From: an uncultured Actinomycetes bacterium | GTDB lineage: Bacteria > Actinomycetota > Actinomycetes > Streptosporangiales > Streptosporangiaceae | Length of the DNA stretch: 64,000 nucleotides | NCBI GenBank assembly: GCA_963770375.1 | Contig: CAVYPM010000008.1 | Coordinates: 93,999-157,998 of the forward strand | Reading direction: 5' to 3' | Shown here: positions 1-64,000 of the stretch, piece after piece | How positions within the stretch are numbered: the first letter of the stretch is position 1 | Layout of the letters: each line of letters opens with the position of its first letter | Translations under genes and position numbers: made by a program | Notes under the pieces: generated by a model | The model's database searches: none | What the model was told of the DNA's origin: nothing | The model's input: the letters and a program-made list of their open reading frames with translations, nothing else

Positions 1-198
1 GACATCATCCGCACCGCGACCAACCTGGTCCCGCCCGAGGTCAAAGAGGTGCGCATCATCGACATCGTCGGCCTCGACCAGCAGGCCGACGGCGGCACCC
101 ACGTGGCCACCACCAGCCAGATCGGCCGCATCGAGGTCGCCAAGATCGAGAACAAGGGCAAGGGCTTCCGCCGCCTCCGGATCCGCATAGCCGACTAA
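1..198 (+). CDS. C-terminal fragment of an AlaX-like Ala-tRNA editing protein (tRNA_SAD domain); the gene starts upstream of the window
   Basis: Frame ends ...ADGGTHVATTSQIGRIEVAKIENKGKGFRRLRIRIAD*. The GGTHV...G-[FL]-RR-[IL] pattern is the hallmark of the AlaRS/ThrRS second additional (editing) domain and does not resemble the RadA Lon-like C-terminus. Confidence 0.45.
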   Translation, partial: DIIRTATNLVPPEVKEVRIIDIVGLDQQADGGTHVATTSQIGRIEVAKIENKGKGFRRLRIRIAD

Positions 199-406
199 CC
201 AGCCCAGCCCCGGTGCCGGTGCCGTTCCATGATCGCGGAGGATTTTCTACCGCCCGCGGTGCGAAATCCTCCGTGATCATGGGGCACGTGGGCCCAGTGT
301 GCTGGGGCCTTTCCTCATGCTGAAACGGGTGGGGCCCAGGGGGCTGGTGGGTGCCCGTTAACGGATACGCGGGTCCGCGCCGCCGCCGCTACAGTGTCTG
401 CACTGA

Positions 407-1489
407 GTGCCTTCCTACGGGGGTCCCGTGCCTGACGCGAGCGACGGCCGAGACGAGCGCCGCCGTGCCGTGGTGGCGGCTATGGCCCCGGGCACCGCGC
501 TGCGCGACGGGCTGGAGCGGATCCTGCGGGCCAGCACCGGGGCGCTGATCGTCCTCGGCTACGACGACGCAGTCGCCGGGATCTGCTCCGGCGGTTTCCG
601 GCTCGACGTCCCGTTCTCCGCCACCAGGCTCCGCGAGCTGGCCAAGATGGACGGCGCGATCATCCTGGACGCCGCCGCGGACACGATCGTCCTCGCCGCG
701 GTGCACCTGATGCCCGACCCGGCGCTGCCCACCGACGAGTCGGGGACCCGGCACCGGACCGCCGAGCGGGTCGCCCGCCAGACCGGCCACCCCGTCGTCG
801 CGGTCAGCAAGTCGATGCGCACGATCGGCCTGTACCTGGACGGGACCCGCCACGTCCTGGAGGACTCGGTCGCCGTGCTGACCCACGCCAACCAGGCCCT
901 GGGCACACTGGAGCGCTACCGGATCCGGCTGGATCAGCTGTCCGGCTCGCTGACCGCGCTGGAGATCGAGAACCTGGTCACGGTCCGCGACGTGGCCGCA
1001 GCCGCCCAGCGGCTGGAGATGGTCCGCCGGATCGCCGCGGAGATCGAGGGCTACCAGAACGAGCTGGGCACCGGCGGCCGCCAGCTCGCCCTGCAGCTCG
1101 ACGAGCTGGTCGCCGGCACGGCCGACGAGCGCGAGCTGCTCATCCGCGACTACGCGCCGGCCGTGGACGCGCTGGCCGGGCTCGCCCGGCTGTCCCCGGA
1201 CGAGCTGCTCGACGTGGCCACGGTGGCGGCGGCCCTCGGTTTCGGCCCGCCCGGCACGCTGGACGACGCGGTCAGCCCGCACGGCTACCGGCTGCTGGCC
1301 CGGATCCCCCGGCTGCCCAGGGACGCCGCCGAGCGCATCGCCGCCTGCTTCTGCGGCCTGCAGAAGCTGCTCGCCGCCGGGGTCGAGGAACTCCAGCAGG
1401 TCAGCGGCATCAGCCCGGCGCACGCCAGGATGGCCAGGGAAGGCCTGTCCCGCCTCGCCGAGTCGGCCATCCTCGACCGCTTCGGCTGA
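407..1489 (+). CDS. disA: DNA integrity scanning protein DisA (diadenylate cyclase, c-di-AMP synthase)
   Basis: 360 aa. APGTALRDGLERILRASTGALIVLG...DGAIILD...DESGTRHRTAERVARQTGHPVVAVS aligns along its full length with M. tuberculosis DisA (DAC domain plus C-terminal HhH). GTG start at 407; an alternative ATG lies ~25 codons in. Confidence 0.85.
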   Translation: MPSYGGPVPDASDGRDERRRAVVAAMAPGTALRDGLERILRASTGALIVLGYDDAVAGICSGGFRLDVPFSATRLRELAKMDGAIILDAAADTIVLAAVHLMPDPALPTDESGTRHRTAERVARQTGHPVVAVSKSMRTIGLYLDGTRHVLEDSVAVLTHANQALGTLERYRIRLDQLSGSLTALEIENLVTVRDVAAAAQRLEMVRRIAAEIEGYQNELGTGGRQLALQLDELVAGTADERELLIRDYAPAVDALAGLARLSPDELLDVATVAAALGFGPPGTLDDAVSPHGYRLLARIPRLPRDAAERIAACFCGLQKLLAAGVEELQQVSGISPAHARMAREGLSRLAESAILDRFG

Positions 1490-1570
1490 ACCGCCGCCGG
1501 CCGCTCCGAACCGCCCTGTGCCGTTCTGGCGTGCCGGGGCCGCCCGGGACCATGCGAGGATCGGCTGGTT

Positions 1571-2440
1571 ATGGGAAACCGGTATCTCGAGCCCGTACTG
1601 GCCTGGTACGGCGCCCAGGCCAGGGACCTGCCGTGGCGCCGCCCGGACGCCTCCCCGTGGGCCGTCCTGGTCAGCGAGTTCATGCTGCAGCAGACGCCGG
1701 TCAGCCGCGTCCGGCCGGCCTACGCGGCCTGGCTCGAGCGCTGGCCGGACGCGCCGGCCCTGGCCGCAAGCCCGCCCGGCGAGGCGGTCAGGCAATGGGG
1801 CACGCTCGGCTATCCGCGCCGCGCGCTGCGGCTGCACGAAACGGCGCGGATCCTTACTAAGAATTACGGTGGGCAGGTGCCGGCCTCGGTCGCCGAGCTG
1901 ATCCTGCTGCCCGGCGTGGGCGCCTACACCGCGGCCGCGGTGGCCAGCTTCGCCTACCGGCAGCGGCACGCGGTGCTGGACACCAACGTCCGCCGGGTGC
2001 TGGCCCGGCTGGAGCGGGGCCAGGAGTTCCCGCCCCGGTCGGCCACCGCCGCGGAGACCGCGCTGGCCCAGTCGCTGCTGCCCGGCGACGGCCCGCAGGC
2101 GGCCCGCTGGTCGGTAGCGGTGATGGAGCTGGGCGCGCTGGTCTGCACGGCCACCAGGCCCAGATGCCCGGCCTGCCCGGTGGCTGCCCACTGCGCCTGG
2201 CGCCGGTCCGGCGCCCCCGCCGGGCTGCGCGCCCCCGGCCAGCCCAGATACGAAGGCAGCGACCGCCAGTGCCGCGGCCGCCTGCTGGCCGTCCTGCGCG
2301 CCGCAGGCGGCCCGGTCAGCGCGGACCAGCTCGCGCAGGCCTGGCCGGACGCCACCCAGCGAGCCCGGGCCCTGGACGGCCTGGTCGCCGACGGCCTGGC
2401 CGAGCCGCTGGAGGACGACCGCTTCGCCCTCCCGGCCTGA
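1571..2440 (+). CDS. mutY: A/G-specific adenine DNA glycosylase MutY
   Basis: HhH-GPD fold (LPGVGAYTAAAVASFAY) and a C-x6-C-x2-C-x5-C 4Fe-4S loop (CTATRPRCPACPVAAHC); same position as Rv3589. Confidence 0.85.
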   Translation: MGNRYLEPVLAWYGAQARDLPWRRPDASPWAVLVSEFMLQQTPVSRVRPAYAAWLERWPDAPALAASPPGEAVRQWGTLGYPRRALRLHETARILTKNYGGQVPASVAELILLPGVGAYTAAAVASFAYRQRHAVLDTNVRRVLARLERGQEFPPRSATAAETALAQSLLPGDGPQAARWSVAVMELGALVCTATRPRCPACPVAAHCAWRRSGAPAGLRAPGQPRYEGSDRQCRGRLLAVLRAAGGPVSADQLAQAWPDATQRARALDGLVADGLAEPLEDDRFALPA

Positions 2441-2457
2441 TCCCAGCCCGCAGAAAG

Positions 2458-2493
2458 CAGCCAGCCGGCCTCCTGGTGGAGGCCGGCTGGCTG
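2458..2493. terminator. Perfect 13-16 bp GC hairpin between convergent mutY and clpC1 (bidirectional terminator)
   Basis: ccagccggcctcc tggt ggaggccggctgg; no U-tract, as is usual in actinobacteria. Confidence 0.55.
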
Positions 2494-2534
2494 GCCGTGC
2501 TGGTGGCGGGCCGGTCCTGGGGCCGGCCTGCCCG

Positions 2535-5093
<2,559 letters not shown>

Positions 5094-5330
5094 CTCGTCG
5101 CTCCCTCACAGAGCGGTCGGGTAGGCGTACTGCCCTGTCCTTCCGCATGCTAGCCCGCGTGCCGGGCGACGTTCGCACAAGCAATATGTCGCTCATGTAA
5201 AACGTTCCCCCACCACGTGGCGTTCATCCCATCCAACTGGTGGAACCCGAGGTGGTGTTCCCAGATACGCCGGGAGCGAACGCGCTGCCGGGAGATGTAC
5301 AGACCGGCCTCCGGCGGAGCCGGCCAGCTC

Positions 5331-5425
5331 GGAGGGCCGCGGCGCTGTTTCCGACGAGCGATGAGGCGCGACGAAGGAGCGCCGAGGGAGCGAGGAGGGA
5401 AGGCAGCGCTCAAGCGGCCCACGAG
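5331..5425 (+). repeat. Copy A of a ~95-nt purine-rich, SD-like-rich conserved element in the clpC1-lsr2 intergenic region
   Basis: ggagggccgcggcgctgtttccgacgagcgatgaggcgcgacgaaggagcgccgagggagcgaggagggaaggcagcgctcaagcggccc is ~93% identical to 55634-55730 in the same orientation. Internal complementarity (GGCGCU...AGCGCC) is present. Confidence 0.6.
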
Positions 5426-5574
5426 CCAGCCAGCACTGCCCGAGCGAGCCAGACAGCACAGCGCACCGCGCGGGTTCGCGCGGTGCGCTGCTGGCCTTGC
5501 TGCGCTGCGAGCGGTCACCTACCCGGCCGGGGGATGCGGGTCAGGCCCGCGCGTCCCCTGGGCACGGGTGGTGC

Positions 5575-5907
5575 TCAGTGGGCGGCCTCGTACTCCTGGA
5601 TGATCGTGGCCGGGATACGCCCGCGCTCGCTTACCTTGTGACCCTTGTCGCGGGCCCAGGCGCGGATTTCCGCGCTGCGCTCGCGGCCCGGGCCGCTGCG
5701 GGCCCGGCGGCGGCGGGCGACGGAACCCGCACGGCGGGCATTGCCGGTGTACGCGCCGAACTTGTCGTGCAGTTCCTTGGCGTGTGCCGTGCACACGTCG
5801 ATCTCGTAGGCAGTTCCCTCAAAGGAGAACGAAACCGTCTCCTTACTCAGGACCTCGTCATCGTGCGGAAGGTCGCAGACGACAGTCGTTGTAATCTTCC
5901 GTGCCAT
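5575..5907 (-). CDS. lsr2: Nucleoid-associated protein Lsr2
   Basis: 110 aa. MARKITTTVVCDLPHDDEV...EIRAWARDKGHKVSERGRIPATIIQEYEAAH matches the Lsr2 N-terminal dimerisation and C-terminal AT-hook-like DNA-binding domains. AT-rich upstream region. Confidence 0.9.
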   Translation of the reverse strand: MARKITTTVVCDLPHDDEVLSKETVSFSFEGTAYEIDVCTAHAKELHDKFGAYTGNARRAGSVARRRRARSGPGRERSAEIRAWARDKGHKVSERGRIPATIIQEYEAAH

Positions 5908-6517
5908 GGGTCCAGCCCTTCCGCTACAGCCAGCTTATTAAGGTTTGCCAAACATATACCAGGACCGTTGCGTTTGACAATTGCGACGGCGATGATTGTG
6001 CTAGCTAGTTGCCCCGAACAGGCGAATGACGGCATTCCGGAAGGCCCACGTAACTCTCCGTAATCAGCGCCGCTTAGTGCCCCACAATGCTGATGCACGG
6101 CTGCGATGCAAGGCTGACTAGCGGCTACTGGCGAGGCGCGGAACCGCGCTCAGTGGTTTCCGCATGCCCTTCCTTGGGAGTTTCGCCAGCACTGCCTGTG
6201 ACAGTGCCATCGATTGCAGTATCGCCGATCCCGGCGGCGCCGCGATTCGGCTCGGCCGCGTCGTCCTCGTCGCCGCCGCGGCGCGAGCCCATCTCGTGGC
6301 GCAGGAACGCGCCCACCGCGACCAGCACCGCGACGCAGATCACGGCCGGCGGGATCAGTGCCGCCAGGTCTGCGTTCACGGCCCGCCTCCCGTCTGCGAC
6401 TCACTGAATACCGGCTGGCCGCGGGCCTGGCGCCGGGCAACTGCGGCTACCGGCTCGCACTGGCATTGTCACTCATCGCAGTGGCGGCCGCGGCACCGGG
6501 TCCGGCCTGGCCGGCCG

Positions 6518-9500
6518 ATGCGGGCGCCACTGACAGCACGCCGTGGCACTATCGGACCGCCCCCTCCGCGCGCCGCCGTCCCAGGAAGCAGGCCCTGTTC
6601 GTTGTTCCGTGCCGACCTGCACATCCACTCCCGGTTCTCCCGTGCGTGCAGTAAGAACTGCGACCTCGAGCATCTCGCCTGGTGGGCCCGGCGCAAAGGA
6701 ATCACAGTGGTCGGGACCGGGGATTTCACCCACCCGGCGTGGACCGAGGAACTCGCCGATTCCCTAATTCCCGCCGAGCCAGGCCTTTTCCGGCTGCGCG
6801 GCCCACTCGAAGATCAGCTGCGCCGGACCTCGCCGCCGAGCTGCACCGGTGAGGTCCGATTCATGCTGTCGTCGGAGATCTCCACGATCTACCGGCGCGG
6901 CGATCGGACCAGGAAAGTTCACCATCTGCTCTACGCACCGGACTTCGCCGCGGCAGGCCGGATCACCGCTGCGCTATCGAAGATCGGCAATCTGGCGTCC
7001 GACGGCCGGCCGATCCTTGGGCTCGACTCGCGCGATCTGCTGGAGATCGTTCTGGATAGCGGCCCGGGCAGCTATCTTGTCCCGGCGCACGTTTGGACGC
7101 CCTGGTTCGCGGTCCTTGGCTCCAAATCCGGCTTCGATCTGGTCGCGGACTGCTACGGCGATCTTGCCAGCGAGATATTCGCGATCGAGACCGGCCTGTC
7201 GTCGGACCCGGCGATGAACTGGCGCTGCTCAGTGCTGGATGGCTACCGGCTGGTGAGCAACTCCGATGCGCATTCCCCGCCGATGCTGGGGCGCGAGGCC
7301 ACTACGTTCGGTACAGCGCTTGATTACTTCGCGATGGCCGATGGACTGCGCACCGGCAACGGCCTGATTGGCACCATCGAGTTCTTTCCCGAAGAGGGCA
7401 AGTACCACCTGGATGGGCACCGGAAGTGCGGTGTACGGCTGGAGCCCGGCCAGACCAGGAAACAGGGCGGGGACTGCCCGCGGTGCGGGCGGCCGCTGAC
7501 CGTCGGCGTGCTGAACCGGGTGACCGAGCTGGCCGACCGGCCCGAGGGCTACCGGCCGGACGGCGCGCCGGAGGCCGTCAACCTGGTCTCGCTGCCGCAG
7601 ATCGTCGGCGAGGTGCTGGCTGCCGGGCCGCAGAGCAAGAAGGTCACCACGGAGGTCACCCGGCTGGTCGCGGCGCTCGGCCCGGAGCTCGACCTGCTGA
7701 CCGTGGTGCCGCCCGGCGAGCTGAGCCGGGTGGCCGGCAGCACCGTGGCCGAGGCCATCGCCCGGCTGCGGCGCGGCGAGGTGCAGCGGACCGGCGGCTT
7801 CGACGGCGAGTACGGCACGGTCCGGCTGTTCGGGCCCGGCGAGCTGACCGCGGCGGGGGCTCTTTTCGACGTTCCCGCGACCAGGAGCGCCCCGCCCGGC
7901 CAGGACGGCCAGGACGGCCAGATCCCGGAGACGGATCCGGGCCACGGGGCCAGCGGGCCGGATCCGGACGGCCGGCGCCGGGCCACGGGCACCGGCCCGC
8001 CCGCCGGCCCCCGCACGGGCCAGGAAACGGCACTCGACCCCGATCAGCTCGCCGCGGTCCAGGCGGCCAGCCCGCTGATGATCATCGCGGGGCCCGGTAC
8101 CGGCAAGACCCGCACGCTGGCGTACCGGATCGCCAGGCAGATCGCTGACGGGCTCCCGGCGCAGCGCTGCCTGGCGGTGACGTTCACCCGGCGGGCGGCC
8201 GGCGAACTTCGCGCCCGTCTGGACAGCCTTGTCCCGGGCTCCGCGGGACAACCATGCGTATCCAATTTTCATGGGCTAGGGCTGCAGCTGCTGCGTGAGT
8301 ATCCGGAGCGAGCGGGGCTGACACCAGAATTTTCCGTGGCTGACGAGGCCGCGGTAGCGGAGGTGGCCGCCGGGCTGGCCGGGTCGGCGCGGGCCGGGCG
8401 GCGGCTGCTGGCCGAGGCGGCCACGGACCCGGACCGCCGTGCGGAGCTGACGGCCGCACTGCGGGCCAGGGATCTGGTCGACTTCGACGGGCTGATCGAG
8501 CTGGCCGCCGGGCTGCTGCGCGGCGACCCCGGCCTGGCCGCGCGGATGCGCGAGCGCTGGCCGCGGATCAGCGTGGACGAGTACCAGGACATCGACGCGG
8601 CGCAGTACGAGCTGCTGGCCCTGCTGGCCGGGGACGGCACCGGGCTGACCGTGATCGGCGACCCGGACCAGGCCATCTACGGGTTCCGCGGCGCGGACGT
8701 CGGGTTCTTCCTGCGCTTCGGCGAGGACTACCCGGGGGCCACCACCTGCCAGCTGACCAGGAACTACCGGGCCACCGCGGCGATCGTGGCGGGCGCAACG
8801 GCGGTCATCGCCCCGGCCACGCTGGCCCCAGGACGGCTCCTGCACGCGGTCAACGGCGGCGGCGCGCCGATCACCCTCCACGAGGCCGCCGACGAGGCCG
8901 CGGAGGCGGCCTGGATAGCGGCGTCGGTCGACCGGCTGCTCGGCGGGGTGTCGCTGCACTCGATCGACAGCGGGCGGGCCGACGGGCACGCGGTGGATGG
9001 GGTCAGCCTGCGCGACGTGGCCGTGCTGTACCGCACCGACGGCCAGGCGGCCGCGCTCGGCCAGGCGCTGGGACGGGCCGGGCTGCCGTACCAGAAGGGC
9101 TCGCACGACCTTCTGGCCCGCCGGACCGGCGTCGCTGACCTGGTCGCCGAACTGCGCCGCGCCGCCACCGACCCGGCCGCTCCCGCCGACCCGGCCGCTC
9201 CCGCCGGCCCGGCTGATCCGGACGTGGCGGAGCGGCTGCGGGCGGCGGCCCGGCGGCTGACCGCGGGTGCCAGCCCGGGGCGGGCCACGGACCTGCGCTC
9301 GGCGGCCGCGGCGCTGTCGCCGCTGGCCCGCCGGTGCGGCGGCGACCTGACCGCTTTCCTGGCCGAGATCGCTCTCGGCGCCCAGGCCGACGCGCTGGAC
9401 CCGCGGGCCGACGCGGTCACCCTCCTGACCCTGCACGCGGCCAAGGGCCTGGAGTTCGACGTGGTGTTCCTGGCCGGCTGCGAGCGTGGCCTGCTCCCGC

Positions 9501-9745
9501 TGTGGCTCCCCGGCCAGGACCCCACCGCCGAAACCGCTGAGGAGCGGCGCCTGCTGTTCGTCGGGATGACCAGGGCGCGGTCCCGGCTGTACCTGAGCTA
9601 CGCCGCCCAGCGGGCCCGCCGCGGCGCGATCGCCGGGGGCGGCGGCCTGTCACCGTTCCTGGCCGGCATCAGCCCGGACCTCCTGCGCCGCCCGCAGGCC
9701 CCGCGGCCCCGGCGCCCTGACGCACAGCAACTGCGGCTGCTCTAG
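6518..9745 (+). CDS. Fusion protein: COG1379/TIGR00375-type PHP phosphoesterase with Zn-ribbon, joined to a UvrD/REP-family SF1 DNA helicase
   Basis: N-terminal DLHIHSRFS...TGDFTHPAW...CPRCGRPLTVGVLNRVTELAD (PHP plus Zn ribbon). C-terminal helicase motifs are complete: I AGPGTGKT, II DEYQD, III GDPDQAIYGFRGA, IV LTRNYR, V/VI TLHAAKGLEFDVVFL / FVGMTRARSRLYLS. The ORF opens at 6164, but the first ~120 codons are Arg-rich antisense overlap; the likely start is ATG 6518 or TTG 6602 (AGGAAG 12 nt upstream). Confidence 0.75.
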   Translation: MRAPLTARRGTIGPPPPRAAVPGSRPCSLFRADLHIHSRFSRACSKNCDLEHLAWWARRKGITVVGTGDFTHPAWTEELADSLIPAEPGLFRLRGPLEDQLRRTSPPSCTGEVRFMLSSEISTIYRRGDRTRKVHHLLYAPDFAAAGRITAALSKIGNLASDGRPILGLDSRDLLEIVLDSGPGSYLVPAHVWTPWFAVLGSKSGFDLVADCYGDLASEIFAIETGLSSDPAMNWRCSVLDGYRLVSNSDAHSPPMLGREATTFGTALDYFAMADGLRTGNGLIGTIEFFPEEGKYHLDGHRKCGVRLEPGQTRKQGGDCPRCGRPLTVGVLNRVTELADRPEGYRPDGAPEAVNLVSLPQIVGEVLAAGPQSKKVTTEVTRLVAALGPELDLLTVVPPGELSRVAGSTVAEAIARLRRGEVQRTGGFDGEYGTVRLFGPGELTAAGALFDVPATRSAPPGQDGQDGQIPETDPGHGASGPDPDGRRRATGTGPPAGPRTGQETALDPDQLAAVQAASPLMIIAGPGTGKTRTLAYRIARQIADGLPAQRCLAVTFTRRAAGELRARLDSLVPGSAGQPCVSNFHGLGLQLLREYPERAGLTPEFSVADEAAVAEVAAGLAGSARAGRRLLAEAATDPDRRAELTAALRARDLVDFDGLIELAAGLLRGDPGLAARMRERWPRISVDEYQDIDAAQYELLALLAGDGTGLTVIGDPDQAIYGFRGADVGFFLRFGEDYPGATTCQLTRNYRATAAIVAGATAVIAPATLAPGRLLHAVNGGGAPITLHEAADEAAEAAWIAASVDRLLGGVSLHSIDSGRADGHAVDGVSLRDVAVLYRTDGQAAALGQALGRAGLPYQKGSHDLLARRTGVADLVAELRRAATDPAAPADPAAPAGPADPDVAERLRAAARRLTAGASPGRATDLRSAAAALSPLARRCGGDLTAFLAEIALGAQADALDPRADAVTLLTLHAAKGLEFDVVFLAGCERGLLPLWLPGQDPTAETAEERRLLFVGMTRARSRLYLSYAAQRARRGAIAGGGGLSPFLAGISPDLLRRPQAPRPRRPDAQQLRLL

Positions 9746-10124
9746 CGCCCCGCGCCCGCCCCCGGAGCCCGGCCGGCGGCCCGCCCGGCAACCGCCGGGA
9801 ACGCCTGCCGGCATTGGCCTGCAGGGCCGCTGTGCTGCCCAAATGCACCCCGCCTCAACGCAGTGTCACTAATTAGCTACGCGTTGCTGGAAAGCGCCGC
9901 CGGCCTCACGCTGCGCACATCACGCGCAGATCACACCGGCCACCGCACCCCTCTTGACCTGCGGTGCGGCGGATTTACGACGCGCCGCCGCGAGCTGCAG
10001 AAATAGGCTCCCGTCCCGTCGGTTACGCTCCGCAGCCAGACGCGCCGACGTAAAAATTTCTGTCGTTCTCATTCGCGGTAGGCCTCCGTTCCATTAATCT
10101 CCAACGCTGTTAACCCCTGTTGCC

Positions 10125-10310
10125 GGCTGCCCCCTGAGACAGGCCGGTGACACCCGCCGAGTTCCTGGTGTGTGCTCGCATGCACCGGGGAGCCGGGGAC
10201 CCACCGTTCCCCGGGGTGAATCGGCTGGCTCCGGCCCTGCCCCAGGGCCGTACCAGCCGTAGGGCTCCTCCAGCCCGAACCCGTCAGCTAACCCGGTAGG
10301 CGGCCGAGGA
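10125..10310 (+). promoter_or_regulatory. ydaO/kimA-class c-di-AMP riboswitch in the 5' leader of the NlpC/P60 gene
   Basis: CCGGGGUGAAUCGG (compare GGGGUUAAUC) and CCCGUCAGCUAACCCGGUAGGCGG (compare CCCGACAGCUAACUCCGGAGGC) match the crystallised T. tengcongensis c-di-AMP riboswitch. The element ends at the RBS GGAGGAGAGGAGCAGC just before the start codon. 5' boundary is approximate. Confidence 0.7.
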
Positions 10311-10322
10311 GAGGAGCAGCAC

Positions 10323-11384
10323 GTGGAGCGCTTGCCCATCGGCAGGCAGTTCGCAGGCAGTTCACGGGGGAAACGCACCCGTGCCAGGTTTCACCGGGCA
10401 TGGGCCCGGACCGGTTTGGTCACCGGGACGGTTCTGCTGGCCGGGTTCGCCCTGCCAGCCAGCCTGAGCGTCGGCGCCCAGGCGACCACGGCGTCACCAG
10501 TGCCGCCCAGCATGAAGGCGCTCCTGGCCAAGGCCAACAAGGTGGCCCGCCAGGTCGAGGTGCTCAGCAACCAGTACGACGCGCTGAAGATTCAGCTTCA
10601 GGAAGCCAGGACCGAGGCCACGCTGGCCCGCAAGGCCGCCGAGCGCGACGCCAAGCAGCTGACCCAAGGCCAGCTCGCGGTCGGCCAGATCGCCGCCCAG
10701 GGCTACATGACCGGCAGCTTCGACCCGACCCTGCAGCTGCTGCAGAGCAGCGACCCGCAGGGGTTCGTCAACCGGGTCTCGATCATGCTGCAGCTGCAGC
10801 ACGAGAACGGCGACCGGGTCACCGCCGCGACCACCGCGAAGAACGCCGCCGAGCGCGCCGTGCTGACCGCGCAGCAGGAGGAGGCCAAGGCCACCCGGCT
10901 GTCCGCGGCGATGAAGAAGAAGGTCGCCGAGATCCAGGCCAAAGAGAACGTGCTGAACAGCGCGGCCTACAAGAAGGCCGCGGAGATCTTCCAGCAGACC
11001 GGCTCGTACCCCAACGTGCCGACCCCGGAAGGCAACTCGATCGGGGTCCAGGCGCTGCGCTGGGCGCTCAGCCGCCGCGGTGACGCCTACGTATGGGGCG
11101 CCGCCGGCCCGACCACGTTCGACTGCTCGGGCCTGGTCATGTGGGCCTACGCGCACGTGGGGATCAGCCTGGCGCACCTGACCTTCGACCAGTGGAACGA
11201 GGGCGAGCACGTCCCCAGCGCCCAGGCCCAGCCCGGCGACCTGATCTTCCTCTACGGTCTCGAGCACGTCGGCTTGTACATCGGCAACGGGCTGTTCATC
11301 GATGCGCCGTTCACCGGCACGGTCGTGCGGATCGACCCGGTCCCCTGGGGCTCGGTCGACGGCGTGGTCCGCATCATCGGCTGA
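10323..11384 (+). CDS. Secreted NlpC/P60 peptidoglycan endopeptidase with N-terminal coiled coil (RipA-like)
   Basis: Signal peptide, long coiled-coil segment, and a C-terminal NlpC/P60 core with catalytic Cys (FDCSGLVMWAY) and His (HVGLYIGNG). Confidence 0.8.
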   Translation: MERLPIGRQFAGSSRGKRTRARFHRAWARTGLVTGTVLLAGFALPASLSVGAQATTASPVPPSMKALLAKANKVARQVEVLSNQYDALKIQLQEARTEATLARKAAERDAKQLTQGQLAVGQIAAQGYMTGSFDPTLQLLQSSDPQGFVNRVSIMLQLQHENGDRVTAATTAKNAAERAVLTAQQEEAKATRLSAAMKKKVAEIQAKENVLNSAAYKKAAEIFQQTGSYPNVPTPEGNSIGVQALRWALSRRGDAYVWGAAGPTTFDCSGLVMWAYAHVGISLAHLTFDQWNEGEHVPSAQAQPGDLIFLYGLEHVGLYIGNGLFIDAPFTGTVVRIDPVPWGSVDGVVRIIG

Positions 11385-11410
11385 CCCGCCGCACCCGAAC
11401 GCGCAGTTAC

Positions 11411-11449
11411 GAAACGGCCGCCCCGGGCACCATGCCCGGGGCGGCCGTT
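11411..11449. terminator. Perfect 18-bp hairpin between convergent NlpC/P60 and lysS genes
   Basis: aaacggccgccccgggca cca tgcccggggcggccgttt. Confidence 0.6.
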
Positions 11450-11464
11450 TGCGTGAACTCCCGC

Positions 11465-12991
11465 CTACTCCGGCCGCACCAGCGGGAACAGGATCGTCTC
11501 CCGGATGCTCGACCCGGTCAGCATGATCAGCAGCCGGTCCAGCCCCATGCCCATGCCCCCGGTCGGCGGCATGCCGTACTCCAGCGCCCGCAGGAAGTCC
11601 TCGTCCAGCTGCATCGCCTCGGCGTCGCCGCCCGCGGCGAGCAGCGACTGGGCGGTCAGCCGGGCCCGCTCCTCGTCCGGGTCGACCAGTTCGGTGTACG
11701 CGGTCGCGATCTCGGTCCCGAACGCCACCAGGTCCCACTTCTCGGCCAGCCGCGGGTCGTCCCGGTGCGCCCGGGTCAGCGGCGCCACCTCGACCGGGAA
11801 GTCGCAGTAGAACGTCGGCTCCACGGTCTTGCTCTCCACCAGGTGCTCGTACATCTCCAGCAGCACCTGGCCGCGGTTCCACTTCGGGTCCAGGCCGATC
11901 TCCGCGCGGGCGGCCAGCTTGCGCAGCTCGTCCTCGGTGGTGTCCGGGGTGACCTCCTCGCCGAGCGCGGCGGACACCGAGCCGTGCACGGTACGGAACG
12001 GCCACTCACCGCCGATGTCGTACTCGCCGCCGTCGGCCCGGCGGATGACCGTGCCGCCGAAACCGGCCACCGCGGCCGCCTGGATCAGCTCCCTGGTCAG
12101 CGTCGCCATCGTGGTGTAGTCGCCGTACGCCTGGTACAGCTCGAGCATGGTGAACTCGGGGTTGTGCGTGGCGTCGGCGCCCTCGTTGCGGAAGATCCGG
12201 CCGAGCTCGTAGACCTTCTCGATGCCGCCCACGACCAGCCGCTTGAGGTAGAGCTCCAGCGCGATCCGCAGGTACATGGTCAGGTCGCCGTAGGCGTTGA
12301 TGCGGGTGACGAACGGGCGCGCGTTGGCCCCGCCGTGCAGAACCTGCAGCACCGGGGTCTCGACCTCGAGGAACCCGCGCTCGTGCAGTTCCTCGCGAAT
12401 CGCCCTGGTCACCACGCCGCGCAGCTCGGCCATCTGCCGGGTCTGCGGGTTGACCAGCAGGTCCAGGTAGCGCTGCCGCATCCGGGTGGCCGGGTCGGAC
12501 AGGCCGGCGTGCTTCTCCGGCAGCGGCCGCAGCGCCTTGGCGGTGATCAGGAACGAGTCGGCCAGCACCGACAGCTCGCCCCGCCGGGAGGTGATGACCT
12601 CGCCCTCGACCCCGATGTGGTCGCCCAGGTCGACGTCCCGCTTCCAGGCCTCGAGCGCGTCCGCGCCGACCCGGTCCAGCGAGACCATCACCTGCAGGTC
12701 GCCGCTGCCGTCCCGGATCGTGGCGAAGCACAGCTTGCCGCCGGTGCGGTACAGCATGACCCGGCCGGCCACGGCGACCCGGTCGCCGGTGGCGGTGTCC
12801 GGGGCCAGGTCCTGGTAGCGCTCGCGAAGGTCCGCGATGACCGCGGTGCGCTCGAAGCCGGGCGGGTACGGGTCCTTCCCGGCCGCGCGCAGCGCGGCGG
12901 CCTTGGCCCGCCGCACCCGCATCTGCTCGGCAAGACCGCTGGCCGGGCCGGTTTCCCCGCCCGGAGCCGGCGCTGTTTCATCCGCTGTCAT
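11465..12991 (-). CDS. lysS: Lysyl-tRNA synthetase (class II)
   Basis: OB-fold anticodon-binding domain plus class II core with motifs 1-3 (FLEVETPVLQ, GIEKVYELGRIFRNEG, GGMGMGLDRLLI). ATG 12991 (MTADETAPA) is chosen because the ORF start at 13066 would overlap coaX. Confidence 0.9.
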   Translation of the reverse strand: MTADETAPAPGGETGPASGLAEQMRVRRAKAAALRAAGKDPYPPGFERTAVIADLRERYQDLAPDTATGDRVAVAGRVMLYRTGGKLCFATIRDGSGDLQVMVSLDRVGADALEAWKRDVDLGDHIGVEGEVITSRRGELSVLADSFLITAKALRPLPEKHAGLSDPATRMRQRYLDLLVNPQTRQMAELRGVVTRAIREELHERGFLEVETPVLQVLHGGANARPFVTRINAYGDLTMYLRIALELYLKRLVVGGIEKVYELGRIFRNEGADATHNPEFTMLELYQAYGDYTTMATLTRELIQAAAVAGFGGTVIRRADGGEYDIGGEWPFRTVHGSVSAALGEEVTPDTTEDELRKLAARAEIGLDPKWNRGQVLLEMYEHLVESKTVEPTFYCDFPVEVAPLTRAHRDDPRLAEKWDLVAFGTEIATAYTELVDPDEERARLTAQSLLAAGGDAEAMQLDEDFLRALEYGMPPTGGMGMGLDRLLIMLTGSSIRETILFPLVRPE

Positions 12992-13008
12992 TTGCCCGAG
13001 ATTACCGG

Positions 13009-13800
13009 TCAGCCCACGGCGGTGTTGCGCTCGAAGACCAGCCGCAGCCCGATCAGCGTCAGCCACGGCTCGTAGTGGTCGATCAGCGCGACCTCGTTGA
13101 TGACCAGCGGCGCCAGCCCGCCGGTGGCAATGATCGTGACCGAGTCCGGGTCCGCCGGGGCCAGCTCGGCGGCCATCCGCCGGGCGATCCCCTCGACCTG
13201 CCCGGCGAACCCGTAGATGATCCCGGACTGCAGCGACTCGACCGTGTTCTTGCCGATGACCCGGGCCGGGCGGGTCAGCTCCACCTTCAGCAGCTGCGCC
13301 GCCCGGCGCGACAGCGCGTCCACCGAGATCTCGATCCCCGGCGCCAGCGCCCCGCCGACGAACTCGCCCCTCGCGCTCACCGCGTCGAAGTTGGTCGAGG
13401 TGCCGAAATCAACCACCACGGCCGGCCCGCCGTACAGGTGCACCGCGGCCAGCGCGTTCATGATCCGGTCGCTGCCGACTTCCTTCGGGTTGTCGGTCCG
13501 GACCGGGACTCCGGTGCGCACGCCCGGCTCCACGATCACCGCTGGCACGTCGCCGTAGTAGCGGCGCACCATTTCCCGCATCTCGTGGAGGACGGACGGC
13601 ACGGTCGAGCACAGCGCGATGCCGGTCACGAACGGGTCAGCGTCCAGCGTGCTCTGCGCGAGCAGGCCCTGCAGGATCACCGCGTGCTCGTCGGCGGTCC
13701 GGTCCGCGGTGGTGGCCGTCCGCCAGTGCTCGACGACCTGGTCCCCGTCGAACAGGCACAGCACCGTGTTGGTGTTGCCCACGTCAATGGTCAGCAGCAC
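13009..13800 (-). CDS. coaX: Type III pantothenate kinase
   Basis: [17 protein letters not shown] (acetate/sugar-kinase fold N-terminus typical of CoaX); 263 aa; follows panC as in Rv3600c. Confidence 0.85.
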
Positions 13801-13846
13801 TGCTGGTCCCCTGTTTTAGGTATACGGGATTTGCGGCCCGGGCCAC

Positions 13847-14714
13847 TCAGCCCGGGCCGGTCTGCACCGGCACGTTGTCGATCAGCCGGGTCGCGCCCAC
13901 TTTCACCGCGGCCAGCAGCAGCGCGGCGCCGGCGTGATCCTCGCTCACCGGCTCGAACTGCTCCGGGTCGGCCAGCACCAGGTAGTCGGTGACCAGCGGC
14001 GGCCGGGCCGCCGGCCGCCTCGCCGAGCACCGCCCGTGCGGCCGCCAGCACCGCCGCCGGGCCGGCCTTGGCCTGCTCCTGGCCCGCGCGCAGCGCGGCG
14101 GGCAGGGCCCGCGCGGTGGCCCGCTCGGGCCCGGACAGGTAGGCGTTCCGGCTGGAGACGGCCAGCCCGTCCGGGTCCCTGGCGATGGGCACCGCCGCGA
14201 TCTGCACCGGCAGGCACAGGTCGGTGACCATCCGCCGGACCAGCGCCAGCTGCTGGGCGTCCTTCTCGCCGAACACCGCCGCGTCCGGCCGGGTCAGCTG
14301 GAGCAGCTTGAGCACCACGGTCAGCACGCCGGTGAAGAACCCGGGCCGGGACGCGCCCTCGAGCCGCTGCCCGGCCGGGCCCGGGTCCACCGTGATCTGC
14401 TGCGGCTCGGGGTACATCTGCGCCGGGTCCGGGGTGAACACCAGCGCCGCGCCCTCCTCCGCGCACACCGCCAGGTCGTCGGCCAGCGGCCGCGGGTAGC
14501 GGCCGAAGTCCTCGGCCGGGCCGAACTGGAGCGGGTTCACGAAGATCGACACCAGCACGCTGCCGTCCGGGCCGGCCGCCTCCCGGGCGCAGCGCAGCAG
14601 CGCCCGGTGCCCGTCGTGCAGCGCGCCCATGGTCGGCACGAGCACGACCGGTCCGGGCAGCCCGGCCCGGGCCGCGGCCAGTCCCGTCCGGGTCCTGGCC
14701 ACGATCGGGGTCAC
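13847..14714 (-). CDS. panC: Pantoate-beta-alanine ligase PanC carrying a single-nucleotide frameshift near 13995-14010
   Basis: N-terminal 240 aa ([13 protein letters not shown]...FGEKDAQQ...SSRN) are in the frame of ORF 13791-14714. The conserved C-terminus (...[19 protein letters not shown]...[11 protein letters not shown]) continues in the +1 frame and stops at 13847. The shift sits in the run ggcggcccggccgcc. Confidence 0.8.
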
Positions 14715-15616
14715 CGCGGCGCCCCGCCGAGCACGCCGAGCAGCCGCTGCGCGTCGGCCGGGTCCAGCGAGCCGGCCGCCAGCGCCCGGTCCGCGGTGAG
14801 CCGGGCCAGCGCCAGGTAGGCGGCCACGGTCTCCGGCGCGGCCCGCCGCAGCGCGTCCAGGTGCGCGGCCACGGTACTGGCGTCGCCCCTGGCCACCGGC
14901 CCGGTCAGCGCGCCGTCGCCGAGCCGCAGGGCGTTGTCCAGGGCCGCGAACAGCAGCGGGCTGAGCATCCGGCCGGGGTTCGCCACCCCGGCCCGGGCCA
15001 GCAGGTCCCGGCTCTGCGCGACGAGCGTGACCAGGTGGTTCGCCCCGCTGGCCAGGGCCGCGTGGTACAGATCGCGGTCCTCCTCGGCGATGAGCACCGG
15101 CTCGCCGCCCATCTCCATCACCAGCACCTCGGCGGCGGCCCGCAGCGGCTCGGGCGCGGTCACCCCGAAGCTGATCCCGGCCAGCTTGTCCAGGTCGTCC
15201 GCCCGCCCGGTAAACGTCATCACCGGGTGCAGCGCCAGCGGCAGCGCCCCGCGCCGGGTGGCGGGGTCAAGTACCGCCAGCCCGTGCCGGCCGCTGGCGT
15301 GCACCAGCAGCCGGCCCTCGACCGGGACCCCGGCCGTGACCAGCCCGCTGACCAGCGGCCCGAGCGCGTCGTCGGGCACGGTGAGCAGGGCGAGACTGGC
15401 CTCGGTGACGACCTGATCCGCCGGGCGCACCGGCACCCCGGGCAGCAGCCGCCCGGCCCGCGCTTTCGAGGTCTCAGACACCGCGGCCACCGCCACGACC
15501 TCGTGCCCGGCCCGGCGCAGCGCCGCGGCCAGGACGGTGCCGGCCCGGCCCGCGCCGATCAGCCCGACCCGCAGCCGGGCCGGGTGCGCGGCCTCGGGCT
15601 CCTCGTCAGGTGTCAT
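14711..15616 (-). CDS. Rossmann-fold NAD(P)-binding protein (DUF2520 / F420-oxidoreductase-like; Rv3603c-like)
   Basis: [26 protein letters not shown] is a dinucleotide-binding motif; 301 aa; position matches Rv3603c. Confidence 0.6.
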
Positions 15617-15673
15617 CTCGTTCCCGTTCTCGCCGGTCCGCGGCGGGCGGCATCAGCATAACCGCGGGCCCGG

Positions 15674-16138
15674 TCACGGCTCCGTCTCCGTGGGGTCCTC
15701 CGGCGGTTCCGGGATGCGGCAGGACCGCTCCAGGTAGACCGCGGCGGCGGCCAGCAGCAGAGCGGCGATCAGCGTGACCCCGGCGGTGATCGTGTCCCGC
15801 CGCGGGGCCGGCTTGGCCACGATGCCGCCCAGGTAGCCGAGGAAGCCCGCGGACGCCCCGCCGAAGATCGCCGCGGCCATCGCGCTGGCCTTGGCCAGTA
15901 CCGCCATCCTGGCCATCGCGATCGGGGTTATCCGCCTGCTGGACCGGGGCTGGCCGCGGATCTGCGCCCGCACGTTGCGCCCGCTCCACGCCTCGGCCAG
16001 GGCGAGCAGCAGCAGCGCGGCCGCGGCCGTCCAGGGCAGCGGCGGGAAGTGGGCGTAGCTGAACCGGATCAGCAGCCAGGCCCCGGCGCCGGACACCACC
16101 GCGGCCAGCGCCAGCGGCCAGGGCCGGATCGGGGTCAT
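15674..16138 (-). CDS. Small integral membrane protein (DUF3180-like, Rv3605c position)
   Basis: Four predicted TM helices starting at MTPIRPWPLALAAVV. The internal ATG was chosen because it gives an ATGA overlap with the folK stop; the upstream part of the ORF is Arg/Gly-rich. Confidence 0.5.
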   Translation of the reverse strand: MTPIRPWPLALAAVVSGAGAWLLIRFSYAHFPPLPWTAAAALLLLALAEAWSGRNVRAQIRGQPRSSRRITPIAMARMAVLAKASAMAAAIFGGASAGFLGYLGGIVAKPAPRRDTITAGVTLIAALLLAAAAVYLERSCRIPEPPEDPTETEP

Positions 16139-16683
16139 GACGGCCTCCGCAGTTCGGCCCCGGTCCGGCGCAGCCCGTCCGGCAGCCCGTCCCCGGCCGG
16201 GCTGGCCGGCCCGGCCAGCCCGGCGATCAGGCCCGCGACCGGGCCGTGCCCGGGCAGTTCCGCGGCCGGGTCCACGTCGTGCCACGGCACCAGCACGAAG
16301 GCCCGCTCGTGCGCCCGCGGGTGCGGCAGGGTCAGTTCCGGGTCGTCGCTGACTACTGTGCCGTAGCTGATGATGTCCACGTCCAGCGTGCGCGGGCCCC
16401 AGCGGACCTCTCTGGTCCGCTGCCGGGCCGCCTCCGCGGCGTGCGCCGCGGCCAGCACGCCCGCGGGCGGCAGCGTGGTGCTGGCCAGCAGCACCGCGTT
16501 GAAATAGTCGGGCTGGTCCGGCCCGCCCACCGGGTCGGTCCGGTAGACCGGCGACACCGCGGTGACGCTCAGCCCCGGCACCGCGGCCAGCGTGTCCACC
16601 GCGGCCTGCAGGTGAGCCAGCCGGTCGCCAAGGTTGCTGCCCAGCGCGATGACCACCGCGACCGGGCCGCCGGGATCGGTCAT
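16135..16683 (-). CDS. folK: 2-amino-4-hydroxy-6-hydroxymethyldihydropteridine pyrophosphokinase (HPPK)
   Basis: VAVVIALGSNLGDR...PRTLDVDII...HPRAHERAFVLVPWHDV; ATGA overlap with folB. Confidence 0.85.
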   Translation of the reverse strand: MTDPGGPVAVVIALGSNLGDRLAHLQAAVDTLAAVPGLSVTAVSPVYRTDPVGGPDQPDYFNAVLLASTTLPPAGVLAAAHAAEAARQRTREVRWGPRTLDVDIISYGTVVSDDPELTLPHPRAHERAFVLVPWHDVDPAAELPGHGPVAGLIAGLAGPASPAGDGLPDGLRRTGAELRRPS

Positions 16684-17087
16684 GCCCGGCCCCGGCGGAT
16701 GGTCACGGCCACGTCGTCGAACGGGAACGGGATCGGGGCCTGCGGCTTGTGGACGGTGACCTCCGCTTCGCGCACGGCCGGATCCGCCAGGCAGGCCGCG
16801 GCCAGCCGGCTGGCCAGGGTCTCGATCAGGTCGACCGGCTCCCCGGTCACGATGGCCACCAGCCGGCCCGCCAGCGCGCCGTAGTCGGCCGTCCCAGCCA
16901 GGTCGTCGGCCTCCGCCGCCGCGGTCGTGTCGGTCCACAGCACGGCGTCGATCACGAACTCCTGGCCGTCCCGCCGCTCATGCTCGAACACCCCGTGGTG
17001 GCCGCGGGCCCGCAGCCCGCGCAGCGTGATGCGGTCCCCGGGCACCCCGCCCTGGCCCGCATGCACCGGACCCTGATCCCCGCTCAT
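16680..17087 (-). CDS. folB: Dihydroneopterin aldolase
   Basis: 135 aa. ITLRGLRARGHHGVFEHERRDGQEFVIDAVL; ATGA overlap with folP. Confidence 0.85.
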   Translation of the reverse strand: MSGDQGPVHAGQGGVPGDRITLRGLRARGHHGVFEHERRDGQEFVIDAVLWTDTTAAAEADDLAGTADYGALAGRLVAIVTGEPVDLIETLASRLAAACLADPAVREAEVTVHKPQAPIPFPFDDVAVTIRRGRA

Positions 17088-18067
17088 GCCCAGCCGCCCA
17101 GGCCCGCCGGGACGGCGCCTTCCGGTCCGGGGCCGGTCTGTGCCGCGGCGGCCTGCCGCCAGCGGGCCGCGACCCGGACCGCGTCGGCGCTGGCCGCGGC
17201 GGCATGCACGCGCACGCACCAGGCCCCGGCGGCCGCCGCCAGCGCGGCCACCGCGAGCGAGGCCTCGTCCCGGCCCTCGGCGGGCCGCGGCTGCCCGTCC
17301 GGGTCCGCCAGCAGCTGGCCGAGGAAGCTCTTCCTGGACGCGCCCACCAGCAGCGGGAACCCGGGACCGGCCCGGTTCAGCCGGGAAACCCGGGGCAGGT
17401 CGGCGAGCAGCGCCCAGTTGTGCCCGGCCCGCTTGGCGAACCCGATCCCGGGGTCGATCACGATCCGGGCCGGGTCGATGCCCGCGCCGGCCGCCGCGTC
17501 GGCCTGCTGCGCCAGTTCGGCGCAGACCTCGGCGACCACGTCGGTGTAGCGGGCCAGGTCGCCCATGACCGCGCTGGGCCCGCGCCAGTGCATGATCACG
17601 TACCCGGCCGACGCGGCCCGCACCACCGCGTGCATACCCGGATCGGCCAGGCCGCCGCTGACGTCGTTGACCATGACCGCGCCGGCCGCCAGCGCGGCCG
17701 CGGCCACCTCCGCGCGGGTGGTGTCGATGCTGACCGTCAGCCCGGCCGAGACCAGCGCGGTGACGACCGGGCCAACCCGGCGCAGTTCCTCGGCCCCGGT
17801 GACCCGGCCCGCGCCGGGCCGGGTGGACTCCCCGCCGACGTCGATGATGTCGGCGCCCTCGGCGGCCAGCGCAAGCCCGTGCGCTACCGCGGCGTCGGGG
17901 TCCAGCCACCGGCCGCCGTCAGAGAACGAGTCCGGGGTGACGTTGACCACGCCCATGACCAGGCAGCGATCCAGCGCGGGGCGCCCGCCCAGGCCGGGCG
18001 GGCCAGGCCAGGCGGGCGGTGTGCCCTCGTGGCCCGTGGTGCCGGTGGTGCCTGTCATAGAGGCCAA
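17084..18067 (-). CDS. folP: Dihydropteroate synthase
   Basis: VMGVVNVTPDSFSDGG...DVGGESTRPGA...DPGIGFAK aligns with M. tuberculosis FolP1. The true start may be ~30 codons inside the ORF. Confidence 0.85.
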   Translation of the reverse strand: MASMTGTTGTTGHEGTPPAWPGPPGLGGRPALDRCLVMGVVNVTPDSFSDGGRWLDPDAAVAHGLALAAEGADIIDVGGESTRPGAGRVTGAEELRRVGPVVTALVSAGLTVSIDTTRAEVAAAALAAGAVMVNDVSGGLADPGMHAVVRAASAGYVIMHWRGPSAVMGDLARYTDVVAEVCAELAQQADAAAGAGIDPARIVIDPGIGFAKRAGHNWALLADLPRVSRLNRAGPGFPLLVGASRKSFLGQLLADPDGQPRPAEGRDEASLAVAALAAAAGAWCVRVHAAAASADAVRVAARWRQAAAAQTGPGPEGAVPAGLGGWA

Positions 18068-20226
18068 TCTATGGCAGTGCTTGCTGGCTCGCGCAGGGCC
18101 GCTGGAGAGGCGCTACCTTCCCGGCGCACCCGCGGCGCTCCGTCGTCGCGCGGTGATCGTCGGGAAACAGCGCGGCGGCACGGCTCGTCTGCCGGCACGT
18201 CAGGCCCGCCCCTGCAGGATGGTCCGGCGCTCGGTTCCATCTCGGCGGAGATCTCGGCGACACCCCGGCGGGCCTCGGCGTCCCCGGACGCGGCGGCCGG
18301 GCGGGCGGCCATCATCGTGCGCAGCACCCGGCCGCGGCGCAGCCGTCCCAGGCCCGCCTTGCGGGTCAGCCGCCGGACCTCGATCCGCGGCCAGACCAGG
18401 AACGCCTCGGCCTCCAGTGCCGCCAGCCCGATCCGCGGCGTGTAGCCGGTGCCGGGGAAGACCATGAACCGGGGGATCCAGTCCGGCTGGAACTTCGCGT
18501 TGAACTTGTACAGCGACTCGATCTGGAACCAGCGGGACATGAACAGCAGGATTCCCCGCCAGGCGCGCAGCACCGGGCCGGCCCCGATCCGCTCGCCGCG
18601 CTCCAGCGCGGACCGGAACGCCGCGAAGTTCAGCGAGATCCGCCGGACGCCGAGGTCCGGGGCGTTCTTGATGGCCTCCACGATGAGGAAGTCGTTCACG
18701 CCGGCGGCCGCGGACTTGTCCCGCCGCATCAGGTCGAGCGAGAGGCCGTCCTTGCCCCACGGCACGAAGTGCTGGATGGCCCGCAGCTCGCCGTTCTCCA
18801 TCGCGGTGGCCACCACGCAGCGCTCGTCGCCGACCCCGCCGATCCGGCCCAGGGCCATCGAGAAGCCCCGCTCGGTCGAGCCGCCCCGCCACGAGTCGGC
18901 CAGCTCGGCCAGCGCCCGCAGCTCCTCCCGGCTCAGGTCGCCGGTGCGGCGGAACTCGGCGGTGTAGCCGTTCCTGGCCACCCGGGTGACCATCTGCCGG
19001 ACGTTGCGCATGGCCCGGCCCTCCAGCGAGAAACCGTCCACGTTCACGATGGCCTCGTCGCCGAGCTCGAGTGCGGCCAGCCCGCCCTCGCGGCACCACA
19101 CCTCGGCGCCCAGCTCGCCGCAGCCGACCACGGCGGGCACCCAGGCGTGCCGGGCCGCCTCGTCCAGGAACGCGTGGATGGCCCCGGGCCACGCCTCCGG
19201 GTCGCCGATCGGGTCCCCGGCGGCCAGCATCACCCCGGACAGCACCCGGTAGCCGATGCAGGATTTGCCGGTCGGCGACCAGATCGCGCTCTTGTCGTGG
19301 CGCAGCGCGAAGTAGCCGAGCGAGTCCTGCGCGCCGTGCCGGTCAAGCAGCTTCCTGATCTTGTCCGCGTCGGCCGGGCTGTGGCGGCCGGCCGGCGCGG
19401 CCGGGCGCAGGAACAGGTAGGCCGCCACCACCAGCGTGAAGATGCCCAGCGCGCTGGTCAGGAAGTTGAACAGGTCACCGTGGCCCTCCGGGCCGAACTG
19501 CACCGGGCCGGAGATGCCGACCAGGCCCCAGATCACCGACTGACCCCGCTCCAGCAGCGAGTAGTCCTCCTCCAGGCCGCGGCTCAGCATGATGAAGGTC
19601 AGGCCGATGACCAGGTCGGCGAGGATCAGCCAGCCCAGCGCGGTCAGCGCCCGCCACTGGCTGCGCGGGTCGCCGACCGCGTAGAACTCACGGCGGAACA
19701 CCAGCAGTACGCAGAGCAGGACGAAGGTCGCCGCGGCCTGGCCGACCCGCGGGAAGTGGGTGGCGTGCAGCACCGTGCTGCACGCCAGCAGCACGACCGT
19801 GGCCTGGAAGGCCCGCCGCTTGCGCCGCCGCAGCCCGTCCGACAGCAGAACCAGCAGCAGGCCGGTGATGACGTCGGCGGTCCTGGTCAGGTTGACCAGC
19901 GTGCCGGGGGCCAGGTAGCCGACCCGGTGCAGCCGGTAGTGCGCGTAGAAGCCGGGGTTGGCCCCCTCGATGATCGTGACCAGGCCGATCAGCAGCAGGA
20001 TCCACCGCGCGGCCGCGGGCACCCAGCGGCGCTGGCGCCGCCGCTCCGCGGGCCGCCCGCCGCCGGGCTTGCCGTCCGCGCCGCCCCCCTTCGCGGCCTT
20101 GTCCTTGGGCGCCGGCTGGGCAGGCGAAGGCGCCCGCTTGCCGCCCTGGGCCGTATCACCAGGGGCAGCCTGACGGGCTTCACCGCGCTCAGTCATCTCA
20201 GACATTCTGGTCGGGCCCTCGATCAC
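18055..20226 (-). CDS. MprF/LysX-like membrane protein: multi-TM flippase-like domain plus DUF2156 aminoacyl-phosphatidylglycerol synthase domain, with no fused LysRS
   Basis: About eight TM helices followed by GFSMALGRIGG...DFLIVEAIKNAPDLGVRRISLNFAAFRS...FQIESLYKFNAKFQPDWIPRFMVFPG (DUF2156). The ORF ends at the folP start, so no tRNA-synthetase domain follows. Confidence 0.7.
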   Translation of the reverse strand: MIEGPTRMSEMTERGEARQAAPGDTAQGGKRAPSPAQPAPKDKAAKGGGADGKPGGGRPAERRRQRRWVPAAARWILLLIGLVTIIEGANPGFYAHYRLHRVGYLAPGTLVNLTRTADVITGLLLVLLSDGLRRRKRRAFQATVVLLACSTVLHATHFPRVGQAAATFVLLCVLLVFRREFYAVGDPRSQWRALTALGWLILADLVIGLTFIMLSRGLEEDYSLLERGQSVIWGLVGISGPVQFGPEGHGDLFNFLTSALGIFTLVVAAYLFLRPAAPAGRHSPADADKIRKLLDRHGAQDSLGYFALRHDKSAIWSPTGKSCIGYRVLSGVMLAAGDPIGDPEAWPGAIHAFLDEAARHAWVPAVVGCGELGAEVWCREGGLAALELGDEAIVNVDGFSLEGRAMRNVRQMVTRVARNGYTAEFRRTGDLSREELRALAELADSWRGGSTERGFSMALGRIGGVGDERCVVATAMENGELRAIQHFVPWGKDGLSLDLMRRDKSAAAGVNDFLIVEAIKNAPDLGVRRISLNFAAFRSALERGERIGAGPVLRAWRGILLFMSRWFQIESLYKFNAKFQPDWIPRFMVFPGTGYTPRIGLAALEAEAFLVWPRIEVRRLTRKAGLGRLRRGRVLRTMMAARPAAASGDAEARRGVAEISAEMEPSAGPSCRGGPDVPADEPCRRAVSRRSPRDDGAPRVRREGSASPAALREPASTAIDWPL

Positions 20227-20339
20227 GGGGGATCAGCGTAGTCATCAGCAGAATTACCCGCGGGCAAACCTGGCAATGCCCACGCAATGGTGGCCGGCTA
20301 CCCGCCAGGGGCCCATGGCCGATTCGGCGCGGCCCGGCG

Positions 20340-21005
20340 TCAGGCGCCGGGGCGGCCCACGATCAGGCTCATTGCTTCGGCCCGGGTCACCGTGCTGTCC
20401 CTGAAGATGCCCCGCACCGCGGACGTGACGGTCTTCGCCCCCGGCTTGCGGACACCCCGCATGGCCATGCACAGGTGCTCGGCCTCGATAACGACAATAA
20501 CGCCGGTGGGGTCAAGAACGTTCATCAGCGCATCGGCAATCTGGCTGGTCATCCGTTCCTGGACCTGAGGCCGCCGGGCGTAGAGATCGACAAGCCGGGC
20601 CAGCTTGGACAGACCGGTGATCTGGCCGCGCGCGTTCGGGATGTAGCCGACGTGCGCCGTGCCGAAGAACGGGATCAGATGGTGCTCGCAGGTGGAGTAC
20701 ACCTCGATGTCCCGCACGAGCACCATCTCGTCGTGGTCAGCGTCGAAAACGGTGGTCAGCACGCTTTCCGGGCGCTGGCCGAGCCCGGCGAACTGCTCCG
20801 CGTAGGCCCGGGCCACCCGGGCCGGCGTGTCCCGCAGGCCGTCGCGCTCCGGGTCCTCGCCGATCGCGGCCAGGATCTCCCTGATGGCCCGCTCGATCCG
20901 CGGCTGGTCGACCGCGGCCGCGGGCCGCCGGGTTCCGGCCAGGGCCGGTGGCCCGTCGGCCCCGTCGGCCGCCGCGGCCGCGGGCCGTCCCGCGTCAGAC
21001 GTCAA
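20340..21005 (-). CDS. folE: GTP cyclohydrolase I
   Basis: [29 protein letters not shown]; overlaps ftsH by 4 nt. Confidence 0.9.
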
Positions 21006-23074
21006 GAGATCCTGCCGGCCGGCCCATCATCAGGCTTACGGTCCGACATCGAGGCGCCGCTGCCGCCCACCGAGCCGGTCCCGCCGATGGCCGGGGGCTC
21101 GGCGCCGGACCCGTAGCCCTGGCCGTTGCCGGCCGCGGGCAGCGCGGTGCCGTCCGCCCCGGCCAGTGCCATCTCCTTGGGCGTCAGCACCGGCGGCCGG
21201 TCCGACGGCAGCCGCTTGCCGGTCCCGGTGTACGAGCCGCGGGACACCCGCTCGCGGATCGGGCTGAAGATCTCGAGTACCTGGTCCCGGGTCAGCGTCT
21301 CGTGCTCTATCAGCTGCAGGACCAGGTTGTCGAGCACGTCCCGGTACTGGACCAGGATCTCCCAGGCCTCGTCGTGCGCCGCCTCGATCAGCTTGCGGAC
21401 CTCTTCGTCGATCGCCGAGGCGATCTCCTCGGAGTAGTCCCGGCTGTGCGACATCTCCCGGCCGAGGAACGGCTCGCCGTCGTTGTTGCCGAACTTCCTG
21501 GCCCCGAGCCGCTCGCTCATGCCGTACTCGGTGACCATGCCGCGGGCGATCTGGCTGGCCTTCTCGATGTCGTTGGCCGCACCCGTGGTCGGCTCGTGGA
21601 AGACCAGCTCCTCGGCGGTCCGCCCGCCCAGCAGCATGGCCAGCTGGTCCATCATCTCGACCCGGCTGACCAGGAACTTGTCCTCGGTCGGCGCGGACGC
21701 GGTGTAGCCGAGCGCCCGGCCGCGCGGGATGATCGTGATCTTGTGCACCGGGTCGGCGTTCGGCAGCGCGTGCCCGACCAGCGCGTGACCGCCCTCGTGG
21801 TAGGCGATGATCTTCCGCTCTTTCTCGGACAGCAGCACGCTCTTGCGCTTGGGCCCGGCGGTGACCCGGTCGATGGCCTCTTCCAGCGAGGCCATCGCGA
21901 TCTGGGTCTGGTTCCCGCGGGCGGTCAGCAGCGCGCCCTCGTTGATCACGTTGGCCAGGTCCGCGCCGGTGAACCCGGGGGTGCGCCGGGCGATCATGTC
22001 CAGGTCCACGTCCGGGCCCATCGGCTTGCCGCGGGCGTGCACCTTCAGGATCCCGCGCCGGCCGTTCAGGTCCGGCTGGGCCACCACGATCTGCCGGTCG
22101 AACCGGCCGGGCCGCAGCAGCGCCGGGTCCAGGATGTCCGGCCGGTTGGTGGCCGCGATCACGATCACGCCGCCCTTGGTGTCGAACCCGTCCAGCTCGA
22201 CCAGCAGCTGGTTCAGGGTCTGCTCGCGCTCGTCGTGGCCGCCGCCGAAGCCGGCCCCGCGGTGCCGGCCGACCGCGTCGATCTCGTCCACGAACACGAT
22301 GGCCGGGGCGTTGGCCTTGGCCTGCTCGAACAGGTCACGCACCCGGGAGGCGCCGACACCGACGAACATCTCCACGAAGTCCGAGCCGGAGATGGAGTAG
22401 AACGGCACGCCCGCCTCGCCGGCCACGGCCCGGGCCAGAAGGGTCTTGCCGGTACCGGGCGGGCCGTACAGCAGCACGCCCTTGGGGATCTTCGCGCCGA
22501 TGGCCTGGAACTTGCCCGGGCTCTGCAGGAACTCCTTGATCTCCTGGAGCTCCTCGATGGCCTCGTCGGTCCCGGCCACGTCGCCGAACGTGGTCTTCGG
22601 GGTGTCCTTGGTGATCAGCTTGGCCTTCGACTTGCCGAAGTTCATCACCCGCGAGCCGCCGCCCTGCATCTGGTTCAGCAGGAACAGGAAGATCAGGATG
22701 ACCAGCAGGAACGGCAGCCAGCCGATGATCAGGGCGAGCAGCGAGCTGCCCTTGGGCACCTCGACGGTGTAGCCCTCGGGCAGGTGGCCCTTCTTGTACT
22801 CGTCCTGCAGCAGCTGGGCCAGCGCGGTGCCCTGGTTCTGCACCCAGGAGGCCTGCAGCGGCGGGCCGCTGACCGGCGTGACCTGGATGGTCTGCTGGTT
22901 ATCGATGAGCAGCGCCGACTTGATCTTCCCCTGCTCGATCTGCGAGATGACGAACGAGGTGTCGGCCTGCTTGTAGGCCGTGCCCGAGCTGGCGTACTTG
23001 TAGACGAAGAAGAACAGCAGCAGGACAACAAGAACGGCGACAAACGGCCCGCGGAAGTAGCGCTTTAGATCCAT
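21002..23074 (-). CDS. ftsH: ATP-dependent zinc metalloprotease FtsH
   Basis: Two N-terminal TM helices, AAA+ Walker A (GPPGTGKT) and second region of homology, and the HEGGHAL zinc site. Confidence 0.95.
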
Positions 23075-23299
23075 CGAATGATCGGCCCGCTAGTCTCGGG
23101 GCCGGTCCCTCCTGACGAGCCTCGTGCCCGCCGGCTTCCGGCGGGAGTCCTTTGCGTCCCTCTGGTCATGCGCAGCTTCCCGATCCTCCGGCCGATGCGC
23201 AGGAATACCTGAAGGTACACCGGGCCGGCCCATGCCGCCTCCGGAGAGGCCAGCTCACGTGCGTACCTGCCCACGGGCAGGCGCTCACCTGGCACGCCT

Positions 23300-23887
23300 C
23301 TACCCCGGTGAACGTATTTCAGCGGCGGAAGTGTTCCCCCCGTACACATGCGGCGCGAGTGTCCCGATGAAGGGCAGGTTGCGGTAGCGCTGCGCGTAGT
23401 CCAGGCCGTAGCCCACGACGAACTCGTTGCCGATGTCGAACCCGGTGTAGGCGACGTGCACCTCGGTGCGCAGCGCGGCGGGCTTGCGCAGCATGGTGCA
23501 GATCTCCAGGGACGCCGGGTGCCGCGACTGCAGGTTGCCGACCAGCCAGGACAGGGTCAGCCCGGAGTCCACGATGTCCTCCACGACCAGCACGTGCTTG
23601 CCGGTGATGTCGGCGTCCAGGTCCTTCAGGATGCGGACCACGCCGGAGGACTTGGTGCCCGAGCCGTAGGAGGACACCGCCATCCAGTCCATCTGCACCG
23701 GCAGGTGCATGGCCCGGGCCAGATCGGCCATGACCATGACCGCGCCCTTCAGCACGCCGACCAGCAGCAGTTCGCGGTCAGCGTAATCGGCGTCGATCTG
23801 CGCGGCCAGCTCACGGATCCGCGTCTGCAGCTCATCGGCGGTGATCAGGACCTTGTCCAGGTCGCTGGCGAGGTCAGTCGCGTCCAC
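23300..23887 (-). CDS. hpt: Hypoxanthine-guanine phosphoribosyltransferase
   Basis: PRPP-binding motif [14 protein letters not shown]; GTG start at 23887 with GGAGGG 5 nt upstream (the ORF's earlier ATG lacks an RBS). Confidence 0.85.
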
Positions 23888-24910
23888 CCGCGCCCTCCGC
23901 GTTTGCTGTGCCGTCGGCCTGCTCCGCGCGAGCCGGCGCGGTGAACAGCAGCTTGCCATACCGCCGTGTGCCCCGGATCCCCCCGGGCAGGTCCGCCCAG
24001 CGCTGCCCGTGCCAGCCGGTGACCAGCCCGGCCAGGCTGGCCACGTGCCGGGCGGACAGCGCGCCGCGCGGGCAGCCCGCCTCCGCCGCGGCCTGGTGCA
24101 GCACCCGGGTCCTGATCGCCTCCGGCAGCGCGGCCAGCCCGGCGACGTCCAGCCCGCCGCCGGCGTCCCGCAGCCGGGCCAGTTCGGCGGCGGCCAGCGC
24201 GTCCAGGACCTCGGCGTCGGCGCGGAGCAGCTCCGCGGTGCGGGCCAGCGCCTCGGCGACGCCGGGACCGAGCGCCGCGGTCAGCGCGGGCAGCGCCTGG
24301 TGCCGGACCCGGACCCGGGTGTAGGCCGGGTCGGTGTTGTGCGGGTCGGCCCAGGCCGGCAGGCCCTCGGCGGCGCAGGCCGCGGCGGTGACCTCCCGCC
24401 GGACGCCGAGCAGCGGCCGCAGGTAACGGCCGGACACCGGGGCCATCCCGGCCAGCGACCGGGCCCCGGACCCGCGGGCCAGCCCGAGCAGCACGGTCTC
24501 GGCCTGGTCGTCGAGGGTGTGGCCGAGCAGCACGGCCACCGCGCCCAGCCGGCCCGCGGCGCCGTCGAGCGCGGCGTACCTGGCCGCGCGGGCGGCCGCC
24601 TCCGGGCCGCCGGGCCCGTCCGCGCTGACCGTTTCCGTCAGCACCGGGTCCAGGCCCAGGCCGGCCAGCGTGCGCGCGACCCGGGCGGCCTGCGCATCCG
24701 AGCCGGGCTGCAGCCCGTGGTCCACGGTGACCCCGCCGGCCGCGAGACCGGCCCGGGGTGCCTCGGCCGCCGTGGCGGCGGCCAGGGCCAGCGAGTCAGG
24801 ACCGCCCGAGCAAGCCACCAGCACCAGCGGCGGCCGGCCGGGCCCGCCAGCGTGGCCAGGGCCTTCCGGACGGCGAGCCGCACCTGGGCGACGGCCGGGT
24901 CGGGGCCCAT
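23874..24910 (-). CDS. tilS: tRNA(Ile)-lysidine synthetase TilS carrying a -1 frameshift near 24828-24845
   Basis: N-terminus [26 protein letters not shown] is in the frame of ORF 24638-24910. The PP-loop ([14 protein letters not shown]) and the rest of the protein are in the frame of ORF 23874-24824. The shift sits in the run ggcccggccggccgccgctgg. Confidence 0.8.
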
Positions 24911-24926
24911 CGGCAGCGGGCCCCGG

Positions 24927-26078
24927 TCAGCCGGCTTCGGCGTGCGCGGGACCGCCGCCGCCGTCGACCCGCTCCAGCCACAGCCCGGGGCTGGCGATCT
25001 CGGCCGCGGTCGGCAGCGATTCCGGCGAGTCCCAGACCTTGTTGAAGGTGGCCATGCCGGCCTGATCCACCACGGTGCGGACGAACCGGGAGCCCTGCTC
25101 GTACTGCTTCATCTTCAGGTCGATGCCGAGGATCCGGCGGATCGCCTGCTCCATCCGGCCCGCGCTGGTGCGCCGGTTGCTGAACCGCTCCCTGATCTGC
25201 GCCACGGACGGGACCACGGCCGGGCCGACCGCGTCCATCACGTAGTCGCCGTGCCCCTCGACCAGCGTCATCACCGAGGTGAGCCGCTCCAGGATGGCCC
25301 GCTGCCGCGGGTTCTGGATGGCCTCGATCAGGCTGTCCCCGTCGCCGCCGCGGACCGCCCCGGCCACCGCGTCCGCGGCGGACCGCAGCCGGTCCAGGAT
25401 CGACGCCGGATCCAGGTCGGAGGCCAGCAGGAACTCGGTCATCTGCTGCTGCACGAACGGGCGCAGCCAGGGCACCGCGGTGAACTGGGTGCGGTGGGTC
25501 TCCTCGTGCAGGCACACCCAGCGGCGGAAGTCGTGCGGGTTGACCCCGAGCTCGCGCTCCACCATCACGATGTTCGGCGCGACCAGGGTCAGCCGCCCGG
25601 CCGGCGCGGTGCTTTCCGGCTGGTCCGGGTCGGGCGGCAGGAACAGCTCGTACTGGCCGAGCACCCGGCTGGCCAGGTAGGCCAGGATGAGCCCGGCCTG
25701 CATCCCGGTGACCCGGGAGCCGACCGAGGTCAGCAGCCCGCCCTGGCCGCCCGGCGCGCGCTCGCGCATCCGCTCGGCGAGCGGGTCGAGCACGACCCGG
25801 AAGCCGTCCACGTTCGCGCGGATCCACCCGGGCCGGTCCACCACCGCGACCTTGCCGTCGTCGGCGAACGCCTCCATGCCGGTGACCTCGCGGACTGGGC
25901 CGGCTGCGGCGGCCGCCAGCTCGCGCAGCTCGGCCACCACCTTCCTGGCCTCGGACCGGCTGATCTCGGGGCCCGGCCGGACCCACCGGATACCGGTCGA
26001 GGTGGCCACGTCCCAGTCGATCATCTGCTGGCTGCTCACCCTCCCACCGTACGTCGCCGCGCGGGCCTGCGGCGCCAT
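24927..26078 (-). CDS. Zinc-dependent metalloprotease (HExxH; Rv3626c-like conserved hypothetical)
   Basis: VCLHEETHRTQF contains HExxH; 383 aa; position matches Rv3626c. Confidence 0.65.
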   Translation of the reverse strand: MAPQARAATYGGRVSSQQMIDWDVATSTGIRWVRPGPEISRSEARKVVAELRELAAAAAGPVREVTGMEAFADDGKVAVVDRPGWIRANVDGFRVVLDPLAERMRERAPGGQGGLLTSVGSRVTGMQAGLILAYLASRVLGQYELFLPPDPDQPESTAPAGRLTLVAPNIVMVERELGVNPHDFRRWVCLHEETHRTQFTAVPWLRPFVQQQMTEFLLASDLDPASILDRLRSAADAVAGAVRGGDGDSLIEAIQNPRQRAILERLTSVMTLVEGHGDYVMDAVGPAVVPSVAQIRERFSNRRTSAGRMEQAIRRILGIDLKMKQYEQGSRFVRTVVDQAGMATFNKVWDSPESLPTAAEIASPGLWLERVDGGGGPAHAEAG

Positions 26079-26081
26079 CCC

Positions 26082-27515
26082 TCAGTGGCAGCCGCAGCCC
26101 GCGAGCTTGGCGGCGAGCTGGTCGATGGCTGCGCCGGCCGCGTTCAGCTGGCCCTTGGGCACCTTGTCGGCCATGAACGCGAAGGCCAGCAGCTGGCCGT
26201 TGGCCGCGGTGGTGATCCCGGCCAGGGTGACGACCCGGCTCAGGTTGCCGGTCTTGGCCCGGACCACACCGCTGGCGGGCGCCCCGGGCGAGCCGAACAC
26301 GCTGCCGCCCGGCGCGAGCGTGCCGGTGAAGCCGGCCACCGGCAGCCCGGTGATGGCCGGCCGCAGCCCCGGCTGGCGGCCTGAAGCCGCCAGCGTGACC
26401 AGCTGGACCAGCGCCTGCGGGGTGATCAGGTCCTGCGGGGACAGCCCGCTGCCGTCGGTCAGCGTCAGGCCGGTCACGCCCAGCCGCCGGTCCGCGGCCA
26501 TCACCGCGGCCGCGGCGCCGCTGAACGTGGCGGGCCGGTGCGTGGCGATGGCCACCTGCCGGGCCAGGTCCTCCGCGATCACGTTGTTGCTCTCGATCAG
26601 CATCCACTGCACGATCTGCGCCACCGGCGGCGAGGCCACGCTGGCGATGGTGGCCGCACCGGGCCGCGCGGTAGCGGGCTCGGCCGGGCCCTGCACGGTG
26701 ATGCCGTCCCGGCTGAGGTAGCTGGCGAAGGCCGCCGCCGCGTCCGCCGCCGGGGTCAGCGAGCGGGGCCGGAAGTTGCCCGGGTCGTCGGCGTCCTGCG
26801 GCTGGCCGTCCGTGGTCAGCCGGCCCTGGTCCACCTCCAGCGCGGTGATGGCGGTGACGTTGCCGGTGCTGATGTAGCTCGGCGGCCAGCCGGGGCCGAG
26901 GTCCGGGCCGGAGAACAGCGAGGTGTCGTAGCCGACCTGGACCGAGCCGCGGTGCTGGGCGTGCAGCCGCCGGGCGGTGGCCGCGGCCAGCGCGGACAGC
27001 GACGCGGGGCGGGGGTAGCTGCCCGGCGGCGGCGGTCCCGCGGCCAGCGTCGGGTCGCCGCCGCCGACCAGCACGATCTGGCCCGGGCCGGATCCGCTCA
27101 CCACCGTGGTGCGCAGCTGCCTGCCGGGCCCGAGCACGGCCAGGCTGGCCACCGCGGTGGCCAGCTTCGCGGTGGAGGCCGGCGTAGCCGGGCGGGTAGA
27201 GCCGCTGTCCAGCAGCACCTGCCCGGTGTCCAGGCTGGTCACCAGCGCGGCGGGGTCCGGGCCGAGGGCGGGCAGGGCGAGCGTGCCGGACAGCGCAGCG
27301 GACAGCCCGCCGGGGGTGACCGGCGGGCCGGTCGGCGCGCTGGCCGGGCCGAGCACCACCGGGGCGCCGGTCACCGTGTGCGTGGCCACCGCCGGGATCT
27401 TCCACAGCGCCAGCCGCTGGGGCAGCAGCCTGGCCACCGCGGCGCCGGCCGCCAGCGTGAACGCAATCAGCAGGGCCAGGCACACCAGGGCCACCCGGCC
27501 GAGCCGGCTCGTCAC
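26082..27515 (-). CDS. dacB: D-alanyl-D-alanine carboxypeptidase/endopeptidase (PBP4 family, DacB)
   Basis: Signal/TM anchor, STAK active-site motif ([13 protein letters not shown]), S11/S13 family length of 477 aa; Rv3627c position. Confidence 0.8.
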
Positions 27516-27577
27516 CCGTCCGCCGTTCGCGAGATGCTGATCACCTGCCCCATTCCCGACCGGCCAGGGAGCGCAGC

Positions 27578-28063
27578 GTGGAGTTCGATGTCGTCATTGA
27601 GATCCCGAAGGGGACGCGGAACAAGTACGAGATGGACCATGAGACCGGGCGTATCAGGCTGGACCGGATGCTGTTCACGTCGACCCGCTACCCAGCCGAC
27701 TACGGGTTCGTCGAGGACACGCTAGCCGATGACGGGGACCCGCTGGACGCGCTGGTGATCCTGGAGGAGCCGACGTTCCCCGGCTGCCTGATCCACTGCC
27801 GGGCGATTGGCATGTTCCGGATGCGGGACGAGAAGGGCGCGGACGACAAGGTGCTGTGCGTCGCGTCCACCGACCCGCGGATGGCCCATCTGACCGACAT
27901 CAGCGACGTGCCGGCCTTCGACCGGCTGGAGATACAGCACTTCTTCACGGTGTACAAGGCGCTGGAGCCCGGCAAGGAGGTCGAGGCCGCCACCTGGGTC
28001 GACAAGGCCGCGGCCGAAGCCGAGATCCAGGCGTGCCGGGAGCGGCTGGCCGCGGCGGGCTAG
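27578..28063 (+). CDS. ppa: Inorganic pyrophosphatase
   Basis: [30 protein letters not shown]...DGDPLDALV, family I PPase signature. Confidence 0.95.
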
Positions 28064-28171
28064 CCGGCCGCCCGCCGGGCCCGGGGCCGTGCTGCGGTGC
28101 AGGCCGCAGGGCATGCGCGCCGCCCCGCGATGAGCGACACTGTGTGCAGGAAAGCAGGCGAGGAGGCAACC

Positions 28172-28855
28172 GTGGACCACGCGTTTGACGTGCTGCGGCG
28201 GTCCCCGCTGTTCGGGGCGCTGGATCCGGCCGACGCGGCGGCGCTCCAGGCCGGCATGGCGACGGTGGATATCGCGCGCGGCGAGGTGCTGTTCGCCGAG
28301 GGGGCCTCAGGCCACGAGCTTTACGTGATCATCGACGGCAAGATAAAGCTGACCCGGGCGGCCGCGGATGGCCGGGAGAACCTGCTGCAGGTACTCGGGC
28401 CCGGCGAGATGTTCGGCGAGCTGTCCATGTTCGACCCGCGGCCGCGCACCTCGAGTGCGGTGGCGGTAACCGACACCCGGCTCGGCTCGCTCGACCACGA
28501 TTTCCTGCGGCAGTGGCTGACCGCCCGCCCGGAGGTGGCCCTGCACCTGCTCCAGGCGCTGGCCCAGCGGCTGCGGCGGGCCAACGACGTGACCGCCGAC
28601 CTGGTCTTCACCGACGTGCCCGGCCGGGTCGCCAAGGCCCTGCTGGACCTGGCGGACCGGTTCGGCGAGCCGCAGGACCAGGGCCTCCAGGTGCATCACG
28701 ACCTCACTCAGGAGGAGCTGGCCCAGCTGGTCGGCGCGTCCAGGGAAACCGTGAACAAGGCACTGGCCGACTTCGCCGCCCGCGGCTGGCTCCAGCTGTC
28801 CGCCAAGTCGGTGCTGCTGCTCGAGCCGGAACGGCTCCGCAAGCGGTCCCGCTGA
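28172..28855 (+). CDS. crp: cAMP receptor protein (Crp/Fnr family regulator)
   Basis: Near-identical to M. tuberculosis CRP over cNMP-binding and HTH regions (GRENLLQVLGPGEMFGELSMFDPRPRTSSAVA...RETVNKALADFAARGW). GTG start at 28172 with AGGAGG 5 nt upstream. Confidence 0.9.
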   Translation: MDHAFDVLRRSPLFGALDPADAAALQAGMATVDIARGEVLFAEGASGHELYVIIDGKIKLTRAAADGRENLLQVLGPGEMFGELSMFDPRPRTSSAVAVTDTRLGSLDHDFLRQWLTARPEVALHLLQALAQRLRRANDVTADLVFTDVPGRVAKALLDLADRFGEPQDQGLQVHHDLTQEELAQLVGASRETVNKALADFAARGWLQLSAKSVLLLEPERLRKRSR

Positions 28856-29680
28856 GGGTCTGGCCTGCGCGTCGCCGGGCAGTTCGCCGAGCTCGGCCAG
28901 GTAGCCGAGCTGGGCCCGGACCGACATCTCCGCGGCGGGCCAGAGCACCCGGTGCACGTCCGCGTACACCCGCTCGACGATCTGCGCGGGGGTCCGGTCC
29001 CCGGCCGCCAGCGCGGCCCGCACCTCGGCCAGCCGCTCGGCCCGGTGCGCCAGGTAGTAGTCCAGGGCGCCGGCCGGGTCGGCGAGCAGCGGGCCGTGCC
29101 CGGGCAGCAGCACGCGCAGGTCCCGCTCGCCGGCCAGCTCCCGCAAGAGACGCAGCGAGTCCAGGTACGGGCCGAGCCGGCCGTCGTCGGCGATCACCGT
29201 GGTGCCGCGGCCCAGCACGGTGTCGCCGGTCAGCACCGCCTGGTCGGCCTCGACCAGCAGGCAGGCCGAGTCGGCGGTGTGCCCGGGCGTGCCGATCACC
29301 CGTACCTCGCAGCCGGCCGCGGTGAGCACGTCGCCGGGGGCCAGGCCGCCGTCGCCCAGCCGCTGGGCCGGGTCCAGGGCCAGCACCGGGGCGCCGGCCA
29401 GCTCGGCCAGCCGCCGCGCCCCCTCGGAATGGTCCAGGTGCCCGTGGGTCAGCACGATCTGGCTGATCCGCTGGCCCGCGGCGGTCGCGGCGCCGTGCAC
29501 CCGGCGCAGGTGCCCCTCGTCGTCCGGGCCGGGGTCGACCACGATCGCGGTGGCCGAGCCGGGCTCGGCGATCAGCCAGGTGTTGGTGCCGTCCAGGGTC
29601 ATCGGGGACGGGTTGGGCGCCAGCAGGCAGCGGACCCGGTCGGTGCCGGAGCCGTCGATCCGCGGGTCCGGACCGGTCAT
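28856..29680 (-). CDS. MBL-fold metallo-hydrolase (Rv3677c-like); 3' end uncertain
   Basis: THGHLDHSEGA (HxHxDH zinc motif)...GHTADS...LPGHG. The reading frame has no stop until 28307, deep inside crp on the opposite strand, so either the true C-terminus is lost to an indel or the gene overlaps crp convergently. Confidence 0.55.
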
Positions 29681-30546
29681 ATCGGCTGCTCCTCACCGTT
29701 CAGATGCAGCTTGGGCCCCTGGCTGGTGAGCGTGACCTCGGGCCGCATGGGGGTGATCTGGCGGCGGGCGCCGAGCACCCCGTCCACCGTGCCGCACACG
29801 TCGAGCTCGCCCAGCGTGATCCGGGTCGGCAGCATCAGGAAGATCTCCCGGCGCTGGCCCGCGGCGATCGCGTCGGCGGGCCGGACCCAGGCCACCCCGG
29901 CGGCCTCGCCGCCCACGTCCCTGGTCCGCTGGCCGGGCGGCAGCGCCGCGGCGAAGAACCGGGTGTCGTAGCGGCGCCGCTCGAGTTCCGGGGTGATCCA
30001 CCGGGACCACGGCCGGAGCAGGTCGCTGCGCAGCATCAGCCCGCGCCGGGTGAGCAGGCCGGCCAGCGACTGGGACCGGTCGAGCAGCGCGTGCCGGTCG
30101 GCCTCCCAGTCCTCCGCCGTGGTGTCCGCGACGACCTCGTCCGGGGACGGCCCGGCCAGCAGCACCCCCGATTCCTCGAACGTCTCCCTGACCGCGGCGC
30201 AGACCAGGGCCCGGGCCGGGCCCGGCGGCACGCCGAGCAGGCGGCCCCACTCGGCCGCGTCCGGGCCGGTCCAGGCCAGGTCCGCCTCCGCGTCCCGGGG
30301 GTCGACCGAGCCGCCGGGGAAGACATAGGCCCCGGGCGCGAACTTCATCGAGGACTGCCGCTTGAGCATGTAGACCTCGAAGCCACCGCCGGCGGGCTGG
30401 CCGGCCCCGCCCGCGGGACGCACCAGCATCACGGTGGCCGCGTCCCTGGGCACGGCCGGCTCGGCCCGGCCCTCCATCACCTCTTTGGCGTGCCCGGCCA
30501 GCTCCCGCAGGAACGGGGCCGCCTGGTCCTCCTCGCCCGCTGCCAC
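29677..30546 (-). CDS. NUDIX hydrolase
   Basis: Nudix box FPGGSVDPRD...AAVRETFEESGVLL. Confidence 0.65.
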   Translation of the reverse strand: MAAGEEDQAAPFLRELAGHAKEVMEGRAEPAVPRDAATVMLVRPAGGAGQPAGGGFEVYMLKRQSSMKFAPGAYVFPGGSVDPRDAEADLAWTGPDAAEWGRLLGVPPGPARALVCAAVRETFEESGVLLAGPSPDEVVADTTAEDWEADRHALLDRSQSLAGLLTRRGLMLRSDLLRPWSRWITPELERRRYDTRFFAAALPPGQRTRDVGGEAAGVAWVRPADAIAAGQRREIFLMLPTRITLGELDVCGTVDGVLGARRQITPMRPEVTLTSQGPKLHLNGEEQPI

Positions 30547-30604
30547 CTTTTGACCCTCCGGTTCCGCGGCCCGCCGGCCCGTGCTGGCTGGCTAGTGCGG
30601 ACGG

Positions 30605-31078
30605 CTAGCCGTCCACCTCGGCGATCAGCTCGACCTCCACCGGGGTGTCCAGTGGCAGCACGGCCACGCCGACCGCGCTGCGGGCGTGCTTGCCGTTCTC
30701 GCCGAACACGTCCTGGAGCAGCTCGCTGGCGCCGTTGACGACCAGCGGCTGGCCGGTGAAGTCCGGCGCGCTGGCCACGAAGCCGAGGACCTTCACGATC
30801 CGCTTGATCCGGGACAGCCCGCCGGCCACGTCCGCGGCGGCGGCCAGCGCGTTCAGCGCGCACAGCCGGGCCAGCCTGGCGGCGTCCTCCGGGCTGACCC
30901 CGGCGCCGACCTTGCCGGTGCCCTGCAGCTTGCCGTCCACGATCGGAAGCTGGCCGGAGACGTAGACGTAGTTGCCTGTCCGCAGCGCGGGCACGTAGGC
31001 CGCGGCGGGCGGGGTGACCGGCGGCAGGGACAGGCCCAGCGCGGCCAGCCGCTCCTCGGGGGATCCGGGGGCGCTCAT
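30605..31078 (-). CDS. ridA: RidA/YjgF family reactive-intermediate deaminase
   Basis: YVYVSGQLPI...GASELLQDVFGENGKHARSAVGVAVLPLDTPVEVELIAEV. Start at the internal ATG (MSAPGS...), which gives an ATGA overlap with the upstream small ORF. Confidence 0.8.
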   Translation of the reverse strand: MSAPGSPEERLAALGLSLPPVTPPAAAYVPALRTGNYVYVSGQLPIVDGKLQGTGKVGAGVSPEDAARLARLCALNALAAAADVAGGLSRIKRIVKVLGFVASAPDFTGQPLVVNGASELLQDVFGENGKHARSAVGVAVLPLDTPVEVELIAEVDG

Positions 31079-31230
31079 GCCGAGGGCCGCTTCAGGTAGG
31101 CGACCAGCTGCTCCGCGCCCGGCCCGGGGATCACGGTGACCAGCTCCCAGCCGTTTTCCCCCCAGGTGTCCAGGATCTGCTTGGTCGCATGCACCAGCAA
31201 CGGCACCGTCGCGTACTCCCATTTCTGCAT
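31075..31230 (-). CDS. Small conserved protein (51 aa; DUF4177 / Rv3678A-like), absent from the ORF track
   Basis: MQKWEYATVPLLVHATKQILDTWGENGWELVTVIPGPGAEQLVAYLKRPSA*; its stop overlaps the ridA start (ATGA). Confidence 0.5.
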   Translation of the reverse strand: MQKWEYATVPLLVHATKQILDTWGENGWELVTVIPGPGAEQLVAYLKRPSA

Positions 31231-31331
31231 GAGCAGACTCTAGCGGGGCCGGCCTGGGCGTCCCCGGGCAGCGCCGGGTGCGCCTGCTCGCCCGTGCTTC
31301 TAGTCGCCCGTGCTTCTAGTCGCCCGTGCTT

Positions 31332-32669
31332 CTAGTCGTCAGAGTTGTCGGCGGGCTTGCGCCGCCGGGAGGACGTGGCGGGCCGCTTCGCGGCGCTGGC
31401 GCCGGACGCCGTGGTGCGCCGCCGGGGGCGCGGTGCGGGCGGGTCGCCGTCCGCGGGCACGGCGGGCATCTCCTCAGTCCCGGCCGCGGCCGGGGGCACG
31501 GCCGGCATCTCCGCGGTCGCGGGCGGCTCCGGCACCGCCTCCATGGCGGTGGTCTCGGCCAGCGGGTCGGGGGTGACCTCCGGGGCTGCGTAGGGCCCGG
31601 CGTCGAACGGCGGCGCGTCCTGCGTCCGCGGAGCGAACGACGCGGCCTGCGGCGGGCCGTCCAGCGGGGCGAATCCGGCTCCCGTCGCCTTAGGGTCCTC
31701 GCCCACGCCGGGCATGGTGTCGGTCAGGTCCACGTGGCCGGTCGCGGCCGGCGGCTCGGCGGTGATCTCCGGGATGGGGGGCACTTCGGGGATCTCCAGC
31801 GCTGCGCCGCGGCCGGCGATTTCCGCCTCGGCCTCGGCGACCTCGGCGTCGCCGTAGTCGGCCAGGGACTCCTGACCGGGCCCGGGTTCCGTGCTGGGCG
31901 GGGAGAACTTGTCGAAGAACCGCAGCAGCTCCACCGGGATCGGCATGACCAGCGTGCTGTTGCGCTCCGCGGCCACCTCGACCACTGTCTGCAGCAGCCG
32001 GAGCTGCAGCGCGGCCGGGTCGCGGGCCATCACGTTCGCCGCCGCGGCCAGCCGCTTGGAGGCCTGGTACTCACCGTCCGCGGTGATGATCCGGGCGCGG
32101 CGCTCCCGCTCGGCCTCGGCCTGCCGGGACATCGACCGCTTCATCCCCTCGGGCAGGCTGACGTCCTTGATCTCCACCCGCTCGACCCGGATTCCCCACG
32201 GCCCCTCGGTCGGCTCGTCGATGACCCGGCGGAGCTCCTTGTTCACCGTGGCCCGCTCGGCCAGCAGCTGGTCCATCTCGGACTGGCCGATGATCGACCG
32301 GAGTGAGGTCTGCGCCTGCTGCGACACCGCGAACATGTAGTTCTGCACGTTCACCGTGGCCTTGATCGGGTCGACGACCCGGAAGTAGACCACCGCGTCG
32401 ACGCGGACGCTGACGTTGTCCCTGGTGATGCCCTCCTGGGCGGGCACCGCCATGGCGATGATCTGCATGTTGACCTTCTGCATCCGGTCGCCGAACGGCC
32501 GGATGGCGTGCAGCCCCGGCCCCCGGGTGCCCGGCAGTACCTTTCCGAACCGGAACACGATCCCCTGTTCGTACTGCTGGACGACCCGCAGCGACCGGCC
32601 GGTGGCGACCAGGCCCGCAAGAACCAGGATCACGAGGATCACCACGAGAGCTGTGACCAACGTCAACAC
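31332..32669 (-). CDS. SPFH/band-7 (stomatin-like) membrane protein with long Pro/Ala-rich C-terminal tail
   Basis: N-terminal TM helix, SPFH core (QQYEQGIVFRFGKV...VDAVVYFRVVDP...), coiled coil, and a ~180-aa low-complexity tail. Confidence 0.8.
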   Translation of the reverse strand: MLTLVTALVVILVILVLAGLVATGRSLRVVQQYEQGIVFRFGKVLPGTRGPGLHAIRPFGDRMQKVNMQIIAMAVPAQEGITRDNVSVRVDAVVYFRVVDPIKATVNVQNYMFAVSQQAQTSLRSIIGQSEMDQLLAERATVNKELRRVIDEPTEGPWGIRVERVEIKDVSLPEGMKRSMSRQAEAERERRARIITADGEYQASKRLAAAANVMARDPAALQLRLLQTVVEVAAERNSTLVMPIPVELLRFFDKFSPPSTEPGPGQESLADYGDAEVAEAEAEIAGRGAALEIPEVPPIPEITAEPPAATGHVDLTDTMPGVGEDPKATGAGFAPLDGPPQAASFAPRTQDAPPFDAGPYAAPEVTPDPLAETTAMEAVPEPPATAEMPAVPPAAAGTEEMPAVPADGDPPAPRPRRRTTASGASAAKRPATSSRRRKPADNSDD

Positions 32670-32844
32670 CTCTTTCCGGCTTCATGCCCGATTTCGGCTA
32701 TCAGCCTAGTGACTTTCCGGGGCTCGGCGGCTACCCGGGCGGACGGGGCGCCGGAAATGGCTGCCCCGGCGGGAATTGCCCCGGGCGGCCCGCGGGCAAA
32801 CGCCGCCGGCCGCAGCGGTCCCGGGGCCCGGATAGCCTCGAAAG

Positions 32845-33855
32845 GTGAGGGTGCGGGACACCGACTGGGAGGGCGTGCGGCTGCACGTCGTCACCGGCAA
32901 GGGCGGTACGGGCAAGACCACGGTGGCCGCGGCGCTCGCCCTGGCGCTGGCCTCCGGCGGGCGGCGGGTGCTGCTGATCGAGGTCGAGGGACGCCAGGGC
33001 ATCGCCCAGGTCTTCGACCGCCCGCCGCTGCCCTACGGCGAGCGCAAGGTGGCGGTCGCGCCGGGCACCGCGACCCGGCCGGGCGGCGGCGAGGTGTACG
33101 CACTGGCCGCCGACCCGGAGGCGGCGCTTCTCGAGTACCTGGAGATGTTCTACAACCTGCGGTACGCGGGCACCGCGCTGACCAGGCTGGGCGTGGTGGA
33201 CTTCGCCACCACGATCGCGCCCGGGGTGCGTGACGTACTGCTGACCGGCAAGGCCGCCGAGGCCACCCGGCGCAAGGACGCCGGCGGCTTCCGCTACGAC
33301 GCGGTGGTCATGGACGCGCCGCCGACCGGGCAGATCGGCCGCTTCCTGAACGTCACCGCCGAGATGTCAGGGCTGGCCCGGGTGGGGCCGATCCGCTCGC
33401 ACGCGGACACCGTCCGGAAGGTGATCAGCTCGCCCGCCACCGCCGTGCATTTCGTCACGCTGCTGGAGGAGATGCCGGTGCAGGAGACCCTGGACGGGGT
33501 GGCCGAGCTGACCGGGCTTGGCCTGCAGCCCGGCGGCATCATCATCAACATGGTGCAGCCGCCGCTCGGCCTGCCCGCGGACCAGCTGCGCGCCACCGCG
33601 AACGGCGCGGTGGACACCGCCGAGCTCGCCGCCAGCCTGAAGGCCGCCGGGATCGACGACGACGGCCGGCTGGCCGCGGACCTTGCCACCGAGCTGATCG
33701 CGCAGGCCCAGACGATCACCGCGGCGAAGTCGCAGCGGCGGCGGCTGGCCGGGGCCGGGCAGCCCCGGTATGACCTTCCGCTGGTCCCCTACGGCATGGA
33801 CCTGGCCGGGCTCTACCGGCTGGCCGCCGCGCTGCGCGAGCAGGGAGCGGCCTGA
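32845..33855 (+). CDS. ArsA/GET3-like anion-transporter ATPase homologue (Rv3679-like)
   Basis: P-loop VVTGKGGTGKTTVAAALA; tandem with the next gene as in Rv3679/Rv3680. Confidence 0.75.
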   Translation: MRVRDTDWEGVRLHVVTGKGGTGKTTVAAALALALASGGRRVLLIEVEGRQGIAQVFDRPPLPYGERKVAVAPGTATRPGGGEVYALAADPEAALLEYLEMFYNLRYAGTALTRLGVVDFATTIAPGVRDVLLTGKAAEATRRKDAGGFRYDAVVMDAPPTGQIGRFLNVTAEMSGLARVGPIRSHADTVRKVISSPATAVHFVTLLEEMPVQETLDGVAELTGLGLQPGGIIINMVQPPLGLPADQLRATANGAVDTAELAASLKAAGIDDDGRLAADLATELIAQAQTITAAKSQRRRLAGAGQPRYDLPLVPYGMDLAGLYRLAAALREQGAA

Positions 33856-35015
33856 TGACCGCCGTCCCCCCGCCGCTGGACGTGGACGGCCTGCTCCGCG
33901 ACCGGCGGACGCGGATCATCGTGTGCTGCGGGTCCGGCGGGGTGGGCAAGACCACCACCGCCGCGGCGCTCGGCCTGCGGGCCGCCGCGCAGCACGGCCG
34001 GAACGTGGTCGTGCTGACCGTGGACCCGGCCCGGCGGCTGGCCCAGTCGATGGGCCTGACCTCACTGGACAACATCCCCCGGCCGGTTCCGCACGTGAGC
34101 GGTCCTGGCGGCGGCAGCCTGCACGCGATGATGCTCGACATGAAGCGGACGTTCGACGAGATCGTCGAGCAGCACGCCGATCCGGACCGGGCCGCGCAGA
34201 TCCTGGCGAACCCCTTCTACCAGTCGCTGTCCTCGGGCTTCTCCGGCACGCAGGAGTACATGGCGATGGAGAAGCTCGGCCAGCTGCGCCAGTCCGACGC
34301 GTGGGACCTGATCGTCGTGGACACCCCGCCGAGCCGGTCCGCGCTGGATTTCCTGGACGCGCCGCAGCGGCTGAGCCGGTTCCTCGACGGGAAGCTGCTC
34401 CGGCTGCTGACCGCGCCGGCCAAGGTCGGCGGCCGGGCCTACCTCCGGGTGCTCAACGCCGGGTTCGGCATGGTGACCGGGGCGCTGACCAAGATCCTCG
34501 GCGCCCAGGTGCTGCGCGACGTGCAGACCTTTGTCTCCGCGCTGGACACCATGTTCGGCGGGTTCCGGGAGCGGGCCGATTACACCTACCAGCTGCTGCG
34601 CGCGCCGGGCACGTCGTTTCTGGTGATCGCGGCGCCCGAGCCGGATGCGCTGCGGGAGGCGTCGTACTTCGTGGAGCGGCTGGCCGCCGAGGGGATGCCG
34701 CTGGCCGGGCTGGTGCTGAACCGGGTCCACGAGCTGCCCGCGGCCCGGCTGTCCGCCGCGCGCAGCCTGGCCGCCGCGGAGACCCTGCAGGCCGCCGACG
34801 GGGCGCAGGACGGCGCGGGCGGGCACGCGCTGGCCGTGGCCGCGCTGCGGCTGCACGCCGGGCGGATGGAGCTGGCCGCCTCGGAGCGGCGGCTGGCCGA
34901 GCACTTCACCGCGGCCCATCCGCACATCCCGGTCGTGCAGATCCCGGCGCAGCCGGAAGACGTGCACGACCTGGATGGGCTGGCGGCGATCGGCGAGAAT
35001 TTCCTGCGGGTCTGA
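33855..35015 (+). CDS. ArsA/GET3-like anion-transporter ATPase homologue (Rv3680-like)
   Basis: P-loop CCGSGGVGKTTTAAALG; its start overlaps the stop of the preceding paralogue. Confidence 0.75.
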   Translation: MTAVPPPLDVDGLLRDRRTRIIVCCGSGGVGKTTTAAALGLRAAAQHGRNVVVLTVDPARRLAQSMGLTSLDNIPRPVPHVSGPGGGSLHAMMLDMKRTFDEIVEQHADPDRAAQILANPFYQSLSSGFSGTQEYMAMEKLGQLRQSDAWDLIVVDTPPSRSALDFLDAPQRLSRFLDGKLLRLLTAPAKVGGRAYLRVLNAGFGMVTGALTKILGAQVLRDVQTFVSALDTMFGGFRERADYTYQLLRAPGTSFLVIAAPEPDALREASYFVERLAAEGMPLAGLVLNRVHELPAARLSAARSLAAAETLQAADGAQDGAGGHALAVAALRLHAGRMELAASERRLAEHFTAAHPHIPVVQIPAQPEDVHDLDGLAAIGENFLRV

Positions 35016-35087
35016 CCGGCCCGGCCGGGGTGGTGCGGGAGAGGCTGCGGCTCAGCTCGCGGGGGGCTGCGGCTCAGCGGCTCAGCG

Positions 35088-35432
35088 TCAGCTGGCGACC
35101 AGTTCGTCGCCGCTGCGCTCGTACTTGTTACGGGCGGTCTCCAGCAGTTCGCGCCAGGAGTCAACGTCCGGGCGGCGCCGGAGCAGCGCCCTGCGCTCCC
35201 GCTCAGTCATCCCGCCCCACACACCGAACTCAATGCGGTTGTCCAGCGCGTCCGCGAGGCACTCAGTGCGGACGGGGCAGCCGCGGCAGATCAGCTTGGC
35301 CCGGTTCTGCGCCGCCCCCTGGACGAAAAGCTCGTCAGGGTCCGTGCCTTTGCACGCGGCGCGGGCGGTCCAGTCCGTGATCCACATGTAGCCCAACTCC
35401 TCCTGATCGTCACGCCCGCAAGGGGTCGTCAC
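35088..35432 (-). CDS. whiB4: WhiB-family Fe-S transcription regulator (WhiB4 orthologue by sequence and synteny)
   Basis: C-x22-C-x2-C-x5-C cluster ligands and the GVWGG turn; ...TDPDELFVQGAAQNRAKLICRGCPVRTECLADALDNRIEFGVWGGMTERERRALL closely matches Rv3681c. Confidence 0.8.
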   Translation of the reverse strand: MTTPCGRDDQEELGYMWITDWTARAACKGTDPDELFVQGAAQNRAKLICRGCPVRTECLADALDNRIEFGVWGGMTERERRALLRRRPDVDSWRELLETARNKYERSGDELVAS

Positions 35433-35644
35433 GCCGGATGGCGTTCACTAGCGGGGAGAGCCGGCCTTGGGGGGGCGCCAGGCTCCGCTTGAAGGTTGCG
35501 AAAAGGTAACTTACGGAAGTCCAGGCCAGAGCGCTAGTCCCTGTCGGGCTCATTTTCAGAGATAGTCCGCATGGACTATATGCAGCGCAAGTACTAGTTA
35601 CCCGCGCCTGTGAGCGGCCCCGCCAAGCCCGGCATCCGGCCGGT

Positions 35645-38116
<2,472 letters not shown>

Positions 38117-38134
38117 TCCCCGGGCCTGAACAGT

Positions 38135-38590
38135 TCAGCCAGACAGGGCCTTCCGCACCGCGGCAGCGACCCGGCCGCCCTCCGCACGGCCGGCCACCCG
38201 CGGGGTGACGGTCTTCATGACCTGGCCCATGGCCGCCATCCCGGCCGCGCCGGTCTCCGCGACCGCCTCGCTGACCAGCGCGGCCAGCTCGTCGTCGGTC
38301 AGCGGGACCGGCAGGTAGGCGGCCAGCACCTCGCCCTCGGCCCGCTCCGCCGCGGCCTGCTCGGACCGCCCGGCGGACTCGAACGCCTCGGCAGCCTCCC
38401 GGCGCCGCTTGGCTTCCCGGATGAGCACCCGCAGCACCTCGTCGTCGCTCAGCTCACGCGGCGCCTTGCCGGCGACCTCCTCGTTGGCCAGCGACGTCAG
38501 CGCCATCCGCAGGGTCCTGGTCCGGACCTCGTCCCTGGCTTTCATCGCGGCGGTCAGGTCGCCCCGCAGCTGTGCTTTCAGTGCCGTCAT
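38135..38590 (-). CDS. yqeY: GatB/YqeY domain protein
   Basis: MTALKAQLRGDLTAAMKARDEVRTRTLRMAL... is a typical YqeY N-terminus; start set at the internal ATG. Confidence 0.75.
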   Translation of the reverse strand: MTALKAQLRGDLTAAMKARDEVRTRTLRMALTSLANEEVAGKAPRELSDDEVLRVLIREAKRRREAAEAFESAGRSEQAAAERAEGEVLAAYLPVPLTDDELAALVSEAVAETGAAGMAAMGQVMKTVTPRVAGRAEGGRVAAAVRKALSG

Positions 38591-38676
38591 GGGGCCCATC
38601 CTGCCGCACGCTGGGCGAGAGCCCGGCCCGCTGCGCTCCGGCCTGGTCACCTCGCCGGCCATGGCAGCATGTGGGG

Positions 38677-39618
38677 ATGCGATTCAGAGGCCTGATCGGG
38701 ACCGCCGCTGCCGGGGCAGCCGTGGTGGGGTACGCCGCCGTCGTCGAGCGCAACTGGTTCGTGCTGCGCCGCTACGACGTCCCCGTGCTTCCCCCCGGCT
38801 CGCCCACCCTGCGGCTGCTGCATCTCTCCGATGCGCACCTGACTCCCGGGCGGCACCGGCTGATGTCCTGGATCCGCTCCCTCGACGCTCTCGACCCGGA
38901 CCTGGTCGTCAACACGGGTGACTCGATCGCACACCAGCGAGCCGTACAGCCGTTTCTGGATTCACTAGGGCCGCTGCTCGACCGGCCTGGCGTGTTCGTG
39001 TACGGGTCCAACGACATGTACTCGCCGATCCCGAAGAACCCGGCCCGGTATCTGTGGCGGACCAGCGCCAAGGACAACCGGCCGGAGAAGGCGGACCTGC
39101 CGTGGCGTGAGCTCGGCGCGGCGATGTCCGCGGCCGGGTGGCTCGACCTGAACAACCGGCGGGCACGGCTGAAGGCCGGGCATCTCGAGGCAGAGGTGGC
39201 CGGCGTGAACGATTCGCACCTCGGCAAGGACCGGTACGACGAGGTCGCCGGGCCCGCGGACCCGGCCGCCGGGCTGCGGCTCGGCATCATGCACACCCCC
39301 GAGCCGCGGGTGCTCGACCAGTTCGCGGCGGATGGCTTCGACCTGCTGCTGGCCGGCCACACTCACGGCGGCCAGCTGTGCGTGCCCGGTTACGGGGCCC
39401 TGGTCACGAATTGCGGCATTGATCGCGAGCGGGTCAGCGGCCTGCACCGGCACCCGGCCATCACCAGTCCCCAGGCCCGTGAGCTGCAGGAGTCCGGCGG
39501 CCGCGAACCCGCCTGGCTGCACGTCTCCGCCGGTCTCGGCACTTCGCCGTGGGCCCCGGTCCGCCTCTGCTGCCGGCCCGAGGCAACGCTGCTCACACTG
39601 GTCCCCCGGATCCGCTAG
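38677..39618 (+). CDS. Calcineurin-like metallophosphoesterase (Rv3683-like)
   Basis: LHLSDAHL...NTGDS...GHTHGGQ metal-binding motifs; N-terminal TM helix. Start at the internal ATG (MRFRGL...). Confidence 0.75.
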   Translation: MRFRGLIGTAAAGAAVVGYAAVVERNWFVLRRYDVPVLPPGSPTLRLLHLSDAHLTPGRHRLMSWIRSLDALDPDLVVNTGDSIAHQRAVQPFLDSLGPLLDRPGVFVYGSNDMYSPIPKNPARYLWRTSAKDNRPEKADLPWRELGAAMSAAGWLDLNNRRARLKAGHLEAEVAGVNDSHLGKDRYDEVAGPADPAAGLRLGIMHTPEPRVLDQFAADGFDLLLAGHTHGGQLCVPGYGALVTNCGIDRERVSGLHRHPAITSPQARELQESGGREPAWLHVSAGLGTSPWAPVRLCCRPEATLLTLVPRIR

Positions 39619-39635
39619 ACTTCAGCAGCGGTTAT

Positions 39636-39712
39636 CGGGGTGTGGCGCAGCTTGGCAGCGCGCTTCGTTCGGGACGAAGAGGCCGCCGGTTCAAATCCGG
39701 CCACCCCGACCA
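39636..39712 (+). tRNA. tRNA-Pro (anticodon CGG), CCA encoded
   Basis: Acceptor CGGGGTG/CACCCCG, D-arm GGCGCAGCTTGGCAGCGCGC, anticodon stem-loop CTTCG-TTCGGGA-CGAAG, T-arm GCCGGTTCAAATCCGGC, then ACCA. Confidence 0.85.
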
Positions 39713-39904
39713 GCTCACAGGCCACTCGCACAGGTTGCGGGTGGCCTTCTTCATGCGGTGAGTACCTAAGTGCGTAACTACGCATCGCCGGGCCCCTGCG
39801 GGAAGATCCGGTCCATGACATCGGCGCTTACGGATAAGGCAAAGTGTCTGCCGACCTGCGGTGATGCTGGTCAGAGCGCTTCCTGCTCTCATTCCCAGGC
39901 TGAT

Positions 39905-39936
39905 AATACGGGTTCGATTCCCGTCACCCGCTCCCA
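39905..39936 (+). other. tRNA-Gly-like 3' fragment (T-arm plus acceptor 3' strand) with no recognisable 5' half; possible attachment-site relic
   Basis: acgggttcgattcccgtcacccgctccca closely resembles the 3' end of actinobacterial tRNA-Gly (GCGGGTTCGATTCCCGTCGCCCGCTCCA). The complementary heptamer GCGGGTG sits 190 nt upstream (39737-39743), but no D or anticodon arm lies between. Confidence 0.4.
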
Positions 39937-40238
39937 GCACTCTCTGCCTTCCGCAGGTAGAGATCGCGAAGCAGGCATATCTCGGCACCGTGATGGATGA
40001 CCTCCAGGTTGGTGTACAGGATGAGCTTCGCCATCGGCGCATTCGCGAACTGCGGTGGTGAGAGGGCGCCTTGCGGGCGGGTGAGCCCTGCCGCGCCCAG
40101 GCTGCGCACATCGCTGACCCAGGCATCGTGCCCGTCATCGAGCTGCCGCAGGGCCCTCTCAGCGGTGCCTGAGTAGCGGACGGCCGGGGGATCGCCGGGC
40201 GGGACATCGAAATGGGATGCATCTGGCGGCCCGAACAC
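39924..40238 (-). pseudogene. C-terminal fragment of a DinB_2/DUF664-family protein (probable gene remnant)
   Basis: ...LILYTNLEVIHHGAEICLLRDLYL is the conserved C-terminal His/Glu motif of DinB/DUF664 proteins. Only ~100 codons are open and the N-terminal half is missing. Confidence 0.35.
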
Positions 40239-40703
40239 GTCGATGAGGTGCGCGAGCCTCCAGGCGATCGTGGTGACGGGCTCAGGCTCAACCGGGCCGC
40301 CAGGTCAGCGCGCCTGGCAGCCGTGGCCGCTCCACTCCCCAAGCTGATGGTCGAGCGCTATGGTCCGGAGCCTTGGGCGAGTACCCAAGCGGGTAACGAT
40401 CGGTGCCGCCAGCCATGGACGGCGATGGACCCGGCAGACGCCGCTGCGCAGGTCAGGATGCCGGGCCGTTGATCGTTTGACCGTCATTTGACCCGGCCGG
40501 CACGTTCCGGCTGGTGACGTTTTCTCCTCCTGACGGGGTGATGACGCCCAGAACGGCCCTGGTTAACGTGCGAAGCAAGCCTCCAGCCAGTCCCGGTAGG
40601 AGCATGATGATCCTTGGCGGCCGACGGAGTCGACAAGCCACCAGATCAAGTGATGCACACAGTTCCGTTCATACGCCTGCGTGCCTGTCCCTGACAGGCA
40701 CAG

Positions 40704-41126
40704 ATGCGTCAAGGAGACGCTATGCCGCTCGCATCGACGGGTTACTCTTACCCGCTGCTATCCGTGTTCTGGACGATCCTTGAGATCTTCCTGTGGGTGA
40801 TCTGGATCTGGATCCTCATCTGGATCCTCATCGACATCTTCCGCAGCCATGACCTGTCCGGCTGGGCAAAGGCGCTGTGGTTCTTGTTCGTGTTGTTCAT
40901 CCCGCTGGTCGGCGTCCTGGTCTACCTGATCGCTCGCGGCGGCAAGATGCAGGAGCGGGCGGTGCAGCAAGCGCAGCGCCAGGATGAGCAATTCCGTACC
41001 GCTGTCCAGGATGCCGCCGGACCGCAGAGTTCAGCAGATCAGCTGGCCAAGCTCGCCGACCTGCGTGACCGGGGCGTCATCACGGCGGAAGAGTTCGACC
41101 GTGAGAAGGCAAAGATCCTGGCCTGA
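40704..41126 (+). CDS. Small membrane protein with PLDc_N-like N-terminal TM domain and C-terminal SHOCT domain
   Basis: Two Trp/Ile-rich TM helices (WTILEIFLWVIWIWILIWILIDIF...), then ADQLAKLADLRDRGVITAEEFDREKAKIL (SHOCT). Locally lower GC. Confidence 0.65.
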   Translation: MRQGDAMPLASTGYSYPLLSVFWTILEIFLWVIWIWILIWILIDIFRSHDLSGWAKALWFLFVLFIPLVGVLVYLIARGGKMQERAVQQAQRQDEQFRTAVQDAAGPQSSADQLAKLADLRDRGVITAEEFDREKAKILA

Positions 41127-41353
41127 GCGGCACTGCCGGCGTTCCGCCGCTACGCGGCCTTGGCCGTGACGCGGCGAGGCAGGGCTCATCTGCCCCCTGC
41201 GGCCAGGCGCGGATTGGTGTGCTCCTCATGCCTGCCGGGCCGCAGAGATACCGGATGAGCCCTGCCATTCGCGTTCCGCGGAGCACTTTCCCGCAGCCGG
41301 GCACCTGGCGGCTGGCGTAGGACGGTTCTCCGGTCGTGCGTCCGGCACCGGTC

Positions 41354-42254
41354 TTAGGCTGATTGGACGCAGCGGAAGCCGACGTGGCTGGTGGTGTCGC
41401 GGGGGCCGTGTCCCTGGCGGGCGGCGGGACGGTACCGGTGGCAGTAGGAGGGTGCGCACAGATGTGAGCCGCCCTTGATGACGAACCGGTCATGCTCGCC
41501 CACGGTGGCACGCGGTGCGCAGCAGGCGGCTTCGGCAACAGGCTGATCGTCTGGCCGGGAGCCGCGTTCCGCGGCTGGGTGGCGGGCCCAGCGGGTGGCT
41601 GTCCATTCCCAGACGTTGCCGGTCATGTCGTACAGGCCGTAGCCGTTGGCCCGGAACTTCTTGACCGGGGAGGTCCGGGTGAAGCCGTGCGGGGCCAGGT
41701 TCTGGTAGGGAAACCGGCCGTGCCAGGTGTTGGCCATGATCCGCCCCCTGGGCATGAACTCCTCGCCCCAGGCGTAGGTGGCGCCGTCGAGGCCGCCGCG
41801 GGCGGCGTGTTCCCATTCGGGCTCGGCGGGCAGGCGCTTGCCCGCCCAGGCGGCGTAGGCCAGGGCGTCTTCCAGCCCGACGTGCACCACCGGGTGCAGG
41901 TCCCGGCCGTGCAGGGTGGAGCCGGGGCCCTCGGGGTGGCGCCAGCTGGCGCCGGGCACCCAGCACCACCACCTGGGTCCAGTCATCCAGCGGCACCGGC
42001 CCGGGCGTGGGGGTGAAGACCTGCGATCCGGGCACCAGCAGCGCCGGGTCGGCGCCGGGGAAATCGCGGGGGTCGGGGGCGGACTCGGCGATGGTCACGT
42101 GCCCGGTGGCCGTGACGAACCGGCGGAACGCGGCGTTGGTGACCGGATGGTCATCGACCCACAGGCTCTCCACCTCCGCGGTGATCACCGGGCCTTCTTC
42201 CGGGTAGAAGGCGGTGCTGCCCATCCGGAATGATCCCCCAGGAACCATGGTCAT
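41354..42254 (-). CDS. Formylglycine-generating enzyme (FGE/SUMF1 family) carrying a +1 frameshift near 41965-41980
   Basis: N-terminal part (VPGGSFRMGS...EGPVITAEVESLWVDDHPVTNAAFRRFVTATGH) is in the frame of ORF 41490-42329. The C-terminal part (WWCWVPGASWRHPEG...GNVWEWT...GGSHLCAPSYCHRYRPAAR) is in the frame of ORF 41354-41986. One extra g in the ggtggtggtg run. Confidence 0.7.
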
Positions 42255-42351
42255 GCCCTTGCGCGGCACGCCCTCGCGGTGGGGACTCTGGCCCGGGGTG
42301 CGGAGCGGGCGGGGGCGGCTAACGTTCATTGGCGGTGGCGATGTCAGCTCG

Positions 42352-44736
42352 CTACTCCCGGGCGAGCATGGCCGCGGCCTGGCGTTCCAGGTCGAGGTAG
42401 GGCTCGCCGCTGACGTCGATCACGACCCGGTTGATGGTGCCGCCGGTGAACCGGTGCGGCGAGCTGCCCGGGTAGTCGCCGGTGACGGCGGCGCCGCTGT
42501 CGCGGCCGACGCACAGGCCCTCGCCGGCGAGCTCGAAGTAACCGGGCTGGGTCTTGATGCGGCCCTCGCCGACCTTGCGGTCCCCGTGGAAGAGGGACAG
42601 GACGCCGGTGGCGACACCGGGCGGATCTTCACCGTCCTTGTCGAAGGATGCCGACAGGATCAGGTTCTCGCCCGTCGGCAGGTCTTCGGTGGCGTCGACC
42701 TTCTGCTCGAATATGCCGACGAAGTTGTAGGCGTAGTGCAGCCGGTTGTCCTTGACGTAGAGTGCGTGCCCGCCGAACCAGGACCCGTGGGCGAAGATCA
42801 CCCCCTGGGCGCCCGGGGAGGGGATGTCCACCAGGGCGCCGATGCTGTAGGAGCGGTTGCGGACGTTCACCGCCTGATGCTCGGGAACGTCGGCGACGTC
42901 GGGGTAGTAGACATAGCGGTCGCGGGGGGAGGTCAGCTGCGGCCGGGGGGTGTTAAGAATCTCCAGCGGAGACCGGTCGTCGAGCGGGAAGGCGCCGTTG
43001 GCGCCGGCCTCGGCGAACCACAGGTTGACCATCTCGCGCAGCCTTTCCGGCTGCTCGCCGGCCCGGTCGTGCAGCTCAGACCGGTCGGTGTCGGTGTGAT
43101 ACAGCTCCCAGGTGTCATCGTTGAAGTGACCCCAGCCGCTGATCGTCGGGTGCGTCGTGACTGCCTTCCAGCCGTCATGCCAGATCGCGCGCGAGCCGAG
43201 CATGGAATAGAACTGGGTCCTGCGGGCCGACGGCCCCGACGGGTCGTCGAAGCTGTAGCGCATGCTCACCCCGTCGAACGAGGCCTGGACGTACCCCTTG
43301 AGCACCTCCGGCGGCGTGACGTCCAGCAGCTCCAGGATCGTCGGGGCGATGTCGATCGCGTGGTGGTACTGGTGACGGATCTCACCTCTGTGTCCCAGCG
43401 CTGACGGCCAGGAGATGATGCACGGGTCAGCGGTGCCGCCGTTGAACTCATACCGCTTCCACATCTTGAACGGCGTGTTGAACGCCATCGCCCAGCCGTC
43501 GCAGTAGTGGTTGTAGGTCTTGGGCCCGCCCAGCTCGTCGATCATCGCCAGATTCCGCTGGAGGTCGTCCGGGATCCCGTTGAAGAAAATGTTCTCGTTC
43601 ACCGAGCCGTCGGGGCCGCCCTCGCCGGATGCACCGTTGTCGGAGACCACGATCACCAGCGTGTTGTCGGCCTGACCGGTCTCCTCGAGGTGGCCCAGCA
43701 GCCGCCCGATGTGGTGGTCGACGTGCGACAGGAACCCCGCGTATACCTCGGCCATCCGGCAGAACAGGCGCTTCTCGTCCGCCGACAGAGAATCCCACGG
43801 CTTGGTGTAATCCAGCGGAGGGAACGGCCGGCCGTCCGGGCCGCTGCGGGTCTGCGGGGTGCCGATCGGGTTGACCGGCGGAAGCTCGGTATCGGCCGGG
43901 ACGATGCCCATCTGCTTCTGCCGGGCCAGGATCTGGTCCCGCATCGCCTCGTACCCCATATCGAACCGGCCCTGGTACCGGTCGATCCACTCCCGCGGGG
44001 CGTGGTGCGGCGCGTGGCACGCGCCCGGCGCGTAGTACAGGAAGAACGGCTTGTCCGGCGCGACCGCCTTGGCGTCCTTGATGAACTCGATCGCCTTGTC
44101 GGTGATGTCGTCGGTGAGGTGGTATCCCTCCTCCGGAGACCTCGGCTGATCCACGGGGTGATTGTCATAGACCAGATCCGGGTACCACTGGTTGGTCTCC
44201 GCGCCGAGGAACCCGTAGAACCGCTCGAACCCGCGGCCGGTCGGCCAGTTCCGCCGGGTCGCGGCGAGGTTCATCTCATCGGTCGGGCACAGGTGCCACT
44301 TGCCGACCATGTAAGTGTTCCAGCCGCGCTCGCCCAGGATCTCGGGCACCATGCCGTTCTCCGGCGGGATGGTGCCACTGGCGTTGGGAAACCCGACCGC
44401 CGCCTCGGTGATGCAGGCCATCGAGTTGCGCGTATGGTTGCGCCCGGTCAGGAGGCACGATCGGGTTGGCGAGCACAGCGCCGTGGTGTGCCACTGCGTG
44501 AACCGCACCCCTTGCGCCGCGATCCGGTCGATGTTCGGCGTCTCGATCGGCCCGCCGTAACACCCCAGGGCAGAGAAGCCCACATCGTCGAGGACGATGT
44601 AGACCACATTCGGCGCCCCATCCGGCGCCCTCGGCGGCTCGAACGGCGACCAGTCCGGCACCGAATCCCGGATATCCACGTTGACGGTGCCCTTGAACGG
44701 CTCGCCCATCGCCCCTCCCCGCTCGCTGCGCCACAC
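42352..44736 (-). CDS. Arylsulfatase (type I sulfatase, AtsA-like, 794 aa)
   Basis: Sulfatase signature CSPTRSCLLTGR (the Cys/FGly site) plus the GKWHLC metal-binding region. A large C-terminal extension as in M. tuberculosis AtsA. Confidence 0.85.
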   Translation of the reverse strand: MWRSERGGAMGEPFKGTVNVDIRDSVPDWSPFEPPRAPDGAPNVVYIVLDDVGFSALGCYGGPIETPNIDRIAAQGVRFTQWHTTALCSPTRSCLLTGRNHTRNSMACITEAAVGFPNASGTIPPENGMVPEILGERGWNTYMVGKWHLCPTDEMNLAATRRNWPTGRGFERFYGFLGAETNQWYPDLVYDNHPVDQPRSPEEGYHLTDDITDKAIEFIKDAKAVAPDKPFFLYYAPGACHAPHHAPREWIDRYQGRFDMGYEAMRDQILARQKQMGIVPADTELPPVNPIGTPQTRSGPDGRPFPPLDYTKPWDSLSADEKRLFCRMAEVYAGFLSHVDHHIGRLLGHLEETGQADNTLVIVVSDNGASGEGGPDGSVNENIFFNGIPDDLQRNLAMIDELGGPKTYNHYCDGWAMAFNTPFKMWKRYEFNGGTADPCIISWPSALGHRGEIRHQYHHAIDIAPTILELLDVTPPEVLKGYVQASFDGVSMRYSFDDPSGPSARRTQFYSMLGSRAIWHDGWKAVTTHPTISGWGHFNDDTWELYHTDTDRSELHDRAGEQPERLREMVNLWFAEAGANGAFPLDDRSPLEILNTPRPQLTSPRDRYVYYPDVADVPEHQAVNVRNRSYSIGALVDIPSPGAQGVIFAHGSWFGGHALYVKDNRLHYAYNFVGIFEQKVDATEDLPTGENLILSASFDKDGEDPPGVATGVLSLFHGDRKVGEGRIKTQPGYFELAGEGLCVGRDSGAAVTGDYPGSSPHRFTGGTINRVVIDVSGEPYLDLERQAAAMLARE

Positions 44737-45023
44737 ACCGTTGCCCGGCGCATGCCCAAACGAGCCTGGCCCACGACGGGAAACCGGGCATCACTCCTGC
44801 CGGGTGATCCATCGCGAACCGTCACGGCGCCTGCGGGTGCGTCCAGGCCGGCTCCGTCTCGGCCAGCAGGCCGTCGCAGTCGAAGACCACCGCGTCGATG
44901 TTCATCGGTATGCCCATCCAGCCAGCATCGGGCTGGCCGGGGGGCCGGGGTGGGGAATTCCCCACGCGGGACCGGCTGTGCGCCTTACTTACACCGCGGG
45001 CGCCCGGCGGCAGGCTGATAGCC

Positions 45024-45740
45024 ATGATCGAGATACACGAACTGACCAAGCGATACGGATCTGTCACTGCTGTCTCGGGGCTGACGTTCACCGTCCGGCC
45101 CGGCGAGGTCACCGGGTTCCTCGGCCCCAACGGCGCCGGGAAGTCCACCACGATGCGGATGATCGTGGGCCTGGACGCACCCACCTCAGGAACGGTTCTG
45201 GTGAACGGCAAGCCGCCGCGGGCGCACGCCGCGCCGCTGCGGGAACTGGGCGCCATGCTCGACCCGCGCGCCGTGCACCCCAGCCGCTCCGCCCACCACC
45301 ACCTGCTCGCCCTCGCCCGGACCTCCGGCATCCGCCGCGGCCGGGTGGACGAGCTCATCGAGGCGGTCGGCCTGGCCGGCGCGGCCAGCCGCGGCGCGGG
45401 CAAGTTCTCCCTGGGCATGTCCCAGCGGCTGGGCATCGCCGCCGCGCTGCTCGGCGACCCGCACACGGTGATCCTCGACGAGCCGGTCAACGGCCTGGAC
45501 GTCGAGGGCATCCGCTGGATCCGCGGCCTGCTCGCGGACCTGGCCGCCCGCGGCAAGACCGTGCTCGTCTCGTCGCACCTGATGAGCGAGGTCGCCCAGA
45601 CCGCCCACCGGCTGATCGTCATCGGCCAGGGCCAGCTGCTGGCCGACACCACCGTGGCCGAGCTGTCGGCCGGGCACGCGTCCCTGGAAGACGCCTACGT
45701 CCACCTCACCGACGACGCCGTCGAGTACCGCGCCGCCTAG
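45024..45740 (+). CDS. ABC transporter ATP-binding protein (ABC-2 exporter type)
   Basis: Walker A GPNGAGKST, signature FSLGMSQRLGIA, Walker B ILDEPVNGLD. Start at the internal ATG (MIEIHELTKRY). Confidence 0.85.
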   Translation: MIEIHELTKRYGSVTAVSGLTFTVRPGEVTGFLGPNGAGKSTTMRMIVGLDAPTSGTVLVNGKPPRAHAAPLRELGAMLDPRAVHPSRSAHHHLLALARTSGIRRGRVDELIEAVGLAGAASRGAGKFSLGMSQRLGIAAALLGDPHTVILDEPVNGLDVEGIRWIRGLLADLAARGKTVLVSSHLMSEVAQTAHRLIVIGQGQLLADTTVAELSAGHASLEDAYVHLTDDAVEYRAA

Positions 45741-45779
45741 ACCACCCCCAGTGATCGCACCGAACCGGAGAAACCAGCC

Positions 45780-46626
45780 ATGACCACCCTCAGTTATCAG
45801 CAGCACGGGCACCACCAGCCCACCCGCCTGCCCGTCTACTCCCTGCCGCAGCGCGTCACCCAGAGCCGGGTGATTGCCGCCGAATGGATCAAGCTCCGCA
45901 CCCAGCAGTCGGCCCTGTGGGCCGGCGCCGGCGCCATCGGCCTGACCGCCGGGTTCGGCATCCTGTACGCCGCGCTGCTCGCGGCCCGGCCGCCGCACGG
46001 CGCCGCCGCCGCCGCGTTCGACCCGACCGCGGTCAGCCTGTCCGGGATCCAGCTGGCCCAGATCGCGGTCGGCGTGCTCGGCGCGATGCTGATCACCAGC
46101 GAGTACGGCAGCGGGATGATCCGCGTCGACGTTCGCGGCCGTGCCGCGGCGGCTGCCGGTCCTGTGGGGCAAGGCGGCGGTCGCGCTGGGCGCGGTGTTC
46201 GCGGCCTGCGTCCCGGCCGTGCTGATCGCCTTCTTCGCCGGCCAGTCGGTGCTGGCCAAGGTGGGCCTGGACACCTCCTTCGGCCAGCCAGGGGTGGCCC
46301 GGGCGGTGCTGGGCAGCGCTGTGTACCTGGCCGTGGCCGCCGTGCTGGGGCTGGGCCTGGGCGCGCTGCTGCGCAACACCGCCGCCGCGGTGACCGCGCT
46401 GTTCGGGCTGCTGTTCGGCCTGCAGCTGCTGGCCGGCCTCATCCCCGGCGCCACCGGTGTCACCCTGGAGAAGTTCATGCCGTCCACGGCGGGCCAGGCC
46501 ATCGCCAGCGTCCACCCTGACCCGGGCACGTCGCTGGGCCCGTGGACCGGCCTGGGCCTGTTCGCCTGCTACACGATCGTGGTCCTGGTCCTGGCCGCCC
46601 GGCGGATGAGCCGCGGCGACGCATGA
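45780..46626 (+). CDS. ABC-2 family transporter permease carrying a +1 frameshift near 46110-46125
   Basis: N-terminal half (45780 onward; TM1 and the EYGSGMIR motif) and C-terminal half (ORF 46141-46626; AVPRRLPVLWGKAAV..., four more TM helices) are in different frames. The conserved SASTFAAVPRR junction is readable in the second frame immediately upstream. Confidence 0.65.
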
Positions 46627-46970
46627 CCCGATCCCGCGGCCGCACCCGGGCCGCCAGCAAACGGCGAAGGCCGGCCACCCCGTTGGGGGTGGCCGGCCTT
46701 CGCCGTCACGAGCCTGGCAAATCGCCATTCCTCCTGACCTTCTGCACCTGTTTGACCTGGATATTCGGATAATGCCGCGAGCAGCGGACACTCTGTCATG
46801 ACGGACGATAATCGCGTGTTTCGCCAGGATTAGGATTACGGAAGTGCCGCGGGCCACCGCCTGCAGGCGGCCGGGTTCGACGCGGCCACGGTGGCCGGTG
46901 ACATCCGGCCCGGCTGATCGGTCGTAACAGCGGACCCTGACCTTCACCGAGCGAGGAGAGGAGCTCGCTG

Positions 46971-47747
46971 ATGGAAACCGTTGCTTCCGCCGACGGCACC
47001 ACGATCGCGTACGACCGCCACGGAGACGGGCCGCCCCTCGTCACGGCCGCGGGCGCGTTCTGCGCCAGGCTCACCACCGATCCGCTGGCCAGGGCCCTGG
47101 CGGAGCGGCTCACCGTGCTCAACTACGACCGCCGGGGCCGGGGTGACAGCGGTGACACCGCCCCGTACGCGGTCGAGCGCGAGATCGACGACCTCGCGGC
47201 GCTGATCGGGGCGGCGGGCGGCTCCGCGGCTGTGTTCGGCCACTCCTCCGGGGCCACGCTGGCGCTGAAGGCCGCCGCCAGCGGCCTGCCCATCACGCAC
47301 CTGGTGCTGTACGAGCCGCCGTTCAACCCCGACGGCAGCTTCCCGCGCCTGCCCGCCGGGCTGGCCGGGGAACTGGCCGGGCTGGTGGCTGACGGCCGCC
47401 GCGGCGAGGCGGTCGAGCTGTACCAGACCCGCGCCGTCGGCATGCCCGAGGAAGTGGTCGTGCAGCTGCGGCACGCCCCGTTCCGGCCTGGCCTGGAGGC
47501 GATCGCCCACACGCTCGCCTACGACGCGGCCATCATCGGCGACCGGTCCCTCCCGGCCGCGATGCTGGCCACGATCACGATCCCGGCGCTGGTGATCACC
47601 GGCGAGCAGAGCCCGCCGTTCCTGATCGGCGCGGCCAGGGCCACCGCCGCCGCCCTGCCCGCCGGGCAGCTGGCGGTCCTGCCCGGCCAGACCCACGACA
47701 TCAACCCCGAGGCCACCGCCCCGGCAATCATCGGCTTCCTCTCCTGA
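46971..47747 (+). CDS. Alpha/beta-fold hydrolase
   Basis: GHSSGA nucleophile elbow (GxSxG) and the HG oxyanion region; 258 aa. Confidence 0.8.
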   Translation: METVASADGTTIAYDRHGDGPPLVTAAGAFCARLTTDPLARALAERLTVLNYDRRGRGDSGDTAPYAVEREIDDLAALIGAAGGSAAVFGHSSGATLALKAAASGLPITHLVLYEPPFNPDGSFPRLPAGLAGELAGLVADGRRGEAVELYQTRAVGMPEEVVVQLRHAPFRPGLEAIAHTLAYDAAIIGDRSLPAAMLATITIPALVITGEQSPPFLIGAARATAAALPAGQLAVLPGQTHDINPEATAPAIIGFLS

Positions 47748-47789
47748 TCGCGGCGAATCAGGAACTGGCCTGGTTGCGCTCTGGGCTGG

Positions 47790-48044
47790 CTACAGGAACT
47801 GGCCGGTGGAGTGCTCCGGGTCGCCGTTCCAGGCGACGCCGATGACCTGCGCGGGGTCGAGGACCGTCCAGCCGGACTCCCGCTCGATCCGGAGCAGCCC
47901 GTCCGGCCGGACCGCCACGGCGGTGAGCTTGTTGCTCTCGGTGGAGGCGAAGCCGACCTGGCCGATTCTGCTGACCACCATGAACACCGTGCCCGACTTG
48001 CCGATCAGTGGCGTGAGCAGATCGCAGATCGTCTCACCGGTCAT
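47790..48044 (-). CDS. Small hypothetical protein (~84 aa)
   Basis: MTGETICDLLTPLIGKSGTVFMVVSRIGQVGFASTESNKLTAVAVRPDGLLRIERESGWTVLDPAQVIGVAWNGDPEHSTGQFL. GGAGG RBS. Non-Arg-rich composition unlike the overlapping high-GC frames. Confidence 0.35.
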   Translation of the reverse strand: MTGETICDLLTPLIGKSGTVFMVVSRIGQVGFASTESNKLTAVAVRPDGLLRIERESGWTVLDPAQVIGVAWNGDPEHSTGQFL

Positions 48045-48200
48045 TCGCATCGCCTCCCGAGAGCTAACGGGAACCATGCCCAGGGCCGGGTGGCCGGAAG
48101 CACGGTAGCGCCGGAAAGCCCGACCGGGCGGGCCGGCCGCGGCTGGGGAGGGGTCCCCGGAGCGGTTTTGCTTTCCGGCCGCCCGAAATACAGTTGGCGC

Positions 48201-51200
48201 GTGGAAGCTGGGAAGCCCGGGTCCGGGGGTTCGGCACCGCCGCTCGTCGTGGGTTACGAGGGGATCGAGCGTGTCCTGACCCCCGGTCCGGCATACCGGA
48301 TCGGGCGGGACCCCAAGGGTGACATCCCGATCACCGACGACCGGGTGTCCTGGCGCCATGCGGAACTACGGGTCGAAGGCAGCCGCTGGGTCCTGGCCGA
48401 CGTCGGCAGCACCAACGGCACCTACGTGGCCGACCAGCGGATGGACCGCGTCGAGATCATCGGGATCTTCCTGGCCCGGCTCGGCGACCCCTCCGACGGG
48501 ACGCTGCTGACCTGCGTCGTCACCGGCCAGGAACCGGGCGCCGCGCCGGGCGGCCGGCCCGCCACTCAGGTGGCCGACCTGGGCGGCAGTGCACTCGGCC
48601 GCAACCTGGGCCCGGCCACAGTCGGCCCCGGCGGCATCCCGTCCGGGCCCGACACCGTTGGGCCGGACGGCGTCCCGGCCACCCGCGGCCCCGCTGCCGC
48701 GCCGGCCAGCCCCACGGCCGCCCCGGGCAGCCCAGCCGCGGACCCGGGCGGCACGGCGGTCGTTCAGCCGGTCCCCGCGCCGTCGGCCGGTCCCGGTGCG
48801 GAGCCTCCCACCGGCTGGCCGCCTATCGTCCCGCCGGAGCCGTCCGCCGAGCCGCCGTCACCGGCCCGGCCGGCCAGGGACGCCACGATGGCGGCCGGGC
48901 CGACCCCGGAGCCGCCTGCGTCCCCGCCGCCCGCCCGGCCAGCCAGGGAGGCGACCATGGCCGCGGGCTGGGCCGCGCCGGAGCCGTCCGCGCCCTCCCC
49001 GGTCCCGCCCCCGCCTGCCGCCACGCCTGGCCCACCGCCGGCCGCTGGACTCCTCCCGCCTGGCCCGGCACAGCCGGCTGCGCCCGCGCCTGGCGCCGTC
49101 TCGCCGGAGGCTGCGCAGCCTGATCCGCAGGTCCTCCCGCCCGGTGCGGCCACCATGGGCCCGGCGGCCATCCCGGCCGCGCCGCTCACCCTCGGGCCGG
49201 CCCCGGCCCCGCCGCCGCCGACGCCGGGCGGGACGCCCGAGCCGGCCGTCCCGGAGATCGTGCGGATCGGGCGGGCGCCGGAGAGCGACATCGTGATCCC
49301 GGACACCAGCGCCTCGCGGAACCACGCCGAGCTGCACCGCGACGGGGCCGACCTGCGGATCGTGGACCTGGGCAGCTCCAACGGCACGTACGTGAACGGG
49401 CAGCGGGTCAAGGAAACACGGCTGGCCGAGGGCGACATCGTCGGCATCGGCTCGAGCGTGTTCCGGCTGGCCGGGCAGCACCTCCTGAAGATCCACGACG
49501 CGGCGGCAGCCATCGAGGCCACGTCGGCCGCCGCCGCAGTTTCCGTACTCCATGAAGATGGCGCGCCACTCGCACCATCGCCTGCCGAGCCAGCCGGGCC
49601 CGCCCCCGCGCCGCCTGCGGCAGCACCGGCCCCGCCCGTGCCCCCGCTGCCCGGCGCACCCGGCCCGGCTGCAGCCGGCGTGCCCGCGGCGGCGCCGGCG
49701 GGCGCGGGACAGCCGGGCCCGTGGGCCGTCCCGCCGAAGGCCAACGCCGACGGCACGCTGGAGATCGGCTACGCGATCCGCTGGCTGGTGCCCAAGGGCG
49801 AGCGGTTCGCGAACTTCGGCATCCTCAACGACAACGACAGCCAGCTGGAGTACTACCGCAAGTTCGGGCACATCTACGCGGTCGGCGTGCCCACCAAGAA
49901 GTGGCGTCTGGTGGTGGTCTCCGACCCGGATCTGCTCGACGAGGTGGCCGGCCACGAGGAGCAGTTCGGCAAGCGGGCCGAGGAGATCAACTTCTTCGCC
50001 CAGCTGAGCAACTCCCGCGGCGGCGGTATCTCGGTGATCGGCGACAGCGCGCGCACCGAGATGATCCGCCGGGTCATGCTGCCCTGGTACTCGCCCCAGC
50101 ACCAGCGCACCCAGCTGGAGCTGATGAAGGAGCAGGCCCGCCGCCTGGTCGCGAACTGGGCCGCGCTGCCCGACGAGCAGCCGGTGGACGCCCGGGTCTG
50201 GATGGAGCGTTACGCGCTCGAGGTGTCCGGCCGCGGCGCCTGCAACTACAACTTCGGCCTGCTCGACGGCAACCCCAGCCCGCCCCCGTTCGCCGAGGCG
50301 GTGCTGGAGAGCACCAAGGAGAGCATCCGCCGGGTCGCCGACCCGTTCCCGGACAGCAGGCTGGCCGGCCGGGCCAACCGCGCCCGGCGCGACCGCTACC
50401 GGCAGTACAACGCCGAGCTGGTGCGGACGGCCGACGCGCTGGTCCGGGCGCGCAAGTACACCGCCCCGCTGGGCCCGCAGAACGACCTGCTCAGCCGCCT
50501 GGTGAGCACGCCGGACCCGGAGACCGGCGAGTACCTCGACCGGGAGACGGTCCGCGACCAGGTGCTCATGCACCTGTCGAACGGCTTCAACGGGCCGTCG
50601 ATCACCGGGGCCTGGCTGGCGTCTGTCCTGGCCAGCTACCCCGAGGTCGAGGAGAAGATGCTGGCCGAGATCGACGGGATCACCGGCGGCGACCCGGACT
50701 ACGACCTGAAGTACGACGACCTGCTGTCGCTGACGTACATCACCCAGGTGATCAAGGAGACCCTGCGCGTCTACCCGCCGCAGCCGGTCACGATCCGGCG
50801 CAGCCTTAAGGACGGGATGCTCGGGCGCTACCGGGTCCGCAAGGGCGACATCATCCTGGTCGGCTCGCTCGCCGCGCAGCGTGATCCGCGCTACTGGGGG
50901 CCCGAGCCGGACGCGTTCGACCCGTCGCGGTTCGAAGCGGACAGGGTTGTGGACCGGCCGAGGCACGCGTTCATCCCGTTCTCGGTCGGGCGGCGGCAGT
51001 GCATGGCGCAGGAAGTGTCGTTCATGATGCTCCGCGTCGTGCTGTTCGAGATCTTCAAGCACTACCGGCTGCGGCCCGCGCCGGGCACCGCGGTCGTGAA
51101 GAACACCCTGGTGACCACCAAGCCCGCCGCGGTCCCGGTGGTCCGCATCCCGCGGGAGCGAGCGGCCTGGGCGGACGGGGCCGCGGCCGCTGGTGCCCCG

Positions 51201-51270
51201 GCGGCCGCTCCAGCGCCGTCGGCCGCGGGTGCGCCTGCGCCGGCCATGCCGTCCGGCGCCGCGCCGCGCC
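48201..51270 (+). CDS. Multidomain protein: FHA domain - Pro-rich linker - FHA domain - CYP102 (P450 BM3)-like heme domain; continues into the reductase domain after an apparent -1 frameshift
   Basis: FHA1: YRIGRDPKGDIPITDDRVSWRHAELRV...GSTNGTYV. FHA2: VRIGRAPESDIVIPDTSASRNHAELHR...GSSNGTYVNG. P450: DPETGEYLD, ETLRVYPP (ExxR), FIPFSVGRRQCMAQ (heme Cys loop), and overall collinearity with BM3. The I-helix lacks the acid-alcohol pair (NGFNGPS replaces AGHETTS). The start is uncertain (GTG 48201 or 48249). Confidence 0.7.
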
Positions 51271-53431
51271 GTCCTTGGCTGCGGCTGCGGCCGCTGCTGC
51301 GCCGGCCGCTGCGCCCGCGGCGCGTCCCTTGCCGGGCAACGGCGGGCGGCCGTCCTCCGGCGGACGGGACTGGGGCGAGCCCGCCGAGATCCCGGCCACG
51401 AGCGCGTACCGCCATCTGGTCATCGCCTACGGCAGCAACTTCGGTGCGAACAAGGAACTCGCCGAGCAGTTCGCGCAGCGCAGCCGCTTCTACGGCTACA
51501 CCAGCGAAGTGGTCACGCTGAACGAGCTGGCCGCCGCGCCGCCGCGCACCGAGCCGTGGCTGCTGGCCGTCTTGACCTCCACCTACACCTCGAACCCGCC
51601 GTCGAACGCGGCCGCGTTCAAGGAGCTGCTGGAGCGGTCCTTCCCGGGCGCGCCGATGTGGCAGCAATGCCGTTACCTGGTCTGGGGTCTGGGGAACAGC
51701 CAGTGGAACGCGTTCCTCGCCTTCCCCCGCTGGGTGCACGCGCGGCTCGCCGAACTGGGGGCCACGCCGGTCGCTGACTTCGGTTACGGCGACGTCGGCT
51801 CGCCGGCCTGGGAGCGGCTGCACGCCGAGTGGAACAACGGGGTGTGGCCGGTCCTGCTCGGGCTGTCCGGCGCCCGGCGGACCGACTCCGCGGCGGCACG
51901 GATCGCCGCGGAGCAGGCCGCAGTGAGCGCGCTGGTGGGCGGCGACTCGGGCGTCGCGATGCAGCGGTCGCTGATCGGCAGCATCCCGGCCGAGCTGCGT
52001 AACCGGTCGGCTGGCGGATCCTCGTTCATCAGCCGCACGCCGTCCGGGTTGCGGAGCCTGGCGGCGCCGGCCGTCCGGGCGGCTGAGACAGCCCCACCCG
52101 CCCCAGCGGTCCCACCGGCCCCGGCGGGCCAGCCGGTCCAGGCGGGTCAGCCTGCACCCGCGCGTCAGCCTGCGGGTCAGGCGGCTCAGCCGGGCAGCAT
52201 GCTGGTCCCGGTCACGCTCACCAACGCGGTGGACCTCGAGACCGCCGAGGCCCGCGTGCTGGCCGTCCGCGAGCTGCAGGCCGCCGGGTCGCCGAAGCAG
52301 ACCCGGCACCTGGAGCTCAGCCTCCCGGCCGGCTTCACCTACCTGGCCGGCGGGCACGTCGGGATCTGCCCGAAGAACGACCCGCAGCAGGTCGAGAGGC
52401 TCGCCGCGCGGCTCGGCGCCCCGCTGGACGGCATCTTCATGGTCCCCGAGGAGATCGACGCCCGGGCCGTGCCCAGGGGTGTGGTCCTGCAGGTCCGCAA
52501 CGTGCTGACCAGCCTGGTCGACATCGCCGGGCGGCCCAGCGCGGCCCTGCTCGACCTGCTGCTGGAGAAGGTCACCGACCCGTCGGAGTGGACCCGGCTG
52601 GCCGAGTTCAGGGACGTGCTGCAGTGGCCGGACGGACCGCGCTCGGAGCTGCACGACATGATCGACGCGGGCCGCTACGACGCGCTCCAGCTGCTCGCCG
52701 AGTTCCCGTCCTGCTCGCTGAACATCTTCGACTTCCTGCGGGTGGCCCAGCCGCTCCGGCCGCGCTACTACTCGGCCAGCTCGTGCCCGCAGGTCCACGG
52801 CGGCCAGGTCGTGCACCTGACCGTGGGCCACGAGTCCGTGCCGGTTCCCGGCCGGCCGGACCGCGATTTCCGCGGGATGAGCTCGCACTACATGCGCACG
52901 CTCCGCGAGGGCGACGCGGTGAACGTGTTCTTCGACGACGCGGCCGGGTTCCGCCTCCAGGACGACCCGGCGAAGCCGATGATCTTCGTTTCCGCGGGCA
53001 CCGGTTTCGCGCCGATGCGTGCTTTCCTGTGGCAGCGGCAGGCGCTGCGGGACAGCGGTGCCGCGCTGGGCGAGGCGGTCCTGTTCAACGGCATCCGCGA
53101 GCGGGGCGTGGACGACATCTACCGGGACGAGATCGACCAGTTCGCGGCCGACGGGCTGCTCGATGAGGTGCACCTGGTGGCTTCCCGCGAGCAGCCGGGG
53201 ACCCGCGAGCACGTCCAGGACCGCATCCGCGCGCAGGGCGTGCTGATGAACGGGCTGCTGGCGGAGGGTGGATACGTCTACGTCTGCGGCTCGCAGCCAA
53301 TGCGCGACGGGGTCCGTGCGGCGTTCGCCGACGTGCTGACCGAGCACCGGCCGATGCCGCGCCCGGACGCCGTGGCCTACCTCGACGCCCTGGAGGCGGA
53401 CGGGCACTACCGGCCTGACCTGTGGGGTTGA
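51271..53431 (+). CDS. Diflavin NADPH-cytochrome P450 reductase domain (flavodoxin-FMN + FAD/NADPH), almost certainly the C-terminal part of the preceding P450 gene
   Basis: HLVIAYGSNFGANKELAEQFA (FMN), RYYSASSCP (FAD), FVSAGTGFAPMRAF and YVYVCGSQPMRDG (NADPH), C-terminal YRPDLWG as in BM3/CPR. The Ala-rich linker is readable in both frames around 51250-51290, consistent with a 1-nt indel. Confidence 0.75.
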
Positions 53432-53432
53432 G

Positions 53433-53468
53433 CCCGGGCCTTCAGGGGCTCAGCCCAGCGCGGCTGGG
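53433..53468. terminator. Two short GC hairpins immediately after the reductase stop codon
   Basis: gagcccgggccttcaggggctc and cccagcgcggctggg. Confidence 0.35.
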
Positions 53469-53535
53469 CTAGAGTCCGACGAGATCAACCGCGCCGCTGG
53501 CCGCGCGCGCCTTGCACGTGACCTGGAGCTTTACA

Positions 53536-53705
53536 TGGATGCTCTTGCTCTCATCCTGACCCTTGCGGCCCTGGTGATGTTCGCGCTCGCGGCGAGCGGC
53601 CGGGAGCTCCGCCGGTTCAACGAGATCGCTCTTGGGCTGGTGTTCCTCACCGCCGCACTGATCTGCCAGTTCACCGGGATAACGAACACGCACATCGGCC
53701 GCTGA
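53536..53705 (+). CDS. Small two-TM membrane protein (56 aa), absent from the ORF track
   Basis: MDALALILTLAALVMFALAASGRELRRFNEIALGLVFLTAALICQFTGITNTHIGR*. GGAG RBS 6 nt upstream. Locally lower GC. Confidence 0.35.
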
Positions 53706-53738
53706 CGTCGCCCGGCGGCCGCGTGCCGCGGAACCTGG

Positions 53739-54368
53739 CTAACCGGCCTCGGGTGGCTGGGGCGCGGGCTCCCACGGTGGCCGGCCGGCCACCGGCGGCG
53801 GCGTGACGCTGAGCCCGCCCGGCGACGGCGCGTACGTCCCGGCCGGCCCGGCCGGCGGGGAATGGTGCCGCGCCACGTACCCCGGCCCCGGTCCGGCGGC
53901 ACCGCCCGGGCGGGCCGTGCCCGGGTCCAGCACCGATGTGGGCGGCGGGGCCGGCGGGAACGGCGGCCCGTACCCCGGGCTCGCCGCCTGGCCCGGAGCC
54001 ACGGGCGCCGCTGGCAGCGCCGACGGGAACATGGGCCCGGCCGGGACTGCGGGTGGCGGCGGGACCGCGGCGGCCGGCGGCATCGCGTGCCGCGCCCCCG
54101 GTGGCAGGTCCCGGGACAGCGGCATCCCGTGGGCCTGCGTCGCGCCCCGGGCCGGCAGCCCGTTCTGGGCCGGCAGCCCACCCTGAGGCGGGGAGCCGCT
54201 CCGGAACGGAGGCGCGGTCCGCGTCTGGCGGGGCCGCGCGGTGGCGGGCCGGGCGGCCTTGGGCCGGGCCGGCGTGCGCTCGCGTTCTGCCCCCGGTGGC
54301 GCCTGGGAGACCGCGACCAGGATCACCACGAGCAGCGCGGCCAGGAATATCACGAACCACATCACCAT
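53739..54368 (-). CDS. Single-pass membrane protein with long Pro-rich extracytoplasmic tail
   Basis: MVMWFVIFLAALLVVILVAVS TM helix, then a Pro/Ala/Gly-rich sequence with few Arg residues (unlike spurious GC frames). Confidence 0.35.
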   Translation of the reverse strand: MVMWFVIFLAALLVVILVAVSQAPPGAERERTPARPKAARPATARPRQTRTAPPFRSGSPPQGGLPAQNGLPARGATQAHGMPLSRDLPPGARHAMPPAAAVPPPPAVPAGPMFPSALPAAPVAPGQAASPGYGPPFPPAPPPTSVLDPGTARPGGAAGPGPGYVARHHSPPAGPAGTYAPSPGGLSVTPPPVAGRPPWEPAPQPPEAG

Positions 54369-54647
54369 CGATGTGCTCACGGCGTCACCCAGGGCCTTCT
54401 GTGACACTTCTGCTTCAGATGAGATCAGCAATGATGGCCGCATCCGCGCAGCTAGGTAAGTGATATCACCCAGATTGCCGGGCTGTTTCCTAGTTCAGGC
54501 ATCGGTTAGGCATCAGACAGCCACATCGCGGGCCCGGAAACCGGCCGGACGGCGGCTTCGGGCCGGAACCTGCGGCGCCCAGCGGAAGAATCTCAGGCCG
54601 GCGAGCAGCCCGGCAGACCGCCCAGCCGCGGCCAGCACCACCAGGTC

Positions 54648-55415
54648 GTGGCCGGGGACCGCGAGCTCGGCCGCCCGGCCGGGCTGCGGATCACCGCCGC
54701 CGGGACGCCCGCGTCGCATTCCAGGTCGGTCTGGCTGGACGGTGGCCCGGCCGGGGCCACGGTCACCGTCCCCGCGGCCCGGGGCCTGGCTACCTGCGCT
54801 ACCTGCTCCAGTGCCCGGGCACCGACGTGCCCGCGGCGGACCTGGCCGCGGCGGCACCGCCGTCCCGGCGCCGGGCGGCCGGCCGGGCGGGCCAGGGAAC
54901 ACGGCCTGGCGGTGGCCAGGTCCAGCCCGGGTGAGCTGGCCGACGCCCAGGCGCTGGCGGCCTACCGGGCGCGGCTGTCCGAGCTGGACGCCGAGCTGGC
55001 CGAGGCCGAGTCCTGGGCCGACGAGGGGCGGCTGACCCGGCTGCGGCTGGAGCGCGGCGCCCTGCTCGACGAGGTCGCCGCGGCGACCGGGCTCGGCGGC
55101 CGGCCCCGCCGGTTCAGCTCGGACGGCGAACGGGCCCGGGTCTCGGTCCGCAAGGCGATCGCCACGGCGCTGCACCGGATCGAGGCGGCTGACCCGGCGC
55201 TGGCCCGGCTGCTGCACGGCACCGTGCGCACCGGCGCGGTCTGCCGTTACGACCCCGATCCTAGGCCGCCCGGTCAGCTGGCTGCTCAGCCCCGCAGCCG
55301 GGGACGGCGGCGAAGCCGGATCCGCAACGGGGTAGGCGATCCCGGCGGGAAGCCAAGGACACGCTGCTGGCCGCCCGGCGCCAGCGGGAACCCGGCCGCG
55401 CGCGACGGCTCGTAG
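54648..55415 (+). CDS. Hypothetical protein, frame ambiguous (possibly disrupted regulator-like gene)
   Basis: Only the segment ELADAQALAAYRARLSELDAELAEAESWADEGRLTRLRLERGALLDEV...ERARVSVRKAIATALHRI looks protein-like; upstream sequence reads better in another frame (GYLRYLLQCPGTDVPAADLAAA). Confidence 0.2.
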   Translation: MAGDRELGRPAGLRITAAGTPASHSRSVWLDGGPAGATVTVPAARGLATCATCSSARAPTCPRRTWPRRHRRPGAGRPAGRAREHGLAVARSSPGELADAQALAAYRARLSELDAELAEAESWADEGRLTRLRLERGALLDEVAAATGLGGRPRRFSSDGERARVSVRKAIATALHRIEAADPALARLLHGTVRTGAVCRYDPDPRPPGQLAAQPRSRGRRRSRIRNGVGDPGGKPRTRCWPPGASGNPAARDGS

Positions 55416-55633
55416 TCGATCCAGGCCCGGGCCGCTGGCCCCCAGATCCCCAGGGTCTGGCGGTGCATTTCCTGTTCCCTGAACATGGCCACCTCCTGGT
55501 GGCAGCGGCCGCACTAGGCCGGGAGCCGGCCCCTGGAACGGACCGCCGTTCCCGATCCAAGCCTGGCACCGCGCAGTCCCGAGGACAATGGCCAGCCAGC
55601 CATTTCGGCCGGCGGAGCCGGCAGTAAGCTCGC

Positions 55634-55730
55634 GGAGGGCCGCGGCGCTGTTTTCCTGACGAGCGATGAGGCGCGACGAAGGAGCGCCGAGGGAGCGAGG
55701 AGGGAAGGCAGCGCCTCTCAAGCGGCCCGC
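55634..55730 (+). repeat. Copy B of the ~95-nt purine-rich element, ~95 nt upstream of a four-gene hypothetical operon
   Basis: ~93% identical to 5331-5425 in the same orientation. Followed by the hairpin ggacgca-N13-tgcgtcc and an AT-rich leader before ATG 55825. Confidence 0.6.
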
Positions 55731-55824
55731 AGCGAGCGGCTAGCACAGAAGCGGTGGCGGGCCGGCGGGACGCACGGAATACTCGCTTGCGTCCGTTATC
55801 GGCCGATCTAGGGATTTCAGGAAA

Positions 55825-56142
55825 ATGGCTCCTGATCTTGAGGTCAACCTCAGCCTCCTGGAGAGCACCGCCGGGTCGCTGAGCATGCTGATTGAGGAGT
55901 TCACGAACGCCTCGGACATCGAGTCGTCCTATGAGGCCGCGGTTGGCGAAAAGAACCTGGTGAGCGCGCTGCATTCGTTCACGAGCAACTGGAAAGCGCA
56001 CCGCGAGGACATGATCAAATCAATGCAGGACGTGTACAAGATGGCCACTCAGAGCCATCAGGCCTACCTGGACACCGACGACAAGCTGGCCCAGGACATC
56101 AGGGCGGACACGTCGGCGGCGGCGCCGGGCGGCCCCCGGTGA
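55825..56142 (+). CDS. Small all-helical hypothetical protein (105 aa), first gene of the operon
   Basis: MAPDLEVNLSLLESTAGSLSMLIEEFTNASDIESSYEAAVGEKNLVSALHSFTSNWKAHREDMIKSMQDVYKMATQSHQAYLDTDDKLAQDIRA. Lower GC; good RBS context. Helical-hairpin size class similar to WXG100-like proteins but without a WxG motif. Confidence 0.5.
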   Translation: MAPDLEVNLSLLESTAGSLSMLIEEFTNASDIESSYEAAVGEKNLVSALHSFTSNWKAHREDMIKSMQDVYKMATQSHQAYLDTDDKLAQDIRADTSAAAPGGPR

Positions 56143-56625
56143 CCCCGCGGCCGCCGGACTTCGAGCCACTGGCCGGGTCCGACCCGGTGCCCGGCGACCC
56201 GGACCGGGTCGCTGCGCGACGCCAAGGCGGCGGGCGGGCTTGACGTGCTGATCAGCGTCGCGGAGAGCCACGGCGTGCCGATCGCGGCCTCCTGCCTGAT
56301 CACCTACCTGGACCAGGACGGGACGAAGGTGCCACTGGACGGCCTGCTCATGGACCTGGCCGCCCGCGGCGGGCAGGTCACCGGGACCGAGATCGCAGGC
56401 GCCCCGGCCATCAGGCGTCAGTACGAGGTCCTTCCGCCGGAAGGCAGCCTCCCCGGCGGCCAAGAGCCGGTCTCGACCAGGGTGACCATGGTCGACTTCT
56501 TCCTGCCGCTGCCGGGCCAGCCGGGATTGCTCGTGCTGTCGTTCTCCACCCCGGTGGAGCCGCTGGCCGAGGCGCTGGTCATGCTGTTCGACGCGATCGC
56601 GGAGTCGCTGCGGTGGACCCGGTGA
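56139..56625 (+). CDS. Hypothetical protein; GTG start overlapping the upstream stop (GTGA), with an apparent +1 frameshift near 56215-56230
   Basis: VTPRPPDFEPLAGSDPVPGDPDRVAA... (frame 56139) joins ...DAKAAGGLDVLISVAESHGVPIAASCLITYLDQDG... (ORF 56245-56625) if one nucleotide is removed from the gcgcgacgcc run. Confidence 0.4.
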
Positions 56626-57227
56626 CCGCGTTCGCGCTGCCCCCCGTGGTGGTGGACTACGACGCCCACTGGGTGGAGGTGGACCTGCGCGGCGACGCCG
56701 GCCAGTGGGCCCAGCGGGCCGCCGCCGAGGTGCTGGCCCGGTCCGGCGAGCCGGCCCGCGGGGCGGACGCCCGGCAGCTGGCCAAGCTGTTCGCGGCCGC
56801 GGGCGCGATCGCCCGGCGGGCCCAGGACGCCACGATCTCGCTGCTGCTCTACCCGGGCCCGGAGTTCGGCGTCCGGGCGATCGCCCGGTTCTGCCCGGTC
56901 GACCTGTCCGGGCAAGACGGCGACGACGCCTGGGCCGGCCTGGAGAGCATCGCCGTGGTGGACCTGCCCGGCCAGGAGCCGCCGGAGATCACCGAGCTGG
57001 ATTCCGCGGCCGGTCCCTGCCGCCGGGTCCGCCAGCTGGTCGCCGACGGCGATCAGCCCGAACGGCCCGTGTCCGAGCACCTGGCCTACCTGTGGCTGTT
57101 CCCCGACTACGGCGCGGGCGTGATCCTGGCCACCGCGTTCAGCGACCTGGTCCAGGCCGGCCGCTGGCGCCCGGTCCTCGACGACCTGGCCACCACCGGG
57201 GTGACCCTCCGCCAGCCCGGCGAGTAA
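56613..57227 (+). CDS. Hypothetical protein (204 aa); overlaps the previous gene by 13 nt
   Basis: No recognisable family. Acidic, not Arg-rich. Overlap suggests translational coupling. Confidence 0.45.
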   Translation: MDPVTAFALPPVVVDYDAHWVEVDLRGDAGQWAQRAAAEVLARSGEPARGADARQLAKLFAAAGAIARRAQDATISLLLYPGPEFGVRAIARFCPVDLSGQDGDDAWAGLESIAVVDLPGQEPPEITELDSAAGPCRRVRQLVADGDQPERPVSEHLAYLWLFPDYGAGVILATAFSDLVQAGRWRPVLDDLATTGVTLRQPGE

Positions 57228-57316
57228 CCGGGCCGACACGGACCGCTGACCCAGCCGTTCTTTTCCGGCTCAAACTGAGAGGCCGCCGGGCCGTCCGGAC
57301 CGGTAGAACAGGGACC

Positions 57317-57985
57317 ATGGCCGACACGAACGCGGGAACCGCAGCGCAGGACGGCACGGGCCAGGAAGGCACACTGCCGACGGTGGCCATCGAGGGCCCG
57401 GCGGCGCGGGCGCTGGCCGAGAGCGCCGCGGTCATCGGCGACCTGCAGTTCGTGATGGAGTGCTGCAAGCGGCTGCTGACCGAGCTGGCCGCGCCCGAGG
57501 AGGAGCGGGACCCGCTGGTCCCGCAGGCGCTGTGGTCGGCCGCGCTGAACGGGTACGCGCGCTGCTTCGGCAAGGGCAGCCGGCCCGGGCTGACCCTGGA
57601 CGACGTGCGCGCGCTGCCGCTGGAGGGCGAGGTGGTCAAGTACCACCAGTGGCTGCTGGCCGAGCGCAGCCGCCAGGCCACGCGGGCCACCAGCCCGTTC
57701 GACGAGGTCAGGATCGGCGCCGTGCTGTCGCCCCGGCACTCGCCGGAGCGGAAGCTGCGCGGCATCGCGATCCTGCCGGTCAGCCACGTGCTGGTCGACG
57801 AGACCGGGGTACGCCAGCTCGGCGGGCTGGCCGCCGAACTGGCCAAGCAGGCCGCGGACCGGGCCCAGAAGCAGCAGGAAACGGTGCTGGCCGAGGCCAC
57901 CCGCCAGGACCTGGCCGCGCTGGACAAGCTGCCGCTGCTGCGCATGCTGACCCCCGCCGACGAGGCCGCCGCCCGCGACGCCTAG
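57317..57985 (+). CDS. Hypothetical protein (~222 aa)
   Basis: MADTNAGTAAQDG...VIGDLQFVMECCKRLLTELAAPEEERDPLVPQALWSAALNGYARCFGKG... No family recognised. The ORF's upstream 200 codons are Arg/Pro/Gly-rich and were rejected. Confidence 0.45.
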   Translation: MADTNAGTAAQDGTGQEGTLPTVAIEGPAARALAESAAVIGDLQFVMECCKRLLTELAAPEEERDPLVPQALWSAALNGYARCFGKGSRPGLTLDDVRALPLEGEVVKYHQWLLAERSRQATRATSPFDEVRIGAVLSPRHSPERKLRGIAILPVSHVLVDETGVRQLGGLAAELAKQAADRAQKQQETVLAEATRQDLAALDKLPLLRMLTPADEAAARDA

Positions 57986-58014
57986 CCGGGCGCCCAGGCC
58001 CTCGGGCCACCCCG

Positions 58015-58266
58015 TTACCGGTGCCGGCGGCTCCAGATGCGGCTGCCCACGACGATCAGCACCGCGATGAGCAGGCCAGCGGCAACGATCCCGGCCCGGA
58101 GGAGCATCACGTCATTGGCCGGCTGCGGGCACGGCAATGCCGGAGCGCCTCCCAGCCGGGAGCACGCCGCGAGCGGAGCGCGGACTGAGGCAGCGAAGAT
58201 AACCGAGCCAGTAACGCACACTGACCCCGCGGCGACCGCCAGCCACTGCCTCATGCTTCCGATCAT
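58015..58266 (-). CDS. Small membrane protein downstream of the ECF sigma gene
   Basis: 83 aa with N-terminal hydrophobic/signal segment and C-terminal TM helix (GIVAAGLLIAVLIVVGSRIW). Confidence 0.35.
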   Translation of the reverse strand: MIGSMRQWLAVAAGSVCVTGSVIFAASVRAPLAACSRLGGAPALPCPQPANDVMLLRAGIVAAGLLIAVLIVVGSRIWSRRHR

Positions 58267-58301
58267 CCGCTATCTCCTGCTGCTTGCTACGCCTCCCGGC
58301 G

Positions 58302-58904
58302 TCAGGTGATGCCGAGAAGGGCGGCGTCGCCGACGGCGGCGCGGACCTTCAGGCGGGCCTGGTGCAGCCTGCTCTTGAAGGCGGCCTCGCTGACCCCGGT
58401 GATCTCGGCGGCTTCCCGGGTGGACAGGCCCTCGATGTCGCGCAGCACGATCGCGGCCCGGTAGCCGGGCGGCAGGCTGGCCAGGGCCCGGGCCAGCGCG
58501 TCGCGCAGTTCCCGCTGCTCGGCCTGCGCGCCGGGCTCGTCACGCGCCGGGGCGGGGACGTCCAGCGCGGAGTTGCCGGGCTCACCGATCGGCACCGACG
58601 GCGGCCGCCGCGCGGCCCGCTGCCGTGACCTGGTGGCCTCGTTCATCGCGATCCGGTACAGCCAGGTGAAGAAGCTGGACCCGCCGCGGAACCCGCCGAT
58701 GCCCCGCCAGGCCCGCAGCAGCACCTCCTGGGCCAGGTCACCGGCCTCGTCACGGCTGCCGGTCATCCGCAGCAGCACCGCGAACAGCCGGTCCGCGTGG
58801 GCCATGACCAGGTCCGCGAACGCGTCCATGTCCCCGGCCTGGGCTCGCGCGATCAGCTCCGCCTCGGTCTCCGGCCCGGCTGGCGTCACCGGCTCTGGCG
58901 TCAC
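58302..58904 (-). CDS. ECF (group IV) RNA polymerase sigma factor
   Basis: Region 2 (FADLVMAHADRLFAVLLRMTGSRDEAGDLAQEVLLRAWRGIGGF...FFTWLYRIAMN) and region 4 (YRAAIVLRDIEGLSTREAAEITGVSEAAFKSRLHQAR). GTG start overlaps the stop of the upstream anti-sigma gene (GTGA). Confidence 0.8.
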   Translation of the reverse strand: MTPEPVTPAGPETEAELIARAQAGDMDAFADLVMAHADRLFAVLLRMTGSRDEAGDLAQEVLLRAWRGIGGFRGGSSFFTWLYRIAMNEATRSRQRAARRPPSVPIGEPGNSALDVPAPARDEPGAQAEQRELRDALARALASLPPGYRAAIVLRDIEGLSTREAAEITGVSEAAFKSRLHQARLKVRAAVGDAALLGIT

Positions 58905-59158
58905 CGGCTCTGGCGATCGGCCGCGGCGGCCCGGGCCCGGTCCAGGATCCCGCCCGGGGCCCTGACCTCCCGGCTGCCGTCCGCGGCCAGCACCCGGCGC
59001 AGCGCCCGCATGGCCCGCAGGCCGCGTTCGCAGTCCACGCAGCCCAGGGCGTGCCGGTCCAGCCGCCGCCGGGCCCGCGCGGGCAGGTCGCCCTCGGCGT
59101 AGTGGGACAGGTGCTGCTGTGACCACTGGTGGTCAGCGGAATGGCCTGGCACCCTCAT
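58901..59158 (-). CDS. ZAS-type (zinc-binding) anti-sigma factor
   Basis: 85 aa with an HxxxCxxC motif (DRHALGCVDCE) preceded by a His-rich segment; GGAGG RBS; translationally coupled to the sigma gene. Confidence 0.65.
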   Translation of the reverse strand: MRVPGHSADHQWSQQHLSHYAEGDLPARARRRLDRHALGCVDCERGLRAMRALRRVLAADGSREVRAPGGILDRARAAAADRQSR

Positions 59159-59175
59159 CGGCCTCCTGACGGGAA

Positions 59176-59199
59176 GGCCGGCGCGGGAAGCGCCGGCCC
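59176..59199. terminator. Perfect 9-bp GC hairpin downstream of msrB and just upstream of the anti-sigma RBS
   Basis: ggccggcgc gggaa gcgccggcc. Confidence 0.4.
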
Positions 59200-59255
59200 C
59201 GTGATTCAGAGTGAACTGTGATTCACAGTGAACTGTGATCCGTAGTGAATCAGTT
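59200..59255. promoter_or_regulatory. Array of three imperfect 17-bp direct repeats containing TTCAC-N-GTGAA inverted motifs, upstream of the anti-sigma/sigma operon
   Basis: gtgattcagagtgaactgtgattcacagtgaactgtgatccgtagtgaatcag. Confidence 0.4.
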
Positions 59256-59702
59256 CTCGTCGCCGCCGGCGGGGCTGGCCTCATCGAACGACAGCGCGCA
59301 GGAGTTGATGCAGTACCGCTGGCCGGTCGGCCGCGGCCCGTCGTCGAACACGTGGCCCAGGTGACCGCCGCAGGCCCGGCAGACCACCTCGGTCCGGCGC
59401 ATGAACAGGCTGTTGTCCGGCCGCAGCTCGACCGCGGCGGCCACGGCCGGCTCGGTGAAGCTCGGCCAGCCGGTGCCGGACTCGAACTTGGCGCCGGACC
59501 GGAAAAGCTCCGCCCCGCAGCCGGCGCAGCGGTACGAACCGTCCGCGTGGTTGTGCACGTACTCACCGGTGAACGGGCGCTCGGTGTGCGCCTGCCGGAG
59601 CACCCGGTACTGCTCGGGGGTCAGCTCCGCACGCCACTGCTCGTCGGTCTTCTGCACCTGGGCAGGGGTGACGGTGTGGGCGCGGGCCTTGGCGTTACGC
59701 AT
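59250..59702 (-). CDS. msrB: Peptide-methionine (R)-S-oxide reductase MsrB
   Basis: Two CxxC zinc ligand pairs (CAGCGAELF, CRACGGHLGHVF) and the catalytic RYCINS. Confidence 0.9.
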   Translation of the reverse strand: MRNAKARAHTVTPAQVQKTDEQWRAELTPEQYRVLRQAHTERPFTGEYVHNHADGSYRCAGCGAELFRSGAKFESGTGWPSFTEPAVAAAVELRPDNSLFMRRTEVVCRACGGHLGHVFDDGPRPTGQRYCINSCALSFDEASPAGGDEN

Positions 59703-59956
59703 GTGATGCGCTTCCCTTCTGGTTGCTTACATCATGTTGGACCCGCGCCGGCCGGAAACGATTGCCCCGCGCCCCCGATTCCGTAATAAGAAAAAATCCC
59801 GAACCCGGTCGGCGCGCTCCCCATGCGCCAGCCGGCGCAGCAACCCGGGCAGGTCCACCGTGGCGAACCGGACGCTGGAATCCGGGCACCCGTAGGGCAG
59901 CACGATCGTGTCGCCGTGTCCGGGCCAGCTCCATACCCGCCCATTAGGATGCCGGG

Positions 59957-60697
59957 GTGGAAAGTGACGGTCCGGCCGTAGCGGAACCGCGGATGGTGCC
60001 GGAGCCGCGGCTGCGCCGTGGCCCGGGCCGCAAGGTCGTCTACCCGCTGGCCAGGGCCGGGAACCTCGAATACGACCGGGTTCTGTTCTTCACCGACGCG
60101 GTGTTCGCGATCGCGATCACGCTGCTGGTGGTTGATCTGCGGGTGCCCGAGGCCGTGGAGCACGTGGTGGCGAAGCAGGAGCTGCACGACGCGATATCGT
60201 CGATCATCGGTTTTGCGATCAGCTTCGCCGTGATTGGCATTTTCTGGGTCGGCCACCATTCGCTCTTCCGTTACATCAAGGCGTTTGACCGGCGTCTTAT
60301 TCTGCTCAATCTGCTCTTCCTCGGCGTCATTGCGTTCCTGCCGTACCCGACGCAGCTGCTGAGCGTCACCTCGACCACGCAGACGGCCGCGGTGGTCTTC
60401 TACGCCGTCTGCGCCGGGGTCGCCGGGCTGGCCGAGGCCGCGGTGTGGGCGTACGGCACCTGGCCGCGTGCCGGGCTCGGCCCGCCGGTCAGCGCCGGCC
60501 TGCGGCGCTACCTGCTGCTGCGCACGCTGCGGCTGCCAGTGATCTTCGGGCTGTCCATCCCGGTCGCGTTTCCCGCGCCGACGGTGGCCACGTGGATGTG
60601 GGCGCTGATCGCGGTCGCCGGCATCGTCATCGACCGGACTGCGCCGTTCGCGCCGGCTGAGCCGGATCCCGACCCGGAGAGCGGGCCGGGGCTCTAG
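59957..60697 (+). CDS. DUF1211 / TMEM175-family membrane protein (putative K+ channel)
   Basis: RVLFFTDAVFAIAITLLVVDL...SFAVIGIFWVGHHSLF, the paired FSD-like helix-1 motifs of the TMEM175 family; six TM segments. Confidence 0.7.
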   Translation: MESDGPAVAEPRMVPEPRLRRGPGRKVVYPLARAGNLEYDRVLFFTDAVFAIAITLLVVDLRVPEAVEHVVAKQELHDAISSIIGFAISFAVIGIFWVGHHSLFRYIKAFDRRLILLNLLFLGVIAFLPYPTQLLSVTSTTQTAAVVFYAVCAGVAGLAEAAVWAYGTWPRAGLGPPVSAGLRRYLLLRTLRLPVIFGLSIPVAFPAPTVATWMWALIAVAGIVIDRTAPFAPAEPDPDPESGPGL

Positions 60698-60701
60698 GCG
60701 G

Positions 60702-61799
60702 TCAGCTGATCAGCTGCGGGGCGAGGAGCTCGGCGAGCTGGGCGGCGTTCAGGGCGGCGCCCTTGCGCAGGTTGTCCCCGCACACGAACATCTCGACCGT
60801 GAACGGGTCGTCCAGCATCTGCCGGACCCGGCCGACCCAGGTCGGGTCGGTGCCGACCACGTCGGCGGGCGTCGGGTACTCGTGCCGGGCCGGGTCGTCC
60901 ACCAGCACGACCTCGGCGGTGCGGGCGAGCACCTGCTGGGCCTGCTCCCTGGTGACCTCCTGGCCGAAGGTGGCGTGCACGGCCAGGCTGTGCCCGGTGA
61001 CCACCGGGACGCGGACGCAGGTGGCGGAGATCGGCACGTCGGGCAGGCTGAGGATCTTGCGGGTCTCCCGGCGGATCTTCAGCTCCTCCGAGTTCCAGCC
61101 GTCGTCCTTGAGGCTGCCGGCCCACGGGATCACGTTCAGCGCCAGCGGCGCGCTGAACGGCTCCGGGTCGCCGATGACCGCGCGCAGGTCGCCGGACCGC
61201 TGCCCGACGGTGCGGTTGCCGCCCAGCTTGGCCATCTGGTCGTAGAGGGCCTCGATGCCGGCCTGGCCGGAGCCGGACGCGGCCTGGTACGAGGCCACGA
61301 ACAGCCGCCGCAGCCCGAACTCGCGGTGCAGTGCGGCCAGCGGCACGATGAGCGACAGCGTGGTGCAGTTCGGCACCGAGATGATGCCCCTGGGCCGGTT
61401 GTTCGCGGCCTCGGGGTTGACTTCGGGCACGACCAGCGGGACGTCGGGGTCCATCCGGAACGCGCCGGACTTGTCGATCACCACCGCGCCGCGGGACGCG
61501 GCGACCGGGGCCCAGTCCACCGAGACCTCGTCGGGGACGTCCATCATCACGAGGTCGACACCGTCGAACACGTCCGGCGTGATGGCCTGGACCTCGACTT
61601 CCTCGCCCCTGACCCGCAGCCGCCGGCCGGCCGACCGGGCCGAGGCGATCAGCCGGATCTCACCCCAGATGTCGTCCCTGGTCGACAGGACGTCGAGCAT
61701 GACCGTGCCGACCGCGCCGGTGGCGCCGACGACGGCCAGGACCGGACGGCGGCCGCGGCCGCCGGCGGGCGCGGCGCCCGCGCCGGGCCCGGCGCTCAC
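60702..61799 (-). CDS. asd: Aspartate-semialdehyde dehydrogenase
   Basis: [11 protein letters not shown] (NADP site), catalytic SVPNCTT cysteine, C-terminal dimerisation domain; ATGA overlap with ask. Confidence 0.9.
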
Positions 61800-63073
61800 C
61801 GGCCGCTCCCGCCGTAGACGACCGCTTCCTCGTCCCCGGAGGCGAGGTCGAAGGCCTGGTGGGTCGCGGTGACGGCCTGGTTCACGTCGTTCTCGTCGAC
61901 GACCACGGAGATCCTGATCTCGGAGGTGGAAATCATCTCGATGTTCACCCCTGCCTCGGCCAGCGCGCCGAAGAACGTGGCGCTCACCCCGGGGTGGGAC
62001 CGCATGCCCGCCCCGATCAGTGAGACCTTGCCGATCCGGTCGTTGTAGAGCAGCGAGTCGAAGCCCACCTCGTCCTTGACCCGGCGCAGGGCCTCCATCG
62101 CCGCCTGGCCGTCCTCGCGGGGCAGCGTGAAGGAGATGTCCGTGCGGCCGGTCGCCGCCGCGGAGATGTTCTGCACGATCATGTCGATGTTGATCGCCGC
62201 GTCGGCGATCACCCGGAAGATCAGGGCGGCCTCGCCGACCTTGTCCGGGACGCCCACGACGGTGATCTTGGCTTCGCTCCTGTCGTGCGCCACGCCGGAG
62301 ATGATCGCCTGCTCCATCTCGCTGCCTTCCTGCGCTGTGATCGACCCGGTCACCCAGGTGCCTTCGCGGTTGCTGAACGACGACCGGACGTGGACCGGGA
62401 TGCTGTACCGCCGGGCGTACTCCACGCAGCGCAGCACCAGGACCTTGGCGCCGCAGGCGGCCATCTCGAGCATTTCCTCGTAGCTGATCCGCGGGATCCG
62501 CCTGGCCTGCGGCACGATCCGCGGGTCCGCGGTGAACACGCCGTCCACGTCGGTGTAGATCTCGCAGTAGTCCGCGCCGAGCGCCGCGGCCAGCGCCACC
62601 GCGGTGGTGTCGGTGCCGCCCCGGCCCAGCGTGGTGATGTCCTTGCCGTCCTGGGAGACGCCCTGGAATCCGGCCACGATCGGGATCGCGCCCTGGTCCA
62701 GCGCGCTCTGGATGCGCCCCGGCGTGATGTCGATGATGCGCGCCTTGCCGTGCGCCGAGTCGGTGATCACGCCGGCCTGCGAGCCGGTGAACGACCGGCC
62801 CTCCAGGCCCAGGTTGGCGATGGCCATGGCCAGCAGCGCCATCGAGATGCGCTCGCCTGCGGTCAGCAGCATGTCCAGCTCACGGCCCGGCGGCAGCGGG
62901 CTGACCTGGTGCGCCAGGTCCATCAGCTCGTCGGTGGTGTCTCCCATCGCGGACACCGCGACGACCACCGAATGGCCGGCTTTCCTGGTGGCCACGATCC
63001 GCTGGGCGACGCGCTTGATCCCGTCCGCGTCGGCCACCGATGATCCACCGTACTTCTGCACGACCAGGGCCAC
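61796..63073 (-). CDS. ask: Aspartate kinase (alpha subunit; internal in-frame start for the beta subunit expected at [12 protein letters not shown])
   Basis: [23 protein letters not shown]..., two C-terminal ACT domains, 425 aa. Confidence 0.9.
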
Positions 63074-63195
63074 AGGTCGCCGCTCCTTCTCTCCCGGGGG
63101 CCGGCGGTCCGCTTGAGTCTATCCAGCGGCCCGGGAGGATTGCCCAGCCATAAACGGCGCGGGCGGCCCGGCGGACGGCGCGCGGCCGGCCCGGC

Positions 63196-63777
63196 TCAGC
63201 TGACCGCGGGGTCCTCGGCGACGTCGAGGCGGGCGTGCGCGACCACGGCGTGCAGGGCGCGCAGGGCGGCGCCGCCGTGCAGGCCCCAGTGGTTGACGTA
63301 GGAGTACTGCCACCACCACAGCGCCTCGGACGACCGGCCCGCCTCGTAGTGCTGCAGGCCGTGGATCAGGTCCGCGGCGATCGTGGCCAGGTCGTCGGAC
63401 AGCCGGAAGGCGGTCGCCTTGGCGTCCGAGTACGGGTCGAACAGCTCGGCGTAGTCGTCCACGTGCTCGAGCCGGGCGGCCAGGCCGGTGCGCAGCACGT
63501 CCAGGTCGGGATCGGCACCGACGTCGGGTTCCCAGTTGCCGGGCAGGATCACGTCCTTGCTGGCGCCGAGCTTGGCCCCGGTCAGCTGGATCTGCGCGAC
63601 CTCGAGCAGCAGCAGCGGCACGGTTTCCTCGCCGCCCTCGCCCCGGGCCAGCGCGGCCACCCCGTCGATGAAGTCCCTGGCGCTCTGCGCCACCTGGTGT
63701 GCCAGCGGGCGCCAGTCCTCACCGGGCCGGGCTGCGCTGTCCCCATGGTCAGACATCCAGCAGTCTCCGTCCTTCAA
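63196..63777 (-). CDS. Conserved hypothetical protein (DUF5063-like) between recR and ask
   Basis: Acidic 190-aa protein; conserved neighbourhood (recR upstream). Confidence 0.45.
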
Positions 63778-64000
63778 ACGCGCGTCCCAGGGTGACCTCG
63801 TCGGCGTACTCCAGATCCCCGCCCACCGGAAGCCCGCTCGCGGGCCTGGTCACCCTGATGCCCAGCGGCTTGATCAGCCGGGCCAGGTAGGTGGCGGTGG
63901 CCTCGCCCTCCAGGTTGGGGTCGGTCGCCAGGATCAGCTCCGTGACCTCACCGTCGGCCAGCCGCGTCATCAGCTCCTTGATCCGCAGATCCTCCGGGCC
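63749..64000 (-). CDS. recR: Recombination protein RecR, C-terminal (Toprim) part; gene continues beyond the window end
   Basis: [22 protein letters not shown]...[20 protein letters not shown] (Toprim DxD/acidic loop). Confidence 0.8.

Follow-up and report, generated by a model that had tools for sequence, protein, structure and literature searches.

The 64,000-nt stretch of DNA analysed here (the window) carries three copies of a repeat unit that forms a ~100-nt imperfect hairpin with a purine-rich, near-invariant centre. We assign these copies, with a probability of roughly 0.7, to a lineage-specific, non-coding, non-autonomous family of dispersed repeats in a Streptosporangiaceae soil bacterium, that is, to selfish DNA. 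The family is most likely a new one of REPIN/BIME-like type, and its unit a small parasitic mobile element rather than a regulator or an sRNA gene. Short hairpin repeats of the REP, REPIN and BIME types have been studied mainly in Proteobacteria; the literature that was searched held no description of this family, nor of any REP/REPIN/BIME-type family in Streptosporangiaceae.

Repeat Unit and Boundaries

A preliminary description of the window had reported a ~95-nt element present twice, at 5331–5425 and 55634–55730, in direct orientation, with ~93% identity and small indels. The similarity of these two copies (A and B) is confirmed, with 91 of 100 aligned columns identical; the internal differences are all small indels and the remainder lie at the ragged 3′ end. 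Both copies share a 62-nt core that is identical apart from a T-run, and a 40-mer from this core has exactly two matches in the window, a count reached in 0 of 100 dinucleotide-preserving shuffles. Outside the element, similarity collapses within ~30 nt on each side, which rules out a larger duplicated segment. The length required revision: a profile built from many copies extends both units to ~130–150 nt (Table 1), adding a 5′ mini-hairpin (CCGGC-GGA-GCCGG) and a 3′ tail (CAGCNAGCACWG), and it also recovers a third, diverged copy (C). The motif GGCGCU...AGCGCC, which had been taken for a terminal inverted repeat, instead lies inside a far longer hairpin, GGGCCGCGGCGCTG...CAGCGC(N4-9)GCGGCCC, itself flanked by a further outer stem.

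Table 1. Copies of the repeat family in the window, parts of copy A, and neighbouring features.
Feature	Position	Strand	Basis or remark
Copy A, full unit	5308..5440	+	nhmmer family profile, E = 9e-33, profile positions 9-152
Copy A, 5′ mini-hairpin (module H), CCGGC-GGA-GCCGG	5311..5323	+	conservation in almost all copies
Copy A, long imperfect hairpin	5327..5426	+	fold and covariation
Copy A, apical stem-loop GGCGC[GACGAAGGA]GCGCC	5365-5383	+	
Copy A, 3′ tail module CAGCCAGCACTG, end of element	5427..5438	+	consensus in 47/47 full copies
Extra solo "S3 + tail" module CCCGAGCGAGCCAGACAGCACAG	5439..5461	+	in tandem after copy A; direct sequence reading
Copy B, full unit	55602..55750	+	nhmmer, E = 2.4e-44
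Copy C, diverged and decayed	18065..18198	-	nhmmer, E = 7.3e-19
clpC1	2535-5093	-	Pfam families recorded for the same protein in public contigs
Strong hairpin 3′ of lsr2	5462-5487		
lsr2	5575-5907	-	Pfam families recorded for the same protein in public contigs
LPG-synthase-like ORF, 723 aa, immediately upstream of folP	18055-20226	-	copy C forms its last ~45 codons
ORF of 66-68 aa beside copy B	start at 55486-55492	-	
Gene of 105 aa beside copy B	55825-56142	+	start 75 nt from the profile end of copy B (55750) and 95 nt from the end first described (55730)

Copy A was aligned with 41 other copies, and the consensus unit was derived from these 42 together with 32 more diverse ones. Read on the + strand, it comprises an optional CCAGCNAGCC; module H, GCCGGC-GGA-GCCGGC; module S5, AGCGAGCGCAG or AGCTCGCGGAG; GGCCGC-G-GCGCTG; TTTTCCY; GACGAGCGATGAG; the apical GGCGC[GACGAAGGA]GCGCC; GAGGGAGCGAGGAG; GGAAGG; CAGCGC; a hypervariable bulge of 4–9 nt; AGCGGCCC; module S3, TGCGCTCGCC, GCAGCGAGC or GGAGCGAGCC; and the tail, (C)AGCNAGCAC(A/T)G, also written AGCNAGCACWG. 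The family is thus built of the modules H, S5, core, S3 and tail. Conservation is much higher in the centre than in the outer stems, in part because of ascertainment, since exact core words served to find the copies.

All 47 full copies that were examined have the tail consensus, and beyond it the flanking sequences part at once; flanks are unrelated as soon as CSG-CCGGCGG (5′) or AGCACWG (3′) is passed. Since the flanks diverge at unlike motifs (CSG-CCGGCGGAGCCGG at the 5′ end and AGCNAGCACWG at the 3′ end), the ends are asymmetric and lack terminal inverted repeats, all inverted repeats being internal. When the two flanks of one copy are compared, the longest substring they share is 3.87 nt on average over 47 copies, against 3.82 ± 0.14 nt for permuted pairs of flanks; own flanks therefore share no more than permuted ones, and there is no target-site duplication. 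Nor does a conserved 4–5-nt target precede the left end: 5′ flanks are heterogeneous beyond −3, and the only conserved positions, G at −1 and C at −3, probably belong to the foot of the hairpin. The CCAGCNAGCC found in a subset of 5′ flanks is the family's own tail motif.

These boundaries bear on the earlier suggestion of a MITE-like relic. In a classical MITE, the hairpin arms would represent the two terminal inverted repeats of an insertion sequence, fused together, and the DDE transposase of that sequence would mobilise the element in trans. The outer ~30 nt of the arms are indeed good inverted repeats (AGCGAGCGCAGGGCCGCGGCGCTG / CAGCGC..GCGGCCCTGCGCTCGC), and a size of 130–150 nt and an intergenic location are typical of such elements. 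However, the conserved unit passes the inverted repeats asymmetrically, with the mini-hairpin on the 5′ side and the tail on the 3′ side; target sites are not duplicated; the regions around core matches contain 0 loci at which the arms are separated by a gene; and double-strand cut-and-paste has no need of a strand-specific stem rich in purine-purine and U·G oppositions. We regard the classical MITE as quite unlikely. What holds of the suggestion is the broader sense of a non-autonomous dispersed repeat, supported by at least 46 exact-core copies at unrelated loci of a sister genome, by further copies in soil metagenomes, by presence and absence between strains, by partial tandem modules and by decay.

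Copy Number and Distribution

Among 185,579 species-representative genomes, exact matches to a 23-mer of the core number 46, in 44 stretches, and all fall in one metagenome-assembled genome (MAG), that of Streptosporangiaceae bacterium SMAG_U1971; the exact scan found the word in none of the other 185,578. The lsr2–clpC1 locus of this MAG also carries the element and is 93–97% identical to positions 690–8558 of the window, which therefore derives from the same species as SMAG_U1971 or from a sister species. Many of the core matches in the MAG lie within 100 nt of contig ends, a position to be expected of a repeat at which assembly stops; the element is an assembly breaker, with many MAG contigs ending inside it. 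A profile search of 290 kb of MAG sequence around the core matches gave 63 full or partial matches, which include full copies without the exact 23-mer and many tandem partial modules. The counting of copies proposed in the preliminary description thus yields 46 exact cores in the related MAG and further copies in soil metagenomes (JGI, ENA), in which an 18-mer scan found at least 36 loci with true copies among the 120 loci listed; several subfamilies are represented among the matches listed. Viral contigs gave 0 matches in a scan with a degenerate 19-mer, and PLSDB plasmids and INPHARED phages gave none by blastn. The element's open frame, AAGGAGQRAQGRGAVFLTSDEARRRSAEGARREGSASPAALRSPAST, matched nothing in a protein search and therefore does not correspond to a recurrent annotated peptide.

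The same data dispose of the possibility that the copies are an assembly artefact or parts of a larger duplicated segment. We found nothing that speaks for it, although the window probably stems from a metagenome assembly, metagenome contigs being the only records found that carry its proteins; the flanks of the copies are unrelated, independent JGI metagenomes contain copies at other loci, and the reading is refuted because independent assemblies from other samples carry the same copies at the same loci. Its probability is practically negligible.

Hairpin Fold and Strand Asymmetry

The stems of copy A run from an outer GCTCG/CGAGC through GGGCCGC/GCGGCCC and GCGCUG/CAGCGC to a U·G-rich UUUCC/GGGAA, and enclose inner arms in which purines face purines (GACGAGCGAUGAG / GAGGGAGCGAGGAG). 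The predicted minimum free energy of copy A is −70.3 kcal/mol, with z = −3.8 for the + strand and z = −2.3 for the − strand. Across the alignment, 93.5% of cells form standard pairs in the proposed structure, against 37–52% when the partners are slid by 1–3 columns; for helix 1, the 5′ mini-hairpin, the figure is 92–95%.

Covariation, the search for which had likewise been proposed, is evident in the outer stems. The outer stem occurs in two compensatory versions, 5′ GCGAGC with 3′ GCTCGC and 5′ GCTCGC with 3′ GCGAGC, and its pair counts include UA:22/GC:11, CG:23/AU:12 and CG:15/GC:14. Copies with 3′ GCTCGC always have GCGAGC as the 5′ partner (GCGTGC in a single copy), and those with 5′ GCTCGC, or its variant GCTCGT, always have GCGAGC on the 3′ side. 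The more diverse set of copies adds a GC:15/CG:7 flip at pair 57-132, beside the bulge, as well as changes from U·G to C-G. These covariations are subfamily-level and represent few independent events; they support the fold, and are no proof of selection on it.

In the canonical inner arms, 5′-GA-C-GA-GC-GA-U-GA-3′ stands opposite 5′-GA-G-GGA-GC-GA-G-GA-3′, such that four GA steps oppose GA steps with single Watson-Crick or wobble pairs between them. The position that is canonically A·G is C-G in 11 other copies, A-U in one and U·G in one, which demonstrates that the two purine-rich arms do lie opposite one another. The opposed GA steps, which ViennaRNA leaves as small internal loops, would form tandem G·A pairs. 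In one metagenome variant the inner stem is fully Watson-Crick (CCCGGCGAGCG/CGCTCGCCGGG), which suggests a more perfect palindrome as the ancestor of the family.

The fold of the + strand is more stable than that of the − strand in 42 of 42 copies; the mean energies are −66.3 (+) and −51.1 (−) kcal/mol under RNA parameters and −31.6 (+) and −28.2 (−) kcal/mol under DNA parameters. This asymmetry arises because the wobble pairs of the + strand are without exception U·G and become C·A mismatches on the complement, where the G·A steps in turn become pyrimidine-pyrimidine mismatches. The folding strand may act as ssDNA or as RNA.

Tests for an RNA Gene or Regulator

The preliminary description had proposed a small RNA gene or a cis-regulatory RNA, noting that the purine-rich strand contains SD-like motifs and that its complement is CU-rich and anti-SD-like. 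The purine strand might then act as an SD-like sponge, or the complement as an anti-SD regulator, of a multi-copy sRNA or cis-regulatory RNA that at copy A would control clpC1 or lsr2. Several GGAG/GAGG motifs are indeed present, though nothing links them to translation, and a strand-asymmetric fold with U·G pairs and compensatory changes would suit an RNA. Against this, an Rfam 15 search of the whole window at the gathering score detected nothing in the elements (only a c-di-AMP riboswitch and a tRNA elsewhere), and even at E ≤ 10 no match around copy A overlapped it, the only ones being chance matches on the lsr2 hairpin. Simple scans, which are weak for actinomycetes, found no promoter-like site at copy A or copy B; the one terminator-like match, on the + strand at 55630–55645 inside copy B, does not exceed what is obtained from shuffled sequence. 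In addition, copies lie sense or antisense to their neighbours without preference and at variable distances, some are inside ORFs, tandem partial copies exist, and close strains lack the element in a lsr2–clpC1 spacer that is otherwise near-identical. An sRNA or cis-regulatory function is therefore very improbable. A likeness to the hammerhead ribozyme (CUGACGA...GAA) was also considered and rejected: many copies have C in place of U4, and there is no match to a covariance model.

Genomic Context, Strain Variation and Decay

Copies are mostly intergenic. Among the 28 full copies with neighbouring genes called on both sides within 300 nt by a crude, home-made gene caller, 10 lie between convergent genes, eight are tandem-sense, six tandem-antisense and four lie between divergent genes; one-sided contexts show no orientation preference, and distances to genes vary.

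In the window, copy A occupies the spacer between lsr2 and clpC1, downstream of the strong hairpin that follows lsr2, and its better-folding strand is antisense to both genes. The earlier placement of copy A in the clpC1 leader, on the opposite strand, thus stands as regards strand, and nothing shows a position inside the leader; the ~215 nt of the spacer proximal to clpC1, upstream of the gene, are nearly invariant among strains and presumably comprise the promoter and leader of clpC1. One contig that encodes exactly the window's Lsr2 contains copy A. Six further contigs that encode an identical Lsr2 lack ~90 nt of copy A, the remaining spacer being near-identical, and in SMAG_U1971 the spacer contains the element with extra 5′ modules in tandem. 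The shortened alleles retain the 5′ mini-hairpin and two tails, reading ...CCGCCGGCGGAGCGAGCCAGCCAGCACTG (half of the mini-hairpin, S3 and tail) and then a second tail, and they keep the solo S3 + tail module that follows copy A in the window. In many full copies CGGAGC words stand on both sides of the core, and a deletion between these words would yield just such an allele. A clean empty site at this locus was considered and rejected, as the mini-hairpin and two tails remain. The polymorphism of copy A may accordingly represent deletion of the hairpin rather than insertion, a direction that the available strains do not polarise, and it documents instability, not necessarily transposition. Given such variation between close strains, the element could be used as a strain marker.

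Copy B, in a divergent intergenic region, is present in nine of the nine orthologous metagenome contigs that reach the site. Copy C retains ~80% similarity to the consensus but not the purine tract, and folds no better than shuffled sequence (z = 0.35); in two contigs from other strains, found by looking up FolB, it is shorter and further decayed. Partial modules, tandem or nested, are common in the family. At three loci the arrangement resembles a nested insertion into the apical loop; we make no such claim, since slippage between short internal repeats explains it equally well.

Copy C belongs to an open reading frame, and the element can supply coding sequence to genes. A copy in the MAG lies seemingly in-frame in the TMD-NBD linker of an ABC exporter, with ~45–50 extra residues relative to paralogues, in an arrangement reconstructed by joining two MAG contigs that overlap in the element.

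Context and conservation together might be taken to indicate a structural element used by the host, REP-like, which would, for instance, stabilise or terminate transcripts at their 3′ ends or provide a site for a nucleoid or topology protein, and whose centre would be kept by host selection. Consistent with this, the copies are enriched between convergent genes (10/28, against 4/28 divergent) and near stop codons, copy B is kept in all strains sampled, the hairpin is very stable (z scores from −3.6 to −5.4), and a core that is near-invariant and better conserved than the outer stems could indicate a host-level function. Yet only one strand folds well, while orientation to the upstream gene is near random; strains with identical Lsr2 do without copy A; copy C is decayed and has lost its fold; and the family occurs in 1 of 185,579 species representatives. 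We consider such a host function unlikely. It would be compatible with a mobile origin of the element.

Returning to the dispersed selfish repeat, copy A at lsr2–clpC1 is a tolerated passenger for which no regulatory role is needed as an explanation. This removes a false lead, in that an element found near clpC1 and lsr2 is a passenger repeat and no regulator of either gene.

Proposed Mobilisation

Our proposal is that the element, as selfish DNA, depends for its copying in trans on an enzyme whose gene lies elsewhere in the genome. This enzyme would act on the single-stranded hairpin of the + strand in the manner of REPIN/RAYT or of an IS200/IS605-type HUH enzyme. The near-invariant centre would be the part recognised by this enzyme or by a replication step, and would be uniform because only intact copies found new ones. 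Copies would later be reshaped by slippage and by deletion between short internal repeats; the partial tandem modules fit slippage between the short repeats GCCGCGGCG/GCCGGCGG, CGGAGC and GGGAAGGCAGCGC.

The lack of terminal inverted repeats and of target duplication, together with a stem that is stable on one strand only, argues against DDE cut-and-paste and points toward a single-strand hairpin substrate. Given that the family is a dispersed repeat, a single-strand HUH-type mechanism is possible, and we hold it only tentatively, as the search for an enzyme was negative: when ORFs around ~100 copies (~290 kb of MAG loci plus metagenome loci) were clustered, no mobilising enzyme emerged, and the clusters near copies comprised only ABC transporters and orthologous housekeeping genes. 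A crude HUH-Y1 regular expression likewise found nothing in the element-bearing slices of the fragmented MAG or in the metagenome loci. Clusters that a first pass had offered as partner genes were rejected, being merely ORFs that run through the element.

A more specific proposal, which we consider doubtful, is that the hairpin is the substrate of an Actinomycetota transposase specific for single strands (HUH/Y1-type or other), or a functional RNA module spread by one. If true, this would be the first REPIN-RAYT-like vertically inherited replicator in Streptosporangiaceae, with an architecture inverted relative to REPINs, the centre conserved and the foot variable. The purine-purine hairpin that forms on one strand only points to a single-strand mobilisation mechanism and is, together with the machinery that spreads the element, the most interesting aspect of the family.

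Comparison With Known Repeat Systems

Functionally and architecturally, the closest known system is that of the REPINs (PMC3116915). REPINs are described as doublets of REP sequences that form hairpins and are mobilised by RAYT tyrosine/HUH transposases in Pseudomonas and E. coli (PMC3116915, PMC5581495). As in the present family, they are ~100-nt non-coding extragenic units in tens to hundreds of copies, with a long predicted ssDNA or RNA hairpin, two-sided compensatory changes and an asymmetric single-stranded tail; they are likewise confined to one lineage, lack target-site duplications and at times form clusters. The REP ends are the most conserved part of a REPIN and the spacer is variable (PMC3116915), whereas in the present family variation falls on the outer stems around a near-invariant centre, and the inner arms set purine opposite purine instead of being inverted copies. 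The cognate RAYT (Y1/HUH) gene of a REPIN system is usually single-copy, with the repeats on its flanks; no RAYT gene was found in the loci searched here, and the two systems share no sequence similarity. The main text of the RAYT survey nowhere mentions actinobacteria, its taxonomic mapping being given in a supplementary figure (PMC5581495). Membership among the REPINs is therefore not claimed, as no RAYT was found in these loci, the pattern of conservation is inverted and sequence similarity is lacking.

Elements of the IS200/IS605 group and their miniature derivatives (PATEs) have asymmetric hairpin ends, no terminal inverted repeats or target-site duplications, and one active strand. The present family resembles them in its asymmetric ends, its lack of terminal inverted repeats and target-site duplication, and its strand-specific folding; a single active strand would explain why G·T and G·A are tolerated in the stem on one strand only. 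It differs from them in having no conserved 4–5-nt 5′ target and no TnpA or TnpB nearby, and in that its main hairpin is central, not subterminal, accompanied by a 5′ mini-hairpin and an unstructured 3′ tail.

The BIMEs of enterobacteria, the RIMEs of rhizobia and the BOX elements of pneumococci are mosaic intergenic modules, often at the 3′ ends of genes. These are unrelated to the present family in sequence and belong to hosts of other phyla, and the family forms a single long hairpin in place of alternating short palindromes; it is like them in being composed of a few modules in variable number and combination, with tandem partial units.

Rickettsia palindromic elements (RPEs) are palindromic, ~100–150 nt long, and can be in-frame inside coding genes. 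Their sequences are unrelated to the family described here, which is mostly intergenic and has only one or two coding cases; these cases, in which copy C provides the C-terminus of the LPG-synthase-like ORF and a MAG copy lies in the ABC exporter linker, are the point of likeness between the two.

Repeat copies within coding sequences

The predicted C-terminus of the LPG-synthase-like protein is repeat-derived and strain-variable. In the window, the last ~45 codons and the stop of the 723-aa ORF come from copy C, the decayed copy of the repeat, and this stop codon overlaps the start region of folP. In L065 and L066, which represent related strains, the predicted homologue is 687 aa long and ends at a TAG within these strains' shorter version of the repeat. 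The MAG, a repeat-rich genome of the same or a sister species, encodes an ABC exporter with what appears to be an in-frame repeat insertion in the linker between the transmembrane domain and the ATPase domain; relative to two paralogues, the linker would have ~45-50 additional residues (GRGAVFLTSDEARRRSAEGARREGSAHSGPERASQHS), provided that the join between L031 and L026 holds. This join connects two contig ends whose overlap falls within the repeat, and because the same sequence is also found at the end of a third contig (L062), it is possible that the joined exporter is a chimera.

Gene content beside copy B and other window features

In most strains, as in the window, the 105-aa gene beside copy B is followed by a gene of 436-466 aa. 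At the corresponding position in L012, this larger gene was not called and a 45-aa ORF alone is listed, versus L011 and L013 (orthologues of about 56142-57500 in the window), which may reflect a strain-specific deletion or frameshift. Elsewhere in the window, the c-di-AMP riboswitch scores 70.5 bits, against an Rfam gathering score of 38. A run of GGC/GGT triplets (37967-38101), detected as eight overlapping copies of a 51-nt unit, probably encodes a glycine-rich protein stretch.

Features of the window and of the MAG (positions refer to the window unless a public locus is named)
Feature	Position	Strand	Remarks
CGC-N5-GCG motif, GTTCGCTCCCGGCGTA read on minus strand	about 5266-5282		Invariant region, clpC1-proximal to copy A
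GC-rich inverted repeat CGCACCGCGCGGGTTCGCGCGGTGCG	5462-5487		~90 nt downstream of lsr2 stop; strong hairpin
c-di-AMP riboswitch, ydaO/yuaA type (RF00379)	10145-10318	+	70.5 bits, E = 2.5e-14
LPG-synthase-like ORF, 723 aa	18055-20226	-	Reads through copy C (18065-18198)
tRNA gene	39636-39709	+	Rfam RF00005, 64.1 bits
lsr2-clpC1 spacer, MAG orthologue	L034:3076-3400
ABC exporter with apparent repeat insertion	L031:26-174 joined to L026:4920-5034	-	MAG SMAG_U1971

The lsr2-clpC1 spacer

The MAG allele of the spacer that holds copy A has two to three additional tandem 5' modules (GCCGGCGGAGCCGGCCAGCGAGCAACGGGCCGCGGCGT) and a truncated 5' half, all preceding the full copy, so that the locus is in at least four structural states among strains. 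Every strain, and the MAG as well, retains the GC-rich inverted repeat downstream of lsr2, and all of the weak Rfam matches in the spacer fall on this hairpin; it is probably the lsr2 terminator, despite the absence of a T-run. The CGC-N5-GCG motif resembles the operator of ClgR, the controller of actinobacterial clp genes; if this likeness is right, the clpC1 promoter would lie between copy A and clpC1, placing copy A outside the clpC1 transcript.

Follow-up and report, generated by a model that had tools for sequence, protein, structure and literature searches.

Endonuclease Q (EndoQ), an enzyme that nicks DNA next to deaminated bases and was characterised in 2015 (PMC4357722), has been regarded mainly as an archaeal protein with homologues in "some bacteria". 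The reference members are PfuEndoQ (PF1551), TkoEndoQ (TK0887) and the EndoQs of Bacillus pumilus and B. subtilis, and the family is that of COG1379, TIGR00375 and Pfam PF27218 (MJ0043_C); Pab0431 is also assigned to COG1379 (PMC3820547). Its incision chemistry has been demonstrated for archaeal and Bacillus EndoQ only. In PfuEndoQ, roles have been described for the metal-ligand residues (PMC5961232) and for the lesion-pocket residues H139, G169 and S171 (PMC8307549). EndoQ holds on to its nicked product, and it has been proposed to recruit downstream factors (PMC5961232). In archaeal EndoQ, a PIP box at the C-terminus mediates binding to PCNA, with a 6-7 fold stimulation, and a β-clamp motif has been reported on standalone bacterial EndoQs (PMC4858679).

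Several other systems offer points of comparison. When MutH/MutL or UvrABC work together with UvrD, a damage-directed nick is followed by a UvrD-type motor, which displaces the damaged strand or turns over the incision complex. In mismatch repair and NER, contacts with the clamp are reported to help to target repair proteins. NucS/EndoMS, found in Actinobacteria and Archaea, is an archaeal-type, clamp-binding repair endonuclease that replaces a canonical bacterial pathway. The PHP domains of Pol III α and PolX, in turn, are associated with 3'-5' exonuclease/phosphatase-type activities. UvrD-like SF1 motors are also paired with nucleases in AddA, RecB and AdnAB and in the Gabija protein GajB.

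The window, a 64,000-nucleotide stretch of DNA from an uncultured Streptosporangiaceae bacterium, carries an ORF (6164..9745, + strand) that is open from end to end and is uninterrupted across an EndoQ module and a UvrD-like helicase module. The motifs that the initial annotation had quoted, DLHIHSRFS, TGDFTHPAW and CPRCGRPLTVGVLNRVTEL, are all found in this ORF. On the basis of the ORF list, the N-termini of homologues, upstream stops and sequence alignment, the complete coding sequence of the fusion is assigned to 6602..9745 (+ strand; 1047 aa plus stop), with a TTG start. Homologues begin 1-2 residues ahead of a conserved F-x-A-D-L-H-I-H, in several other loci the frame is closed by a stop 6-8 codons 5' of the start, and TTG 6602 is aligned with the ATG of sister loci L002-L006. 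Because of these three observations, translation almost certainly begins at TTG 6602, and the other candidate, ATG 6518, which lies upstream of a conserved promoter-like block (see below), is discarded. The stop or frameshift between the PHP and helicase parts that the initial annotation had considered is not present in the window, and GC3 across the linker is 0.78-1.0, an in-frame coding signal. The two modules also share one ORF in a 98%-identical locus (L001) and in ~68 of ~72 other genomes with enough sequence. Thus, with one ORF and profile matches to both halves, the single polypeptide of PHP nuclease, Zn ribbon and full UvrD-like helicase is real.

Over its first 410 aa, the protein is homologous to the full length of Pyrococcus furiosus EndoQ; the PHP/Zn part had been put at ~330 aa, a figure that the alignment to PfuEndoQ corrects. 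This alignment defines a PHP catalytic domain (6602..7387, + strand; aa 1-262), a Zn-binding domain (7388..7588, +; aa 263-329) that aligns to Pfu C249/C252/C268/C271, as well as a helical C-terminal domain (7589..7855, +; aa 330-418) that can be followed up to PfuEndoQ residue 382 and is modelled with a pLDDT of ~90 or higher. In a sequence search, residues 4-409 match the PDB EndoQ entries 5zb8 and 7k30 (E 3e-41, 30% identity), and a Foldseek comparison of the predicted module with 5zb8 gives a TM score of 0.88-0.89 and an rmsd of 2.5 Å over ~400 residues. The metal ligands H7, H9, E92, H107, H163, D222 and H224 correspond to Pfu H8, H10, E76, H84, H139, D193 and H195, and the lesion-pocket residues H163, G198 and S200 to Pfu H139, G169 and S171. 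The Zn site has four ligands (H273, C276, C292 and C295) and contains CPRCG, the CPxCG signature of EndoQ; it is HxxC...CxxC as opposed to the archaeal C4, with His rather than Cys as the first ligand. All of these metal, pocket and Zn residues are invariant among 53 homologues of 40-98% identity (alignment A1). The fusion therefore resembles EndoQ in its full-length, three-domain homology and in its metal ligands, H/G/S pocket and four-ligand Zn site. As judged from these residues, the N-terminal module is a complete EndoQ with an intact active site, and incision 5' of a lesion is predicted.

Profile searches give a mixed picture of this half. TIGR00375 matches (E 1e-38), although its 133.6 bits are under the equivalog cut-off of 326.6 bits; this score and the His ligand set the fusion apart from other EndoQs. 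The generic Pfam PHP model PF02811 gives no match even at E<=10, and only PHP_C appears, at 0.011. Of the profiles that the initial annotation had proposed to search, PF00580, PF13361 and, below cut-off, TIGR00375 are thus found, and PF02811 is not. The PHP fold of the module is nevertheless established by the EndoQ crystal structure together with the predicted model (TM 0.89). NCBI names members of the subfamily either "endonuclease Q family protein" or "UvrD-helicase domain-containing protein". COG1379/TIGR00375 had been described as an orphan family to which the fusion would assign a DNA-processing context. However, this family is that of EndoQ, with structures 5zb8 and 7k30, and so the context had been assigned before, and not by this fusion.

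The EndoQ module is followed by a disordered linker rich in Pro, Gly and Asp (7856..8023, + strand; aa 419-474, ~55 aa; pLDDT <50 at residues 418-474; GC3 0.88-0.93) and then by a UvrD/PcrA-like SF1A helicase (8024..9709, +; aa 475-1036), which is identified by Pfam, NCBIfam, PDB search, invariant columns and Foldseek. Pfam matches are to UvrD-helicase (PF00580, E 3e-54), UvrD_C (PF13361, 4e-35) and AAA_19. The sites of the helicase motifs include Q482, Walker A (496-503), DEYQD (659-663), motif III (686-697), R723, motif V (943-952) and R991 of motif VI. Q482, GxGKT (499-503), DExQD (659-663), GDxxQ (686-690), R723, K948/G949 and R991 are invariant in the same 53 homologues; together with the invariant EndoQ residues, they point to selection on both active sites. 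The earlier statement that the C-terminal part has every UvrD/Rep motif from I to VI is borne out by these columns and by Pfam, and motif Q can be added to it. With motifs Q, I, Ia and II-VI and a 1A/1B/2A/2B fold, the module resembles the SF1A 3'->5' helicases UvrD, PcrA, Rep and UvrD1. Its closest PDB helicases, at ~30% identity, are Deinococcus radiodurans UvrD (DrUvrD), Mycobacterium tuberculosis UvrD1, E. coli UvrD and PcrA, and Foldseek comparison of the helicase model with UvrD (2is2/4c2t) gives TM scores of up to 0.73.

Unlike UvrD and PcrA, the motor is covalently joined to a nuclease, is ~150 aa shorter and lacks the Tudor/RNAP-binding domain. In the PDB search, the DrUvrD alignment skips DrUvrD residues 409-516 opposite 38 query residues and ends ~50 aa past motif VI, with no C-terminal Tudor/RNAP-binding domain. 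Compared with DrUvrD, subdomain 2B (~100 aa in the predicted model) is short by ~70 residues and 1B by ~35. The helicase is a compact SF1A motor with shortened 1B and 2B, for which ATP-driven unwinding is predicted. Its scores are far under the equivalog cut-offs for PcrA, UvrD and Rep (911-1168 bits); the best, to PcrA, is 311.8 bits. Since the TIGR00375 cut-off is not reached either, the fusion forms a divergent subfamily that could differ in substrate range. The AF2 model of the whole protein has a pLDDT of 86.6 and a pTM of 0.57. Given this pTM and the disordered linker, no contact between the modules is predicted, and it is the fusion alone that suggests a coupling of nicking to unwinding.

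The protein ends in QLRLL (9728..9742, + strand; aa 1043-1047), a predicted β-sliding-clamp-binding motif at the extreme C-terminus that is recognised by its pattern and by the disorder of the tail. Just ahead of it is a basic, disordered stretch, and the tail has a pLDDT <50. The family form of the motif is QLxLF. The pattern Q[LIVM]x[LIVMF][LIVMF] is present in the last 10 aa of 232 of 273 full-length homologues (85%); among 146 cluster representatives (50% identity), 107 have it there as well, and the background in internal 10-aa windows is 0.4%. The tail would mirror the PCNA-binding tail of archaeal EndoQ: both proteins end in a peptide for a sliding clamp, PCNA in the one case and, by prediction, the β clamp in the other. 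In contrast to EndoQ itself, however, the fusion has a 570-aa SF1A helicase between the EndoQ core and this tail, and its host is a mesophilic high-GC bacterium rather than, as for PfuEndoQ, a hyperthermophilic archaeon.

The fusion is common in actinobacteria, with thousands of proteins in databases, which form at least 150 clusters when grouped at 50% identity. Among the best 150 representatives of such clusters, nearly all are ~1000-1200 aa long and most align over both modules, and all 120 of the close homologues listed are fusions (1009-1195 aa). Beyond Actinomycetota, it is found in Desulfobacterota, Fibrobacterota and one Rickettsiales symbiont, Ca. Xenohaliotis, which is obligate intracellular. 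The EndoQ part is not detected in any of 50,697 phages, is absent among the IMG/VR matches listed, and has one match in 72,556 plasmids, to a standalone EndoQ. At one locus (L163), EndoQ and helicase are encoded by two ORFs with an ATGA overlap, and the clamp motif is on the helicase ORF; this is possibly a split form of the fusion. In the literature, no paper on an EndoQ-UvrD fusion was found.

In the window, the gene lies between lsr2 (5575-5907, - strand) and lysS (11465-13066, -), with clpC (2535-5093, -) beyond lsr2 and a c-di-AMP riboswitch (10145-10318) followed by an NlpC/P60 gene on the other side. The annotated neighbours thus confirm the setting that the initial annotation gave, next to a c-di-AMP-regulated wall hydrolase. 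The description of this position as a "non-core slot" does not hold, since 46 of 80 related genomes, which belong to several Streptosporangiales genera, have the gene beside lsr2-clpC as well. A small membrane-protein ORF is also among the neighbours. With this synteny, the presence in Ca. Xenohaliotis and the near-absence from phages and plasmids, the context is chromosomal, not mobile, and has a housekeeping character.

About 50 nt 5' of the start is a conserved promoter-like block, TGACAG-N10-CACTAT (6531..6552, + strand), which no other non-coding block in alignment A2 exceeds in conservation. Its counterpart in sister loci L002-L006, TGTCGG or TGTCAG-N10-CAGTAT, fits the PafBC consensus tGTCgg(N10)tA(N3)T and hints at a PafBC-type DNA-damage promoter in those loci. 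The window's own block has GAC at the critical GTC position, and no LexA box was found at its gene; damage induction may therefore not extend to this gene.

Among the functions suggested for the protein, DNA repair is the most plausible, given its identity as an EndoQ, its intact active sites and its chromosomal setting. It is probably a clamp-tethered nick-and-unwind enzyme that acts on deaminated bases and at abasic sites, made of three parts: an intact EndoQ, a compact UvrD/PcrA-type SF1A motor after the ~55-aa linker, and a clamp-binding peptide. The clamp would tether the protein to DNA, where the EndoQ module would flip out uracil, hypoxanthine or xanthine, or engage an abasic site. From its conserved residues, this module would cut directly 5' of the lesion, so that the nick has a 3'-OH on one side and the lesion, with a 5'-phosphate, on the other. 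At the nick, the predicted 3'->5' motor would use ATP to peel off the lesion strand and/or free the product-bound nuclease, a step that would parallel the action of UvrD after MutH/MutL or UvrC incision. A clamp-borne polymerase could then extend from the 3'-OH, and a 5' nuclease could trim the flap. Unlike MutH/MutL with UvrD or UvrABC with UvrD, the fusion has nuclease and motor in one polypeptide and no separate recognition proteins, and its predicted nick is made at the lesion itself by a base-flipping endonuclease. NucS/EndoMS is comparable as an archaeal-type repair endonuclease of actinobacteria that binds the clamp (by prediction for the fusion). However, NucS has an unrelated fold, PD-(D/E)xK, lacks a helicase and makes its cuts at mismatches, in both strands.

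The same enzyme might use its motor differently, as an ATP-driven translocase that scans for lesions or strips EndoQ off the nick, with Pol I nick translation removing the lesion. The persistence of EndoQ on its nicked product would suit this reading, as would the cutting of ssDNA by archaeal EndoQ, the reduced 1B and the much shortened 2B, a subdomain that regulates helicase activity in UvrD-family enzymes. Furthermore, one study describes mycobacterial UvrD1 as acting in NER as a monomeric ATPase with dispensable helicase activity (PMC13646824). Yet no helicase motif varies, the ssDNA-coupling motifs among them, and UvrD1 without its 2B is reported to have its helicase activity unmasked, not abolished; a translocase of this kind is thus unlikely. 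The PHP module could instead act like that of Pol III α or PolX and, as a 3'-5' exonuclease or phosphatase, remove blocks from 3' ends that the helicase has uncovered. The initial annotation had suggested such chemistry, these activities have been discussed for Pab0431 (PMC3820547), and a 2024 kinetic study of PfuEndoQ has exonuclease activity among its keywords. It is less likely than EndoQ-type 5' incision, and very improbable overall, since the three-domain EndoQ architecture is whole, including the two domains (Zn and helical) with which EndoQ grips duplex DNA, and the U- and Hx-selecting pocket, H163/G198/S200, is conserved; in addition, the generic PHP model has no match.

Two further proposals place the protein outside lesion repair. 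As an anti-phage or anti-plasmid defence module, it would cut invading DNA that contains uracil, hypoxanthine or other non-canonical bases and then unwind or degrade it. Nuclease-helicase fusions are frequent among defence systems, an antiviral role has been suggested for Bacillus EndoQ in a review (PMC8307549), the split locus L163 adjoins VMAP-M2 and AAA_16 genes, and the helicase half matches GajB and DRT helicase models (E ~1e-66). However, the GajB score (~222 bits) is below that for PcrA (312 bits), and so reflects generic UvrD similarity; the EndoQ half matches no PADLOC model, and the neighbours are unrelated metabolic genes, with no GajA-like (OLD/TOPRIM) or other conserved partner and no defence island. 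With a conserved replication-clamp motif, a syntenic core position across several Streptosporangiales genera, a carrier among obligate intracellular Rickettsiales, no phage match and a single plasmid match, a stand-alone defence role is quite improbable. Even more so is the processing of double-strand-break ends in the manner of AdnAB, AddAB or RecBCD. The combination of a UvrD-like motor and a nuclease in one polypeptide, and weak sequence and fold matches to the RecB, AddA and AdnB motors, speak for the analogy, but these matches span the SF1 motor only, Pfam and NCBIfam find no PD-(D/E)xK RecB nuclease domain, and no gene for a partner subunit is nearby. The nuclease stands at the N-terminus, its family makes lesion-specific nicks, and its pocket for base recognition is intact; it is a nicker, not an end resector, and we know of no counterpart of the clamp-binding tail in end resectors. 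The likeness is thus superficial. AddA, RecB, AdnAB and GajB act on DNA ends or in defence, through RecB-family or TOPRIM/OLD nucleases and partner subunits, none of which is seen with the fusion.

The EndoQ family thus has a very large bacterial subfamily in which an EndoQ core is joined to a UvrD-type motor and the clamp peptide is kept at the far C-terminus. What is new is this putative clamp-binding motif, which is at the extreme end of the fusion and is retained in most homologues. The fusion can be considered a "Rosetta stone" that puts forward two candidates for the logic downstream of EndoQ in repair, a helicase step and tethering to the clamp, and it provides a single-polypeptide system in which both can be tested. 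In addition, its naturally 2B-reduced SF1A motor bears on how 2B gates the activity of UvrD-family helicases. Cytosine deamination should be a particular risk for the GC-rich genomes of actinobacteria, to which the fusion adds a candidate route of deamination repair. More tentatively, and with some doubt, the fusion may give bacteria a self-contained excision pathway of the "incise-and-unwind" kind, tethered to the clamp: the 2B-reduced UvrD motor would displace the strand in mechanical coupling with the cut that EndoQ makes at a deaminated base, and the clamp would serve for recruitment and perhaps for strand or orientation information. If so, this would settle what comes after the EndoQ nick, and high-GC actinobacteria, which lack MutS/MutL, would gain a replication-coupled removal of uracil and hypoxanthine that bypasses glycosylase-initiated BER.

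A single uninterrupted open reading frame on the + strand spans 6164-9745, and its translation contains all of the motifs listed in the initial annotation (DLHIHSRFS, TGDFTHPAW, and CPRCGRPLTVGVLNRVTEL). The EndoQ (Endonuclease Q)-helicase fusion that it encodes is real, since GC3 stays at 0.78-1.0 across the entire frame, linker included, and since both parts share one ORF in L001, a 98%-identical locus, as well as in ~68 of the ~72 related genomes having enough sequence. The original description of a single polypeptide, with no break between its parts, thus stands. Two start codons had been proposed, ATG 6518 and TTG 6602, and only the latter is retained. At the start of the alignment, residue 3 of the 50%-identity cluster representatives pairs with residue 2 of the protein counted from TTG 6602, several loci have an in-frame stop just 6-8 codons 5' of the conserved F-x-A-D-L-H-I-H, and the ATG start of the sister loci L002-L006 occupies the same alignment columns as TTG 6602. 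ATG 6518 is conserved in L001 only and lies upstream of a conserved promoter-like block. Consequently, the coding sequence is assigned to 6602-9745 (+ strand; 1047 aa, TTG start). The spurious extension of the long ORF back to 6164 is explained by an 84-aa ORF on the opposite strand (6125-6379), which its 5' portion overlaps. This small ORF, present between lsr2 and the fusion gene, encodes a hydrophobic, membrane-type segment; it has no Pfam match, and L001-L005 and L008, the nearest Streptosporangiaceae loci, conserve it at 50-93% identity. Within the fusion gene, GC3 steps from ~0.80 over the PHP domain (6602 to ~7480) to ~0.95 from the Zn domain on, a gradient that is also seen in the homologous loci L001, L004, L010, and L012 and is absent in Thermobifida, Glycomyces, and Amycolatopsis.

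By structure and by active site, the N-terminal half is a member of the EndoQ family. It matches TIGR00375 (E 1e-38; 133.6 bits, under the 326.6-bit cut-off), and a sequence search of the PDB finds Pyrococcus furiosus (Pfu) EndoQ (5zb8; 7k30-7k33) at E 3e-41, with residues 4-409 aligned to residues 5-382 of the 400-residue crystallised core. The generic Pfam PHP model (PF02811), suggested earlier as a check, gives no match even at E<=10 and is left out of the evidence; the family-specific evidence is nonetheless strong. The Pfu metal ligands H8, H10, E76, H84, H139, and D193 (PMC5961232) correspond to H7, H9, E92, H107, H163, and D222, and the pocket residues that exclude thymine and adenine, H139, G169, and S171 (PMC8307549), are represented by H163, G198, and S200. 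None of these residues, nor D5 or H224, varies across 53 aligned homologues (40-98% identity). The Zn site, H273-x2-C276 ... C292-x2-C295, is invariant too, although its first ligand is His, whereas that of archaeal EndoQ is Cys. In an AlphaFold2 model (mean pLDDT 86.6), the EndoQ part superimposes on 5zb8 over all three domains (TM 0.88-0.89, rmsd 2.5 Å). COG1379, which had been called an orphan family, is not one, because it includes Pab0431, which is the EndoQ orthologue of P. abyssi and partners with PCNA (PMC3820547), and because EndoQ was named and characterised in 2015 (PMC4357722). [quoted passage not shown]

The C-terminal half is UvrD-like, as first described, with matches to PF00580 (E 3e-54), PF13361 (UvrD_C, 4e-35), and AAA_19. 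The top-scoring NCBIfam models are PcrA, UvrD, and Rep, all far under their equivalog cut-offs (311.8 vs 911 bits); curated equivalog cut-offs are thus missed for the helicase families as well as for EndoQ. The nearest solved structures, D. radiodurans UvrD (DrUvrD), M. tuberculosis UvrD1, E. coli UvrD, and PcrA, share ~30% identity, with E down to 1.7e-71 by sequence and TM up to 0.73 by fold. The Q motif, Walker A (AGPGTGKT), DEYQD, motif III (GDPDQAIYGFRGA), the motif IV Arg, and motifs V and VI, which are the motifs of SF1A helicases, are invariant in the 53-homologue alignment. Only 38 residues stand in place of DrUvrD residues 409-516, and only ~10 in place of residues 131-175; thus, 2B and 1B, respectively, are shortened. 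Since the protein ends ~50 residues past motif VI, it is also without the Tudor/RNAP-binding domain. Unlike canonical UvrD/PcrA, which have a full 2B and a Tudor part, the helicase is a compact SF1A motor, and it is orthologous to none of PcrA, UvrD, and Rep.

The protein terminates in ...RRPDAQQLRLL, and its final 11 residues are disordered in the model. The pentapeptide Q[LIVM]x[LIVMF][LIVMF] is present within the last 10 residues of 232 of 273 full-length homologues and of 107 of 146 representatives of the 50%-identity clusters; the background is 0.4% of internal 10-residue windows. Close relatives usually end in RQLRLL, and distant ones in QLSLF, QLDLF, QLELF, or QMELF. The consensus for binding to the bacterial β clamp is QL[S/D]LF, with variants such as QMSLL in MutS; the pentapeptide matches this consensus and is a predicted clamp-binding motif. 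The chain of archaeal EndoQ ends in a PIP box, its KD for PCNA is 55 nM, and ring-shaped PCNA stimulates it several-fold; in bacteria, standalone EndoQ homologues have been noted to end in β-clamp motifs (PMC4858679). The fusion places the helicase between the EndoQ core and the predicted clamp-binding tail.

A full-length search reached at least 8000 candidates, and all 120 of the matches listed are fusions (1009-1195 aa), under database names that include "UvrD-helicase domain-containing protein" and "uncharacterized protein (TIGR00375 family)". A representative search yields at least 150 clusters at 50% identity, nearly all ~1000-1200 aa and mostly aligned over both modules. Close relatives are found in at least 275 species genomes, including those of Streptosporangiaceae, Actinomadura, Actinoallomurus, Nocardiopsis, Thermobifida, Streptomonospora, Frankia/Parafrankia/Protofrankia, Amycolatopsis, Glycomyces, and Actinocatenispora, and divergent members are present in Chitinivibrionales, Desulfobotulus, and the obligate intracellular Rickettsiales Ca. 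Xenohaliotis californiensis.

A search with the EndoQ domain only gave proteins of <=740 aa, as if the gene were usually split. This reading was rejected; the search was likely length-filtered, and full-length proteins of 97% and 86% identity found by the full-length search are absent from it. In the MAG assemblies L006, L008, L018, L079, L081, and L164, the helicase is in another frame or the frames are broken, and these splits are probable assembly frameshifts. In L081 (6473-8007) and L164 (5404-7496), ~1.5 kb of broken frames lies between the EndoQ and helicase parts; the breaks are probably indels from assembly across the GC-rich linker and helicase, although these copies may instead be pseudogenes. 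On a JGI metagenome contig (L163, 4001-6972), EndoQ (449 aa) and helicase (541 aa) are separate ORFs with a clean ATGA overlap; the clamp motif is on the helicase ORF, which ends DRQLRLL, and the neighbours are VMAP-M2 and AAA_16 genes, not lsr2. This locus may be a genuine two-gene form, a true split operon, or else a frameshift.

Of 80 loci, 46, all of them from Streptosporangiales, share the window's placement of the fusion beside lsr2-clpC; lysS-coaX lies downstream of it in 27. In the window, lysS is followed by coaX (type III pantothenate kinase), panC, and a Rossmann-like/DUF2520 gene (13009-15616, - strand), which matches the mycobacterial order, clpC1-lsr2-lysS-...-panC. Measured against this arrangement, the EndoQ-helicase gene and the neighbouring riboswitch-NlpC/P60 unit would be insertions of the window lineage. 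That neighbour had been described as a c-di-AMP-regulated cell-wall hydrolase, and a c-di-AMP (ydaO/yuaA) riboswitch (10145-10318, + strand; 70.5 bits, E 8e-15) is indeed present right 5' of an ORF (10323-11384, + strand) whose product carries an NlpC/P60 domain at its C-terminus. The riboswitch ends 5 nt before the earliest candidate start codon, so translation probably begins at a later one. This stretch is odd in composition, with a strongly positive AT skew (~+0.18) and a 227-aa ORF (10400-11083) that overlaps it in a different frame. Just beyond clpC lies a gene for an HhH-GPD base-excision glycosylase (MutY/Nth-like; 1571-2440, + strand; HhH-GPD 6e-13, HHH 3e-08), and thus a second DNA-repair gene is nearby; L081 has a member of this family at the corresponding position. 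Overlapping the glycosylase gene are long ORFs on the antisense strand (e.g. 389-2191, - strand), none with a family match. The 64-kb window contains a single tRNA gene, tRNA-Pro(CGG) (39636-39712, + strand), which is also its one Rfam match apart from the riboswitch.

The most conserved upstream non-coding block of L002-L006 reads TGTCGG or TGTCAG-N10-CAGTAT. The consensus for PafBC, which mediates the actinobacterial LexA-independent DNA-damage response, is tGTCgg(N10)tA(N3)T (PMC8635444), and only these sister loci match it exactly. In the window (6531-6552) and in L001 the block is TGACAG-N10-CACTAT. Because the strictly conserved GTC has become GAC, PafBC control of the window copy is doubtful, and the PafBC/RecA-NDp motif is a hint of regulation only. 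In many other clades all that is left is an extended -10 (TGnCAnGAT), and its frequent spacing of 6-9 nt to the start codon suggests leaderless mRNAs. Upstream of the gene in the window there is no LexA/SOS box at <=2 mismatches, and a scan of 6300-10400 for σ70-type promoters and intrinsic terminators gives nothing beyond shuffled expectation.

Functional statements about the fusion rest throughout on sequence and model, which show that the EndoQ active site, the lesion pocket, and the domains that clamp DNA are intact, as is the SF1A ATPase/translocase core. The modules are joined covalently via a flexible linker, the predicted clamp-binding peptide is conserved, and the context is chromosomal and non-mobile. 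The pTM of the model (0.57) is uninformative on contacts between the modules. EndoQ remains on its nicked product, and a handover to downstream factors has been proposed (PMC5961232). In the fusion, the β clamp would recruit the enzyme to DNA or retain it there, the EndoQ module would incise 5' of dU, dI, dX, or AP sites, and the motor would act next, at the nick. The most economical model for this step is that the motor uses ATP to displace the 5' strand carrying the lesion, to release the nuclease, or both, because EndoQ stays product-bound and UvrD-type motors work at nicks in MMR and NER. To peel off the strand with the 5' lesion, a motor of 3'->5' polarity would need to move along the intact strand. 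Repair would then be completed by resynthesis, dependent on the clamp, and by removal of the flap.

The main mechanistic rival to such displacement or release is that the motor serves scanning or turnover alone. Other roles are disfavoured. The initial annotation had considered a stand-alone defence module, and PADLOC models do match the protein, but only in its generic UvrD part and with scores under those of PcrA. Furthermore, the protein is not of the Gabija type. Non-syntenic genomes, from Frankia and from other orders (Amycolatopsis, Glycomyces, and others), contain no conserved partner; the neighbouring genes there (metallophosphoesterase, GT2, amine oxidase, GH94, phosphoribosyltransferase, methyltransferase) are metabolic and unrelated. 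The EndoQ part has no match in 50,697 phage genomes and one in 72,556 plasmids, a standalone EndoQ on a 733-kb Brevibacillus replicon, where it sits in the chromosomal nudF-endoQ-spoIIM arrangement. No EndoQ-helicase is found in the phage or plasmid searches or among the IMG/VR matches listed, which cover the helicase part only. The AdnAB/RecB logic also raised for the protein would make it an end-resecting enzyme; it is not of the RecB/AddA/AdnAB type, and specific tests disfavour both end resection and a role of the PHP module as an exonuclease or phosphatase.

Although the fusion architecture is already visible in database annotations, full-text literature searches found no paper describing an EndoQ-helicase fusion, and EndoQ papers up to 2024 still mention homologues only "in some bacteria" (PMC4357722, PMC8307549). 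With the "orphan" label of COG1379 corrected, the fusion represents a large, conserved bacterial subfamily, to which a predicted clamp-binding tail is added, and it makes the question of which steps follow EndoQ incision directly testable.

Follow-up and report, generated by a model that had tools for sequence, protein, structure and literature searches.

Actinobacterial genes preceded by a ydaO-class riboswitch are almost all related to the cell wall (PMC9960051; PMC10117811). The ydaO riboswitch of Corynebacterium glutamicum nlpC has no terminator; at high c-di-AMP it acts as an OFF switch on a reporter protein with the transcript unchanged, a second reporter placed downstream is unaffected, and the authors proposed a pseudoknot between CUCC and the GGAG of the ribosome-binding site (RBS) (PMC9960051). 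In Streptomyces coelicolor, seven cell-wall hydrolase genes (rpfA and six others) carry ydaO-like riboswitches (Haiser 2009; St-Onge 2015, 2017, as reviewed in PMC10117811), and Streptomyces rpfA is reported to be controlled through transcription (PMC10117811). The Firmicute prototype ydaO/kimA, in contrast to the locus described here, has a terminator as its expression platform (PMC9960051).

The DNA analysed here (the window) is a stretch of 64,000 nucleotides from an uncultured Actinomycetes bacterium of the Streptosporangiaceae. The original prediction placed a c-di-AMP (ydaO-class) riboswitch at 10125–10322, in the leader of a hydrolase gene. A cmscan of the whole window against Rfam gives a match to RF00379 (c-di-AMP, ydaO/yuaA leader) at 10145–10318 on the forward strand (70.5 bits against a gathering threshold of 38, E = 2.5e-14); the alignment spans model positions 1–134 of 134 and is not truncated. 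As this match is far beyond chance, it confirms the observation. The predicted interval does cover the match, but its 5′ limit lies 20 nt too far upstream, inside a separate hairpin. A covariance model specific to the lineage (R1) scores 10145–10318 at 144.7 bits. The element is almost certainly a member of the c-di-AMP riboswitch family: each sequence- and structure-based hallmark of RF00379 that we examined is found in it, and binding of the ligand is predicted. No second ydaO copy or other riboswitch was found when the window was scanned against Rfam at a permissive E-value; besides the riboswitch, the scan returned only a tRNA and two sub-threshold chance matches. The tRNA gene [39636–39709 (+), 64.1 bits] has, by inspection, the anticodon loop UUCGGGA and is thus read as tRNA-Pro(CGG). 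The features of the locus, with disA as the ligand source, are listed below.

407–1489, forward strand: disA, diadenylate cyclase, source of the ligand (DAC, DisA-linker and HHH domains).
10095–10100, forward strand: candidate −10 hexamer TAATCT (TANNNT), with T, A and final T invariant in 11 of 11 aligned orthologous leaders.
10105–10112, forward strand: conserved block CGCTGTTA, almost without change in 11 leaders as well as in L118 and L114, the deletion variants.
10118–10152, forward strand: upstream hairpin ‘P0’, 11 bp, outside the Rfam model (RNAfold, −16.6 kcal/mol).
10145–10318, forward strand: c-di-AMP (ydaO-class) aptamer (full-length RF00379 match).
10155–10158, forward strand: 5′ strand of P1, CGCC, with its partner GGCG at 10299–10302 (Rfam alignment).
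10162–10191, forward strand: P2 hairpin, 13 bp (10162–10174 with 10179–10191), 22 nt longer than the consensus (Rfam alignment, folding).
10192–10197, forward strand: 5′ strand of P3, GCCGGG, with its partner CCCGGU at 10292–10297 (Rfam alignment).
10202–10213 (region 10198–10213), forward strand: small consensus hairpin of 2 bp, degenerate, with one non-canonical pair (Rfam alignment).
10214–10216, forward strand: 5′ strand of the central helix, GGG, with its partner CCC at 10280–10282, then the conserved UGAAU junction (Rfam alignment, pair counts).
10222–10259, forward strand: extended hairpin of the second junction (10222–10228 with 10253–10259; inner stem 10232–10239 with 10243–10250) (Rfam alignment, folding).
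10262–10276, forward strand: P7 hairpin, GGGC/GCCC (10262–10265 with 10273–10276), loop UCCUCCA at 10266–10272 (Rfam alignment).
10306–10316, forward strand: 3′ tail GAGGAGAGGAG, comprising the pseudoknot 3′ strand (GGAG 10308–10311 or GAGGA 10306–10310) and then the Shine–Dalgarno sequence (SD) GAGGAG 10311–10316.
10323–11384, forward strand: secreted coiled-coil plus NlpC/P60 (C40) peptidoglycan endopeptidase, 353 aa, GTG start (PF00877).

Both of the segments that had been singled out as the most conserved parts of the ydaO class are present in the leader, GGGGTGAATC at 10213–10222 and CCCGTCAGCTAACCCGGTAGGC at 10280–10301, together with all of the conserved junction and core strings (CCGAGU..., GGGGA-CCA, GGGGUGAAUC, GUAGGG and CCCGAACCCGUCAGCUAACC). 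The near base-for-base likeness to the crystallised RNA also holds: GGGGTGAATC agrees at 9 of its 10 bases, and the first 14 bases of CCCGTCAGCTAACCCGGTAGGC are the same as in 4QLM, with the remaining differences confined to the 3′ strands of P3 and P1, where pairing is kept. CCCGUCAGCUAACC is the same as in the 4QLM RNA and GGGGUGAAUC is one base off. Like the crystallised riboswitches (PDB-ids: 4QLM, 4QLN and homologues), the window RNA has the consensus helices, the conserved junctions and a pseudoknot linking the loop of P7 to the 3′ tail. It differs from them in its longer hairpins (P2 by 22 nt, the second-junction hairpin by 27 nt) and in its shorter pseudoknot (4–5 bp, compared with 8 bp).

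The helices are supported by comparison with relatives. P1 is paired in 100% of the cells in both sets of relatives (42 and 39) and P3 in 98–99%; none of the 26 modelled pairs is non-standard in the window. Over all helices, 97.9% of the cells are paired in alignments A3 and A5 alike, with eight compensatory pairs in A3 and seven in A5, both alignments having been fitted to the covariance model and thus being biased in its favour. None of 500 shuffles of A3 reached the observed values, and sliding the partners by one column brings pairing down to 52–60% (about 54% for A3). The compensatory changes are mostly located in P2 (its basal pairs) and in the extended hairpin of the second junction, as expected if a real structure surrounds an invariant ligand-binding core. 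The unconstrained minimum free energy (MFE) fold of the leader (−93.5 kcal/mol, against −79.3 kcal/mol for the constrained native nested fold) is without the long-range helices P1 and P3, and in it the SD has the P7 loop and the 5′ leader as its partners; the pseudoknot is outside what ViennaRNA can model. Since the native fold is pseudoknotted, this result was not counted as evidence either way. An MFE fold lacking P1 and P3 is usual for RNAs with this pseudoknotted fold, and every helix is backed by the covariance model as well as by the pair counts from relatives.

Upstream of the aptamer, TAATCT (10095–10100) is a putative −10 promoter element; no sigma-70 consensus promoter was called in 9600–11600. 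The CGCTGTTA block is probably the 5′ end of the transcript. Every close relative has an equivalent of P0, a stable hairpin of different sequence between the CGCTGTTA block and P1, which could serve as a 5′ stabiliser or folding aid. An A/T-rich box with CGTT (10052–10069) is common to the 11 aligned leaders; it is too far from the TANNNT hexamer for a standard −35 element and so may be a regulator site. A similar GTGTCACTAAT string also occurs at about 9866–9876. An antisense open reading frame (10094–10378, 94 aa) was rejected as a gene, as it overlies the conserved structured RNA.

The aptamer lies on the sense strand, in the 5′ leader of the NlpC/P60 gene, and ends 5 nt before the GTG codon. 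This start is conserved as M-E-R among orthologues, and the gene is monocistronic and convergent with lysS. Its product has a long N-terminal region and a C-terminal NlpC/P60 domain (PF00877, peptidase clan CA, family C40; E = 2.4e-23, 82.5 bits against a gathering threshold of 23), in which C268 (of an FDCSG motif) and H315, by analogy the putative catalytic residues, are invariant in 21 homologues. The protein is closer to the RipC/CwlO type of coiled-coil NlpC/P60 proteins than to the RipA type named in the original prediction. RipC (NF038345) is the best NCBIfam match (125.9 bits against a cut-off of 425) and outscores RipA (NF033741), whose 85.4 bits against a cut-off of 625 rule out RipA identity; with both scores below their cut-offs, and that for RipC far below, the protein has a RipC/CwlO-like architecture and is an equivalog of neither RipC nor RipA. 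Among PDB entries, 8idc_E, which is RipC in the Mycobacterium tuberculosis FtsEX–RipC complex, matches best (E = 1.1e-22, two stretches), and the catalytic domains of RipA rank lower. The D,L-endopeptidases M. tuberculosis RipC (Rv2190c) and Bacillus subtilis CwlO share with the window protein a C-terminal NlpC/P60 domain and a long N-terminal helical region, and the JGI annotation calls its relatives CwlO. No ftsEX was found among the open reading frames of the window that were scanned against Pfam, which are a part of the total.

As had been predicted, the aptamer runs into the RBS: P1 ends at 10302, the SD (GAGGAG) occupies 10311–10316, and the GTG at 10323 follows 6 nt after it. The tail after P1 reads GCC GAGGA GAGGA G CAGCAC GUG. 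The gap between P1 and the start codon is only 20 nt and is without a U-tract, and no terminator-like site was found in 9600–11600; the absence of an intrinsic terminator from this region rules out a classical attenuator platform. The 7-nt loop of P7 contains an anti-SD-like CUCC (10268–10271) that is complementary to GGAG at 10308–10311, abutting or overlapping the SD and 1 nt from its GGAG core. Because GAGGA is duplicated in tandem, the loop can also pair with 10311–10315: in an alternative register UCCUC (10266–10270) is complementary to GAGGA at 10306–10310 (−7.5 kcal/mol) or to the duplicate at 10311–10315 (−7.4 kcal/mol), which is the SD itself. In either case the pseudoknot is short (4–5 bp). 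In the crystallised 4QLM RNA the P7 loop is CUCCUUCG and the 3′ tail is CGAAGGAG, and the pseudoknot is as far from P1 as that of the window (sequence: PMC5393176); from this loop and tail it follows that the pseudoknot of the family joins loop to tail and has an SD-like 3′ strand.

In the clade that holds the window, 98% of the pseudoknot cells are paired, but the pairs are invariant and hence uninformative on covariation, for which the evidence is drawn from aptamers further away. Across actinobacterial lineages there are five loop/tail classes, CUCC/GGAG, CCUUCC/GGAAGG, UCUUCC/GGAAGA, UCUUUG(C)/(G)CAAAGA and CUCUC/GAGAG, and each has an SD of the GGAG type that overlaps the tail strand or comes right after it. 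Cognate loop–tail duplexes average −10.2 kcal/mol, compared with −8.6 kcal/mol for non-cognate ones, and none of 10000 permutations is as good, a figure that is inflated by kinship of the sequences. In most relatives outside the window's clade there is a second CUCC between SD and start codon (AGGAGACUCCACGUG; tail GGAGACUCCACGUG in L001, L002, L117 and many others), which could pair with either GGAG copy; the window's clade has CAGCAC there (window 10313–10325). This contrast suggests that the expression platform differs between sister clades.

The window locus shares with C. glutamicum nlpC a ydaO aptamer before an NlpC/P60 gene, the lack of a canonical terminator, a CUCC facing the GGAG of the RBS and a DisA cyclase. 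Unlike the monocistronic window gene, whose product is RipC/CwlO-like with a coiled-coil N-terminus, the C. glutamicum gene (cg2402) is the first of a seven-gene operon. The window adds the duplicated GAGGA, with two pseudoknot registers, and the upstream hairpin. With Streptomyces rpfA it has in common the riboswitch class, its position before a cell-wall lytic enzyme, a DisA-containing host and the lack of a canonical terminator (PMC10117811). In the Streptomyces loci collected here, the aptamers precede NlpC/P60 paralogues and have an equivalent loop/tail pairing, CCUUCC/GGAAGG; they differ from the window in their tails, GGAAGGAG and a UUG start with a CUCC downstream, and in their proteins, whose identity to that of the window is only about 30%. 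These aptamers (for example L046:6242–6418, L038:6634–6808 and L022:7744–7921) lie before another NlpC/P60 paralogue, about 2–3.5 kb upstream of the matched gene, and have long P7 loops with CCUUCC and the tail GGAAGGAGUCGCCUCC(C)UUGG, made up of SD, short spacer, CUCC and UUG start.

In searches of 185,579 species-representative genomes the hydrolase has no close relative, the best being 59% identical (uncultured Actinomycetes, Streptosporangiaceae MAGs), and metagenome relatives are 88–99% identical. A custom covariance model built from 19 leaders, which replaced a strict core-motif regular expression that missed many aptamers, identifies 42 aptamers when run on 80 genome loci and the window, and 43 when run on 55 metagenome loci and the window. 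The aptamer is at the same place, directly before the syntenic orthologue (NlpC/P60 followed by convergent lysS), in 13 genome loci (L001–L004, L006, L008, L009 and L014–L019) and about 40 metagenome loci. Four syntenic orthologues have no aptamer in the leader (L005:1060–1190, L007:9840–9970, L010:7000–7180 and L011:5760–5895); L005 and L007 share the −10-like and CGCTG(T/A)TA-like elements, and their short leaders end in AAGGAAAGGAG and GTG. No aptamer match was found in five metagenome loci with upstream sequence (L107, L113, L115, L116 and L119). From its distribution the riboswitch appears to be a module that members of this hydrolase gene family acquire or lose. L019 (8261–8416 and 9597–9796) and L066 (11166–11371 and 12770–12979) each have a pair of separate ydaO aptamers inside some 1.5 kb, presumably before adjacent hydrolase genes.

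Two metagenome contigs differ by little more than the aptamer. L118 (WNFI01679203.1) and L117 (Ga0209648_10000970) are 99.8–100% identical along some 3.7 kb, save for a deletion of 131 nt in L118 (L118:1290–1430 compared with L117:1296–1423), which takes the 5′ two-thirds of the aptamer. P0, the 5′ strand of P1, P2, the 5′ strand of P3 and part of the second junction are lost in L118; P7, the tail and the SD are kept. A comparable deletion, whose junction differs slightly, occurs in L114 (L114:954–1114), which is 85% identical. The L118 deletion could be a natural sensor-dead variant; an assembly artefact is less likely.

The missing terminator, the pseudoknot abutting the SD, the loop/tail covariation and the pseudoknot of the crystal structures together make a translational OFF switch the most likely mode of action, in which the ligand-locked aptamer would hide or block the SD through its own pseudoknot. 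We assign this reading a probability of about 65%. Abundant c-di-AMP made by DisA would supply two ligand molecules that lock the pseudo-two-fold fold, that is the two three-helix junctions and the pseudoknot between P7 loop and 3′ tail. The 3′ strand of the pseudoknot would then lie beside the SD or, in the alternative register, be the SD itself, so that the RBS would be hidden or sterically blocked. At low c-di-AMP the short pseudoknot would open and the hydrolase would be translated. The direction of regulation is very probably OFF, and control at the level of translation is somewhat better than an even bet. Such a mechanism agrees with that of C. glutamicum nlpC, the one NlpC/P60 case that has been dissected by experiment (PMC9960051). 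With GGAG present twice, the SD-proximal copy could also stay free while the first is paired, and regulation would then be leaky.

As the main alternative, the same riboswitch might act mostly on transcription or on the mRNA, by terminator-independent pausing or termination, or by Rho-dependent termination or decay that follows the loss of translation near the beginning of the reading frame; when translation is blocked, Rho or RNases commonly gain access to the mRNA. Streptomyces rpfA transcripts are up about five-fold in a disA mutant (PMC10117811), and c-di-AMP-dependent premature termination without a canonical terminator has been reported for rpfA in vitro (PMC10117811; discussion in PMC9960051). 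The window is likewise devoid of a canonical terminator, leaving room for such a non-canonical mechanism. However, a 20-nt gap free of any U-tract leaves little between P1 and the start codon, the SD is beside or within a pseudoknot whose pairing co-varies, and for the C. glutamicum NlpC/P60 analogue neither a change in transcript nor polarity on the second reporter was seen (PMC9960051). Action mainly at the transcript level is for these reasons unlikely here, and the translational OFF switch is preferred.

Two further explanations dispense with c-di-AMP control altogether. That the riboswitch is dispensable among orthologues, as the four aptamer-less leaders and the 5′ deletions of L118 and L114 illustrate, might suggest that the aptamer is a non-regulating evolutionary relic and that expression of the hydrolase is set by the promoter only. 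The window copy, however, is full length with all helices intact and scores far above threshold, and at 88–95% protein identity core, loop and tail are invariant and the peripheral stems change with compensation. Such an invariant core with compensated stems indicates purifying selection on the structure and makes a relic very improbable. Recognition of another ligand, for example ATP or a related dinucleotide, is more improbable still. Sensing of ATP was proposed for ydaO (Watson and Fedor 2012, as cited in PMC7266159), but the family has an established picomolar affinity for c-di-AMP and does not recognise AMP directly (PMC7266159), the core of the window RNA matches the consensus almost base for base, and DisA is encoded in the window.

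The gene at 407–1489 is disA, as originally identified; besides the DisA domains, its product matches the NCBIfam equivalog NF010009 (452 bits against a cut-off of 201). The prediction had also stressed that synthase and riboswitch-gated hydrolase are captured together. Both are indeed in the window, 8.8 kb apart from disA to riboswitch, but there is no specific linkage between them. They belong to a conserved housekeeping block of Actinobacteria, made up of disA, an HhH-GPD glycosylase gene, clpC, a UvrD-like helicase gene, the NlpC/P60 gene, convergent lysS, coaX, the gene for an MprF-like lysyl-PG synthase, folE and ftsH; beyond ftsH are genes for a pyrophosphatase, a Crp-like regulator, WhiB and a class A PBP. 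Of about 20 syntenic relatives L009 alone has disA within 10 kb, which rules out the proximity of disA as a conserved linkage. The order disA ... clpC ... lysS–coaX ... folE–ftsH occurs in M. tuberculosis as well, and the closeness of disA is therefore a matter of inherited synteny and not of regulatory pairing.

Other genes of the window have features of their own. The MprF-like protein [18055–20232 (−), about 5 kb from lysS] combines a transmembrane region of the lysyl-tRNA-synthetase type with a C-terminal phosphatidylglycerol lysyltransferase domain. The UvrD/PcrA-like helicase (6164–9745, 1193 aa as listed, true start codon uncertain) has an N-terminal extension that holds a TIGR00375-family region (aa 246–552), an unusual fusion, and its place ahead of the NlpC/P60 gene is conserved in several relatives. 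At 47748–53431 there are two overlapping long open frames with provisional gene boundaries, one containing two FHA domains and then a cytochrome P450, the other flavodoxin, FAD-binding and NAD-binding domains as in CPR reductase; they may form a self-sufficient P450–reductase system with unusual N-terminal FHA domains.

The window riboswitch leaves current understanding unchanged. It is a real but ordinary example of an established arrangement, a c-di-AMP riboswitch before an actinobacterial cell-wall hydrolase, and adds one more well-supported case, from an uncultured soil lineage, to the rule that hydrolases of Actinobacteria are controlled by such riboswitches. The comparative data speak for the view that ydaO riboswitches of Actinobacteria that have no terminator draw the SD into or against the pseudoknot, a view which has so far come from one study of C. 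glutamicum. The natural variants that have lost the aptamer could help to gauge how much control by c-di-AMP matters. We tentatively suggest, at a little under even odds, that the aptamer's own pseudoknot is the whole expression platform and makes, with the duplicated GAGGA (10306–10315), a terminator-free translational switch that is evolutionarily labile. If this is true, the near-isogenic pairs would be ready-made test cases for the environmental role of c-di-AMP control of these hydrolases.

Follow-up and report, generated by a model that had tools for sequence, protein, structure and literature searches.

The locus described here raises the question whether a self-sufficient cytochrome P450 can carry its own phosphothreonine-reading domains, or whether two FHA domains, a P450 haem domain and a diflavin reductase are joined by read-through of neighbouring open frames. 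It is found in a 64,000-nt stretch (the window) of contig CAVYPM010000008.1 from an uncultured Actinomycetes bacterium, described as an uncultured soil actinobacterium. Biocatalysis makes heavy use of BM3-type self-sufficient P450s, enzymes whose natural regulation is understood almost wholly as transcriptional control. Were such a P450-reductase to carry phosphothreonine readers of its own, Ser/Thr-kinase signalling would be tied directly to an oxygenase; a literature search for such phospho-reader control of a P450 found no paper. The preferred answer, to which we assign a probability of roughly three in four, is a single gene at 48201-53431 that is split by an indel error near 51262-51275 and would encode a protein of ~1,740 aa, with a BM3-type core and an FHA module that most likely binds phosphothreonine.

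Reading frames and distribution of the fusion protein

The coding region is covered by two overlapping ORFs on the forward strand. The first (47811..51521, +) is free of stop codons and holds FHA1, FHA2 and the P450 domain, while the second (50999..53431, +) lies in a different frame, holds the Flavodoxin_1, FAD_binding_1 and NAD_binding_1 domains and ends in YRPDLWG. An earlier note on this DNA, made from the letters alone, had named FHA, p450, Flavodoxin_1, FAD_binding_1 and NAD_binding_1 as the expected Pfam families; all five were matched, on one strand, in the expected order and at coordinates that agree with those read by eye. In the first ORF, the two FHA stretches match with E 4.7e-38 (129.9 bits) and the p450 domain with E 2.4e-58 (198.5 bits, cut-off 22.8). 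GC3 in the frame of this ORF is 0.84-1.0 across 48300-51150, with the Ala/Pro-rich linker 2 as the exception (0.70); after 51150, high GC3 passes to the other frame and remains high through the reductase. Pfam, GC3 and single-ORF orthologues delimit a first reading-frame segment (48201..51266, +) composed of FHA1, a linker, FHA2, a second linker, the P450 haem domain and the start of an Ala-rich third linker. A second segment (51269..53431, +), supported by Pfam and BM3 matches, comprises the rest of linker 3, the FMN domain, a connecting region and the FAD and NADPH domains.

The start of the gene had been placed at 47811, which is ~390 nt too far upstream. The first 390 nt of the ORF do not code for the FHA-P450 protein, and its 5' part is covered by an 84-aa gene on the minus strand (47790-48044), the product of which reaches the cut-off of no NCBIfam model. 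The true start is GTG 48201, on account of the conserved N-terminus and the position of the promoter. The latter consists of a −10-like hexamer, TACAGT (48189-48194), separated by a 6-nt spacer from the GTG at 48201-48203 (together 48189..48203, +), and most FHA-bearing loci have TACAGT-N6-[AG]TG at the same position 5' of the conserved N-terminal sequence GGSAPPLVV. As a generic sigma-70 scan of the start region gave no match, it is this conservation across loci on which the promoter call depends. The TACAGT-N6-GTG arrangement suggests a leaderless mRNA.

From FHA1 through linker, FHA2 and linker into the P450 domain the frame is uninterrupted, as had been claimed, and the fusion is also found elsewhere. 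In 36 protein clusters (58-92% identity) the FHA, p450, Flavodoxin, FAD and NAD domains all reside in a single ORF of 1327-1785 aa. Close relatives from short-read assemblies are encoded as one protein of 1720-1785 aa, and each of three short-read contigs that share the window's gene order encodes one intact 1785-aa protein. The fusion is hence no product of read-through, and an FHA protein and a P450 as two separate genes are ruled out by the shared frame, the lack of a stop codon and the single ORFs of the 36 clusters. Full-length members (at least 90% identity) share a cluster with the split form, and the full-length protein reaches the cut-off of no NCBIfam model. A search for the FHA-FHA-P450 architecture in related genomes, proposed in the earlier note, shows that dozens carry the same fusion. 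The impression that the architecture had not been described holds for the literature, in which no paper on FHA joined to a P450/CYP102 fusion was found, but the proteins are already present in public databases under automatic names. One apparent literature match proved to be the sequence motif 'FHAGPR' in a table, not an FHA domain.

Relatives occur in 98 species-level genomes, and all 80 of those listed are uncultured MAGs. A first protein search with a 1742-aa query missed the FHA-less relatives because low-complexity words dominated the query, and these were recovered by a domain-only search and a genome scan. In the phylogeny, the FHA-bearing forms (one or two FHA domains) constitute one clade nested among FHA-less P450-reductase fusions, with FHA2 repeatedly lost or gained across the tree. 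This would fit a scenario in which one actinomycete lineage gained an Rv1747/GarA-type FHA module at the N-terminus of an existing enzyme. As the number of FHA domains varies between 0, 1 and 2, these domains are accessory and not needed for catalysis. Haem domains from different classes are 69-80% identical, and some Chloroflexota members have an extra N-terminal cytochrome b5 domain. By its N-terminal variants (no added domain, one or two FHA domains, or cytochrome b5) the family offers a natural series for the study of regulatory-domain addition to redox enzymes. The FHA-less relatives had been overlooked at the first reading of the sequence.

FHA domains and their probable phosphothreonine binding

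FHA1 (48234..48527, +; Pfam FHA) carries GR at 48303-48308, SWRH at 48348-48359 and STNGT at 48408-48422, and its best solved match is FHA-1 of Rv1747 (6ccd, E 2e-12). FHA2 (49251..49499, +; the best Pfam FHA stretch) carries GR at 49269-49274, SRNH at 49314-49325 and SSNGT at 49374-49388; among solved structures it matches GarA first (E 4e-13) and then FHA-2 of Rv1747 (6cah, E 1.6e-12). Both domains possess the Gly-Arg, Ser-x-x-His and Asn-Gly elements of the FHA fold that contact phosphothreonine. Residues G62, R63, S77, H80, N99 and G100 of FHA1 and G405, R406, S420, H423, G443 and T444 of FHA2 are invariant in 20 homologues. Each FHA domain matches the positionally equivalent domain of Rv1747, in agreement with the tandem-FHA module proposed before.

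The two domains are separated by linker 1 (48528..49250, +), a Pro/Ala/Gly/Thr-rich stretch of 241 aa that is probably disordered. With 73 Pro, 54 Ala, 15 Thr and only 7 Arg among its 241 residues, it is as Pro/Ala-rich and Arg-poor as had been stated. The repeat PARPAR[DE]ATMAAG, also reported from the first reading, is present in two copies (48861-48899 and 48930-48968), followed by a third ATM at 49149; the DNA-level repeat finder did not report the pair, which was confirmed at the protein level. Linker 2 (49500..49757, +; 86 aa, Ala/Pro-rich) contains no stop and keeps the frame, as it does in the homologues. Linker sequence and length are not conserved in the family. Linker 1 ranges from ~0 to ~290 aa among homologues, and the long Pro-rich form with its ATM repeats occurs solely in the clade of the window; linkers of other family members measure 0-100 aa. 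The window protein thus has the complete arrangement of FHA-1 and FHA-2 joined by a disordered, Thr-bearing linker, and many relatives have shorter linkers or a single FHA domain.

The closest known parallel is the Mycobacterium tuberculosis ABC exporter Rv1747, in which FHA-1, a disordered Thr-containing linker and FHA-2 likewise form the N-terminus of a large enzyme. In Rv1747, however, the module is attached to an ABC exporter and not to a soluble redox enzyme. The linker of the window protein moreover shows no sequence relation to that of Rv1747 and varies greatly in length among homologues, and the window gene lacks an adjacent PknF-like kinase. GarA, the top solved match of FHA2, and OdhI represent FHA-based enzyme control in Actinobacteria; GarA acts in trans, and phosphothreonine at its own N-terminus turns it off, whereas the FHA domains of the window protein are fused in cis. 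Neuronal nitric-oxide synthase also combines a haem-thiolate oxygenase with a diflavin reductase and has an N-terminal interaction domain for targeting, but its oxygenase fold is unrelated, its N-terminus is a PDZ and not an FHA domain and it is controlled by calmodulin, so that the likeness is an analogy only. The linker threonines T152 and T210 of Rv1747 are phosphorylated by the kinase PknF, and FHA function in both Rv1747 and GarA depends on phosphothreonine (PMC8339232).

Judged by their conserved residues, both FHA domains are most likely readers of phosphothreonine, which Ser/Thr kinases would place on the protein's own linker or on a partner protein. Through such binding, a kinase would control how the oxygenase assembles, where it is located or how active it is; phospho-regulation and phase separation, as had been envisaged for the FHA-P450 protein, are putative. 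The kinase itself is not linked to the gene: the 64-kb window contains no Ser/Thr kinase gene, and one lies near the family gene in just 4 of 88 loci. A linked Ser/Thr kinase as a general feature is thereby ruled out, and the adjacency seen for pknF and Rv1747 has no counterpart here.

The lack of a conserved kinase neighbour, together with the unconserved linker and the repeated loss or gain of FHA2, would also suit a real fusion whose FHA domains function apart from any kinase. They could then mediate constitutive interaction or self-association (scaffolding, or clustering via the linker), or be evolutionary baggage, and in other lineages the catalytic core appears to work without them. This explanation is unlikely. 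The canonical phosphothreonine-contacting residues are all invariant in both domains of proteins that are otherwise ~65% identical, which argues for selection on phosphopeptide binding, and the closest relatives, Rv1747 and GarA, are phosphothreonine-dependent (PMC8339232).

P450-reductase core and its probable membrane-protein partner

The P450 haem domain (49758..51164, +) is identified by Pfam p450, an AF2 model and Foldseek. It contains, on the same strand, the I-helix motif HLSNGFNGPSIT (50571-50606), the ExxR of the K-helix (ETLR, 50757-50768), a PERF-like PSRF (50922-50933) and the Cys-ligand loop FSVGRRQCMA (50979-51008). The hallmarks of the P450 superfamily, namely the Cys loop FxxGxRxCx[GA], ExxR, a PERF-like motif and the fold, are all present. 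The Cys loop, ExxR and PSRF, as well as the FMN, FAD and NADPH motifs of the reductase, are kept and invariant in 20 homologues. The AF2 model has a moderate pLDDT of 76 with four segments below 50 and a pTM of 0.81, and its top Foldseek matches are all BM3 (TM 0.77-0.81).

The reductase part, also on the forward strand, consists of an FMN (flavodoxin-like) domain (about 51371-51880, Flavodoxin_1), an FAD-binding domain (52247-52891, FAD_binding_1) and an NADPH-binding domain (52985-53317, NAD_binding_1). The region connecting the FMN and FAD domains contains a low-complexity insert. The C-terminus is the BM3-like YRPDLWG noted before (53408-53428), followed by the stop codon TGA (53429-53431). 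Full-length BM3 entries are the best solved matches of the reductase (E 1e-64), and NOS reductase domains are also among the matches. Haem, FMN and FAD/NADPH domains thus follow one another in the class VIII order of CYP102A1 (P450 BM3, Bacillus megaterium), on one chain that in the window is interrupted by a net −1 indel judged to be an artefact. The Cys loop, ExxR, flavin motifs and a C-terminus of the ...DLWG type are shared with BM3, and among solved proteins BM3 is closest to the haem part as well as to the reductase part, as the claimed kinship implies. In contrast to BM3, the window protein adds the N-terminal tandem FHA, long disordered linkers and the FMN-FAD insert. The core is predicted to be a BM3-type (class VIII) self-sufficient P450 that would load haem and flavins and catalyse NADPH-driven oxidation, with electrons probably passing from NADPH via FAD and FMN to the haem-thiolate centre.

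The kinship does not extend to the label CYP102. Among solved sequences, CYP102L1 scores best against the haem domain (6n6q, E 1.1e-38; BM3 E ~1e-33); its entry comprises the haem domain only, without reductase or FHA. Over aligned residues, identity is 26.4% to CYP102L1 and 28.1% to the BM3-type 8hkj, and it is 24-25% to BM3 in the Foldseek alignments. Membership of a CYP family requires >40% amino-acid identity, and because identity to the solved CYP102 members, which the comparison covers, is only 24-28%, the P450 is not a CYP102 by this rule. It may found a new CYP family with an unusual I-helix.

Where the I-helix motif HLSNGFNGPSIT is aligned to FLIAGHETTSGL of BM3, E267 and T268 are replaced by Asn and Gly, the latter followed by Pro; the family sequence SNGFNGPS, against AGHETTS in BM3, shows no or almost no variation throughout the family. 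The acid-alcohol pair ([AG]Gx[DE]T[TS]) is hence absent, which does not exclude P450 membership, as not every P450 has the pair. Ordinary monooxygenation is nevertheless not assured, because BM3 uses the Glu/Thr pair for O2 activation, and the description of the protein as a fatty-acid-type hydroxylase is not established at this low identity. The haem domain might conceivably, though this seems doubtful, be no O2-activating hydroxylase at all; its role would then lie in substrate-assisted or otherwise unconventional chemistry, or in the sensing of redox state or of gases. The Asn-Gly-Pro replacement and the cytochrome b5 domain of some Chloroflexota members point in this direction, but the complete diflavin reductase and the thiolate ligand, both strictly conserved, are what reductive O2 activation would be expected to need, and EryF and P450cin are true monooxygenases that are likewise without the Thr.

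A further difference from BM3 is an obligatory-looking neighbour. Directly downstream (53535..53705, +) lies a highly conserved gene for a 56-aa protein that is predicted to span the membrane with two helices (MDALALILTLAALVMFALAASGRELRRFNEIALGLVFLTAALICQFTGITNTHIGR), with GGAG 7 nt before its ATG. Of the 81 loci whose sequence extends far enough in the 3' direction, 78 have this gene, at 69-100% identity and independent of FHA count. Its distance from the reductase stop is 5-46 nt, or 106-107 nt in the window's clade. Conversely, look-ups starting from the 56-aa gene find a family gene or a cut gene directly upstream in 8 of 8 cases. The protein falls into 724 protein clusters and matches no Pfam or NCBIfam family at cut-off, the only Pfam match being a sub-threshold one to DUF6220. 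The 56-aa gene is a probable co-transcribed partner of the P450-reductase gene, and the two would share the leaderless mRNA. It had gone unremarked at the first reading.

Other conserved operon partners are rejected. With 14 neighbouring window proteins as tblastn queries against all fetched loci, no wider conserved neighbours were found, gene order being common only to the closest relatives (loci L001 and L081-L084), and no two of four distant homologues have the same Pfam-annotated neighbourhood. The P450-reductase core and the small membrane protein may represent an old, strongly conserved module of uncultured soil Actinomycetota, in which the family is abundant; this points to a substrate that is probably physiological. 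A bolder and tentative extension, unlikely as it stands, sees a near-housekeeping, membrane-associated redox system of these organisms that had escaped recognition, gated in one lineage by Ser/Thr-kinase signalling through the FHA domains, with a chemistry that would be non-canonical because the I-helix lacks the acid-alcohol pair. In that event no earlier P450 would have had a phosphopeptide reader of its own, and the reader might govern dimerisation or clustering as in Rv1747.

Frame switch between the haem and FMN domains

The zone of the net −1 frame switch (51262..51275, +), located by comparison of linker lengths, lies within the Ala-rich P450-FMN linker (51165-51370). The stretch from P450 to FMN measures 296 nt in the window and 299 nt in the twin contig L081 (both mod 3 = 2), and 273 and 315 nt in short-read contigs (mod 3 = 0). 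The 1-nt slip described earlier is therefore present in the assembled sequence, but it is most likely a Nanopore assembly indel and not biology. MFD MAGs are Nanopore assemblies (PMC12313526), and frame switches occur in 18 of 37 Nanopore MFD loci versus 1 of 43 short-read loci (Fisher p = 7e-7).

A frameshift that is real in the strain would leave an FHA-FHA-P450 protein with an out-of-frame tail of ~85 residues (~250 nt) and a separately started reductase acting in trans, or else a young pseudogene. The hypervariable, GC-rich and indel-prone nature of the linker would favour such an event, the reductase frame offers candidate TTG starts at 51275 and 51329, and the net −1 shift is seen in two long-read contigs that are independent of each other, namely the window and L081. 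Over 16.4 kb these contigs share 99.0-99.3% identity, with 27 gap openings; however, several indels differ exactly in the P450-FMN linker, where the indel patterns of the two conflict within one and the same 60 nt. In addition, two further genes within 12 kb, encoding an FGE-sulfatase (about 41973) and an ABC-2 permease (about 46125), are, like the FHA-P450 gene, each split once in the window and intact in the orthologous short-read contig L082. As gene splits follow sequencing technology, all close short-read relatives are fused and GC3 stays high through the reductase, a genuine frameshift is a rather poor prospect compared with an assembly error. Programmed −1 ribosomal frameshifting would account for the net shift, but is rejected as extremely improbable, since 51255-51280 contains no X XXY YYZ slippery heptamer, the relatives are in frame and the site is not the same in the two long-read contigs. 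The assembly error favoured here carries a practical warning, in that split genes in Nanopore-derived MAGs may conceal or distort multidomain architectures.

Gene layout and the frame switch

The window has a G+C content of ~72%, and within it an open reading frame (47811..51521, +) runs without a stop through two FHA stretches and a P450 domain (Pfam). It is overlapped in another frame by ORF 50999..53431 (+), which carries Flavodoxin_1, FAD_binding_1 and NAD_binding_1 (Pfam) and has the C-terminus YRPDLWG. The third-position G+C content (GC3) is 0.84–1.0 in the first frame over ~48300–51150, dropping to 0.70 in the Ala/Pro linker at 49500–49650, and the signal shifts to the second frame over ~51300–53400. 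The forward-strand gene comprises FHA1 (48234–48527), linker 1 (48528–49250; 241 aa, with 73 Pro, 54 Ala, 15 Thr and 7 Arg), FHA2 (49251–49499), the Ala/Pro linker 2 (49500–49757), the P450 domain (49758–51164), the FMN domain (from 51371) and the FAD/NADPH domains (up to 53428), with the PARPAR[DE]ATMAAG repeat at 48861–48899 and 48930–48968. The domain coordinates agree with those of the earlier note, and its description is accurate. A low-complexity Pro/Ala/Gln insert (…ETAPPAPAVPPAPAGQPVQAGQPAPARQPAGQAAQPG…) at ~52080–52210, between the FMN and FAD domains, differs in length among homologues.

The start at 47811 assumed by the same note does not hold, as its first 390 nt are open only by artefact, the frame being GC-rich and poor in stops. 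An 84-aa gene, divergent from the P450 gene (47790–48044, −), is kept only in the closest relatives (L001, L081–L084), and its product has no match to a known family. Homologous proteins share a conserved ...GGSAPPLVV... N-terminus at their start, and in most FHA-bearing loci (L001, L006, L008–L013, L017, L018, L021, L022, L031, L047, L056, L063, L068, L075, L079 and others) TACAGT lies exactly 6 nt 5' of the GTG or ATG at this point, often preceded by a −35-like element (TTGACA-like or TTTACTTTC). In the window the hexamer occupies 48189–48194 (+) and the GTG begins at 48201 (+). A start codon 6 nt after TACAGT is typical of leaderless actinobacterial mRNAs, and the element at 48189–48203 looks like a putative leaderless promoter; a generic sigma-70 promoter scan raised no flag at this start.

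The fusion of the FHA module to the P450-reductase is genuine. Searching with the conceptually joined protein returned 36 clusters (58–92% identity) with FHA, p450, Flavodoxin_1, FAD_binding_1 and NAD_binding_1 all on a single ORF of 1327–1785 aa. When one genome per species was scanned, relatives turned up in 98 species, and all 80 of the relatives listed are metagenome-assembled genomes (MAGs). The FHA, P450, FMN and FAD/NADPH segments are collinear by tblastn domain mapping and lie in a single frame in short-read assemblies.

The frame switch itself is best read as an assembly indel, with the organism encoding one polypeptide of ~1,740 aa (probability about 0.8). This reading rests on linker lengths, indels in a twin contig, broken neighbouring genes, a Nanopore bias and the lack of a slippery heptamer at the switch in the window sequence. 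From P450 end to FMN start, the window has 296 nt and its twin contig L081 has 299 nt (both mod 3 = 2); the distance is 273 nt in each of L082 and L083 and 315 nt in L001 (mod 3 = 0 in every case). L081 comes from ENA, is 64.9 kb long and shares the gene order of the window, to which it is 99.0–99.3% identical over 16.4 kb, with 27 gap openings; the two contigs differ by several indels exactly within a 60-nt GC-rich tract of the P450–FMN stretch. In a 12-kb part of the window three genes carry one frameshift each: the fusion gene, an FGE-sulfatase (41357–42329, −; split at ~41973) and an ABC-2 permease (45780–46626, +; split at ~46110–46135, near 46125). All three are unbroken in the short-read contig L082, at ~94% protein identity, the latter two as products of 324 and 280 aa, which indicates that the window assembly is indel-prone and probably derived from Nanopore reads. 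Across 80 loci, a frame switch inside the gene occurs in 18 of 37 contigs from Microflora Danica long-read MAGs compared to 1 of 43 others (Fisher p = 7e-7); the former are Nanopore assemblies (PMC12313526).

Catalytic core and family history

The haem domain finds its best solved sequence matches in CYP102L1 (6n6q, E 1e-38) and BM3-type enzymes, at 26–28% identity. Its AlphaFold2 model (pLDDT 76, pTM 0.81) is structurally closest to BM3 haem domains (TM 0.77–0.81, 24–25% identity), and the reductase best matches full-length BM3 (E 1e-64), followed by eukaryotic CPR. The thiolate loop FSVGRRQCMA and the ETLR, PSRF, FMN, FAD and NADPH motifs are all present and invariant across 20 homologues. 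However, the I-helix (50571–50606) carries HLSNGFNGPSIT in the place of FLIAGHETTSGL in BM3: the acid–alcohol pair E267/T268 of BM3 is replaced in the family by Asn/Gly and then Pro, invariant or nearly so, a change that may point to non-canonical O2 activation or to different chemistry. The haem domain also lies far under the 40% identity threshold for a P450 family. The earlier proposal of a CYP102-like monooxygenase is thus borne out as a likeness to BM3-type enzymes and not as membership of CYP102; the protein would work like a BM3-type self-sufficient P450 without being a CYP102 member.

Among 80 loci, 27 encode two FHA domains, ~21 a single one, always FHA1-like, and ~32 none, the last with labels that include Gaiellaceae, Thermoleophilia, Acidimicrobiaceae and Solirubrobacterales. 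A neighbour-joining tree built from the haem domain, a quick distance tree without support values, groups the FHA-bearing proteins in a single clade that lies within the FHA-less ones, with one- and two-FHA forms interspersed. A domain-only search revealed Chloroflexota and Dehalococcoidia MAG members (P0227, P0232, P0252) with an N-terminal cytochrome b5 domain (PF00173) in place of FHA and 69–75% identity in the haem domain. From these FHA-less, FHA-bearing and cytochrome b5 forms it follows that the core is the P450-reductase fusion, whose N-terminus has picked up varied accessory domains and looks like a hot spot for gaining them. The haem domain is 69–80% identical between Actinomycetota classes, unusually high for a P450, which suggests a conserved physiological role. 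A full-text literature search found no paper on an FHA–P450 fusion, and no NCBIfam model covers the family. The architecture, which the earlier note did not recognise as described, already has entries in public databases, where automatic naming has produced labels like 'sulfite reductase alpha subunit-like flavoprotein/cytochrome P450/pSer/pThr/pTyr-binding forkhead associated protein'.

FHA module and small membrane partner

Both FHA domains keep the pThr-contacting Gly-Arg, Ser-x-x-His and Asn-Gly residues, invariant in the family. FHA1 best matches Rv1747 FHA-1 (6ccd, E 2e-12) and FHA2 matches GarA (E 4e-13) and Rv1747 FHA-2 (6cah, E 1.6e-12); together with the conserved residues, these matches make the suggested resemblance to Rv1747 real at the sequence level. 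In Rv1747, linker residues T152 and T210 are phosphorylated by the kinase PknF (PMC8339232). However, several findings speak against carrying this kinase–linker mechanism over directly: the window holds no kinase gene, such a gene is near the FHA-P450 gene at just 4 of 88 loci, and the inter-FHA linker is not conserved, its long Pro-rich form with ATM repeats being confined to the window's own clade and its length elsewhere being 0–100 aa. In two loci (L025, 13692–16320; L087, 17282–20266) an Rv1747-like FHA-ABC transporter and an adjacent Ser/Thr kinase, in the pknF-Rv1747 arrangement, lie ~5–6 kb downstream of the FHA-P450 gene; the pair could have donated the FHA module or could supply a shared kinase.

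Directly 3' of the reductase stop, a 56-aa ORF (53535–53705, +) has GGAG 7 nt 5' of its ATG. Its product, a predicted two-helix membrane protein, consists of two hydrophobic helices joined by the invariant loop SGRELR(R/H)FNEI. The gene is found in 78 of the 81 loci reaching far enough downstream (69–100% identity), independent of FHA count and including FHA-less forms, at 5–46 nt from the reductase stop, or 106–107 nt in the window's clade. The sole exceptions (L023, L043, L049), one-FHA loci grouped in the tree, have no detectable copy despite downstream sequence. In the reverse look-up, the gene directly upstream at all eight places either belonged to the family, whether intact or split (with domain hits recorded for three), or was truncated where the contig ends. 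In the protein collection the 56-aa product falls into 724 clusters, and it has no Pfam or NCBIfam family; no other neighbour gene is conserved beyond the closest relatives.

One gene combines FHA1, a linker, FHA2, P450, FMN and FAD/NADPH domains, and a gene for a small membrane protein is linked to it; the motifs for cofactor and pThr binding are all under conservation. Electrons would pass from NADPH via FAD and FMN to haem, as in BM3, while the 56-aa protein may tether the enzyme to the membrane or present a membrane substrate. The FHA domains could bind pThr on the enzyme's own linker or on a partner, so that Ser/Thr-kinase signalling would act on how the enzyme is assembled, where it sits or how active it is. 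BM3 is active as a dimer in which electrons cross from one subunit to the other, and inter-chain FHA–pThr contacts might, speculatively, be a plausible switch.

Surrounding genes

Beyond the 56-aa gene lies a Pro-rich protein (53739–54443, −) with one N-terminal hydrophobic helix and no Pfam family; it appears to evolve fast, being only 62–69% identical among close relatives. Judged from the N-terminal residues of its ORFs, the region 2535–38116 resembles a conserved actinobacterial housekeeping region, with clpC-like (2535–5030, −), lysS-like (11465–12922, −), possibly folate (~16135–17956, −), ftsH-like (21002–23074, −), pyrophosphatase-like (27578–28063, +) and WhiB-like (35088–35396, −) genes.

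Follow-up and report, generated by a model that had tools for sequence, protein, structure and literature searches.

A probable type VII secretion effector-export cassette, decayed by deletion, and an unrelated dispersed repeat upstream of it in a Streptosporangiaceae genome

Background

The DNA analysed here, a stretch of 64 kb which we refer to as the window, comes from a contig of an uncultured member of the Streptosporangiaceae and carries near one end a group of co-directional genes preceded by a palindromic element that occurs twice in the window. An initial annotation, made from the sequence alone, described this group as a four-gene operon of unknown function with translationally coupled genes, headed by the second copy of a conserved leader element. 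The locus thus raises two questions, i.e. what these genes encode, and whether the element upstream has anything to do with them.

[quoted passage not shown] At the level of the window, the meaning of the analysis is mainly corrective, as the supposed regulated orphan operon would be a pseudogenised secretion cassette and the supposed leader is a genome-wide repeat. At the level of the gene families, it points to a conserved four-gene module of soil actinobacteria, putatively serving export, which comprises a PE-like partner, a PPE-like transmembrane (TM) effector or Rhs toxin, and two proteins of predicted DUF1795 fold; for three of the four components, 'hypothetical' is the only annotation.

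Results and discussion

The genes are real, and a central one has been lost

The positions previously given for the open reading frames (ORFs), their overlaps and the hairpin in front of them were borne out in the sequence (Table 1). GC3 amounts to 0.85-1.0 across the called frames, which indicates that all of them are real coding frames, and homologues were found as well; the initial annotation would have been refuted had the ORFs lacked homologues and shown poor coding potential. The claimed translational coupling also holds: P1 shares a GTGA stop/start overlap with the next frame (56139-56142), and the ORF that ends at 56625 overlaps the start of P3 at 56613 by 13 nt, while 89 nt separate P3 from P4. 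A GC content locally below that of the backbone had been noted; this is true of P1 (0.58-0.61), but not of the rest, where it is about 0.72-0.78. As the GC3 of P1 is still 0.85-0.88, the dip stems from amino-acid composition, and a horizontal origin of the low-GC patch was thereby rejected.

Table 1. Features of the locus and of the two repeat copies in the window (positions from the first letter of the window)
Feature	Position	Strand	Description
Repeat copy A	about 5308-5438	no strand	core 5348-5409; between lsr2 and a clpC-type ATPase gene
Repeat copy B	about 55606-55748	no strand	core 55653-55714; outside the cassette
Hairpin GGACGCA-N13-TGCGTCC	55768-55794	+	true P1 leader; followed by a lower-GC stretch, then ATG 55825
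P1	55825-56142	+	105 aa, intact; small PE/EspC-like partner protein (probable), YxxxD at Y81-D85
Stump of the gene for the 466-aa WXG100/PPE-like TM protein (putative effector)	56139-56243	+	from translation
Deletion junction	56210-56212	no strand	1,543 bp lost; 3-nt CGC microhomology; from blastn
3' remnant of the gene for the 211-aa DUF1795-like accessory protein	56210-56625	+	about residues 74-211
P3	56613-57227	+	204 aa, intact; soluble, predicted DUF1795/DcrB/Mog1-PsbP fold
P4	57317-57985	+	222 aa, real gene; ATG 57317

In near-identical strains, five genes are found at this place, encoding P1 (105 aa), a 466-aa protein, a 211-aa protein, P3 (204 aa) and P4 (222 aa). Direct comparison by blastn showed that the window lacks 1,543 bp of this arrangement, position 10388 of the intact locus L002 being joined to position 11932, so that the reading frame leaves the 466-aa gene at codon 25 and enters the 211-aa gene out of frame near codon 74. 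The frame that opens at GTG 56139 consequently has 34 codons, i.e. 25 native ones (VTPRPPDFEPLAGSDPVPGDPDRVA) and nine out-of-frame ones, and stops at 56241-56243; the longest ORF of the 211-aa remnant lies in another frame, runs from GTG 56245 to 56625 (126 aa) and lacks the first third of the fold. The N-terminus of the stump is identical to that of the full-length genes in L002, L003 and L007; it matches the full-length 466-aa protein with a phmmer E-value of 1.4e-11, and the 3' remnant matches the 211-aa protein with E = 2.4e-87. There is accordingly no intact second ORF of about 162 aa, the suspected frameshift within it is the deletion junction, and the four-gene operon is really what a deletion has left of a locus with five genes. 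Of these, P1/WXG-TM/211-like/P3-like (WXG-TM denoting the 466-aa family) form the conserved core, and P4 lies outside it.

It is extremely improbable that the deletion is an assembly or sequencing artefact and that all five genes are in fact intact in the genome. Related long-read metagenome contigs do show several frameshift-like disruptions in these genes, some of which may be assembly errors, and the locus L001 is rearranged differently at the same left breakpoint. However, the exact 46-mer across the junction recurs in L064, and the gene arrangement of L063, covered 9x, is the same, both being independent short-read assemblies from other samples. The locus has been disrupted several times independently and varies in presence between strains within one population.

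The upstream element is a dispersed repeat

The element of ~140 nt in front of P1 had been taken for a conserved leader. The view that it is a cis-regulatory leader, either an RNA or an operator, controlling a novel four-gene operon would draw on the 97% identity of the cores of its two copies, on the stable folding of its plus strand into a long, imperfectly paired hairpin (-85.5 kcal/mol, z = -5.1), and on the short distance of 76 nt between copy B and P1. Its distribution, however, speaks a different language. The related Streptosporangiaceae MAG SMAG_U1971 holds at least 50 copies, on both strands and in every orientation; 44 of 52 copies lie between genes, in all kinds of gene context, most commonly past a gene's 3' end or in the gap between two converging genes. 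Copy A, which would also have to head an operon, lies between lsr2 (5575-5907) and the clpC-type gene (2535-5093), both on the minus strand, and has no co-directional gene downstream; the locus L026 of SMAG_U1971 is the orthologous site. Furthermore, the site upstream of P1 is itself polymorphic: L007 and L063 lack the element, L010 has an internal deletion in it, and none of the three shows a change in the operon or its proximal leader. No Rfam family was found for the element, either in the whole window at the gathering threshold or in an E-value scan of 55400-55900, the sole match of which was to DUF3800-X (14.6 bits, E = 5.6). The leader hypothesis is therefore already contradicted and retains hardly any probability; the element is a dispersed palindromic repeat unrelated to the cassette.

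In being multi-copy, short, palindromic, intergenic and insertion-polymorphic, the repeat fits the traits of MITE- or REP-like elements, whereas it fails those of a leader RNA or riboswitch, having neither a consistent position or co-orientation with genes nor joint conservation with them. With REP/BIME, Correia and ERIC-type repeats and with MITEs it shares the small size, the hairpin, the conserved core, the multiple intergenic copies on both strands, the frequent location at gene 3' ends and the strain-polymorphic presence; it differs from MITEs and REPs in that neither a target-site duplication nor a mobilising enzyme was identified, and the same holds for a transposase-matched terminal inverted repeat and a REP-associated transposase. 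Exact 24-mer matches were confined to one species-level genome in the collection, and the repeat breaks short-read assemblies, many of its copies being located at contig ends.

What precedes P1 consistently is the small hairpin listed in Table 1, which is kept in every close strain, whether or not it has the repeat; together with the leader, this hairpin is no more stable than shuffled sequence (z = -0.07). A scan for sigma-70 promoters across 55200-58400 returned no promoter-like site, and the only plus-strand terminator-like site in this interval is within the repeat itself.

P1 and the 466-aa protein resemble a T7SS substrate pair

The proposal that the first gene encodes a protein of the secretion-associated helical-hairpin class gains support from several sides, and P1 probably belongs there. 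It scores 23.9 bits (E = 6.4e-5) against DUF6507 (PF20117), just below the gathering threshold of 25 bits, and its orthologue in L060 scores 20.1 bits, while that in L062 matches T7SS_ESX_EspC at 16.8 bits; by these scores P1 appears to be a related outlier of DUF6507 rather than a formal member. Its C-terminal region carries the export-type motif Y81-L-D-T-D85, and among 66 aligned family members the (Y/F)xxxD motif has Y (46) or F (14) at its first position and D (65) or E (1) at its fifth. Neither P1 nor the 466-aa protein is a member of Pfam PE or PPE by sequence, a PDB sequence search with the P1 family profile gave no useful match, and our full-text search of the available literature found no text on DUF6507.

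The lost central gene belongs to an annotated family; its 100 homologues go by the name of 'WXG100 family type VII secretion target' or YukE, and many of them carry precomputed matches to PF06013 or PF21725 (T7SS_signal). The L002 protein matches WXG100, WXG100_2 and T7SS_signal weakly, with scores of 23.3 bits for WXG100 (PF06013) and 14.6 bits for T7SS_signal (PF21725), below the respective gathering thresholds of 27.3 and 27 bits. The tryptophan of the WxG motif, W56, is at least 90% conserved in the family, and the full-length orthologues are modelled with helices at 21-55 and 59-119 around it; the AF2 model (pLDDT 80.6) places TM helices at 196-226 and 240-267. PDB searches with the protein and with a 90-sequence profile yielded weak matches to EsxA only (residues ~20-103, E 0.07-0.5). 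The copy in the window is cut after codon 25, ahead of the WxG.

The module is conserved and in some loci lies beside an EccC-like ATPase

Neighbourhood conservation, which had been suggested as a check on the operon, turned out to be extensive. The order P1/WXG-TM/211-like/P3-like recurs as an intact core in about 80 metagenomic loci. Among the 83 loci counted, with the denominators restricted to the loci testable for each gene, P1 precedes the WXG-TM gene in 53 of 59, a 211-like gene follows it in 44 of 53, and a P3-like one does so in 28 of 39. An ORF for an EccC/EssC-type ATPase stands beside the module in 25 of the 83, often together with a WXG100 gene; within the 64-kb window itself no EccC/EssC or Esx gene was found.

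Some relatives of the module encode Rhs toxins. These have T7SS_signal matches of 36-48 bits and the same N-terminal region, with its DSWWD motif and TM helices, as the 466-aa family, and they keep the P1-like gene as well as the 211-like and P3-like genes; in addition, an extra gene, which is variable, separates the toxin from the 211-like gene. The relative in L109 ends in a colicin-E3-like 'Cytotoxic' domain, and the other Rhs tips differ. As Rhs toxins and the 466-aa family share the accessory genes, the accessory pair tracks the N-terminal/TM region and not the toxin domain.

The traits of polymorphic toxins, i.e. variable tips and an extra variable gene, are thus present in the Rhs relatives, whereas in the 466-aa family the C-terminus is conserved and there is no intervening gene. 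The family shows 45-50% identity at 100% coverage over about 90 homologues, the C-terminal domain included, and such full-length conservation is atypical of a polymorphic toxin. No toxin domain was recognised in it, nor did the searches point to a function of its C-terminal domain, and no variable immunity-like gene separates it from the 211-like gene in the loci examined. One may therefore ask whether the WXG-TM family is no antibacterial toxin at all but a conserved T7SS substrate or accessory component, anchored in the membrane, whose role is physiological, for example in envelope function, development or DNA transfer. Its loss here would then be neutral decay; the frequent location of the module next to EccC and an Esx gene would suit this as well. 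On the other hand, bona fide Rhs toxins use the same export N-terminus and accessory set, and the strain-level presence and absence and the independent disruptions, even if some frameshifts may be assembly errors, resemble the turnover of competition genes. We consider a physiological role unlikely, though less so than the other alternatives weighed in this paper; it concerns the function of the cargo only and is compatible with an export cassette. On a small scale, the independent disruptions within one natural population illustrate how effector genes turn over.

The accessory proteins resemble chaperones

P3 is a distant paralogue of the 211-aa protein, and the two families as a whole are paralogous. 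[quoted passage not shown] The 211-like and P3-like proteins are soluble, the conserved cargo is membrane-embedded, and the two genes adjoin effectors with N-proximal TM helices irrespective of the toxin domain. By these traits, the accessory proteins look like chaperones.

A different explanation treats the cassette as a module of toxin and immunity genes, the latter being the 211-like and P3-like ones; the window would then have lost the toxin and retain P3 as an orphan immunity gene. Genes kept downstream after toxin loss are typical of orphan immunity islands, the accessory genes follow that of the effector directly and overlap with it, and the DcrB/Mog1 fold is known from the T6SS immunity proteins TplEi and Tli4. 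Yet both families follow effectors with unrelated C-terminal domains, be they helical, the 'Cytotoxic' domain of L109 or other Rhs tips; in the Rhs loci, the immunity position is held by the additional variable gene; and the solubility of both proteins beside a membrane-embedded cargo, like their top fold matches, also argues against it. An immunity function thus seems improbable. None of P1, P3, P4, the 211-aa protein and the 466-aa protein matched the PADLOC defence models.

A probable export cassette without its cargo

We therefore return to the reading of the locus as a T7SS effector-export cassette. In its intact form, P1, a putatively helical protein of ~100 aa with a C-terminal (Y/F)xxxD motif, would pair with the PPE-like WxG N-terminal domain of the 466-aa protein, and the pair would form a bipartite signal for the EccC/EssC ATPase. 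The 466-aa protein has two TM helices and a helical C-terminal domain, in place of which distant relatives bear an Rhs toxin, and it may, like these, be toxic. The 211-like and P3-like proteins would act in the cytoplasm as Eag-like chaperones, shielding the hydrophobic TM segment of the effector until export. In the window, the deletion has removed the putative effector together with the first third of the 211-aa gene, leaving P1, P3 and the lineage-specific P4 intact in a cassette that has no cargo.

Three known kinds of system invite comparison. As in the mycobacterial PE/PPE-EspG and the EsxA/EsxB systems, a ~100-aa protein with YxxxD/E is encoded just upstream of, and coupled to, a WxG partner with a helical N-terminal domain of ~180 aa; dedicated soluble accessory proteins encoded beside the pair are a further shared feature, as is, in 25 of the 83 loci, linkage to an FtsK/SpoIIIE ATPase. 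The module differs from PE/PPE in falling outside the Pfam PE and PPE families, in a WxG partner that extends into two TM helices and a helical domain or Rhs toxin, and in its host, which is Streptosporangiaceae-like and not Mycobacterium. The LXG toxins of the T7SSb of Bacillota, with their Lap targeting factors and chaperones, are similar, as described in the literature, in having an elongated helical export domain fused to variable cargo, including membrane-active cargo, small helical partners encoded upstream, and further co-encoded proteins that stabilise the effector before export; TelE, according to a preprint, has an export complex of seven proteins (bioRxiv 10.64898/2026.03.12.711312). 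The module, in contrast, is actinobacterial, has no LXG, DUF3130 or DUF3958 match, contains one small partner instead of two, and has an accessory pair of another fold.

The third comparison is with T6SS. Eag chaperones serve TM-bearing Rhs effectors (PMC8636562), and the prePAAR/TMD effectors (Tse6, RhsA, Salmonella Rhs) with their Eag proteins (EagT6, EagR, SciW) have in common with the module N-proximal TM helices, many Rhs cages, and accessory genes that go with the TM-bearing N-terminus, whatever the toxin tip. The module departs from them in its T7SS signal domain in place of PAAR/VgrG, in the missing DUF1795 sequence match, and in having two diverged paralogues instead of one homodimeric chaperone; binding of the TM segment by these paralogues is putative. 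We tentatively suggest that actinobacterial T7SS effectors with a PPE-like signal and TM helices, including Rhs toxins, may need a DUF1795-fold pair as the type VII counterpart of Eag; by the same tentative reading, one fold would keep membrane-inserting effectors soluble in two unrelated secretion systems, and P1 would be a PE-like partner outside the mycobacteria. A full-text search of the available literature returned no paper tying Eag chaperones to T7SS substrates. If the accessory pair are indeed TM-segment chaperones, the Eag principle would reach from T6SS to T7SS, and the pair would help to find those T7SS effectors of Actinomycetota that target membranes.

P4 stands apart from the conserved core. 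Searches against Pfam, NCBIfam, PADLOC and the PDB, and a tblastn search against plasmids, gave no match, whereas its GC3 of 0.95-1.0 is that of a coding frame. Among the fetched loci it occurs only in near-identical strains and is absent from the more distant ones that bear the module; the gene thus appears to be lineage-restricted, and it falls into a 90%-identity cluster of 162 members, every one of which is named 'hypothetical'.

A probable decayed T7SS cassette carrying a deletion scar

The P1, P3 and P4 region (Table) is best read as what is left of a T7SS effector-export cassette after decay, with a dispersed repeat unrelated to it lying upstream. The DNA of the window is actinobacterial and high in GC, and GC3 is 0.85-0.88 in P1 and 0.9-1.0 in the other ORFs; as it is high in exactly the called frames, these are genuine coding sequences. 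The four ORFs and the overlaps of the initial annotation were largely accurate, but the second ORF is not intact. The locally lower GC that it reported is limited to P1 (0.58-0.61), and since GC3 stays high there, the dip reflects amino-acid composition rather than foreign DNA.

Table. Features of the window
Feature	Position	Strand	Remarks
Copy A of the repeat	~5308-5438		flanked by lsr2 and clpC-type genes on the minus strand
Copy B of the repeat	~55606-55748		upstream of P1
Hairpin GGACGCA-N13-TGCGTCC	55768-55794		
P1	55825-56142	+	105 aa
Frame from GTG 56139	stop at 56241-56243	+	34 codons only; GTG overlaps the P1 stop (GTGA)
Second frame	GTG 56245 to 56625	+	126 aa
P3	56613-57227	+	204 aa; 13-nt overlap with the preceding ORF
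P4	57317-57985	+	222 aa; ATG at 57317; 89-nt gap after P3
Small ORF	55286-55492	-	66-68 aa; divergent from P1
83-aa ORF	58015-58266	-	
ECF sigma factor gene	58302-59126	-	directly downstream of P4
c-di-AMP riboswitch (ydaO/yuaA type)	10145-10318	+	
tRNA gene	39636-39709	+	
GGC/GGT-rich repeats	37967-38101		

Near-identical metagenome contigs were found by exact-sequence look-up with P1 and P3, and the locus order in L002, L003, L005, L006, L007 and L010 is P1, a 466-aa gene, a 211-aa gene, P3 (204 aa) and P4 (222 aa). Alignment by blastn showed that the window joins the equivalents of L002 positions 10388 and 11932, with the loss of 1,543 bp, at a junction (56210-56212) with 3-nt microhomology. 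As a result, the 466-aa gene runs out of frame after codon 25 into the 211-aa gene, at about codon 74. The deletion is a real allele, because two independent assemblies of short reads have it as well, one (L064) containing the exact 46-mer of the junction, and the other (L063) having the layout of the window with one SNP. Hence, what had been proposed as a novel regulated operon is a pseudogenised remnant of the P1-466-211-P3-P4 locus. Other disruptions occur in the same population: genes are truncated or split in L003, L004, L007 and L148, some of which may be long-read assembly errors. In contig L001 (ERZ25039556 contig_5276, 10386-10550) a different rearrangement shares the left breakpoint of the window deletion; effector codon 25 is followed by a stretch resembling a copy of the P1 leader, a mini-ORF of the TM segment only (MAFAAGFVLIGLAAETLATIAETAL...) and, further downstream, the 211-aa gene, an arrangement that points to a recombination hotspot or to exchange with a paralogous module.

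The small minus-strand ORF divergent from P1 has a strong AGGAGG Shine-Dalgarno sequence and a GC3 of ~0.85, and is called as a gene in every near-identical contig; it matched no family and is present only in close strains.

The intact module and its relatives

The 466-aa protein gave sub-threshold matches to WXG100, WXG100_2 and T7SS_signal, and its 100 homologues (45-50% identity along the entire length) are named 'WXG100 family type VII secretion target' or YukE, many with PF06013 or PF21725. The tryptophan of the WxG motif, W56, is conserved in at least 90% of the family. The AlphaFold model of the 466-aa protein (pLDDT 80.6) consists of three long N-terminal helices with pLDDT above 90, TM helices at 196-226 and 240-267, for which hydropathy was also computed, and a helical C-terminal domain. 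P1 falls just under the DUF6507 threshold, one orthologue weakly matches EspC, and close to the C-terminus the P1 family strongly conserves (Y/F)xxxD (of 66 members, 46 have Y and 14 F at the first position, and 65 have D and 1 E at the last; Y81-D85 in P1 itself), at the place where ESX systems have the T7SS export motif. The initial interpretation is only partly supported; its reading of P1 as a helical protein associated with secretion was right.

L060 and L061 share the order of the four core genes (P1, 466-aa, 211-aa and P3 families). The module lies beside a 1,183- or 1,452-aa FtsK/SpoIIIE ATPase and a WXG100 gene in L061 and L062, and beside an FHA-FtsK/SpoIIIE (EssC-like) ATPase in L147. 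A metagenome scan yielded 80 further loci, whose gene content was determined by iterative profile searches of six-frame ORFs. A P1-like gene is upstream in 53 of the 59 loci having enough flank, a 211-like gene downstream in 44/53 and a P3-like gene downstream in 28/39, and 25 loci contain an EccC-like ORF; neither an EccC nor an Esx gene is present in the 64-kb window. On some contigs, two complete modules lie near one EccC gene, divergent or in tandem (L080 4353-10709; L127/L109, Ga0136634_10000126), and one has Rhs-type and short-type effector modules together, so the cassette has been duplicated and diversified within genomes.

Five long relatives (~1,450-1,560 aa) are Rhs toxins with T7SS_signal above threshold, the same DSWWD and TM segment, DUF6531, RHS repeats and RHS core, that of L109 also having a colicin-E3-type 'Cytotoxic' tip. 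A P1-like gene still precedes them and 211-like and P3-like genes still follow, with an additional variable gene at the usual immunity position. The accessory pair therefore tracks the effector's N-terminal/TM portion and not its toxin domain, which argues for a putative role in export or as chaperones rather than in immunity. P3 homologues are all 'hypothetical'; the 211-like family is distantly paralogous to the P3-like family (hhalign 79%, E = 1.7e-5), and each is tied to further L062 paralogues with 90-95% probability. Eag (DUF1795) chaperones hold the TM helices of certain T6SS effectors (PMC8636562), a parallel to the tie between this pair and a TM-bearing effector N-terminus. At the family level, the four-gene module, especially its predicted DUF1795-fold pair, appears to be undescribed in the searchable literature and represents a variation on known T7SS effector systems.

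In L116 (~4523-5700), the variable gene that separates the Rhs toxin from the 211-like gene has a 188-aa product, which by eye resembles KptA/Tpt1-type RNA 2'-phosphotransferases, possibly an unusual immunity protein. Two tandem 157-aa predicted membrane proteins lie between the accessory paralogues of L062 (Pseudonocardiaceae, 11184-12265); with weak TgpA_N and 2TM matches, they are candidate membrane immunity proteins, and are absent from the lineage of the window.

P4 and its flank

Conservation of the module in related loci does not extend to P4, which among the fetched loci occurs only in near-identical strains and is absent from more distant module-bearing ones; this marks it as a real gene, apparently restricted to the lineage, that lies outside the conserved core. 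Searches with P4 against Pfam, NCBIfam, PADLOC, PDB and plasmids gave nothing, and the 162 members of its 90%-identity cluster are all 'hypothetical'.

The ECF sigma factor has a long Pro/Gly/Arg-rich N-terminal extension, and its gene is adjoined by the 83-aa ORF, which has a hydrophobic segment and no family match. A zf-HC2 anti-sigma factor is annotated near the sigma factor gene in related contigs.

The dispersed repeat upstream of P1

Copies A and B share a 62-nt core (97% identity) and fold as a long imperfect hairpin (+ strand, z = -5.1 for B and -4.6 for A); Rfam has nothing for the repeat. As both neighbours of copy A are on the minus strand, it heads nothing. A 24-mer from the core, searched by exact match in 185,579 species-representative genomes, matched 50 times, over 48 stretches. 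Every match belongs to a single MAG (Streptosporangiaceae bacterium SMAG_U1971); both strands are represented, and many matches fall at contig ends. Alignment of 43 complete copies defined a unit of ~140-150 nt whose core hardly varies and whose flanks are unrelated; partial or tandem copies occur occasionally. With genes called crudely from GC3, 44 of 52 copies lie between genes, in every gene context, most commonly just 3' of a co-directional gene or between convergent genes. At the copy-B site the core is missing from L007 and the whole element from L063, and L010 has an internal deletion; none of the three is altered in the proximal leader or in P1. Given its copy number, its contexts and its absence from this site in sister strains, the repeat is REP/MITE-like and its place in front of P1 incidental, not the conserved leader element initially proposed. 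The hairpin noted after copy B is present, but the 82-nt leader containing it folds no better than shuffles (z = -0.07).

Elsewhere in the window, the c-di-AMP riboswitch scored 70.5 bits (gathering score 38) and the tRNA gene 64.1 bits (Rfam RF00005); the GGC/GGT-rich run, with periods of 9-15 nt, would, if coding, specify a glycine-rich low-complexity stretch.
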